In this document: positions 1 through 32,000 of the stretch, one piece after another | How positions within the stretch are numbered: the stretch's first letter is position 1 | How the letters are laid out: each line of letters opens with the position of its first letter | Assembly: GCF_000007185.1 (NCBI RefSeq) | Contig: NC_003551.1 | Span: forward strand, 1,620,001 to 1,652,000 | Source of the DNA: Methanopyrus kandleri AV19 | GTDB lineage: Archaea; JAADCQ01; Methanopyri; Methanopyrales; Methanopyraceae | Reading direction: 5' to 3' | Length of the DNA stretch: 32,000 bases | Program-made: the position numbers and the translations under genes | The notes under the pieces: model-generated | Seen by the model: the letters and a program-made list of their open reading frames with translations, nothing else | Databases searched by the model: none | Told to the model about the DNA's origin: nothing

Positions 1-722
1 GTGAGCTGAACCGCCTCGTGGAACGCCTCCGCGTGATCTCCCGCCTTCTGCCCTACCGTGGCGTCCAGGACCAAGAGTACCTCGTGCGGCTCGATACGTT
101 CCGCCATCTCCCGAAGCTCGTCGATGAGGTCCTCGCTCAGGCGGTCCCTACCCGCCGTGTCCACGATCACGACATCACACTCGTCCTTGAGTGCCTCCAC
201 ACCTTTGACGGCCATCTCGACGGCGTCATCAACGTCCTCCACGTGGACTGGGACATCTACCTCTTCGGCCAGTTGACGCAGCTGCTCACCCGCCGCGGGA
301 CGATACGGGTCCGCACCGACGAGCCCGACACGGTATCCCTTCCGCTGGAGGTATCTGGCCAGTTTCGCGGCCGTGGTGGTTTTACCCATACCGTACAGTC
401 CGACGAGCATGATGACGTTCACGTCGCGGGAGAGGTCGATGTCGAGGCCTTCCGTCTTCTCACCTCCAAGAAGCTCCACGAGCTCCTCGTACACTATCCG
501 CAGTAGGTAGTCACGTTTCGGCACTCCCGCGGGTGGTTCCTCCTCGAGGGCTCGCTTTTCAATGCGCTTGCTCAGTTCTAGCACGAGCTTTACGTCGACG
601 TCCGCCTCCAGAAGCGCACGTTGAACGTCGCGTACCACCTCCTTAACGAAATCCTCATCGATTATCGAGGCTCCTTTGATCTTCTTGGTGATTTCAGCAA
701 GCCTATCGGCGAATCCTATCAC
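1..722 (-). CDS. srp54: Signal recognition particle GTPase SRP54, N-terminal ~240 codons; runs off the left edge and is absent from the ORF track
   Basis: The minus frame is open from GTG (722-720) to the window edge. Translation is VIGFADRLAEITKKIKGASIIDEDFVKEVVRDVQRALLEADVDVKLV...GLYGMGKTTTAAKLARYLQRKGYRVGLVGADPYRPAAGEQL...VVIVDTAGR, matching the SRP54 N and G domains (P-loop, DTAGR). There is a GTGA stop/start overlap with ftsY. The listed + ORF 18..506 is its antisense shadow. Confidence 0.9.
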   Translation of the reverse strand, partial: MIGFADRLAEITKKIKGASIIDEDFVKEVVRDVQRALLEADVDVKLVLELSKRIEKRALEEEPPAGVPKRDYLLRIVYEELVELLGGEKTEGLDIDLSRDVNVIMLVGLYGMGKTTTAAKLARYLQRKGYRVGLVGADPYRPAAGEQLRQLAEEVDVPVHVEDVDDAVEMAVKGVEALKDECDVVIVDTAGRDRLSEDLIDELREMAERIEPHEVLLVLDATVGQKAGDHAEAFHEAVQL

Positions 723-1768
723 GATTCTTCCCCCCCAATTACGCGCTCGACGAACCATTCCGGCGAGAACGCCTTTAAGTCGTCGTAATCCTGACCGACA
801 CCCAGATACAGGATGGGGGCTCCCGTAACTTTCGATATAGAAAGTACGGCACCACCTTTGGCGTCCGCGTCGACTTTAGTCAGTATCGCGCAATCTATTC
901 CCACGTATTCGTGGAATGTCTTAGCCTGCTCGATCGCGTCGTTTCCGGCCAGTGCGTCGCCTACGAATACGACGAGATCCGGTTCCAGAACTCGCTTCAT
1001 CTTTTTCAGTTCTTCCATTAAGTTAACGTCGGTGTACGCCCGTCCGGCGGTGTCGACGAGGACGACGTCCTTCCCCTTCGCTTCCGCGTGCTGCACAGCG
1101 TTGAAGGCCACCGCCGTCGGATCGTCTCCCCGCTCACCCTTGATCAGGGTGACGCCGAGTCTTTCCGCGTGCTCCTCCAACTGTTCAATAGCGGCCGCCC
1201 GGAACGTGTCGGCCGCGGCGATTACGACCGAGTAACCGTGATCCTTGAGCAGTTTCGCGACCTTGGCGATGGTGGTGGTCTTACCGCTCCCGTTCACACC
1301 GACGAACATGATGATGGCCGGTCGACCATCTTGCCGGGCCTTCTCAACGGTCTCCATGAGATCGACCTCTTTCTTCGGCTCGAGTACCGATAGGAGCGCT
1401 TCGCGGAAGCCCTCCTCTACGACCTTAGGAATCTCCGATTTACCCTTAACCCGACGGCCGACCAGCTCTTTCTTGAGCTCCTCCCGGATGCTCTCGGCGA
1501 CTTCAACCGCGACGTCGTTGCTTATGAGTTCCAGCTCCAGCTCGTCGAGGATGTCCTCGATGTCGGCCTCTGTGATCGTAACCTCACGCTTGACCACCCT
1601 CTTCAGGCGTTCCTTCAACGTGGGCTTCTTGAGGTCCTCCGGCATCGTTTCGACTTCCTTAACTTTTGCTTCCTCGGCCTCCTCTGCGCGCTCCTCCACG
1701 CGCTTCGCCACCTTCTCCTTTACCTTGCTTAGAACGCTCTTCATCTTGCCGAACAAGCTCGAAGGCAC
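719..1768 (-). CDS. ftsY: SRP receptor FtsY
   Basis: 349-aa ORF with an NG domain: GVNGSGKTTTIAKVA P-loop, DTAGR and TKVDA motifs. The N-terminus is Lys/Glu-rich. The outermost start is GTG 1768; TTG 1756 (MFGKMKS...) is equally plausible. Confidence 0.95.
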   Translation of the reverse strand: MPSSLFGKMKSVLSKVKEKVAKRVEERAEEAEEAKVKEVETMPEDLKKPTLKERLKRVVKREVTITEADIEDILDELELELISNDVAVEVAESIREELKKELVGRRVKGKSEIPKVVEEGFREALLSVLEPKKEVDLMETVEKARQDGRPAIIMFVGVNGSGKTTTIAKVAKLLKDHGYSVVIAAADTFRAAAIEQLEEHAERLGVTLIKGERGDDPTAVAFNAVQHAEAKGKDVVLVDTAGRAYTDVNLMEELKKMKRVLEPDLVVFVGDALAGNDAIEQAKTFHEYVGIDCAILTKVDADAKGGAVLSISKVTGAPILYLGVGQDYDDLKAFSPEWFVERVIGGEES

Positions 1769-1797
1769 CCCCGAAAAACGTCGGGTTTCGGGAAGGA

Positions 1798-2271
1798 TTA
1801 CCCTCCACCGGACTGCTGGGCGATCCGCTGGGCACCTTCGAGCTGCTGCGCAAGTTCTTGTGCCTTCCTCTGCTTCTCCTGCAACTCCTGAGCCAGCTCC
1901 TGGAGCTTCTGCTGTGCTTCCGCGCGGGCTTTCTCTAGCTCCTGCCGCTGGTCGTCGATGCTCTCGAGTGCTTCATCGATCGTTCTCTCCACAGCCACGC
2001 CGGCTCCGATACCCACGATCACGCGCTCCGTGTCGGTGACACAAGCTCTGACGAACGACTGAGCACCCACGGGTACGAGGACTTCCTCGTCGCCCTCCAG
2101 CTCTTTAACGCCCTTCAAGGTCTCCTCGACTCGGTTCAGCTCACTGATCGAGGACTCTATGAGGTCTATTTGCGCGTTGATCGCCTCCATTTGCCCTTGA
2201 AGTCTGTTGATCTCGGCTATCAGTCGCTGTAGTTCCTGTTGGATCTCTTGCTCGTTCTTCTTCTCCGCCAT
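1798..2271 (-). CDS. pfdA: Prefoldin alpha subunit
   Basis: 157 aa. Two long heptad coiled-coil arms flank a beta core (VLVPVGAQSFVRACV...VIVGIGAGVAVE). It sits in the conserved position between rplX and ftsY, with a TAATG overlap with rplX. Confidence 0.9.
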   Translation of the reverse strand: MAEKKNEQEIQQELQRLIAEINRLQGQMEAINAQIDLIESSISELNRVEETLKGVKELEGDEEVLVPVGAQSFVRACVTDTERVIVGIGAGVAVERTIDEALESIDDQRQELEKARAEAQQKLQELAQELQEKQRKAQELAQQLEGAQRIAQQSGGG

Positions 2272-2513
2272 TACTCTTCCACACCCAGAAGCCGCCTCAG
2301 TATCGGATCCTCTACCTTAGAGGGGTCTATCTCCCGGATCTCTTCGATCTGAATCTCCATGCGGCTGACGCCGTGCTCGCTACCGAGATCGGAGTACACC
2401 TTCTCCAGCGCTTCCTCTTCGGACGTGGCCGGAACCTGACGCGTGAACGGTTGTCGAGGCTCGTCACCCATGCGGAACGTACCACGGACCTCGAACACCT
2501 TCACCTCGGACAT
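2271..2513 (-). CDS. rplX: 50S ribosomal protein LX (L18Ae/eL20 family)
   Basis: 80 aa, MSEVKVFEVRGTFRMG... Size, sequence pattern and the conserved position after eif6 fit archaeal LX. Confidence 0.8.
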   Translation of the reverse strand: MSEVKVFEVRGTFRMGDEPRQPFTRQVPATSEEEALEKVYSDLGSEHGVSRMEIQIEEIREIDPSKVEDPILRRLLGVEE

Positions 2514-2530
2514 CGGGAATACCCCCGGAT

Positions 2531-3196
2531 TCAGATGAGGTACAGGGCATCCTCCAAACGGGCGAGCTCGGGACCCGTCGTATCCTCACCGACAACAGCA
2601 CCTTTAGAGTTCACCACGATACCCACACCGACGTAGGGGGATCCGCGGTTCACTGTGCCGACCTCCACGTCCACCCCTAGCACCTCCGAGACACGTTCCA
2701 TTTCCTCCTCCGTCGCTCCTGGGTGTACCACGGCCCCCTTAGAGTTCGCCACACCCGCTGACCCTACGGTCTTCACACCACCGAGCTCACCACGTACCAC
2801 TCTCCCGCCGAGGACTGACTCGATCACCTCTAATGCGTGATCGTCGAGATCCGGATGAACCAGTGCCCCGTGATCGTTAGTGAGAACGAGGTTGCCGACG
2901 GCGTTCATTTTGGAGGGGAGCACGTCGACTTCCACGCCCAGCTCACGGACGACCCGTATCTCGTGCTCCCGAGCGTGTCTAGGGAACAGGGCGCCGTTGG
3001 AGTTCACGGCCAGTAGGGCGCCTACGAGGTTGCTGCCGGCCACGGTGGTCCGAACGACTTCGACGTCCAACGCTTCTTTCACTCTTTCAACGATGTCGTC
3101 CGGGACTTTGGGAGCGACGACGGCGTATTCCTCGGAGGCCGCTATCCACGCCCCGATGTTGGGGTCCCCGTGGACCGAGGCCTTGACTACGGTCAT
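2531..3196 (-). CDS. eif6: Translation initiation factor 6 (aIF6)
   Basis: 221 aa with the five-fold pseudo-repeat typical of eIF6 (GNLVLTNDHGALVHP, GVANSKGAVVHP, VVNSKGAVVG). Confidence 0.95.
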   Translation of the reverse strand: MTVVKASVHGDPNIGAWIAASEEYAVVAPKVPDDIVERVKEALDVEVVRTTVAGSNLVGALLAVNSNGALFPRHAREHEIRVVRELGVEVDVLPSKMNAVGNLVLTNDHGALVHPDLDDHALEVIESVLGGRVVRGELGGVKTVGSAGVANSKGAVVHPGATEEEMERVSEVLGVDVEVGTVNRGSPYVGVGIVVNSKGAVVGEDTTGPELARLEDALYLI

Positions 3197-3198
3197 GC

Positions 3199-3459
3199 TT
3201 ACTCCGCCAGCCTGACTTCGACGGTACCGTCCGCGTACTTCACGGCGCGAACTCTGATCTTAGAGGGTGGCTTCTTGATGCCCCGCTCCCAGATCTTCTC
3301 GTTCACGTCGTTGCCGATCCTGACCTCCTCCGCCTTCATGTGTCGTTCGATGAACTGCCTAAGCGCCTTGACGGCCCTCGGTGCGCGCTTCTTGAGCGGT
3401 GCCTTCTTCGCGTCGCGAAGCGGTACGGTGTAAACACGCTCGTCGACGACTTCAGCCAC
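3199..3459 (-). CDS. rpl31e: 50S ribosomal protein L31e
   Basis: 86 aa; RVYTVPLRDA...RAVKALRQFIERHMK...VRIGNDVNEKIWERGIKKPPSKIRVR is the eL31 signature. Confidence 0.95.
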   Translation of the reverse strand: MAEVVDERVYTVPLRDAKKAPLKKRAPRAVKALRQFIERHMKAEEVRIGNDVNEKIWERGIKKPPSKIRVRAVKYADGTVEVRLAE

Positions 3460-3474
3460 GTCCCAATACCCCCA

Positions 3475-3630
3475 TTACGGCTTCAGCTTGCTACGCCTCC
3501 AGTGCCTACGCTTCGGGTTGTCGATGACGCGTCCACCCGTTTTAGCCACAACCCACGGTGGGACGCGACGGTTCTGCTTGATCGCCTTGGCCATACGGAG
3601 TTTCTTACCCAGTGGTTTCACACGGGCCAA
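3475..3630 (-). CDS. rpl39e: 50S ribosomal protein L39e (51 aa; below ORF-track size cutoff)
   Basis: My own translation of the minus strand gives (TTG)[50 protein letters not shown]. This matches the eL39 pattern ([19 protein letters not shown]...KT......P.RRHWRR.KL). An in-frame GTG at 3621 is an alternative start. Confidence 0.85.
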
Positions 3631-3643
3631 TCGACTACCCCCC

Positions 3644-3997
3644 TCACTTCCGTTTGAACCTTATCCGATACTCCTTTCGCGTAGCGTCCGAGACCTGTTT
3701 CAGGATTCTCTTGAGTTGATCCTCGTCGATCTTCTCCTTCAACTGACCCGTTTGAGCCAGCTGTAGTAGGTAATTTTCAACCGCCTGAGCCAGCTGTGGC
3801 CTGGCGAGCCGGACTCGAGCCAGACGTTCCCGGGCTTCTGGGGTCAGGATCCTACGAAGCATCGCCCGGCGCTGGGCTTCCTCCAGTGCTTTCTTCTCCC
3901 TCTCTTCCTCGACCTTCTTCTCCTGCGACTCCTCCAGCTTGCGTTGGAGTTCCATAATCTTCTTACGCCGGATGCGCTCGAGCTCGGGGTCGGTCAT
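3644..3997 (-). CDS. PDCD5/TFAR19-family DNA-binding protein
   Basis: 117 aa. [37 protein letters not shown] is the PDCD5-family core. A GGAGGT Shine-Dalgarno lies about 9 nt upstream of the ATG. Confidence 0.85.
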
Positions 3998-4026
3998 AGT
4001 GGCGACCTCCTACCCCCGATCGGCGG

Positions 4027-4476
4027 TTAGATGGGAGACGTGAATTTATCCGTGTATCCCTTCTCCTTGGCGATCTCATGGGCGGTTGAGTCGACGAGGG
4101 ACCTGCCTTCAGGTGTGACCACTCGGCCTTCTTCGGTCTTCTCGACCAGTCCGGCCTCCTCCAACTGCTGCAGGATCTTGCGGATGATCGCACCACTTCC
4201 CTTCCGGAACCGCTCGGGCCGGGCTCCCCGGTCCTGACGACCTCCGTAGTACGTGCGCAGTCGGGAGACTCCCACCGGGCCGTCCATGTACACTCGGCGC
4301 AGGATCGATGCCGCTCGCATGTACCACCAGTCCGGATCCTCCGGCGGACGCTCCTTGTGGCGGCCTGTCTTGACGTACTTCGCCCACTCGGGCGGTTTGA
4401 TCTCCTCGAAGTCCTTGAGCTTCTCCGCCAGACGCTCCACGAGCTCCGATCCGGGCACCACGTAGGCATCGTACAC
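4027..4476 (-). CDS. rps19e: 30S ribosomal protein S19e
   Basis: 149 aa; [50 protein letters not shown] is typical eS19. Confidence 0.95.
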
Positions 4477-4521
4477 GGACCTAACCCCCCTCCGCCGGCC
4501 GCAGAGGGCGCGTTAATGGGT

Positions 4522-4839
4522 TTAACGGGAGAGCCCGTGGAACCTCCGCCATCCTTCTCTCGGTCGGAAGAGTACTGCCGTACGTCCGCGTACGTCGATC
4601 AGCTCCGCGTTGACCTTCCTGGCGAGTTCTTCGGCCAGCTCCTTCCGGTCGTACCGACGTAGGATGTTTCGCTCGAACCTGACCTTAATGAGTCCGCGCT
4701 CCTCCAGCTGTCGATCGACTTCCTGGATGACTCCGGAAGTCAGTCCTTTCTTCCCTATCCTCACAACGGGATCCAGCAGGACCGCGCGGGCTCGGAGTGC
4801 CCTACGCTCCTTACCGCTCAGGCGTTTAACCTGCGTCAC
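4522..4839 (-). CDS. YhbY/CRM-domain RNA-binding protein
   Basis: 105 aa; LSGKERRALRARAVLLDPVVRIGKKGLTSGVIQEVDRQLEERGLIKVRF matches the CRS1/YhbY (CRM) domain. Confidence 0.8.
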   Translation of the reverse strand: MTQVKRLSGKERRALRARAVLLDPVVRIGKKGLTSGVIQEVDRQLEERGLIKVRFERNILRRYDRKELAEELARKVNAELIDVRGRTAVLFRPREGWRRFHGLSR

Positions 4840-5212
4840 GATCCTTCACCCCCTCCATATGCCTGCGTCTCCGCTCCTTTACCTCCCGTAAGTACGGATA
4901 CCGATATATATAGCCACACTCGAGGCAGGTGACCGACACGTGGGGCATGCGGTTCTGTCTCAAGCGTACTCGGGCCGTGACCCCGGGGATGAGTGGGGTG
5001 TTACAGCGCTTACAGAAGCTACGCTTGAGATGCTTCGGAAGCTTAACCCGAGCTTTCATAGCTATCCTCCTGGCGAGCTCCACGTACCTCCGTGCCCTGT
5101 CCGGGTCCTCGTAGTACACCGTCCGGGCCAGCCTCAACAGCCGCTCAGCGCGCTCCAGGGCTATCCTGCGCAACAGTAACACCCCCGAACGAGGGGATTC
5201 GACCTTGCACAC
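4826..5212 (-). CDS. rnp4: RNase P protein component 4 (Rpp21/RNP4)
   Basis: Helical N-terminal arm plus a zinc ribbon, CKRCNTPLIPGVTARVRL...VTCLECGYIYRYP. There is a 14-nt overlap with the downstream yhbY-like gene. The true start may lie a few codons inside the ORF. Confidence 0.85.
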   Translation of the reverse strand: MCKVESPRSGVLLLRRIALERAERLLRLARTVYYEDPDRARRYVELARRIAMKARVKLPKHLKRSFCKRCNTPLIPGVTARVRLRQNRMPHVSVTCLECGYIYRYPYLREVKERRRRHMEGVKDRDAG

Positions 5213-6401
5213 CTGGCTCCTGCTATGGCTCCTGCTACCGATGACACCCGCGCAGGCTGATCCGACGAGTCACTACCTGGAAGTCCATCCGGATACCGTC
5301 CCGGTGACGCCCGAGGGGAGTCCGCTAGTTCCTGCCTACGTGGAACTAACCGACGAGGGGAAGGAGGCAGCCCTCTCCCTCCTCGAGCGTCTCGGAATCC
5401 CGTCGGATGAGGCCGCGGTGGGATACCTGGCCGACGTTTTCGTCGGGGAGTCGTGCCATGGAGGCACTCGGTGCCTCGTAGTCTACAATCCTCAGGACAC
5501 CACCGTCGAGGTGCGACCGTGGGAGGAAGATCGGCTCCCCCTAAGGTTACCACCGCTCCGACTGGACGACCATCTCACGGAACTGCTCCTGTGTCTACCG
5601 GTACGGGAGCAGATCACCCTTCAACCGGCCGTTCTCGAGCTCGGTTGGAACCTCGAAATGATGCAGCGATGCACCAAGGCCGTCCGCCTGCACAAATTCG
5701 GTGAGCCGACGGCCGTGATCGCGGTTTACGTACCCACCGAAACGGCCGCTCTCCGGGCGTTCGAATCGTTACTCCCCGACCCACGGAACGTTGCCCGAGC
5801 CATGCTCGAGCGTCTCTCCTCCGAGGTCCGCGATGCGATCGATGAGTATCTCGTGCGAGACCGGCTGGAAAGGTTGGTGAAATCGAGGCTAGGGAGTGAC
5901 GTCTACGATCGGGTCAGAGAATACTTCTCTTCGATGATACATTTGACGGTCAGCAAGATCGAGGAGCTGTACGACGAGAGGGTCCTCCCAGCACTGATCG
6001 AATGGTGTGCTGCCATCGTGCGGTACGTCGAAACCTCACTCATTACCGCGTTCGCACTTCTGTACCCCGACAACCCGAGCGCAGACGTCCTCGAGCGCCG
6101 GGTGGCCGTGTACAACTCTCCCTACTTCCAAATACTCCGAGACTGGCTGCTCGAACCTTCCTACACGGCCTGGAAGAGCGTTCTGTGCGATCTCGCCGTC
6201 ACCGTGGCCGATTCGATCTTCGAGGCAGCACGACCGGTCCTGTCGGCCTTGAGATTAGACTCCGAATCGAGCCGAACGACGCTCGAGGAAATCACGAAGT
6301 CCGCCGTGAAGAACTTCATTGAAGCCCTAGGTCCCTGTCTAAGGACAGTGTTAGAGCTGCTTCTACTGGACACACTCATGGGGCTGGCGTGGGCTTGCTG
6401 A
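5205..6401 (+). CDS. Hypothetical protein with no recognisable domain; possible signal peptide if the TTG start is used
   Basis: 398-aa ORF with normal amino-acid composition and high GC3. The N-terminus from TTG 5205 is MHTWLLLWLLLPMTPAQA/DP. An internal ATG at 5241 would remove the signal-like segment. The competing antisense ORFs are Arg/Pro junk. Confidence 0.6.
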   Translation: MHTWLLLWLLLPMTPAQADPTSHYLEVHPDTVPVTPEGSPLVPAYVELTDEGKEAALSLLERLGIPSDEAAVGYLADVFVGESCHGGTRCLVVYNPQDTTVEVRPWEEDRLPLRLPPLRLDDHLTELLLCLPVREQITLQPAVLELGWNLEMMQRCTKAVRLHKFGEPTAVIAVYVPTETAALRAFESLLPDPRNVARAMLERLSSEVRDAIDEYLVRDRLERLVKSRLGSDVYDRVREYFSSMIHLTVSKIEELYDERVLPALIEWCAAIVRYVETSLITAFALLYPDNPSADVLERRVAVYNSPYFQILRDWLLEPSYTAWKSVLCDLAVTVADSIFEAARPVLSALRLDSESSRTTLEEITKSAVKNFIEALGPCLRTVLELLLLDTLMGLAWAC

Positions 6402-6904
6402 GGTTCTTACAAAGGCGCGTCCTCATCGTCGGGTGCGGGAACGAGTTGTTCGGAGATGACGGGTTCGGACCAGCAGTGATCAAAGAAATCGAGCGCCGTG
6501 GATGGGAGCATCCGGACGTGGAGATCTTGGACGCAGGAGCGGGCGCTCCGCAGAACGTGTTCTCGCTAATCGACGAGGATTCGAAGGTCGAGTACATGGT
6601 AGTGGTCGACGCGGTGGACGTGGGAGCGGAGCCGGGAACACTACTGGAGTTCGGCCCAGAGGATCTCGATCCCAACTGTCGCATAGTACCAGTTGACGCC
6701 CACGGATGGAGCATAGAATCCGCACTGCTGGACCTCAACGAGAGGATCGGTATCGACTTCCGGATACTGGGATGCCAGGTGAAAGAGCTACCGATTCCCG
6801 AGGTCCAACCTGGTCTCTCCGATCCCGTCCGTAAGGCGGTACCGAAAGCCGCCGACCGTGCGATCGAGCTCGCCGAGCGTTACTTGGGTGAAAAGACTCG
6901 ATAG
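6389..6904 (+). CDS. frhD: Hydrogenase maturation endopeptidase, FrhD-like
   Basis: 171 aa. VLIVGCGNELFGDDGFGPAV plus the later VVVDAVD and PVDAHGW fit the GCGNxLxGDDGxG protease family (FrhD/HycI/HybD). GTG start; 13-nt overlap with the upstream orphan ORF. Confidence 0.75.
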   Translation: MGLLRFLQRRVLIVGCGNELFGDDGFGPAVIKEIERRGWEHPDVEILDAGAGAPQNVFSLIDEDSKVEYMVVVDAVDVGAEPGTLLEFGPEDLDPNCRIVPVDAHGWSIESALLDLNERIGIDFRILGCQVKELPIPEVQPGLSDPVRKAVPKAADRAIELAERYLGEKTR

Positions 6905-7365
6905 ACCAGTCCGCGGTACCTGACGCTGAGTGACCTAGCTCCCGAAGGACACGCCCGCACGCACTCTCCGCACCCTAAGCACTCACCGTCCGGTGATGGA
7001 CAGATTTCGGAGCACCGGCCGCACGCTAGGCACCTCTCGTCGTCGACATCCGGTTCCGCCTCGGTCCGAGGACCCATCACCCACTTCAACGCCTCAGCAG
7101 CGACGTCCACGCCCAACGCTTCACGGAGCTGGGGCCAAAGTCCGAAGGGCGGTGTCTCTTCGACCACACGACGTACCTTGTCACGCGTCTCTTCCGACGG
7201 GTAATCACCGCTTAGGTAATGTGAGACCGTGGATGGGTCAACGTCGAGCCGCGCCGCCACCTCGACGAGAGGCAGCTCGGATGCCATCCGCTCGGCGGCC
7301 AGGGCGCGGATCACAGCCTCCAAGTTGAGTCTCCCGCGCCGTAAGGCCGACCACCCCTGAATCAC
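6880..7365 (-). CDS. Predicted regulator: N-terminal helix-turn-helix fused to a 2x[4Fe-4S] ferredoxin module
   Basis: 161 aa. LPLVEVAARLDVDPSTVSHYLSG is HTH-like. The C-terminus is CLACGRCSEICP...CLGCGECVRACP, two CxxCxxCxxxCP motifs. GTGA overlap with the upstream flippase gene. Confidence 0.7.
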   Translation of the reverse strand: MIQGWSALRRGRLNLEAVIRALAAERMASELPLVEVAARLDVDPSTVSHYLSGDYPSEETRDKVRRVVEETPPFGLWPQLREALGVDVAAEALKWVMGPRTEAEPDVDDERCLACGRCSEICPSPDGECLGCGECVRACPSGARSLSVRYRGLVYRVFSPK

Positions 7366-8921
7366 GGTTTAATGCGTCCTAGAATGTCCAGCGATCGTGC
7401 GAGCCGTACGACCCGTACAATTCCGGGTGATCCAACGCGACGTGCTCCCTTCTCCAGTAACTCCCACTCTAAGTCGCTCACACCGCCTAACACCACAAGC
7501 AGGATCGAGTACGTGAGTGTCCCCACGGCAGATCCGAGTAACAGCTTCAGCAGAGCCCCGTTAGTGAAGAGCATGGACCACTCGGTCGTGAGCCATGCTG
7601 CAACGCCTGCGATCACGGGAACTAGCGCCCATCTCAGCTTGAGATGAGCTTTGGCGTGTACCATTACCGCGCGGACGATCAGGATCATCGCGAGCCAATC
7701 GGAGATCGCCGTGGCGACGGAAGCCCCGAAGATGCCCCACTTCGGTACCATGATTGCGTTCAGGACTACGTTCGCGACCAGCGAAAACGAGAGAACGACC
7801 AGCGGCAGGCGCTCGCGCCCTATTCCCTGGAGCAGGCTCGCACAGCTGCGGAAGACCACTATGAAAGCCATGGCGGTTGGCAGCACGTAAAGCGCCTGGG
7901 CACCCGGCCGAAAGGCGGGACCGAAGAAGAGCGTGATAAGGGGCTCCGCCAACGCGCCCGTCAGGACCGCCACCGGGATCAGCAACGTCCACATCGTCTT
8001 AATCGCTATATGGGCGTACTGGCGTAGTGTTCGCTCGTCCTTGAGGGCTTCGGCCTCGGAGGCCGCCGGAAGCAGCGCGGTCGCCACCGCCGCACACAAC
8101 GTGGTCGGAAGGCGAGCTATGGGACCGGCCGCGTCGTAGTACCCGACCCAAAGGGTCCCCAGAAAGTACCCAATCGCCAGGAGGTCGACGTTCGACTGAA
8201 TCATGTCCGCGATACCGGTCAGCGCGACCGGAAGGCCGAAAGTTAGGGCGTCCTTGGCGACACGGTCCGAAGGGAGCGGTTCACCCTCCCTGGGTATCTT
8301 CGGGAGGTACTCGCTCCTGAGCTTGGCCGCCCCGTAGAGTCCCGATGTGGCGTACGCCAGCGTCGCCGAGGCGAAGACAGCACCGGCCGGTCCGTACCCC
8401 GCCAGGATGAGCGCGGGTGCCCCACCCACTCGGGTCCCCTGCTCGACGAACTGCGTGAGGACGTACCGGCGCATGTCCTGGAACCCTTGGAAAACACCCC
8501 GGACGCACGAAGCGAAGGCCGCAAAGGGTAATCCTATGGCCATGATCAGGAGCGGCGTATAGAGGCGCGGATTGTGGAAGTACCACGAGGCCAGGTACGG
8601 GGCGGTTAACGCCAGTATCAATGCGGCGAGAGTGGACAAGGCAACCAAGACTAGCGTCGGGATCACGATGAACTGGCGGACCTTCGTCCCCTCGCCGAGC
8701 GCGTGGTACTTAGCGACGTACCTCGCGACGGCGGGTGGTACCCCGAAGGTAGCCAAGAACATCACGATGGTCTGTATCACCATGGTAGACGACACTATTC
8801 CGTACCCGTCGGGCCCCAGCAGGCGGCCCACGAGGAGCCGGTACACGTACCCTCCTAATCGAAGGAACAACGAGCCGACGAGGACCGTGAGACTGCCTTT
8901 AACGAGCTTGAGGAGGGACAA
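7362..8921 (-). CDS. MOP-superfamily polysaccharide/oligosaccharide flippase (Wzx/RfbX-like)
   Basis: 519 aa, hydrophobic throughout with roughly 14 TM segments. The N-terminal GSLFLRLGGYVYRLLVGRLLGPDGYG pattern is typical of polysaccharide-biosynthesis (Wzx/MurJ-type) transporters. Confidence 0.8.
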   Translation of the reverse strand: MSLLKLVKGSLTVLVGSLFLRLGGYVYRLLVGRLLGPDGYGIVSSTMVIQTIVMFLATFGVPPAVARYVAKYHALGEGTKVRQFIVIPTLVLVALSTLAALILALTAPYLASWYFHNPRLYTPLLIMAIGLPFAAFASCVRGVFQGFQDMRRYVLTQFVEQGTRVGGAPALILAGYGPAGAVFASATLAYATSGLYGAAKLRSEYLPKIPREGEPLPSDRVAKDALTFGLPVALTGIADMIQSNVDLLAIGYFLGTLWVGYYDAAGPIARLPTTLCAAVATALLPAASEAEALKDERTLRQYAHIAIKTMWTLLIPVAVLTGALAEPLITLFFGPAFRPGAQALYVLPTAMAFIVVFRSCASLLQGIGRERLPLVVLSFSLVANVVLNAIMVPKWGIFGASVATAISDWLAMILIVRAVMVHAKAHLKLRWALVPVIAGVAAWLTTEWSMLFTNGALLKLLLGSAVGTLTYSILLVVLGGVSDLEWELLEKGARRVGSPGIVRVVRLARSLDILGRIKP

Positions 8922-8933
8922 CGAGAGACCCCG

Positions 8934-9821
8934 TCACTCCTCGTACACCGGCGTACCTTCCTTCTTCGTGAGCTCCCGGAACGCCTCCATGATACGCCTC
9001 GTGATGGGTCCTGGGCACTCCTCGCCGATCTTCCGCCCGTCGACCTTCCTAACGGGGGCCACCTCCGCCGCCGTGCCCGTTAGGAACACCTCGTCCGCCG
9101 CGTACAGTTCTCCCAGTGTTATCCGCTTCTCTTCCACGGGTATACCGAGCTCCTCGCAGATCTCCATCACGGTCGCCCTGGTGATCCCCCGGAGAATAGT
9201 GTCCTCCGGTGGAGTGTACACGGTCCCGTCTTCCACCACGAACACGTTGTCACCGGTACCCTCGCAGACGTAGCCCTCGTGGTCCAACATGATGGCCTCG
9301 TCGGCGCCCGCCAGGTTGGCTTGGATCTTCGCCAGGATGTTGTTCAGGTAGTTGCACGACTTGATCTTCGGATCGAGCGCGTCCGGTGGAATACGACGCA
9401 CGGAGGCCGTGATCACCTCGATCCCTTTCTCGTACAGGTCCCCGTACAACGGCTCCATCGGCTCCGCGATGATCACCACGTTGGGTTCCGGACACTTCTC
9501 CGGGTCCAACCCGAGGTCACCTTCGCCGCGCGAGACCACCACCCGGATGTACGCGTCCCGGAGCTCGTTGGCCCGTACGGTCTCGATGATGGCCTCCTTC
9601 ATCTTCTCCTTGGTCATCGGTATCTCGAGCATGATGGCCTTTGCGGAGTCGTACAGTCTGTCGACGTGCTCGTCCAACTTGAATATCCGGCCATCGTAGG
9701 CCCGAATCCCCTCGAAGACGCCGTCGCCGTACAGGAACCCGTGGTCGTAGACGGAGATTTTAGCCTCTTCCCGGGGGACCAGTTCGCCGTTCAGGTAGAT
9801 GAGCTGCTCGCGCTCAGACAA
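8934..9821 (-). CDS. ilvE: Branched-chain amino-acid aminotransferase
   Basis: [50 protein letters not shown] indicates a fold-type IV aminotransferase. The ORF is open to 9956. Family alignment begins at TTG 9821 ([12 protein letters not shown]), which has a G-rich SD upstream; the 45 upstream codons look non-coding. Confidence 0.9.
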
Positions 9822-10002
9822 CTCGGAACCCCCAGCCGCTGCCCGACGGGTAACGTTAAAACACTCTCCCTCCGGGGATCGCGTGGGGCTCGGAGGGGAG
9901 ATGCTCCAGTACGTGATCCTGGAGTACGTCCTCAGCACCGTCATTTCATTAGTCATCGAAAAGTATGTGGTGGACCCAACGACCCGGCGCTAAGTCCGTC
10001 AG

Positions 10003-11341
10003 ATGGCGGAGCGTATCGTTAGGGAAGTCCTTCGAGAGGCCCGGAGGCGCGGCGTGAGCGTGAGCGACTTGTTCAGCTCCGAGGGATGGGTCGTGAACGA
10101 GATCACCGACCGCATCTCGAGGGTGCTGGGATCCGTCGGGGCACCATCCGAGGACGTCCGAGAGAGCATCCTCGAGGAGACATCTTCCAAGCTCAAGTCA
10201 CCCACGACGTACCTGAGCTCGATCGCCGAGACGGTATCTCAGGTTCTACCCTGGGGCGAGGAGGACGCTGATGCATTACCGGACCACGACTTCTCGGAGA
10301 AAGTGCTGGACCATCTGCTCGAAGGAGCGGAGGAGTTCGTGTGCCTCGCGAGCCCGTGGGTGTCGAGCCCTAAGGACCTAGTCGAAGAGGGTGTCAGATC
10401 GCTGAGGGGACTCTCCGACCGCGACTTGGAACTCTATCTCCTGGTCGCGGCAGGTGAGAACGAGCGGGAAGTCCTACTGGAGTGGGCCTCGCTAGGGTTC
10501 GAGGTCCGTGAGGCGGAAGGGCGGCGGGAAGGTGACCTAGGGATCCACTGCAAGGTGTACGCCAACGAGAAGCTGGCGCTCGGGGCCAGCTGGAACCTGA
10601 CCGTCTCGAGCCTCCGACGCCTTCGGGCCATGCGCGAGGTGCATACTATCAACCCGAAGGCGGACGACTGCGAGGTGTGTAACGCGAACTACGAGCAACT
10701 GGTTTCAGAGTTCAACTCGCAGTGGTCGGAAGCCAAGCAGAGGTTCTTCCGGGATGAGGGTCTGAAAGGTCCGGCGATTTTCGAGGTGCGCTGGGACGGC
10801 GATCGGCCGACGGAGGTCGTCATCTACCGGGAGAACGGTGAGCGCTGGTTCACCGTCGAGCTAGAGGATAACCATGAGGGTTTCGTGTTCAACGAACGGG
10901 AGGGCCTACCGGTACGTCGAGGAGTACCGAGGGTTCACCGCTTTGACCTTCGAGGATCCCGACGCCGCGGCCAAGATCGTTTATCCCTTCGTCGGACTCA
11001 AGCTCGAGAGGATCCGTCCGGAGCATCTGGATGTCGTAGAGCGGGACGTGAGATGGAAAGATAACGCGAAGAAGTACAAACACCAGCTCACGGGCCGTCC
11101 CTACGACGGCGCACTCGTCGTCTGGGGCCTGGACCCGGACCCGAGGTCGGACTTCTACGTCGCGGGTGGGAAGCTCCTGGTGATCAGGTGCGAGGAATCG
11201 GGTGGGAGCATAACGGTAGAGTTCGTCGACGCCGCCGACCCAGGTAACCTACCCGACTGGGTCTCGGGTTCCGTGGACCTCGGATGGCTCTTCGACAGGT
11301 CCTCGGGAGAGGGGACCCCGACACTCTTCGTCTACGACTGA
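10003..11341 (+). pseudogene. HKD/phospholipase-D-like (Nuc-type) protein with an unknown C-terminal domain, split by an apparent +1 frameshift near 10896-10912
   Basis: ORF 10003..11064 (frame 1) carries FVCLASPWVSS and IHCKVYANEKLALGASWNLT, resembling HxK(x)4D...GSxN. After about 10905 its codons become GC3-poor and Arg-rich. Frame 2 (ORF 10874..11341) becomes GC3-rich and protein-like from about 10909 (YRYVEEYRGFTALTFEDPD...). Confidence 0.6.
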
Positions 11342-11368
11342 TTTTTCTTTCCTATTTTTTCTTTCCTA
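11342..11368 (+). terminator. Tandem T-rich direct repeat (TTTTTCTTTCCTA x2), a candidate oligo-T terminator
   Basis: It lies immediately after stop 11341. The two 13-nt copies sit at 11342-11354 and 11356-11368. Archaeal termination uses T tracts. The second copy overlaps the stop of the convergent NOP2/Sun gene. Confidence 0.4.
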
Positions 11369-12712
11369 CCCTTTTCCCTTCATCTTCGCGACGAAGAATC
11401 CTGCCGTGTCGTGCCTGAACGGCCAGTACCGCCGCACCTTCTTGTACCCAGAGAACCGCTCCCCTCGGAACTCCTCGATCCCGGGGGACCCTAGTACGCC
11501 GGCGTCGACCAGTTTCACGTCGAACTCCTCCAAGGCGCGCTTCACGATAGCCTCGTTCTCCTCCCACGATACCGAGCACGTCGAGTACACCAGCGTGCAG
11601 CCGTGTTCCTCGGCGATACGGAGCGCGGGCTCCAGTATCTCCCACTGCCTCTCTGCGAACCGCTCCAACGGCTTGGGCTTCCACCTACTGTCCGGGTTCC
11701 TGTTCCAGACCCCCGTGGTCGAGCACGGTGGGTCCACGAGGATACGATCTGGAACGTCGGGTAGGTCGTCCACCGTCAACCCGCGGGCGTCCCGGCAGAT
11801 AGTTCGGACGCAGGTGATCCCGAGCCGGCGGCACCGGCGCTCCAGGACCCGGAGTCCCCACTCCGACCTGTCCACGGCCCACACTTCGCCCTCGTCGAGC
11901 ATGCGCTCCGCCGTGTGCGTGGTCTTGCTACCCGGAGCCGCGCAGACGTCGAGCACGGTTTCACCCGGCTCGGCGCTCAGGGCGGCGGACGCGGACGCCG
12001 ACGCGAGGTCTTGCACGTCGAACAGTCCCTCCCGCCAAGCCCTCGATCCGTATCCGCGGCCCCTGACCAGCGCACGCACCTCCTCCAGGAACGTGGGCTC
12101 CGTCACGATACCGTACTCTCTCTCCAGGACGTCACCCGCGACCAGCGGGTCTAACTTCAACCGGTTTATACGGAGGTACTGCGGCGGCACCCGGTTGTTC
12201 GCGCGTAGGAGGAGCTCGACCCTACTCCGATCACCCTCGAACAAATCCAGCACGTAAAGGACGAACCACTCGGGATGCCCGTACTTCAGTGCGAGGCGCT
12301 CCGTCCACGGGCGATCCTCCAGCACGTCCTTCACGGAGACGCGTTCCACGCCGCGGAGCACGGCGTTGACGAAGGCTCCCGCCTTGCTCCCTACTAACCT
12401 CTTCGCGATCCTGACCATGCAGTCGGTCACCGCGGGTGGAGGGTTTCTCCAGATCTTCATCTCCAGGGTGCCGACCCTGAGGATCTGGCGCACGTAGGGC
12501 GACCTCACGTCCTCGGGATGTGCGTCCGAGCCCGCCGCCACGAGCTCGTCCAGTAGGTTCCGCCGCTTGATCGTCTCGTACACGAACGCCTGCACGGACC
12601 GTCGGACGTCGATCGGACGGTCCCGGCAGGTACGCTCCACGGCCTCGGGTATCGGCATTCCTCGGGTTTCCACGAGGACCAAGGCTTTAACCGCCAGCAG
12701 CTGGTTCTCCAT
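11366..12712 (-). CDS. NOL1/NOP2/Sun-family RNA cytosine-C5 methyltransferase (RsmB-like, with NusB-like N-domain)
   Basis: 448 aa; VLDVCAAPGSKTTHTAE (SAM motif I), DRILVDPPCSTTGV (motif IV Cys) and LVYSTCSV (motif VI Cys). Confidence 0.9.
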   Translation of the reverse strand: MENQLLAVKALVLVETRGMPIPEAVERTCRDRPIDVRRSVQAFVYETIKRRNLLDELVAAGSDAHPEDVRSPYVRQILRVGTLEMKIWRNPPPAVTDCMVRIAKRLVGSKAGAFVNAVLRGVERVSVKDVLEDRPWTERLALKYGHPEWFVLYVLDLFEGDRSRVELLLRANNRVPPQYLRINRLKLDPLVAGDVLEREYGIVTEPTFLEEVRALVRGRGYGSRAWREGLFDVQDLASASASAALSAEPGETVLDVCAAPGSKTTHTAERMLDEGEVWAVDRSEWGLRVLERRCRRLGITCVRTICRDARGLTVDDLPDVPDRILVDPPCSTTGVWNRNPDSRWKPKPLERFAERQWEILEPALRIAEEHGCTLVYSTCSVSWEENEAIVKRALEEFDVKLVDAGVLGSPGIEEFRGERFSGYKKVRRYWPFRHDTAGFFVAKMKGKG

Positions 12713-12738
12713 GCATCGCCACCCCGGCGGGTGATACG

Positions 12739-13479
12739 GTGGAGGTCATCAAGGTGGGCGGAGAGGTACTGGACCGTGTTGAAGACCTAGCCCGGGTCAT
12801 CGACGATTCCATTTTGGTGCACGGTGGCGGTCCGGAGGTCTCGGACGTGATGGAGCGCATGGGACTAGAACCGAGGTTCGTCCGCGGGCTCAGGGTCACC
12901 GACCGGGAGACGCTGCAGGTGGTGATGATGGTCTTGGCCGGTTTAGTGAACAAGCGTCTGGTGGCTGAGCTGCGCTCGGAGGGCATCAACGCGTTGGGCT
13001 TGTCCGGGGTCGACGGCGGTCTCCTGATAGCCGAGAAGAGATCGGAGGTAGTCGACGGGGAGGAGGTGGATCTCGGGTACGTGGGTGACGTCAAGCGCGT
13101 CAACGCCGAGCTACTCGAATCACTGCTGGACGCCGGGTACGTCCCGGTGGTCGCCCCCCTTGGGGCGGGCGAAGACGGGACCGTGTACAACGTGAACGCC
13201 GATACAGCCGCGGGGGCCATCGCCGGAGCGGTGCGTGCGGATCGGCTCGTACTGCTGACGGACGTACCCGGGGTCCTGGAAGATCTGGACGACCCCGAGA
13301 CCCTTATCGAGCGGGTGCGCCCGGAGGACGTCGAGGAGCTCGAAGAAAAGGGAATCGTCACCGGAGGTATGGTGCCGAAGCTCGAAGCCGCCAAGATGGC
13401 GGTGGAGGCGGGATGCCGAGAGGCCGTGATCACGAACCTGGAAGGGTTGCTCGAGGGGAGGGGAACCATCGTGAGGTAG
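12739..13479 (+). CDS. argB: Acetylglutamate kinase (amino-acid kinase family)
   Basis: 246 aa, GTG start; IKVGG, LVHGGGP, YNVNADTAAGAIAGAV and TGGMVPKLEAA motifs. Confidence 0.85.
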   Translation: MEVIKVGGEVLDRVEDLARVIDDSILVHGGGPEVSDVMERMGLEPRFVRGLRVTDRETLQVVMMVLAGLVNKRLVAELRSEGINALGLSGVDGGLLIAEKRSEVVDGEEVDLGYVGDVKRVNAELLESLLDAGYVPVVAPLGAGEDGTVYNVNADTAAGAIAGAVRADRLVLLTDVPGVLEDLDDPETLIERVRPEDVEELEEKGIVTGGMVPKLEAAKMAVEAGCREAVITNLEGLLEGRGTIVR

Positions 13480-13727
13480 CTGCGCACCTCGGCGAGAAAA
13501 TCGAAAAATATATCTCCAAACTCCCAAGCGTGTTGAACGAATGCAAACCCAGAGACCGTGCCGGAGAGCGTCTGCTAGACCTGGCGAGCAGGTACTTCTA
13601 CGATGCTCGGTACTTCCTCGACAGGGGCGAGATGGTGGAGGCTTTCACATGTCTGTCCTACGCGTGGGCCCTTCTGAGAGCCGGGGCCGAAGTAGGCGTG
13701 CTGGACGTCCCGGAGGATGAAGTGTGA
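13413..13727 (+). CDS. Small archaeal conserved protein, DUF357-like; start uncertain
   Basis: The C-terminal 75 aa (EKIEKYISKL...ASRYFYDARYFLDRGEMVEAFTCLSYAWALLRAGAEVGVLDV) match my recollection of the DUF357 pattern. The only canonical start (ATG 13413) overlaps argB by 67 nt. Confidence 0.6.
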   Translation: MPRGRDHEPGRVARGEGNHREVAAHLGEKIEKYISKLPSVLNECKPRDRAGERLLDLASRYFYDARYFLDRGEMVEAFTCLSYAWALLRAGAEVGVLDVPEDEV

Positions 13728-14437
13728 CCCGCCCGCAGGTGATGATTGTCATCCCGGCTGACCCTCCCGGGCATGATGGGGACCACCCAGCTGAAGGGGG
13801 CGTCGTCGTAAAATTGGTCCGACCCGTGTCGGTAGGGAAGCACGGCGGTGTATCTGTAGAAGTCCTACACCCGTCGGATCTTCCCCCACAGCTGACTTCA
13901 CTCTGTAAGATTAAGATCAACGGAGCTAGGGTCATCTCCCGTAGGAGCAATATCGTAGCCTTCCGAGGTAGGCCATCCCTGGAACCGCTCAACGACCTCG
14001 ACGGTTTCATGTCGATCGCCGCCCGGGAGAGCGAGGTCGTGATGGTCGGTGATCCGTACCTGCGGGTGCTGGCGGTCGAAGAGGGCGAACGGATCGTCGT
14101 AAATACGGATCGTCTCCTCGCCTGTCTCGACTTTGAGACCATAGAACTGAAGAACGACGAGATTACCGTGGTCGAATGCGTAGGACCAGACATCGTGGTT
14201 CTCGCGTGTTCGAGCCCCGTAGTAGCGTCGCTGAAGTTGGAAGGGGACACCGCACACGTACAGGCGGGGAGCATCCTGTGCTGGTGGAACATCCACACGG
14301 AGAACGTCGGTGACTTCCTCAGGCTCACGGGTCAAGGCCACGTGATGCTGTCCATCACCAAGAAACCGGACGCTACCGAGAAAGGCGCCAGTACCGAAAA
14401 AACCACCGCACCGAGGAAAGTCAGCTCTTGGATTTAG
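13724..14437 (+). CDS. Hypothetical beta-rich protein with weak AIM24/DUF124-like pattern
   Basis: 237 aa. GTGTGA start/stop coupling with the upstream gene. My hand count over 13898-14341 gives GC3 of about 74%, versus about 62% for the antisense ORF. Segments GERIVVNTDRLLACLDFETIE and FLRLTGQGHVMLS resemble AIM24-type repeats. The function call is weak. Confidence 0.6.
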   Translation: MTRPQVMIVIPADPPGHDGDHPAEGGVVVKLVRPVSVGKHGGVSVEVLHPSDLPPQLTSLCKIKINGARVISRRSNIVAFRGRPSLEPLNDLDGFMSIAARESEVVMVGDPYLRVLAVEEGERIVVNTDRLLACLDFETIELKNDEITVVECVGPDIVVLACSSPVVASLKLEGDTAHVQAGSILCWWNIHTENVGDFLRLTGQGHVMLSITKKPDATEKGASTEKTTAPRKVSSWI

Positions 14438-14479
14438 CGGCCCCCGATGGACCCAATCCGCAATAATGTTACGATCCTT

Positions 14480-14488
14480 GTAACGATT
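14480..14488 (-). other. Conserved tRNA 3'-trailer motif AATCGTTAC (+8 after CCA of tRNA-Gly)
   Basis: The exact 9-mer is shared with the trailers of tRNA-Phe and tRNA-Pro at the same offset. Here it can pair as GTTAC/GTAAC. Confidence 0.6.
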
Positions 14489-14495
14489 TGAGGTT

Positions 14496-14571
14496 TGGTG
14501 CGGCCGCCGGGATTTGAACCCGGGCCACGGGCTCGGCAGGCCCGCGTCCTACCAGACTAGACTGCGGCCGC
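14496..14571 (-). tRNA. tRNA-Gly (GCC), 76 nt, CCA encoded, C at position 8
   Basis: Hand-folded cloverleaf: acceptor GCGGCCG/CGGCCGC, D stem GUCU/GGAC, anticodon stem CGGGC/GCCCG, loop CUGCCGA, T arm CCGGG-UUCAAAU-CCCGG, ACCA. Confidence 0.95.
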
Positions 14572-14605
14572 TCGCTCCGCCGCCACCCGGCTCCCCATCT
14601 CCCTA

Positions 14606-15268
14606 CTAAATATCTTTTTCGGCCTCACGCAACGCCGCCTCTATCGCCGGGACGGCCTCCCCGATCACCTCGTACCCGTGTCCGGGGAAGATCGACCGAA
14701 CACCCGTACTCAGCAGCCGCTCCAGGGATTCACACAGCTTCTTCCTGTCCCCGCCCGGAAGGTCCCACCTACCCGGACCGAACCCGAACACGGTATCCCC
14801 GGTGAACGCCAAGTCACCGAGCAGGAAACAGCAGCTCCCGGGAGAGTGTCCAGGGGTGTACAGGACCTCCACCTCCTCACCACCCACGTCGAACGTCTCC
14901 CCATCCCGGAACGTGAAAGAAGGCTCGTACGCGGGCATCGGGCGTCCGAAGAGGTACGCCGCCGACAGCCTGTCGTCGCCCTCCCGCAGTACCTCGGCCT
15001 CCGCCCGGTGCACCCCTACCTCGAGCCCGGCCTCCAGGGCATCGGGACCCGCGGCCGCGTGGTCGAAGTGACTGTGCGTGAGCAGAGCGTACCTGACGTC
15101 CACGTTCCCCGGCAACCTGTCGATGACCTCCCCGGAGGCCCCGAGATCGATGAGGATCCCCTCGTCGCCCACGGCCAGCAGGTAGCAATTGCAGTCCGGC
15201 GAGGGTGTAATCCCCTTACCGCCGACCCGGAACACCCTCACCTCACCGTCGGAGTACACCTCCAACAA
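14606..15268 (-). CDS. Metallo-beta-lactamase-fold hydrolase (glyoxalase II-like)
   Basis: THSHFDH (HxHxDH), TPGHSPGS and a C-terminal GHG. Family similarity starts at LLEVYSDGEVRVFRVGG (TTG 15268 or 15265, or GTG 15259). The remaining N-terminal 117 codons of the listed 338-aa ORF are antisense to the neighbouring methyltransferase. Confidence 0.8.
   Translation of the reverse strand: MLEVYSDGEVRVFRVGGKGITPSPDCNCYLLAVGDEGILIDLGASGEVIDRLPGNVDVRYALLTHSHFDHAAAGPDALEAGLEVGVHRAEAEVLREGDDRLSAAYLFGRPMPAYEPSFTFRDGETFDVGGEEVEVLYTPGHSPGSCCFLLGDLAFTGDTVFGFGPGRWDLPGGDRKKLCESLERLLSTGVRSIFPGHGYEVIGEAVPAIEAALREAEKDI
14607..14614 (-). promoter_or_regulatory. TATA-like box GATATTTA upstream of tRNA-Gly
   Basis: AT-rich octamer about 36-43 nt upstream of the mature 5' end, implying a leader of roughly 10 nt. 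It overlaps the stop codon of the MBL gene. The other two tRNAs have the same spacing. Confidence 0.4.
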
Positions 15269-15283
15269 AGGGGCGACTCCCCC

Positions 15284-16138
15284 ATGCGACCCGAGGAGCT
15301 CGCGCTGAAGGCCGTACGGGAGGCCCTCCGCAGGACGGTGTTCGACCCGGACGCCTGGACGCACGTCACCGTGGTATCCGACGACGCCCTCCACGTGCAT
15401 ATCCTCACCAATCAGCGTAAGAACGTTGAGGGAAAGGGCGGCCGTAACCGACAGTACCTCGAGGGGTACGCCGAGGGGTACCTGGCCGCTCACGGACACG
15501 ACGTCGAGGTCCGCGTCTCCGTCGTCGGAGCGGGCCTGAGGGACGAGACCGAGGAGTTCCGGTACCTGCCGCTGAAGCGGGCCCTGAAAGAAGGGGTAAT
15601 CGAGGAGGGATCCCCTATCCACCGTGTCTGCGAGCGACTAGGGATCGGGTACGTCGTCCTCGGTGCCCGCGAGATCGTCGGACCGAACCCGGCCCTCGTC
15701 GAAGTCGTCGAGGGCCTCGAGGGAGAGCGCGCCGTCGACGTCTTCACGGGAACCGGCACGGGGGCGCTCGCCGCGGTCGAGGCGGGCTTCGAGCAGGTTT
15801 ACGCGATCGACGTGAGGGTACACCCCGAGGTCCGCGAGCGGCTGGAGTCGGAGGGCGTCGAGGTGATCGAGGCCGACTTCCGCGACGTCGACCTGCGGGA
15901 GTTCGAACCGATCGACCTCCTCACCGCGGACCCTCCGTACGCGTCCACACTCGAGTTCCTGGAGAAGCTGTCCGAGGAGCGTCCCCGGGTCGACACCGCC
16001 GTCGTCTGCCACGGCTTCTCCTCCTGGACGCGCGCCGTGCGGGAGATCCGGGGCTTCCTGATCGAGCTGTTCGAGGACGTCGAGCCGGTGTCCAAGTACG
16101 GCCACGAGCTCAGCGTCTGCCGCCGTCTACGGGACTGA
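15284..16138 (+). CDS. SAM-dependent methyltransferase with DPPY motif (RsmD/Trm11/N6-MTase-like)
   Basis: VFTGTGTGALAAVEAG (motif I), VYAIDV and DLLTADPPY (motif IV). Coding-like sequence starts at ATG 15284 (MRPEELALKAV...). The upstream 202 codons of the listed 486-aa ORF are the shadow of the MBL gene. Confidence 0.75.
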   Translation: MRPEELALKAVREALRRTVFDPDAWTHVTVVSDDALHVHILTNQRKNVEGKGGRNRQYLEGYAEGYLAAHGHDVEVRVSVVGAGLRDETEEFRYLPLKRALKEGVIEEGSPIHRVCERLGIGYVVLGAREIVGPNPALVEVVEGLEGERAVDVFTGTGTGALAAVEAGFEQVYAIDVRVHPEVRERLESEGVEVIEADFRDVDLREFEPIDLLTADPPYASTLEFLEKLSEERPRVDTAVVCHGFSSWTRAVREIRGFLIELFEDVEPVSKYGHELSVCRRLRD

Positions 16139-16165
16139 TCCATCGGACACCCGCTTCCGTGGGAG

Positions 16166-16462
16166 GTGGTATGAGCGTTTACGTACTACTAGTCACAGGT
16201 ACTCATGTTGAAATAGCACTATATATGCATTGTTTACGCATTATTATGTGATAACAGTAATACAATCGTTATGGCCTCAAAGCAGTTACAAAATCGGCTA
16301 AATCAGGGTCTTGGATGTGGCGGTAGGTTAACCAGTACGAAGCCTGTCCTAGCGGTGAACGATCGTATTACTGGTACCTGACTACCGTATGTGTATAATG
16401 CGTGGATAGTACAGTTCCTACACGAGCGTCCGTGGACTACCGTACGTAAGTGCTCATACCAC
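16166..16462. repeat. AT-rich element bounded by a 21-nt imperfect inverted repeat (16166-16186 / 16442-16462)
   Basis: GTGGTATGAGCgtTTACGTAC versus GTACGTAAgtGCTCATACCAC is complementary at 19 of 21 positions. The interior is about 42% GC with a 60-nt core near 28% (hand count). It lies between two convergent stop codons. Confidence 0.7.
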
Positions 16463-16476
16463 TTGAAGACCTGACG

Positions 16477-17235
16477 TCACCCGCGCTGGAGTTTCCAGCG
16501 TTGGAACTCTAACCCCACGTCGGGTACCTCGTGTTTCTCGTCGAGGGATTTCCCGCGGTGGTGGATCACCTTCCTCAGGTAGCTCGAGTAGTGCGCGGGC
16601 CAGCCTCCTAGGGTCCTCACGGCGAAGGATTCCAACCTGTCGGGTAGTTCTTCGAGTAGATCCCGGATTCTTGGTGACTCGGAGGGTCTGGCGTCGAATG
16701 CTAGCGCGAGCCCGCGGGCGAGTACCCATCGGGCCTTCTTGTATGGCAAGTCCGAGACCTCGGTCAGGAGGGTCTTGAGCACCGAGCGGAGGTTGCGCAT
16801 GAGGTGTCGCGCGAGCTCCAGAACCTCTCTACGATCTAAAGAGACTAACCATTCAACAAAGGAAACGCTCTCGTTCTCGGGTTTGCCCAGGTAGAGCGTA
16901 CGACCGTGCTTGTGTCGGGGGTCACGCCTCCACCTCGCCACGTAGTACGGGCCGCACGTACTACCGTTGACGGTCCTGTAGGTTACCTCCAGGCTCGGCT
17001 TCTTCCTCCTACGGTGAACTTCCCTCAGGACTCGGAGCGCGCGGATCCGCTCGACCGGGTTGTAGGGTATGGGTGCGTGCGATCTAACCAACCCCGGCCC
17101 ACGATCCCGAGTACTGCCCCTAAGTTGTATGGAGGCATGGAGAGAACGGCACCCCGGGATATAAAGGTTGTCACCAGACCCTCCGAGCTGGACGAGCTCG
17201 GTGACTCGTACCATACAACTCCTGTGGGAAGGCAA
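16477..17235 (-). CDS. Hypothetical protein with GPYY...YLGK motif (resembles DUF6788-type proteins of mobile elements); start uncertain
   Basis: EVTYRTVNGSTCGPYYVARWRRDPRHKHGRTLYLGKPE resembles the HGPYWY..R..GK....YLGK motif. GC3 is lower than in neighbouring genes. An internal TATA-like TTTATATC (17165-17158) suggests the real start may be TTG 17091 (204 aa). Confidence 0.6.
   Translation of the reverse strand: MPSHRSCMVRVTELVQLGGSGDNLYIPGCRSLHASIQLRGSTRDRGPGLVRSHAPIPYNPVERIRALRVLREVHRRRKKPSLEVTYRTVNGSTCGPYYVARWRRDPRHKHGRTLYLGKPENESVSFVEWLVSLDRREVLELARHLMRNLRSVLKTLLTEVSDLPYKKARWVLARGLALAFDARPSESPRIRDLLEELPDRLESFAVRTLGGWPAHYSSYLRKVIHHRGKSLDEKHEVPDVGLEFQRWKLQRG
17158..17165 (-). promoter_or_regulatory. 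TATA box-like TTTATATC inside the 5' part of ORF 16477..17235
   Basis: Near-consensus archaeal TATA on the minus strand. The surrounding codons are GC3-poor. The next in-frame start (TTG 17091) is about 70 nt downstream. Confidence 0.35.
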
Positions 17236-17294
17236 CTCGGGCCCGGACGAGGGCGCACCCTCACGATACCGGGGGATGTCACGCCGAGCCGAAC

Positions 17295-18960
17295 TCAGCG
17301 GCGCTCGACGTCGACTACCCTATCGAGCACCAGGCCGCCCGGTAGACACCGCTCCTCGACGAACCGCTCGAACGCGTCCTTACCACCTCGGGCCCGGTAC
17401 CGCAGGTATGCACCCGCCCACAGCCCGAGCTCCCGCTTCCGGACCGAGTACTCGAAGGGAACGCGGGTGAGAAACCGCTCGACGTGTTCCCCTCTGAACC
17501 CTAACCCGAAAACGGATCGACGTCCATCTACCGAGGTTTCGTACGATCCAGCCTCAAGAACTCTCGCATACACGCCGGTCGTGCGCTTCAGCAGGCTACT
17601 AACCCCCTCCAGAAACTCAGATGACTCTCCCCAGGGCGACGCCTGAGCGATCCCTACCTCCACTCTGTTCTCACGAGCCGATATCCAACCGTCCGCCCCG
17701 AACAGACCAGACAGGAATTCTAATGCGACCCGATCCGGCCCTCGGCGAACTAAGCCGGGCACATGAACCCTCCCCGTCTTCCTCCCTTCCGGCATTCCCA
17801 GTCCTCTCAACAGCGCCGCGAATCCCTCCGAGTGCACCGCGACTTCGACCGCGTCCCTATCCCCGTACTCGTACCGCACCGGCGAGAGGCCGAGCGCGCG
17901 CAGATCGTCCTCGAGCCACCGCAGTCCCTCCGGCTCCCCGTAGAACGACGACGTCAGGCTCCAGATGGCCGTCGCCGATCGCGTACCCCAGAACCCGGGT
18001 CAACGTCGGTAGCGCCGGATCCTCCCACCTAAGCGGTAGTAAGTCCAGGTCCCGGAGGAACCTCCGAGCGCCCTCGGGTGCGTCGACGTCGGCGAGCAAC
18101 GTGCCCCGACGGTCGGCCGCCGGCGGCACCCCCACCGGGTACAGCACGACCCGATCGCCCGGCTTCAGGTCGCCCAGTCGGCGCTTATTCCGGGATGAAA
18201 CCCACATGTCCGCCGGACCCGCGATTTCGAACCCCAACTCGGTTCGGAGGACCAGTCCTTCATCGCCCGAGTCCGATACACCTACATCGCCCCATCGAGC
18301 CGGCCACTTTGTCGAGAGCTGGGTCTCGCGCCGGGCCAACTCGCGGAGCATCCGCCGTGCCCGCTCCGATTGCTCGGGATTGTACCGGAACTCGACCTCC
18401 GAGAGGAACCTCCGTAGGTCCCTCCGACCGCGGATCAGCACCTCCACGCGGGCGTACCGGTAGTGCCCCGATGAGACGTGGGACAGTCCGACGACCTCCG
18501 CGTCGACGTTCAGTGAGCCCAAAAGTCGGCACACGTCGAGCGCCAGGGACAGTAGATCCAGTTCTCGGTCCGCCCGAGCCCGGAGTTCCAACCGGACGGG
18601 TCGGGGACGGCTCCCGTCGAACCCGAGCACCCGACCACGCACGCTGTAGAGACCGGACAACAGCTCGCGCGCCGCCTCGGGATCCTCGAATACCCAGTTC
18701 GGGATCCCATCCACGGGGTCCGCGGACGCGCCCGCCATGATCAGCGCTCCGATGAGACGACCGTCTCGGGATTCCACGCTCGTCCACCGCTTGCCGCACC
18801 GAACAGACGGGTTCACCCCTAATCGACTCAGATCCGCGAGCAGCTCCGACGCACCTCCTATCGGGACCGAAAGACGCACGCGTGGTCGATCGCCGTCGCG
18901 GAACGTTCCCCGACCTAGCAGCACTCCGAACAATCTAGCGAGGATAAGCTCTGGGTTCAA
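17295..18960 (-). pseudogene. Free-standing LAGLIDADG-family protein with four LAGLIDADG-like motifs, split by an apparent +1 frameshift near 17941-17955
   Basis: ORF 17857..18960 contains LFGVLLGRGTF, LLSGLYSVRGRV and VLGYAIGDGHL. ORF 17295..17879 contains FLSGLFGADGWI. Upstream of its GTG, the frame of the second ORF reads ...FYGEPEGLRWLEDDLRALGLSPVRYEYG, which continues naturally from GDGHLEPDVVV. The tail of the first ORF after that point is Arg/Ala junk. Confidence 0.7.
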
Positions 18961-19063
18961 CGCGGGGGCCTCACGGTGAGGTGTCGGGAGGGTTTAATGG
19001 GAGGACGATCGCGGTTTGCCGACGTCCCCTTCTGTAATCCGGAAACCGTTCGTTTTGAAATTC

Positions 19064-19072
19064 GTAACGATT
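19064..19072 (-). other. Conserved tRNA 3'-trailer motif AATCGTTAC (+8 after CCA of tRNA-Phe)
   Basis: It is part of a 15-nt block, AGAATCGTTACGAAT, identical to the tRNA-Pro trailer. Confidence 0.6.
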
Positions 19073-19079
19073 CTGGGCT

Positions 19080-19188
19080 TGGTGCCGCGGCCGGGATTTG
19101 AACCCGGGCCCACCGGATGGCGGCGATCCCGCGGAATACCCGCGGGATCTCTTCAGTCCGGCGCTCTCCCAGGCTGAGCTGCCGCGGC
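19080..19188 (-). tRNA. tRNA-Phe (GAA), 109 nt, with a 32-nt intron at or next to position 37/38; CCA encoded; C at position 8
   Basis: Acceptor GCCGCGG/CCGCGGC, D arm GCUC-AGCCUGGGA-GAGC, anticodon stem CCGGA/UCCGG. The stem strands are separated by CUGAAG[AGAUCCCGCGGGUAUUCCGCGGGAUCGCCGCC]A. T arm CCCGG-GUUCAAAU-CCGGG, ACCA. Confidence 0.9.
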
Positions 19189-19199
19189 TTCGGCGTCAC

Positions 19200-19240
19200 G
19201 GCCGGCGACACATACTTTCTATTTAACTTTGTCGCCGGCC
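19200..19240 (-). promoter_or_regulatory. tRNA-Phe promoter region: TATA-like TTAAATAG (19219-19226) inside the loop of a perfect 10-bp inverted repeat GGCCGGCGAC/GTCGCCGGCC
   Basis: Arms at 19200-19209 and 19231-19240 with a 21-nt AT-rich spacer. The TATA centre lies about 34 nt upstream of the mature tRNA 5' end. Confidence 0.5.
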
Positions 19241-19420
19241 TGAAGGCTCGGATCGCCGACCCCGTGCTCGGCTTTCGCGGCGTCTGGCTATTTGTGCGGC
19301 TCTAGTTGGGAGATCGTTCGCGGGTTTCGGAGCCCGCACAGACGGCCCAGTCCGAGGGTATAGGTGTAAAGAACCGTCGAGGTCCGTCCGCGGGAACGGC
19401 GATCGGTGGGGTGTCCGGGC

Positions 19421-20485
19421 TTGTACCTGACGAAGGAGGAGGAGCGGATCCTGGACGGCGAGGAGGGTGAGCTGAAGGCTAAGCTCATGGAGGTATTGGT
19501 GAAGCTCGGGGACGTCTTCGACGCGGAGCGACTCGTGAGGCCCGCCTCGGTGCACGTGTCCGGGGTGTCGTACGGGACGATCGGCGACGCGGGGCTGAGG
19601 TTCCTGAGGAAGGTGGCGGAGGCCGGTCTGAGGGTTTCGGTCCCGACGAGCGTGAACCCGTGTGGCATCTGTCTGGACGGTAACCTCCCGGTGGACGAGG
19701 AGTTCGAGCGGAAGCAACGCGAGATCATGGACGCCCTGGAGTCGTTGGGCGTGGCCTCGGTGTACACGTGCGTACCGTACCAGCAGGGGTTCCAACCGTC
19801 GCGCGGCGACCTCCTGGCGTGGGGGGAGTCCTCCGCCGTCTTCGTGGCGAACACGTACTACGGTGCGCGGGCGAACCGGGAGGGGGCACCGGCGACGGTC
19901 GCGGCGGCGGTCGTGGGGAGGATCCCGGAGTACGGGATGCACCTGGACGAGAACCGGGTGGCGGAGTACGAGGTGGTCGTGGAGTTCGAGCCGCGGAACG
20001 ACTTCGAGTGGTCGGCGCTGGGGTACTACCTGGGGGAGGCGCTCGACGGGATCCCGGTGCTGAAGTTACCGACGGTTCCCTCGCTGTCGAACGTGAAGTA
20101 CATGGGAGCCGCGGCGGCGGCCTCGGGAGCGCTGGCTATGGCCTACATCCCGGGGATCACGCCGGAAGAGCCGCGGATGGACTGTCCCGAGCGAATCGAG
20201 GTGGAGCGGGAGGACGTGTTCGATCTCGTGGAGGAGCGGTTCGGGACGGAGCGTGAGGGGTTCGCGTTCACGGGGTGTCCTCACAGGCCTGACGGTGAGA
20301 TCCCGAGGTTCGACGGCTGTGCGATCTGCTGTCCGGCGAACGCGACGCTCGATGGGTACAGGCTCCGGGGGACGTGCCCCGTGGTCGCGCCGATCGAGGA
20401 CGTCCACGACGTGGTGTTCACGGACTCGCTGAAGGCCGCCCACTACCTGGCGTCACGGGTCGAGGTGAACGTGGGTCCGCTGTGA
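19421..20485 (+). CDS. Aconitase-X (DUF521) family protein, likely phosphomevalonate dehydratase large subunit of the archaeal mevalonate pathway
   Basis: MYLTKEEERILDGEEGE from TTG 19421 is the family N-terminus; the ORF is open from GTG 19406. Also ASVHVSGVSY, VNPCG, WGESSAVFVAN and IPEYGMHLDENR. The small subunit is not in this window. Confidence 0.8.
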   Translation: MYLTKEEERILDGEEGELKAKLMEVLVKLGDVFDAERLVRPASVHVSGVSYGTIGDAGLRFLRKVAEAGLRVSVPTSVNPCGICLDGNLPVDEEFERKQREIMDALESLGVASVYTCVPYQQGFQPSRGDLLAWGESSAVFVANTYYGARANREGAPATVAAAVVGRIPEYGMHLDENRVAEYEVVVEFEPRNDFEWSALGYYLGEALDGIPVLKLPTVPSLSNVKYMGAAAAASGALAMAYIPGITPEEPRMDCPERIEVEREDVFDLVEERFGTEREGFAFTGCPHRPDGEIPRFDGCAICCPANATLDGYRLRGTCPVVAPIEDVHDVVFTDSLKAAHYLASRVEVNVGPL

Positions 20486-20491
20486 TCGGGG

Positions 20492-20504
20492 AAAATCATA
20501 AGTA
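20492..20504 (+). promoter_or_regulatory. Weak TATA-like AAAATCATAAGTA upstream of tRNA-Pro
   Basis: This is the only AT-rich patch in the 46-nt gap. Its centre is about 34 nt upstream of the mature 5' end, the same spacing as for the other two tRNAs. Confidence 0.3.
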
Positions 20505-20531
20505 GGACGACGTCCGGGACGGCTTTGGGTC

Positions 20532-20609
20532 GGGGCCGTGGGGTAGCCTGGTCTATCCTTCCGGCTTTGGGGGCCGGAGACCCCGGTTCAAATCCGGGCG
20601 GCCCCACCA
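20532..20609 (+). tRNA. tRNA-Pro (UGG), 78 nt, CCA encoded, U at position 8
   Basis: Acceptor GGGGCCG/CGGCCCC, anticodon stem CCGGC/GCCGG, loop UUUGGGG, T arm CCCGG-UUCAAAU-CCGGG, ACCA. Confidence 0.95.
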
Positions 20610-20617
20610 ATTCTGAG

Positions 20618-20626
20618 AATCGTTAC
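20618..20626 (+). other. Conserved tRNA 3'-trailer motif AATCGTTAC (+9 after CCA of tRNA-Pro), forming the 5' arm of an 8-bp hairpin
   Basis: AATCGTTA (20618-20625) pairs with TAACGATT (20635-20642) across a 9-nt loop and is followed by TTT. Confidence 0.6.
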
Positions 20627-20673
20627 GAATATTATAACGATTTGGGATTTAAGAATTGATTGAGCGAACGAGG

Positions 20674-21513
20674 TTACCGACGTAGCTCGGGTAGCCGCAG
20701 TATCCTCGTGGCTCTGGTGAGATCCTTGATCCTCCACTCGGACTCCCCTAGTACACTCCGCTGAGCTTCACGCCAGCGGTACGTCAGCCTCGCCCTCCAG
20801 GAGTCCATGCGCTGCGCGTCCGTGTGGTACTCGTCGTCCTCGCTCATGAGTATCGGACGCTCGGGTTCCTCTGTCGGATCTACACCGGCCCATTCCGCCA
20901 GCTCTCGGAGTGCTTCCAGTCCTCGCTCGGTAATGGGGAACTCGATGGTTTCCTCCGGTTTCTCGACCCTCAGGCGGGGCTCGTCCGGCGTTTCTTCGAG
21001 CCAGGGCTCGCCGGGACACACATCCGCCCAGCGCATCCTCACTAGGTCCATCACGCTGATTCCCGATTCGGCGATGATGCGGAACGGCGCCCACCAGGAT
21101 GCGTCCTTGTTTTCTTTTGCCCACTCCTCGATCAAATCTACCAGCTCTAAAATTTCACGAGCGTCCTGCTCGGTCATCTCGGGCGATGCAGGCGATCCGT
21201 ACGCCTTCACGGTCAGGACGAGCAGTGGGTCCCTACCAACGGCTCGTAGGGCTTTAGTGAGCGCGTACCAGCACAGTCTACCCATTTCATGGTCCAACTC
21301 CATGTTACGGACTGACTCCACCAGCAAGTTACGGAGTTCGCGTGCTACCTCTAAAATCTCCTCGTCTGGGGCCTTCTCGAGCCACTCTTCCGGCTCCTCG
21401 TCCTCCAGGATCCTCCGGAGGAACTCATCCAGCCTCCGTAAAGCGAAGCGGTATGAGTGCCGGGTGTTTTCGTTGCGTACGTCCAGCAGATCCGCTAGCT
21501 TCTCCAAGGCCAC
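20674..21513 (-). CDS. Tyrosine-recombinase (integrase/Xer)-like protein, degenerate and C-terminally short
   Basis: NENTRHSYRFALRRLDEFL is a SAM-like N-domain. IIAESGISVMDLVRMRWADV aligns with the box I pattern TGxRxxEL..L.W.D, but Arg is replaced by Ser. IKDLTRATRIL aligns with HDLRHT. No downstream Tyr lies before the stop. GTG start. The gene sits 65 nt from tRNA-Pro. Confidence 0.5.
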   Translation of the reverse strand: MALEKLADLLDVRNENTRHSYRFALRRLDEFLRRILEDEEPEEWLEKAPDEEILEVARELRNLLVESVRNMELDHEMGRLCWYALTKALRAVGRDPLLVLTVKAYGSPASPEMTEQDAREILELVDLIEEWAKENKDASWWAPFRIIAESGISVMDLVRMRWADVCPGEPWLEETPDEPRLRVEKPEETIEFPITERGLEALRELAEWAGVDPTEEPERPILMSEDDEYHTDAQRMDSWRARLTYRWREAQRSVLGESEWRIKDLTRATRILRLPELRR

Positions 21514-21530
21514 GGGGGGCTCCCCCTACG

Positions 21531-21540
21531 TGAAAGTTTT
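21531..21540 (-). promoter_or_regulatory. TATA-like TAAAACTTTC about 22 nt upstream of the integrase-like start, flanked by two TACGTG repeats
   Basis: Plus strand reads cTACGTGaaagttttTACGTGg (21527-21545). The spacing suggests a leaderless or near-leaderless transcript. Confidence 0.35.
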
Positions 21541-21666
21541 ACGTGGCGTCCGGATGGGCCCCGGCTCCCAGCCGTGGCGCCGTCACGCCATCAGCACATT
21601 AGCCGTTGTGCTATATTAGTTATGTTGAACACCGAGAACCCGACATAACCGAAGGGGTATCGCGAC

Positions 21667-22548
21667 GTGTCGGAGCTGAACGTAGTGGAGCTGTTCCACG
21701 GTGACCTGTACTCCATCGCGTACCGGGCGGAGCTGGACAAGTTCCTACCGATGATCGGAAGGGCCCGCATCACCCCGGCAGAGCTGACGCTCGCGGGACT
21801 GCTGGAGTTAGGGTATGAGGTGGAAGTTACTACGTTGGAGGGGAAATCACTACCCGGTCGACGAAGGATCGAATTGGCGGACGAGGTGAAAGGGGTTGTG
21901 ACCGGACGATACGTGGAGGAGCTCCTAGACTCGGACCGCGTGCATCACCTCAGGCTTTCCGCTAGGTGTCTCGGGGCGGAGGTCAAGATACGCTACTCAT
22001 CCGACTGGAAGGTGGAAATAGGAGGCTACGAGGTGGACCCTTCGAAGCTCCACAAGAACCGAGCGTTGGTGAAGCTGCTGGAGTTCGTGTCGACGCGTGA
22101 GCCGTCCTTCACGGATCTCGTGGTGGACCTAGGGGCGGCTCCCGGAGGCTGGTCGTCCTTCGCGGCGCAGATGGCGGAGAACGTGGTCGCCGTCGACCCC
22201 GCGAGGTTGGAGGATCGCGTGAGGGAGCTGGAGAACGTGCACCATCTGCGTATCACGGCTCACGAGTTCGTCCTCCCCGAGATGATCGGGGTCGGATTCC
22301 CCGGGGAGAAGGTGACGCTGCTCTCGGACGTCTACTCCGGGAACCCCGAGGACGACCTGTATGCGGTCCTTCGACTGCTGGAGCGTCTCGAGAACGACGT
22401 CGTGTGGGGTTTCGTGAAGGTGGCACCGGCGGAGGACGATGTGTTGGAATGGTTCATGGAGGAAATCGAAGAGGCGGGGTTCGCGGTGGAGAACGTCAAT
22501 CTCGAGTCGGCGAGCTCGAACGAGACGTTCGTTTACTTCCGAGAGTGA
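21667..22548 (+). CDS. FtsJ/RrmJ-like RNA 2'-O-methyltransferase with extra N-terminal domain (RlmM-like architecture)
   Basis: 293 aa, GTG start. VVDLGAAPGGWSSFAAQ is the FtsJ-type SAM motif. The N-terminal domain of about 130 aa is unassigned. Confidence 0.75.
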   Translation: MSELNVVELFHGDLYSIAYRAELDKFLPMIGRARITPAELTLAGLLELGYEVEVTTLEGKSLPGRRRIELADEVKGVVTGRYVEELLDSDRVHHLRLSARCLGAEVKIRYSSDWKVEIGGYEVDPSKLHKNRALVKLLEFVSTREPSFTDLVVDLGAAPGGWSSFAAQMAENVVAVDPARLEDRVRELENVHHLRITAHEFVLPEMIGVGFPGEKVTLLSDVYSGNPEDDLYAVLRLLERLENDVVWGFVKVAPAEDDVLEWFMEEIEEAGFAVENVNLESASSNETFVYFRE

Positions 22549-22894
22549 CCGTGGTCTCGTGACGGTAGGGTGGGGAGCACACACAAAGTATCCTCAGCGT
22601 CTCCGAGCCGTCGTTCTCGACCCAATGTACCGAACCGCGGGGGATCTCCACGCAGTCCTCCGGATGGACCTCCAAGGATCTCGACCCGACGTGTACGATG
22701 CCCCGGCCCTCCAGGACCCAGTACACCTCGTCGAAGTCGAGGTGGTAGTGCGGTACCGTGGACTCTCCGGGCGGAATCTCCGCGACGGCCAGGCTCACGG
22801 TGTTAACGCGGGAGAACTCCGGGCGCACGACCTCGTAGATCAGCGAGCCGTCAAGGGTCACGTAGGGCACGGAGTCGCGCGGACTGCGTTTCAA
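22496..22894 (-). CDS. Cupin-domain protein
   Basis: 132 aa; PPGESTVPHYHLDFDEVYWVLEGRG and VEIPRGSVHWVEN are the two cupin motifs. TTG start in a TTGA overlap with the upstream amidase gene. The 3' end overlaps the convergent methyltransferase by 53 nt. Confidence 0.8.
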   Translation of the reverse strand: MKRSPRDSVPYVTLDGSLIYEVVRPEFSRVNTVSLAVAEIPPGESTVPHYHLDFDEVYWVLEGRGIVHVGSRSLEVHPEDCVEIPRGSVHWVENDGSETLRILCVCSPPYRHETTVTLGSKRTSRSSSPTRD

Positions 22895-24282
22895 GACCCG
22901 GTACTCCCCGTGAAGTTAGTGGCGAACGTCGGATGGGAGGCCGCGTGCACGTGGACGTACGTTCCCAACACGTTCGGGAGGTCTTTGGGCCGAAACCCCT
23001 CCCGTCCGCGCCAACCTTGACCCCGGATTATCCGGTACGCGCTCTCGAGACCCTCGGGCCTCACGAGGCGTGAGTAATGAAACTCGTGGCCCTTGAACGT
23101 CTCCCCCTTACGCGTTACCGGGGTGTCGTCCACGGCGCGGGCGACCGTGTAGCTGAGGCCTTGAACCCTATCCGTCATTTCGACCGCTACGTCGAAGACA
23201 CCCACCCACCTGTACCTGTCCTCGTTCCACCTGAGCTCCCTACACAGGTACATGAAGCCGCCGCATTCCGCATATATCGGGGCGCCCGACTCCGCCAACT
23301 CTCGGATGGAGTTACGCGTACTCTCGGCATCTTCCAGCTGACGTGCGAACAGCTCCGGGTAGCCGCCCCCGATGTAAAGCGCATCCGCGTCGGGTGGAAC
23401 GTCCTCGTCGCGCACGGGGCTGAACTCCAGGAGCTTCGCGCCGTTCTCCTCGAGTGCCTCCAGGTTCTCCGGGTAGTAGAAGTTGAAAGCCTCATCCTTA
23501 GCCACGGCGATGCGGCATTTGGTCGGGTTCACTTCCCAGGGACGCTCCCCGGGCCCCAGCGGACCGGCGGCCTCCGCCACGTCGATGAGCGCGTCCAGGT
23601 CCACATGCTCGGAGATCACCTCGGCCACTGTGCGGAGACGTTCCCTCATCTCCTCGAGGCGTTCGGGGGTCGGCACCAGACCCAAATGCCGGTATTCCAC
23701 CTTGAGCCTGCGGTCCCTAGGGACGTAACCCAGGACCTTGACGTCGGTGTACTTAACCAGGGCGCGTCGCACCTTGTGGTAGTGAACCTCGGACCTGATG
23801 CGGTTCAGTATCACACCGGCTATGTTCGCTCCTTCCAGTTCCGCGTAGCCCTTCACCAACGCCGCCACACTCTTGGTGAGACTCCGGGCGTCGACGATCA
23901 ACACTACGGGTGCGTTGAGGACCTCGGAGACGTGATACGTGCTCCCCCTCACACCGACGGCGCCGATACCCTCGTAAAGCCCTCGAACTCCCTCCACGAC
24001 GGCGAGATCGGCGCCCTCACATCGGTGCTCGAAGAGCCATCTGACGTGCTTCTCGCGGAAGAGGAACGTGTCGAGGTTACCGCACGGTCGCCCGGAAGCC
24101 AACCAGTGGTACGACGGATCGATGTAGTCGGGGCCCACCTTGAACGGTTGTACCTCGTAGCCGTCGGCTCGTAGCGCCTGAATTATGCCGGCGGTGATCA
24201 TAGTCTTACCGCAGGCGCTGGACGAGCCCGCGAGTACTATCCGGGGTATCGGCAACAGGGCACCCCTGTTTCCGTGTATCAT
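22891..24282 (-). CDS. Cobyrinate / Ni-sirohydrochlorin a,c-diamide synthase family (CbiA/CfbB)
   Basis: 463 aa. The N-terminal ATPase domain has IVLAGSSSACGKT and FKVGPDYIDP. The C-terminal glutamine amidotransferase has IYAECGGFMYL. I cannot tell the B12 paralog from the F430 paralog by eye. Confidence 0.85.
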   Translation of the reverse strand: MIHGNRGALLPIPRIVLAGSSSACGKTMITAGIIQALRADGYEVQPFKVGPDYIDPSYHWLASGRPCGNLDTFLFREKHVRWLFEHRCEGADLAVVEGVRGLYEGIGAVGVRGSTYHVSEVLNAPVVLIVDARSLTKSVAALVKGYAELEGANIAGVILNRIRSEVHYHKVRRALVKYTDVKVLGYVPRDRRLKVEYRHLGLVPTPERLEEMRERLRTVAEVISEHVDLDALIDVAEAAGPLGPGERPWEVNPTKCRIAVAKDEAFNFYYPENLEALEENGAKLLEFSPVRDEDVPPDADALYIGGGYPELFARQLEDAESTRNSIRELAESGAPIYAECGGFMYLCRELRWNEDRYRWVGVFDVAVEMTDRVQGLSYTVARAVDDTPVTRKGETFKGHEFHYSRLVRPEGLESAYRIIRGQGWRGREGFRPKDLPNVLGTYVHVHAASHPTFATNFTGSTGS

Positions 24283-24338
24283 AAAATTTGATATACAGGA
24301 CTTCCACGCCGACCGCTCGGGGGAAAAGCTTCACGGCC

Positions 24339-24533
24339 ATGCGATGCAGGAGATGCGGTTCCTCCAACTTGGAGGAGCGTGACGAAGGCGACTACGTCGT
24401 CGTTAAGTGCCGCGAGTGTGGTCACGTCATCGTCCGCAGGAAGGTAGGGTCGGCAGGTCTGACCACCGAGACACTGGGTATCGCCGTGGCCGCAGCAGTG
24501 ACCGCGACGGCGATCGCCTCGACGCTCGTGTAA
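24339..24533 (+). CDS. Small zinc-ribbon protein with C-terminal hydrophobic tail (64 aa)
   Basis: MRCRRCGSS...VKCRECGHV (CxxC...CxxC) followed by LGIAVAAAVTATAIASTLV; high GC3. The listed ORF 24288..24533 has 17 extra codons that overlap the AT-rich promoter patch at 24281-24297. Confidence 0.6.
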   Translation: MRCRRCGSSNLEERDEGDYVVVKCRECGHVIVRRKVGSAGLTTETLGIAVAAAVTATAIASTLV

Positions 24534-24716
24534 GAGGTTAGGGAAGACGGAAATTAGGGTCATCGGAAGGCCCGCACGGCCCCTCGCTCGTTGGATGTCC
24601 CGGCCCGGTACGCAACGGCGCCCATCCCGGGAGGGGACACCTCCCAAGTCGCGCCGCCACTGGGAAGTTGTGTGGCCGGGGCGGGGAAATCCGATACCAA
24701 CGCCCCGACTCCGTAT

Positions 24717-25907
24717 TTATTTCATGAGGTGCTTGGCGTACTTCAGGAGCGACGGTTTCCTGCTGATCACCTTCTTGGCCACCTTCACGACTTCCTCTCC
24801 CTTCACTAACCTGAGGATATCCTCACGGTCCAGCGCCTCCGCCAATGCGTTGAGCTCCTCGTTACTCATTTCGGAGAATATCTTAGACGCCTTCAGGGCG
24901 TATTTGAACGTCTTACCGAACTCTTCCTCCCACCGGTCTTGGTACCGTTTCAGGAAGGAGGCGGACGTGTCGTCCTCTTCGATCGCCTCGGCCGCCACCT
25001 CGCCCGCGATCCGACCGCAAACCAGGGAAGTATGAAGACCACCGCCGGTTAACGGGTTGACCTGGCGGGCCGCATCACCCACGAGGAGGATCCCGTCACC
25101 GTACGTCCGCTCGACGGGCCCGCACACCGGCACACCACCCACGTTCACTTCCACGGGGACGGCGTCCGCCACCGCTTCCGAGATCAGCTCGTGATCCTCC
25201 AAGGCACGGTTCAGTACCTTCAGCGCATCCCCGGGTTCGGATTCGGACCCTCGGATACCTAATCCCACGTTCGCCCGACCTTCGCCCTTCGGGAAGATCC
25301 AGAAGTACCCTCCCGGGAAGAACTCGGCGTCGACGAAGAAGTGCGTGGCGTCCTCCTCCACATCAACGCCCACCATCTCATATTGCGCGCAGGTACACAT
25401 CTCTACGGGTTTGAGCGATGGAACCAGTCCGGCGGTTCTTCCTATGCGTGATTCGATTCCGTCTGCGGCGATGACGATGCGGGCTCGGACCTCGTGCACT
25501 CCATCCTCGCCCTCGTACTCGACCCCGACCACCCGACCCTCATCTAACAACGCCCGTCGAGCATGCGCCAACAACTCGACCTCCGCACCAGCCTCCACCG
25601 CCCGAACAACCAACCACTTATCAAACACACGACGCTCCAACACGTACCCGTCACCGGGGACCTCGAACTCCTTCCCGTTGGGAGCGTAGATGAGGGCGCG
25701 CGAGATCTCGGTAGCGATCCACTCATCCTGGGGCTCGATGCCAGCGTGTTCGAGCCCGTGTGCACTTATTCCTTCGGCGCACTGTTTGGGGACGCCGATC
25801 TCGGCCTTACGCTCGAGTATCAGGACATCACAACCGGCCTCCGCCGCGGCCCACGCCGCCACCGAACCCGCCGGACCCGCACCGACCACCACCACATCGA
25901 ACTCCAT
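24717..25907 (-). CDS. Geranylgeranyl reductase (digeranylgeranylglycerophospholipid reductase family)
   Basis: MEFDVVVVGAGPAGSVAAWAAAEAG is the FAD-binding GxGxxG motif, followed by GVPKQCAEGIS and VGDAARQVNPLTGGG. The family start is ATG 25907; the listed ORF extends 32 codons further across the ferredoxin gene. Confidence 0.9.
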   Translation of the reverse strand: MEFDVVVVGAGPAGSVAAWAAAEAGCDVLILERKAEIGVPKQCAEGISAHGLEHAGIEPQDEWIATEISRALIYAPNGKEFEVPGDGYVLERRVFDKWLVVRAVEAGAEVELLAHARRALLDEGRVVGVEYEGEDGVHEVRARIVIAADGIESRIGRTAGLVPSLKPVEMCTCAQYEMVGVDVEEDATHFFVDAEFFPGGYFWIFPKGEGRANVGLGIRGSESEPGDALKVLNRALEDHELISEAVADAVPVEVNVGGVPVCGPVERTYGDGILLVGDAARQVNPLTGGGLHTSLVCGRIAGEVAAEAIEEDDTSASFLKRYQDRWEEEFGKTFKYALKASKIFSEMSNEELNALAEALDREDILRLVKGEEVVKVAKKVISRKPSLLKYAKHLMK

Positions 25908-25911
25908 AGCC

Positions 25912-26073
25912 TCACTCCCCCTCGTTCTCGATGGCGCCCGTCGGGCAAACCTTGGCGCAAATACCACAGTCATCGCACTCAGGACCGAACTCGGGCTTTC
26001 CACCGGAAATCGTCAGCGCGTCCTTGGGGCAGACCGCAGCGCACGCGGCGCACCCGAGACAGCGTTCGACCAT
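25912..26073 (-). CDS. 2x[4Fe-4S] ferredoxin, 53 aa (below ORF-track cutoff)
   Basis: My own translation is MVERCLGCAACAAVCPKDALTISGGKPEFGPECDDCGICAKVCPTGAIENEGE*, with two complete CxxCxxCxxxCP motifs. It lies 4 nt upstream of the reductase gene and 5 nt downstream of pus10. Confidence 0.85.
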   Translation of the reverse strand: MVERCLGCAACAAVCPKDALTISGGKPEFGPECDDCGICAKVCPTGAIENEGE

Positions 26074-26078
26074 GACTT

Positions 26079-27389
26079 TCAACTCCGATCACCTCCCTCA
26101 TCCAGAAACTCGATCACATCGAGACGCTCACATTCCGCTTCAACCTCAACAAGCTCGGCGAGACTGGGGCGAGTCCGTCCAGCATCTCCAGATATTAATT
26201 CTTTCACGTACAGTCCCGGGTCGCAGAGGAACTCGATGACGGCTCGATCTCCGTCGTACTCGATCAGCTTGGCCTCGTGAACTCTTTTCCTCCTAACTTT
26301 GTCCGCCCTCCTGTGGAGCACGCGCCTCGGTGTCCTCTGCTCTATCACACTCCTCTCCAGCCCCTTCAGGACTTCTCTCAGCTTGTCCTCCGGAACTGGT
26401 TTTCCGAACTTCACCCACGCTCGGTACCTCTTCCGGGATCGCTCGGAGAGGTCTTTTACCTTCCCGACGTCTTCGGGATCCCCGTACTCCAGTCCCACCA
26501 CCTGTACGTCGTCGCCCACCTTCCGGTTGATCTCTCCTTCGATCTCCTTAAGGTCGACATTCCGGCGCTTAGGGTACAGGAGTTCCATCACGAAAGGTCT
26601 ACCGTTTCCGAGCATTCTCACGTCGATGTCCTCGCGACCCGCGGCGTGGAACTTGTGCGACTCCGCCAGGAAGGCGTCCTTCAGCACCATCCCAATGAGT
26701 TCCTCCACGGACTCCGTGTACAGCTTACCGGTGAAATCGCAGTTCGGACATCCCGCCCCCCGGCACCGCGGGCAGGGCCACTTCGTCTGCGGGATCCCCC
26801 TCCTCAACTTAAGGTAGCGCCCTCGCACGTAGATGGGGCGTACGTGGACTTCGAACTTCGGATCCTCCAAGGAGGGCCGGAAATCGAACACCACCTCGAT
26901 ATCCGGGTTCCTCGGATCCGCGCGCACGTCCAGCAGGTGTTCCACCCTCTTACCGACCTCCCTGTTGAACTCGCGTTTGATGGGTTCACCCTCGACGCCG
27001 AGCGTCTCCCAGAGCTCCTTCTCGGCTTTCCGTATCTCCTCCGGCCATCTGGATCCCACCACGAACCCCCGAAACTCAAGGTCCTTCAACTCACACGCGA
27101 CTACCTCGGCGAACTCGTCCACTTTGTCCAGCACTCCACGGCATACACCACAGGGTTCGGGCTCGGGAGGGTCGTCGAGTACCGCTGCGGCCTCCTCCAG
27201 CCCGGATCGGGCGAGCAGCTCGAGTGTCTCCTCCTCCCCTTCCAAGTGTGCTCGCATTCCTAGGTACAGCTTAATGGCTCGACCCCGCTCCCTGTTCTCG
27301 AGCCCTGTCAACCCGTAACCGAAGGCCCGGCCCAGGCAGGAATCGCACGGATTGAACCGTTTCAGCGCCTCTCGTAGCCGATCGATCAC
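26079..27389 (-). CDS. pus10: tRNA pseudouridine synthase Pus10
   Basis: 436 aa. N-terminal CxxC/CxxC zinc module, THUMP-like middle, WPCPRCRGAGCPNC, and the catalytic region HAAGREDIDVRMLGNGRPFVMEL. Confidence 0.9.
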   Translation of the reverse strand: MIDRLREALKRFNPCDSCLGRAFGYGLTGLENRERGRAIKLYLGMRAHLEGEEETLELLARSGLEEAAAVLDDPPEPEPCGVCRGVLDKVDEFAEVVACELKDLEFRGFVVGSRWPEEIRKAEKELWETLGVEGEPIKREFNREVGKRVEHLLDVRADPRNPDIEVVFDFRPSLEDPKFEVHVRPIYVRGRYLKLRRGIPQTKWPCPRCRGAGCPNCDFTGKLYTESVEELIGMVLKDAFLAESHKFHAAGREDIDVRMLGNGRPFVMELLYPKRRNVDLKEIEGEINRKVGDDVQVVGLEYGDPEDVGKVKDLSERSRKRYRAWVKFGKPVPEDKLREVLKGLERSVIEQRTPRRVLHRRADKVRRKRVHEAKLIEYDGDRAVIEFLCDPGLYVKELISGDAGRTRPSLAELVEVEAECERLDVIEFLDEGGDRS

Positions 27390-27648
27390 GGCGGATCACC
27401 ACCCGTGAGTCGCTCCGAGAGACGTTGACATCGACGGATCGGTGACGACGGCTAAGACTTGCACCCGAGTACAACGGCAGCGTAAAGCGTCCGAGCGGTT
27501 TCATGCACGCCACGGGTTAGGAGCTCCTGGGTGGATCATTCCCGCCTTCTTCCGTCGTGGGTTGCCCTACCGTTGTCGATGCGATAACGCGACTATCACG
27601 CTCGCACAAAAAGTCAAAGCGCACTCAGGTGGGAAGACAGCACACTAA

Positions 27649-30475
<2,827 letters not shown>

Positions 30476-30479
<4 letters not shown>

Positions 30480-31831
30480 TCGGGGACCGGGGTGGGGTAC
30501 TCCCCCGTGAGGCAACCCACGCACAGCTCCCGTTTCTTCAATCTGATCGACTCGACGAGACCTTCTAGAGACAGGTAAGCCAGCGAGTCTGCCGAGATTT
30601 TCTCACAGATCTCTGGAACATCGAGGTCTGCGGCTATTAGCTCCTCCTTCGTGGCCATGTCGATCCCGTAGTAACAAGGGGACACCACGGGAGGTGACGC
30701 GATCCTCATGTGAACCTCACGGGCCCCGGCATCCCGCAGCATTTCCACTATTTGTCGAGAGGTGTTTCCACGTACGATGCTGTCGTCCACTACTGCCAGC
30801 GAGCACCCTTTGATCACCTCCCGGATGGGGTTCAGCTTTACCCGGATGCTCCGTACGCGCTCCTCCTGCTCCGGCATGATGAACGTCCTACCCACGTACC
30901 GATTTTTGATCAGTCCCTCTTCCATAGGGACCCCCAACGACTCCGCGTATCCCAGCGCCGCCGTCCGACCCGAATCCGGGACGGGAACCACCAGATCGCA
31001 CTCGACCGGGGCCTCCTCGGCGAGTCGCTTACCCATGCACTTCCGACATTCGTACACGCACCTGCCTTCGATGATGGAATCCGGCCGTGCGAAGTACACG
31101 AACTCGAACATACAGACGGCCTTGCGTTCCCTTCTCACGACTTTACTTTCGACGTCGCCCTCCCGAATCCAAACTACCTCGCCACGTTCCAGCTCGCGGC
31201 GTTCCTCCACACCTAACACGTCCAGACCTACCGTCTCGGAGGAAACGAAGAAGCCACGTTCGTCCCATCCCAGGCACAGTGGTCGGAATCCCCAGGGATC
31301 TCGGACCGCGATTAGGTCACCGTGACTCGTTATCACGGTCAGGGAGTACGAGCCTACCAACCGTTCCATAACGTCCTCGAACGCCTCGAACATATCGTCG
31401 GTCTCGGTGAGAGCGACCGCGAGCAGTCGGGCGATGACCTCCGAATCAGTCTCCGAAACGAAAGCATGTCCGTCGGAAACGAGCTCCCGCCTTAGCTCTT
31501 CGGAGTTCACGATGTCTCCGTTGTGGGCCAAAGCCAGCTCGCCCTTCGAGTACCCCACTTTGAACGGTTGGGCGTTGACGAGCTCGGAAGCGCCAGTCGT
31601 CGAGTACCTGACGTGGCCGATACCCACTGGACCCGAGAGCTTCCGCAGGTCGGGCCGATCGAAGACTTCGGTCACTAGGCCCATGCCCTTCTTCCCGACC
31701 AGTCGGAGTCCATCGTACACGCAGATTCCGGCCGACTCTTGGCCCCTGTGCTGGTTCGCATGGAGGATGAGGTAATTATAAACGCCCGCCTCGTTTTCCT
31801 TAAGCAGGTAACAGCCGGAAACCCCGCACAA
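30476..31831 (-). CDS. purF: Amidophosphoribosyltransferase
   Basis: 451 aa with a TTG start followed by the catalytic Cys (M)CGVSG. Also HRGQESAGI, the PRPP loop AVVDDSIVRGNTS, and C-terminal Cys ligands. Confidence 0.95.
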
Positions 31832-31858
31832 CCACTACACCCCCGGGCGGTACCCTAC

Positions 31859-32000
31859 ATGGGCACGGTTCTGACCGTAGCGGTCCTTCTGTGGTCGCTC
31901 ATATCGTACCCGGTCAACGCGGTCGAGCCGGTAGAGTACTCCACCCACGGAACCGAATCCCCCTTGGACAAAGGGCATTACGCGGATCACCGATTCGATC
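31859..32000 (+). CDS. Hypothetical protein, N-terminal fragment with signal-peptide-like start; runs off the right edge
   Basis: ATG 31859 gives MGTVLTVAVLLWSLISYPVNA/VEPVEYSTHGTESPLDKGHYADHRFD, open to the window end with GC3-rich codons. It is not in the ORF track because no stop lies in the window. Confidence 0.4.
   Translation, partial: MGTVLTVAVLLWSLISYPVNAVEPVEYSTHGTESPLDKGHYADHRFD

Follow-up and report, generated by a model that had tools for sequence, protein, structure and literature searches.

A two-fold-symmetric, AT-rich non-coding element adjoining a DUF1678 gene in Methanopyrus kandleri AV19

The island and its neighbours

In the genome of Methanopyrus kandleri AV19, an AT-rich non-coding island separates the stop codons of two convergent genes, a class I SAM methyltransferase gene (15284–16138, plus strand) ending at 16138 and a DUF1678 gene (16477–17091, minus strand) ending at 16477. 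The convergent stops and the AT-rich island were noted in a preliminary description of this region. Positions refer to the window, i.e. the whole 32,000-nt stretch of DNA analysed, and are converted to AV19 genome coordinates by adding 1,620,000. The conversion agrees with Table S1 of Su et al. (2013), in which tRNA-Gly(GCC), tRNA-Phe and tRNA-Pro(TGG), at 1,634,571, 1,639,188 and 1,640,532, match the three tRNA genes of the window in both order and spacing. The principal features of the locus are as follows.

16139–16476 (genome 1,636,139–1,636,476), no strand: AT-rich non-coding island between convergent stop codons (GC, ORF and Rfam analyses)
16477–17091, minus strand: DUF1678/MK-1 family gene, 204 aa (Pfam PF07913, E = 2.9e-96), 15 nt from the right arm of the island
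17092–17293, minus strand: promoter side of the cassette, with a TATA box at 17158–17165; GC 63%
16142–17293, no strand: the whole 1,152-bp insertion (island, DUF1678 gene and promoter), where L014 and L008 have a spacer of 3–7 nt between the stop codons

All coordinates given in the preliminary description were correct on re-checking, and this is the most AT-rich stretch of the window. The GC content of the island is 45.9%, against 61.6% for the window; it is 43.8% over 16166–16462 (about 42% by the earlier count) and 28.3% over 16201–16260 (28% by that count). The lowest GC of any 120-nt segment of the window (33%) falls inside the island, the runner-up having 45%. In L003, a public reassembly, the region is 100% identical throughout. 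Several smaller features were found again where they had been described: the TATA-like CTATATATG at 16219–16227, GTTTACG at 16177 and 16232, and a repeat matching at 12 of 13 positions at 16380 and 16435; direct reading of the sequence also places a copy of CAGTAATACAATCG at 16255. The motif AATCGTTA at 16264, which had been likened to a tRNA-trailer sequence, is indeed an 8-mer that all three tRNA genes of the window carry in their trailers; the window contains 6 copies of it, whereas chance would give 0.34. Next to the island we saw no target-site duplication, in agreement with the earlier reading.

The island contains no conserved ORF. A 36-aa ORF (16271–16381) was considered as a small conserved protein and rejected: its only stretch in common with a 40-aa ORF of M. 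kandleri strain L006 is box C (see below), and a 1-nt indel disrupts the frame between the two. No site resembling an intrinsic terminator (a short GC-rich hairpin followed by a T run) was detected in 15900–17400, a scan for sigma-70 promoters returned nothing, and enrichment of 6- or 8-bp palindromes was not significant in L006 or SNP6.

Arms, boxes and core

The island is organized as two inverted arms, each carrying an outer and an inner box, on either side of a polar core.

16163–16274, plus strand: left arm, a module of about 107–112 bp, inverted partner of 16356–16464 (arm HMM)
16356–16464, minus strand: right arm, the same module inverted (arm HMM)
16166–16186, plus strand: left terminal 21-nt repeat, with box A inside (16170–16185, TATGAGCGTTTACGTA); box A identical in L006
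16442–16462, minus strand: right terminal 21-nt repeat, with box A' inside (16443–16458)
16256–16270, plus strand: inner box B (AGTAATACAATCGTT), containing AATCGTTA; unchanged between the left arms of AV19 and L006
16358–16372, minus strand: inner box B' (AACGATCGTATTACT), the mirrored counterpart of box B, at an 86-bp offset from box A'
16271–16357, plus strand: polar core of 87 bp, about 51% GC, between the B boxes
16285–16308, plus strand: box C (GTTACAAAATCGGCTAAATCAGGG), a 24-bp conserved block of the core, 23 of 24 positions identical in L006

The 21-nt inverted repeat previously described (16166–16186 and 16442–16462) is complementary at 19 of 21 positions. A degenerate pattern of the arm matches the window twice, at these two arms only (chance expectation 0), and in local self-complementarity the island reaches a best score of 40, compared with 13.4 ± 2.8 in dinucleotide shuffles (z = 9.4). 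However, the 21-mer is only the tip of arms of about 107 nt which are 61–72% complementary; an HMM of the arm matches both arms of AV19 with E values of about 1e-29 to 1e-30. The statement that all mismatches are G-U compatible holds only for the 21-mer of AV19: in a second strain both positions are perfect Watson-Crick pairs, and over the whole arms 31 of 112 positions are unpairable on either strand. In addition, the conserved mismatch of the inner box favours the strand opposite to that favoured by the mismatches of the 21-mer.

The left and right arms of AV19 were aligned with the left and right arms of L006. In this four-arm alignment, 49 of 112 columns are invariant and concentrated in two blocks, the outer corresponding to box A (TATGAGCnnTTACGTA) and the inner to box B (AGTrATACrATCGTT). 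Box A' differs from box A by 2 substitutions in AV19 and by none in L006. The offset between the starts of boxes A and B is exactly 86 bp, or about eight helical turns, in all four arms (AV19, 16170/16256 and 16372/16458; L006, 6886/6972 and 7087/7173), whereas the low-melting sequence between the two boxes is nearly free to vary. Box C reads GTTACAAAATsGGCTAAATCAGGG across strains, and the orientation of the core is the same in AV19, L006 and the SNP6 group. The island is a real, two-fold-symmetric, non-coding element of about 300 bp.

Gain, divergence and decay of the cassette

The orthologous locus was found in eleven other assemblies by means of their methyltransferase orthologues. In L008 and L014, two more distant Methanopyrus species whose methyltransferase is about 70% identical to that of AV19, the methyltransferase stop codon lies 3–20 nt from the stop codon of a convergent LAGLIDADG_3-like gene (554–562 aa), and in AV19 exactly 1,152 bp stands in place of this intergenic spacer. 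No target-site duplication was detected when 16160–16166 was compared with 16462–16470, and the two termini of the 1,152-bp insertion show none either. In L009 and L010 the DUF1678 gene, the island and the LAGLIDADG-like gene are all missing. The preliminary description had proposed that the locus be compared with other Methanopyrus strains for presence or absence; this comparison revealed that the whole 1,152-bp unit varies, rather than the island alone. Among the four explanations offered there (a MITE-like element, a scar or attachment region of foreign DNA, a stem-closed RNA, and a DNA-unwinding element), the second comes closest, with the amendment that the island is one end of a larger insertion. 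The distribution of the unit indicates that the island was acquired together with the orphan DUF1678 gene in one lineage of M. kandleri.

Base-for-base conservation in relatives, which had been named as one part of an outcome speaking against the four proposals, was not observed: the island is 62–68% identical between AV19 and L006, compared with 95–100% for the flanks, 68–93% for the DUF1678 gene and 56–72% for its promoter. At synonymous sites, the two strains differ by 15% (dS 0.16) in the methyltransferase gene and by 44% (dS 0.66) in the syntenic DUF1678 gene. The DUF1678 paralogues within the AV19 genome differ from one another with a dS of 0.8–1.0, and the L006 copy is no nearer to the AV19 copy at this site than to other paralogues. 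On these comparisons, the whole cassette is a hypervariable patch.

Against this fast local background the boxes are conserved. Boxes A, B and C differ between the strains at 4 of 86 positions, with the A-B spacing kept. The island interior, aligned between AV19 and L006, is 64% identical with 2 gap columns in 292, and contains identical runs of 16, 13, 11, 11, 10 and 9 columns (clustering permutation p = 0.0015); the columns invariant in all four arms are clustered as well (p = 0.003–0.007). These statistics derive from one pairwise comparison, that of the two intact alleles, together with the left/right comparison, and the left box A is less informative for conservation since it adjoins the slowly evolving flank. 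The non-coding DNA on the promoter side of the same cassette, which is equally diverged, served as a control; it is 63% GC and has 4 gap events in 207 columns, against which the scarcity of indels in the island is weakly significant. Since all island alleles have 42–47% GC while the promoter-side DNA has 63%, the low GC is a maintained property of the island rather than the outcome of general non-coding drift. It could be argued that the island is nonetheless an unconstrained spacer in which a single ancient inverted duplication has left a palindromic appearance and the conserved blocks arose by chance: there are two intact alleles only, the 49 invariant columns of 112 are near the approximately 44 estimated by hand for four uniformly diverging arms, and the indel deficit alone is not significant. 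Such a spacer is, however, hard to reconcile with the clustering of the conserved columns (p = 0.0015–0.007), with the presence of the same boxes at the same 86-bp offsets in four arms, and with a GC content held 17 points under that of the neighbouring non-coding DNA, and we consider its probability to be slight.

The product of the DUF1678 gene at 16477–17091, identical to P0001, is rich in arginine and lysine and very basic, and the gene is under purifying selection (dN/dS 0.13). A Foldseek search of its predicted structure (pLDDT 81) against the PDB and BFVD gave no match with E ≤ 0.001; matches to integrase and topoisomerase IB were at noise level, and no DNA-binding fold was recognisable. 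DUF1678 was mentioned in no paper found in our literature search. The TATA box of the gene is bracketed by inverted copies of a short sequence, TTGTATGG (17211–17218) and CCATACAA (17125–17132), an operator-like arrangement common to the DUF1678 paralogues in L004, L005 and L006; the DUF1678 promoters of distant relatives carry an operator-like inverted repeat, TTGTAATC...GATTACAA. A derivation of the island arms from the promoter repeat TTGTATGG was rejected, as the alignment was not significant.

Gene and island are both present in AV19 and L006 and both absent in L008, L014 and L009/L010. In KOL6, SNP6 and L056–58, whose methyltransferase genes show about 89% DNA identity to that of AV19 and in which the LAGLIDADG-like gene is mostly gone, DUF1678 is a pseudogene remnant with internal deletions. 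The corresponding island homologue is still AT-rich, retains only a degraded left box A, and lacks the right arm as well as boxes B and C, with an 11-nt deletion in the arm; its foldback is gone (DNA fold z = +0.65, against -2.7 and -3.2). Since SNP6, KOL6 and L056–58 form one lineage, this joint decay counts as one evolutionary event. The observations agree with the notion that gene and site stand or fall together. A general association between DUF1678 genes and such islands was rejected, none being present at three AV19 paralogues, at the divergent AV19 paralogue P0042 or at 27 metagenomic loci; since the three AV19 paralogues and the 27 metagenomic genes have no island, the DUF1678 protein needs none nearby. 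In the distant metagenome-assembled genome L002 (70% GC), a relatively AT-rich region of 380 bp lies directly upstream of a DUF1678 gene with 38% identity. It contains nested inverted repeats, 11-nt tandem units and a box-A-like TATGAGCGATTACGCA, matches the arm HMM with E = 0.006, and is possibly a second example of a DUF1678-linked site.

Possible roles of the island

The arms could be the two sides of a long hairpin RNA in which the A/A' and B/B' helices close nested domains; on the minus strand it would form the 3' UTR of the DUF1678 mRNA, or else it would be a stem-closed transcript in its own right. The island folds better than shuffled sequences at 37 °C (z = -3.6 for the plus strand and -6.1 for the minus strand), an advantage on both strands that is expected for any long palindrome. 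G-U pairing would accommodate the two mismatches of the AV19 21-mer in a plus-strand RNA and the conserved A/G difference in box B in a minus-strand RNA, and read-through transcription is probable as the island lies directly 3' of two genes. However, the mismatches thereby implicate opposite strands in boxes A and B. Rfam 15 gave no match, either at the gathering threshold or with E ≤ 10; the 70-nt spacers of the arms are unpaired, with 30% identity at variable columns; and 23 single changes break a pair, while the double changes that keep one number 4, versus about 4 estimated by hand for independently evolving arms (two alleles, with invariant boxes). Box B is only 27% GC, and at 98 °C the predicted folding energy, a rough value obtained with extrapolated parameters, ranges from -1 to -7 kcal/mol, whereas ordinary coding sequence of equal length gives -10 to -26 kcal/mol. 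The structured RNAs of M. kandleri are GC-rich, and in the small RNome of Su et al. (2013), for which all intergenic regions were inspected for RNAs with more than 500 reads, Table S1 lists no sRNA at genome positions 1,635,000–1,638,999, nor any other RNA less than 1.5 kb away (PMC3695527). The stem-closed RNA of the preliminary description is thus disfavoured by Rfam, by folding at 98 °C and by the published small RNome, with compensatory changes at chance level, and an RNA role is quite unlikely. The island is best explained as a gene for neither RNA nor protein, and we see no credible thermostable RNA in it. A functionless relic of a foldback or MITE-like element, which arrived with or beside the DUF1678 cassette and whose symmetry is historical and eroding, fits other properties of the island: terminal inverted repeats together with long imperfect inverted arms, small size and lack of coding capacity, AT-richness relative to the host within a lineage-specific insertion, and an eroded right arm in SNP6 and KOL6. 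The subterminal conserved boxes and variable interior are also as in MITEs and foldback elements. Unlike these, however, the boxes A, B and C of the island are under ongoing constraint at an orthologous site, being conserved well above the local neutral rate, which is not expected of a dead element. Besides, the island is not flanked by a target-site duplication; searches for a second copy in the window, in a further 41 kb of AV19 DNA and in related loci totalling about 390 kb were negative; no copy came from plasmid, phage or viral collections (box C had no match in viral contigs, and 8 single matches to box A there were dismissed as chance); and the island was never gained or lost without the DUF1678 gene. 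The MITE-like option is therefore not supported as originally put, and a relic of this kind is unlikely. The single-strand origins (sso) of rolling-circle plasmids are similarly imperfect palindromes of 200–300 nt in which a few boxes are conserved while the remaining sequence diverges. Unlike them, the island is chromosomal, has no HUH Rep gene, and is predicted to form a hairpin unstable at growth temperature.

The element might alternatively be a substrate for site-specific recombination, as a segment invertible between A and A' or as an attP-like site with arm-type and core-type boxes. In keeping with this, 21-bp inverted repeats bound a 297-bp segment, the conserved boxes are at fixed spacing in AT-rich DNA, the core is polar, a TATA-like CTATATATG lies inside, the locus is a plasticity hotspot adjoined by a LAGLIDADG-like gene, and DUF1678 gives the faintest hints of likeness to integrase and topoisomerase IB folds. 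The attP-type intasome sites and invertible promoter switches share with the island a length of about 250–300 bp, AT-richness, exactly spaced short boxes, a polar core and bounding inverted repeats. They differ from it in that no neighbouring gene is recognisable as a serine or tyrosine recombinase, DUF1678 has no conserved C-terminal tyrosine, only one core orientation was seen in AV19, L006 and the SNP6 group, and the TATA-like element is not kept in L006 or SNP6; the probability of this reading is low. The island could also be an accessory replication origin or a DNA-unwinding element, acquired together with an initiator of its own, with inverted boxes on either side of low-melting DNA. Archaeal origins are AT-rich, flanked by inverted repeats, located beside an initiator gene and often acquired by integration (PMC4010727); Methanopyrales have no Cdc6/Orc1 and no known origin (PMC3914693, PMC2643942, PMC5504354), which, together with the architecture of archaeal origins (PMC4010727), makes an origin attractive here. 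The GC skew of AV19 is very weak (PMC2684130), and we found no published origin prediction for this genome. In favour of an origin, AT-richness is held in all alleles despite near-saturated divergence, the recognition boxes are inverted, and the adjacent gene travels with the site. Pairs of archaeal oriC and initiator gene resemble the cassette in their low-melting region, inverted boxes and single linked gene, and in being acquired by insertion and dispensable between lineages. However, the ORB core TTCC-N4-GAA has 10 matches in the window and none in 16139–16476, and the inverted boxes of the island are unrelated to ORB in sequence; the AT-richest part is inside the left arm (spacer GC 28–33%) rather than between the core boxes; more than 14 DUF1678 paralogues have no such site; and there is no skew switch at 16.3 kb of the window. 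In contrast to an oriC with ORB elements and orc1/cdc6 or whiP, the neighbours of the island are DUF1678 and class I methyltransferase genes, and, unlike the site in archaeal replicator-initiator pairs, the island is at the 3' end of a gene whose paralogues are mostly site-less. Other Methanopyrus species lack the site, and in SNP6 and KOL6 it has decayed, so that it cannot be the essential origin; with no ORB core and a gene family mostly devoid of such sites, it would at best be an accessory one. The DNA-unwinding element of the preliminary description thus retains the AT-richness kept in all alleles, but lacks an ORB core, an Orc1/Cdc6-type gene and conservation across species, and an accessory origin is very unlikely. 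Scarcely probable, too, is the more specific version in which such an origin, or a protein-driven melting site, is read by DUF1678/MK-1 as a non-Orc initiator-like DNA-binding family.

Tentatively, we favour the explanation that the island acts in cis as an easily melted DNA site for protein binding, coupled to the DUF1678 cassette. Because mirrored, sequence-specific boxes are kept at a fixed distance while the low-melting DNA between them varies freely, the constraint probably acts on double-stranded DNA and the island is presumably bound by a protein. A sequence-specific DNA-binding protein would occupy the boxes as symmetric pairs and would act on, or bridge across, the easily opened spacers; the best and nearest candidate for such a protein, judging from the locus, is the DUF1678/MK-1 protein, which is very basic and whose gene lies at a distance of 15 nt. 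The putative complex may serve regulation, recombination, replication or segregation.

Hundreds of orphan genes are a hallmark of M. kandleri, and MK-1/DUF1678 is the largest orphan family. The island would provide this family with its first candidate partner in cis, one that is compact, symmetric and low-melting and has three defined boxes. The cassette of gene and site, which has diverged at synonymous sites about four times as much as its surroundings and whose two parts decay jointly, displays a pattern typical of accessory or selfish modules. Should the island be no more than a docking site for regulation or a relic, the interest would be local; if it is an origin or a recombination site, it would offer an experimental route into the replication or genome plasticity of the Methanopyrales.

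Inverted repeats at DUF1678 promoters

The promoter of the DUF1678 (MK-1 family) gene next to the island is bracketed by an inverted repeat, and the same promoter feature was located at other loci:

17125–17218 (−): inverted repeat bracketing the DUF1678 promoter in the window
L004 and L005 (other AV19 loci with DUF1678 paralogues): ~125 nt upstream of the genes at 10001
L021: 4412–4858
L052: 1436–1535

The repeat in promoters of the M. kandleri DUF1678 paralogues has the form TTGTATGG ... TATA ... CCATACAA, and that in distant relatives TTGTAATC ... GATTACAA. The repeat resembles an operator and seems to be shared across the family. Homology among the paralogues extends from the distal half-site of this repeat to ~16–20 nt past the stop codon.

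AT-rich regions and island-like motifs at other sites

A relatively AT-rich region was also found in L002, a MAG with a divergent DUF1678 gene, and strongly AT-rich ones elsewhere in AV19:

L002 9520–9900: 380 bp, upstream of the divergent DUF1678 gene
L004 2222–3106 and L005 5636–6187: further strongly AT-rich AV19 stretches (minimum 28–29% GC)

The L002 region has 54–60% GC in a MAG of ~70% GC and contains nested inverted repeats and a sequence resembling box A, the outer conserved block of the island's arms, along with 11-nt tandem units (TACGTAGATAA / TGCATAGATAG) that occur in both orientations. The two AV19 stretches overlap called genes without Pfam domains, and neither showed sequence similarity to the island.

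Small AT-rich inverted repeats of the type AGAATCGTTACGAAT...TAACGATT lie 5–7 nt past the 3' end of all three tRNA genes in the window:

14440–14495 (−): tRNA trailer inverted repeat
19040–19082 (−): tRNA trailer inverted repeat
20610–20650 (+): tRNA trailer inverted repeat

The window has 6 copies of the 8-mer AATCGTTA (0.34 expected), and 4 of these copies are within the tRNA trailers. The trailer repeat may be a tRNA terminator or processing signal. An intron-containing tRNA at 19083–19188 (−), detected by Rfam and missed by ARAGORN, is tRNA-Phe according to Su et al. (PMC3695527).

The box A core GTTTACGTAC and the tRNA-trailer motif AATCGTTAC, which overlaps the inner block, box B, occur together at 5724–5772 (+), separated by 30 nt (40 nt start to start) within an ordinary GC-rich ORF of 398 aa; this co-occurrence is probably due to chance.

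Divergence and plasticity around the DUF1678 gene

The methyltransferase gene adjoining the island (15284–16138, +) is kept and syntenic across all Methanopyrus species examined. Its product has a DPPY motif and partially matches 'mad2', a methylase model in the PADLOC defence library (E = 4e-13). Between AV19 and L006, the second M. kandleri strain, dS at the same chromosomal site is 0.66 for DUF1678 (16477–17293 vs L006 7193–8007) and 0.16 for the adjacent methyltransferase gene, and the positional counterpart of DUF1678 is no closer than other paralogues. This pattern points to gene conversion or replacement at the DUF1678 cassette, or to a long-standing polymorphism there.

17295–18960 (−): LAGLIDADG_3-like gene

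This gene is a single ORF of 554–562 aa in L008 and L014, the more distant species, is broken into 367 + 194 aa in AV19, encodes 414 aa in L006, and is nearly all deleted in strains KOL6 and SNP6. A plasticity hotspot spans the interval from the methyltransferase gene to the AcnX gene.

Follow-up and report, generated by a model that had tools for sequence, protein, structure and literature searches.

A conserved palindrome marks the 3′ ends of tRNA, 5S rRNA and some protein-coding transcription units in Methanopyri

Results

Three tRNA genes share a 9-mer just beyond their CCA ends

What follows the tRNA genes of Methanopyrus kandleri? The window analyzed here, a stretch of 32,000 nucleotides from strain AV19, contains three tRNA genes, distributed over both strands and each encoding its own CCA end (other loci are cited by L number):

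14496 to 14571, minus strand: tRNA-Gly(GCC), encoded CCA (ARAGORN; Rfam 64.4 bits)
19080 to 19188, minus strand: tRNA-Phe(GAA), with a 32-nt intron and encoded CCA (Rfam 52.1 bits; ARAGORN with introns allowed)
20532 to 20609, plus strand: tRNA-Pro(TGG), encoded CCA (ARAGORN; Rfam RF00005, 54.4 bits)

The tRNA-Phe gene (19080-19188, minus strand) is missed by ARAGORN at its default settings and was recovered only by Rfam or by ARAGORN with introns enabled. Its 32-nt intron occupies the canonical position, and the orthologous tRNA-Phe genes of L004 and L150 are intronless. Between tRNA-Phe and tRNA-Pro lies an AcnX gene, the product of which is 95% identical to a Methanopyrus protein.

A first-pass annotation had reported an identical 9-mer behind all three tRNA genes, and this observation holds exactly: AATCGTTAC is present at 14480-88 (minus strand), 19064-72 (minus strand), and 20618-26 (plus strand), separated from the encoded CCA by 7 nt in Gly, 7 nt in Phe, and 8 nt in Pro. 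The stretch AGAATCGTTACGAAT said to be common to the Phe and Pro trailers is likewise confirmed, and chance is indeed an unlikely cause, the placement of AATCGTTAC in the trailers far exceeding random expectation. When up to one mismatch is allowed, the 9-mer shows no overall enrichment in the window, occurring nine times against 4.3 expected. A fourth exact copy, at 5764-72, falls within a 398-aa ORF, is not accompanied by a partner arm of the kind described below, and is a chance copy.

The 9-mer is one arm of a 25-nt palindrome

Alignment of the trailers of orthologous and non-orthologous tRNAs reveals that AATCGTTAC forms the arm nearest the gene in an imperfect palindrome of 25 nt with the consensus AATCGTTAC-GAnnnTC-(G/A)TAACGAT(T/A). 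The left arm occupies positions 1-9 and the right arm, (G/A)TAACGAT(T/A), positions 17-25; the 7-nt center is mostly GAnnnTC, where two extra base pairs are possible. The three copies in the window are:

14464 to 14488, minus strand: Gly element, AATCGTTAC-AAGGATC-GTAACATTA, beginning 7 nt past CCA
19048 to 19072, minus strand: Phe element, AATCGTTAC-GAATTTC-AAAACGAAC, beginning 7 nt past CCA, with a weak right arm (5 pairs)
20618 to 20642, plus strand: Pro element, AATCGTTAC-GAATATT-ATAACGATT, with the left arm at 20618-26 and the right arm at 20634-42, beginning 8 nt past CCA

The first-pass annotation had pictured the 9-mer as entering ad hoc hairpins in a different register behind each gene. 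The feature is instead a palindrome in a single register: all three copies have a 7-nt gap between 9-nt arms, and only the positions of the mismatches differ. Eight of nine arm positions pair in Pro, and five to six in Phe and Gly. Searching the 32-kb window for TCGTTA-N9-TAACGA with up to two mismatches returns the three trailers and one chance-like site, with 0.67 expected. The one-mismatch copy of the 9-mer at 16264-72, to which the annotation had also drawn attention, is not an element; it is in AT-rich intergenic DNA and lacks a partner arm in the standard 7-nt register. The AT-rich stretch that contains it (16143-16477; GC of the surrounding kb about 0.56) lies upstream of a gene of the DUF1678 family (16477-17235, minus strand), which is largely confined to Methanopyrus.

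Six positions of the palindrome (T3, G5, T6, T7, A20, and C21) show no variation among 50 distinct copies. The GC content of the element is ~33% and that of its flanks ~65%, so that each copy forms an AT-rich island. The left, transcript-proximal arm is better conserved than the right, and this is also the case in orthologs that were not selected by motif. The Pro element is kept in its orthologs in L002, L164, L004, and L005, with G.U and compensatory changes, and the Gly element recurs in L002 and L164 with a different loop.

The motif was reported in 2017

The first-pass annotation knew of no described element with this sequence. The motif had in fact been published: applying statistical motif discovery to AV19, Tong et al. 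detected CGTTA(N)9TAACG some 10 bp beyond "about half" of the tRNA genes, regarded it as peculiar to M. kandleri, and surmised that an enzyme of 3′ maturation might target it (BMC Genomics 2017, 18:27; PMC5217627). According to their Table S2, AV19 has 34 exact copies of the pair CGTTA-N9-TAACG, and 97% of these fall in intergenic DNA (PMC5217627). Theirs was the only report found in a literature search on the sequence itself and on tRNase Z or termination in Methanopyrus. The window copies correspond to this motif in genome, position, and sequence: they stand in AV19 and begin 7, 7, and 8 nt after CCA, and the Pro element contains the exact pentamer pair, with one right-pentamer mismatch each in Phe (AAACG) and Gly (TAACA).

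Every tRNA gene examined is followed by the element

In ~310 kb from AV19-like strains, KOL6, and four to five Methanopyri MAG lineages, the element stands behind 51 of 51 tRNA 3′ ends, which represent at least 15 amino-acid types. Each of these copies matches the arm consensus at 12 or more of 18 positions, a score reached by 0.4% of random sites, and a 7-nt spacer precedes 33 of the 51. The set includes tRNAs that were reached through neighboring proteins and hence without selection for the motif (L002, L004, L005, L164, which is KOL6, L165, and L168), as well as the tRNA-Arg of L138. All seven AV19-like tRNAs examined have the element: Gly, Phe, and Pro in the window, and four from other loci (Ala, Ile, Trp, and another Pro). 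Tandem tRNA genes in L139 each possess a separate BRE/TATA promoter and a separate element. The first-pass annotation had remarked that its reading would fall if other tRNA genes lacked the motif; among the 51, none does.

A scan of a genome collection holding one genome per species, with the pattern T-loop, CCA, 6-10 nt, and the 9-mer, returned 32 stretches, 29 of them from four Methanopyri species, one of which contributed 17 tRNAs. The right arm is absent from the three bacterial matches and from the one match of a viral-contig scan. No AV19, KOL6, or SNP6 locus was returned, even though the KOL6 tRNA-Gly trailer (L164) matches the pattern exactly; the lack of matches from these strains is therefore uninformative, their genomes apparently being absent or masked in the collection. 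The genome and metagenome collection scans and the null distribution exclude chance or local duplication as the origin of the pattern.

Some Methanopyrus tRNA genes do not encode CCA. In the tRNA-Phe genes of KOL6 (L164 9675-9695) and GCA_054027855.1 (L002 9675-9695) the discriminator is followed by CCC or CTC, with a degenerate element 3 nt on, and in the AV19-like L168 (about 9830-9858) tRNA-Pro is followed by CCCCCC.

tRNA genes are classic integration sites, and the element could accordingly be imagined as an integration target or as a mobile palindrome of the REP or MITE kind. It is a short conserved palindrome that recurs in intergenic DNA, as the counts of Tong et al. show (PMC5217627). 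Yet the copies recur at orthologous sites after a given tRNA in lineages with AcnX identity of 72-95%, their spacing to CCA is fixed, their number is low, and the common sequence starts beyond CCA, excluding the tRNA body. REP and MITE elements are recognized by many dispersed, variable copies together with a transposase; here the copies are orthologous, and AV19 has only ~34 exact pentamer pairs. An att site would comprise a duplicated repeat that includes the 3′ part of the tRNA, together with an integrase, and here even the spacers differ between tRNAs. Neither integrase nor transposase appears in the Pfam-annotated gene tables of L002-L006, L159, L164, L165, and L168. The shared recombination target that the first-pass annotation had listed among possible roles thus finds no support, given the exclusion of the tRNA body and the orthology of copies across lineages with AcnX identity as low as 72%, and we consider a mobile or recombination-related origin highly improbable.

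Copies follow 5S rRNA and a set of protein-coding genes

Is the element confined to tRNA genes? Two of the window elements also face the 3′ end of a protein gene on the opposite strand:

13724 to 14437, plus strand: convergent protein ORF, 3′ end toward the Gly element (from the ORF list; ortholog in L002, 6252-6860, plus strand, and in L164)
20674 to 21513, minus strand: convergent 279-aa protein gene, 3′ end toward the Pro element (identical protein on contig DUJS01000005.1 of MAG GCA_013329715.1 and on several other assemblies)

The Gly element lies 26 nt beyond the stop codon of the former, and 31 nt separate the end of the Pro element from the stop codon of the latter. In L133, the 5S rRNA gene is followed by AATCGTTAT-GAAAGTC-GTAACGATG. 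More generally, a context-free scan of metagenomes for the palindrome yielded 46 Methanopyri-like copies, of which 30 follow tRNA genes, two follow 5S rRNA genes, and 14 lie elsewhere. At 11 of these 14, an ORF of 100 codons or more ends 13-38 nt upstream, versus 28% of control positions, and such ORF ends are found on both strands at 5 of the 14, versus 2.7% of controls. Specific examples, each 20-28 nt beyond a stop codon, are found after atpA in L005, after a 456-aa ORF in L144 and its AV19 ortholog in L168, and at two L165 sites, of which one separates convergent genes. The motif, which the first-pass annotation had suggested seeking at non-tRNA loci, is therefore present after 5S rRNA and protein genes, and these same copies refute the idea of a tRNA-specific signal.

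Further sequences were noted at the ends of protein genes. A CCCTCACGCC-like motif recurs between stop codon and palindrome (L191 about 6370, L213 about 2600, L200/L202, L192, L218, L204), and a similar TAACGCCCTCAC is present in the 3′ UTR of AV19 MK0314 listed by Su et al. The H/ACA sRNA Nr5 of the same authors maps to L168 11435-11609 (plus strand) and L144 5466-5640 (minus strand); in both lineages a palindromic element lies upstream of it, after the preceding protein gene. The RNA-seq 3′ end of Nr5 in AV19 passes through a solitary AATCGTTAC, and the homolog in the JAMOPY lineage ends in a T5 run. Nr5 was considered as an instance of a mapped end within an element and set aside, since the AV19-like L168 has at this position a solitary AATCGTTAC half-site from which the right arm is absent.

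tRNA trailers lack oligo-T tracts

TTTT occurs within 60 nt of CCA in one of the 51 tRNA trailers, and TTTTT within about 90 nt in one of the 51. The trailers thus do not display the archaeal oligo-T terminator, a run of at least four to five T on the non-template strand just past the gene. Nor is there a bacterial-type terminator (GC-rich stem followed by a T/U tract) between 14300 and 20800 of the window, the flanks of the elements being free of T runs. Mapped 3′ ends of AV19 mRNAs and sRNAs, on the other hand, are annotated as '3′ poly-T' (Su et al. 2013, Table S1; PMC3695527). The RNA-seq data of the same study include tRNA intermediates with 5′ leaders and with introns, while none is listed with a 3′ extension, and its authors place 3′ processing first in tRNA maturation (PMC3695527).

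Several known signals were tried and rejected. In the window and the 32 loci, Rfam matches only tRNA, 5S, and LSU rRNA models, which rules out that the trailer harbors a C/D box or another described RNA. The upstream regions contain no complement that could pair with the trailer in a BHB-like processing stem involving the 5′ leader. A solitary CRISPR repeat is excluded because AV19 crRNAs begin with the unrelated AATGAAAC. A minihelix mimicking an RNase P substrate (hairpin followed by ACC) is incompatible with a 3′ flank that is inconsistent among copies, and extension of the stem by flanking GGG/CCC is not general.

Sequences resembling the right arm were observed in two other contexts. An abundant small RNA of AV19 (10,600 reads; 892365, minus strand, between MK0932 and MK0933) begins with CTAACGATG (Su et al. 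2013, Table S1). If a left arm lies just upstream, the 5′ end of this RNA would arise inside a palindrome; a metagenome scan for the 892365 RNA starting with CTAACGATG gave no match. Second, one MAG lineage has three tRNA promoters whose BRE position, immediately before TATA, reads GTAACGATT or GAAACGATT, the same 9-mer as the right arm of the element: L142 about 2461-2469 (Val), L158 about 1944-1952 (Cys), and L146 about 3499-3507 (Gln). From base composition, ~0.08 chance matches are expected in 38 upstream regions. As tRNA promoters in general read cGTAAnnnTTTAtATA, the arm of the element resembles the BRE.

Covariation is weak and the sequence itself is conserved

Is the palindrome read as an RNA hairpin or as duplex DNA? 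Compensatory changes do occur: C4:G22 is replaced by T4:A22 in the Ala and Ile elements of L165, and A1:T25 by C1:G25 in L005 and by T1:A25 in the Pro elements of L005 and L147. Where the left arm is paired (positions 4, 8, and 9), all substitutions are C to T or A to G, so that the sense RNA can still form a wobble pair; variants at positions 1-2, at the outer edge, depart from this rule. The copy at the radical-SAM gene of L165 has two G.U pairs, which form on the sense strand only. Over all copies the covariation score is 0.084 versus 0.064 in shuffles (reached by 1 of 500), most stem columns barely varying, and 79.3% of cells are paired versus 78.2% in shuffles (reached by 8 of 500). In the tRNA-linked copies of the unbiased scan, pair 9-17 is C/A in 18 cases, T/G in 7, and C/G in 5; since a C.A mismatch predominates, pairing in the sense RNA is not clearly selected. 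The right arm is frequently mismatched without compensation.

We judge the covariation to be weak. Nor are the hairpins predicted to withstand the growth temperature: M. kandleri grows at 84-110 °C, and free RNA hairpins of the element have no predicted stability at 95 °C; for the three window copies, unfolding is predicted already at 70 °C. The strong conservation of the sequence itself points to a factor that reads sequence, whether in an RNA hairpin or at a DNA site.

One explanation of these data is that the element is purely a signal for RNA processing or stability, through which transcription runs. An endonuclease or RNA-binding protein would recognize the precursor hairpin, or its single-stranded left arm, and set the cut that precedes trimming to CCA; on mRNAs, the palindrome would be a 3′ stabilizer akin to the 3′ inverted repeats of chloroplasts. 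A processing role was also the proposal of Tong et al. (PMC5217627). It is in keeping with the tight spacing to CCA (7 nt in 33 of 51), the stronger conservation of the transcript-proximal arm, the wobble-preserving substitutions, the sense-strand G.U pairs at the L165 radical-SAM gene, and the abundant AV19 RNA with its right-arm-like start (Su et al. Table S1). The predicted instability of the hairpins at growth temperature argues against it, as does the excess of the C9.A17 mismatch over the U.G wobble. Transcription running through the element would moreover have no obvious end point, T-tracts being absent nearby, and a bidirectional terminator accounts more economically for palindromes between convergent genes. 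We regard processing as the sole function as possible but unlikely.

Alternatively, the element could be a duplex-DNA site for a dimeric protein with a role other than 3′-end formation: an insulator or roadblock, for example, that shields heavily transcribed genes for stable RNAs against convergent transcription or conflicts with replication, or a site for a regulator of stable-RNA synthesis. Conservation beyond what pairing demands, including the invariant positions listed above, the clear half-site symmetry ATCGTTAY, the AT-rich island with its thermodynamically weak hairpins, and the presence of GTAACGATT or GAAACGATT at the BRE position of three tRNA promoters (L142, L158, L146) would all suit such a site. 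Compensatory double changes would be unexpected, however, if a protein read the half-sites separately, the two arms are unequally conserved, the protein itself is hypothetical, and a location behind rather than before genes is unusual for a regulator. A DNA site of this kind seems to us quite improbable.

Discussion

Our analysis establishes that a palindrome marks the 3′ ends of transcription units in Methanopyri, namely those of the tRNA genes examined, of 5S rRNA, and of a minority of protein genes. The element is real, non-random, and biologically meaningful. As an observation, the motif has been known since 2017. It is the same palindromic element in the same genome and at the same place behind tRNA genes, with the difference that we find a recognizable copy after every tRNA examined, in at least four further Methanopyri lineages, and at the ends of 5S rRNA and protein genes, in trailers without T-tracts. 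What is new is therefore its presence behind each of these tRNAs, its conservation across Methanopyri lineages with AcnX proteins of no more than 72-83% identity, the 5S and protein-gene copies, and the placement between convergent genes; so too are the absence of T-tracts and the thermodynamic problem that growth temperature poses for a free hairpin.

How does the element compare with known 3′-end signals? It occupies the same place just beyond the transcription unit as the archaeal oligo-T terminators, at which M. kandleri mRNA ends, but it has no T-run, the conserved feature being a specific palindrome. Like bacterial Rho-independent terminators, it is a hairpin-forming inverted repeat that soon follows gene ends and is two-sided at convergent pairs; in contrast to them, its stem is AT-rich rather than GC-rich, the U-tract is absent, and its sequence is conserved genome-wide and across lineages, which is not the case for intrinsic terminators. 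REP/BIME elements and the inverted DNA-uptake sequences that act as terminators in Neisseria and Haemophilus are likewise sequence-conserved short palindromes repeated at gene 3′ ends. They exist in hundreds to thousands of copies at no fixed distance to an RNA end, whereas the present element numbers in the tens, is found chiefly at stable-RNA genes, and varies in placement by about one nucleotide. The metazoan histone mRNA stem-loop is also a sequence-conserved hairpin that sets the 3′ end for a particular class of transcripts, with a dedicated binding protein, SLBP, and a nuclease of the CPSF73 type, homologs of which are present in archaea. Whereas the mature histone mRNA ends after its hairpin, the mature tRNA ends 7 nt short of the element, and the corresponding factor is putative.

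In our view the element is most probably a terminator or a processing signal confined to its lineage, and we are confident, if not certain, that it serves to form transcript 3′ ends in one of these ways or in both, the two being compatible with each other. Of the suggestions made in the first-pass annotation, termination or 3′ processing is accordingly the best-supported one, once its restriction to tRNA is dropped. Formation of 3′ ends is favored because T-tracts and bacterial-type terminators are absent while mRNAs end at poly-T, because each tandem tRNA gene has its own promoter and element, because no 3′-extended tRNA intermediates are listed, and because a palindrome suits both sides of convergent genes.

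We propose that the main function of the element is transcription termination, to which we assign a probability of roughly 0.55. A bidirectional terminator would take over from the usual archaeal oligo-T signal; a lineage-specific factor would recognize the palindrome, whether as a hairpin in the nascent RNA or in the double-stranded DNA; and the short trailer left after termination would be trimmed back to CCA. No requirement of archaeal RNA polymerase for hairpins is known, which weighs against termination, and the tight 7-nt spacing to CCA, which a terminator does not need, suits a processing ruler no less. More tentatively still, Methanopyri may use the palindrome at stable-RNA genes and for some mRNAs as a bidirectional terminator that is specific in sequence and depends on a factor, its own putative recognition protein. 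If so, this mode of termination would differ both from intrinsic termination at oligo-T and from the general termination mediated by FttA/aCPSF1 or Eta.

Finally, termination in archaea is thought to depend on oligo-T tracts and general factors. In this hyperthermophile, a whole class of genes, comprising all tRNAs examined and 5S rRNA, is without T-tracts and has in their place a precisely positioned, conserved palindrome; the motif was published in 2017, and its scope and its link to the missing T-tracts had previously gone unremarked. If the element is a dedicated terminator or processing signal with a factor of its own, it would represent a new and experimentally tractable mechanism of RNA 3′-end formation at ~100 °C, and it would also account for the 3′ ends of CCA-encoding tRNAs in the Methanopyri lineage.
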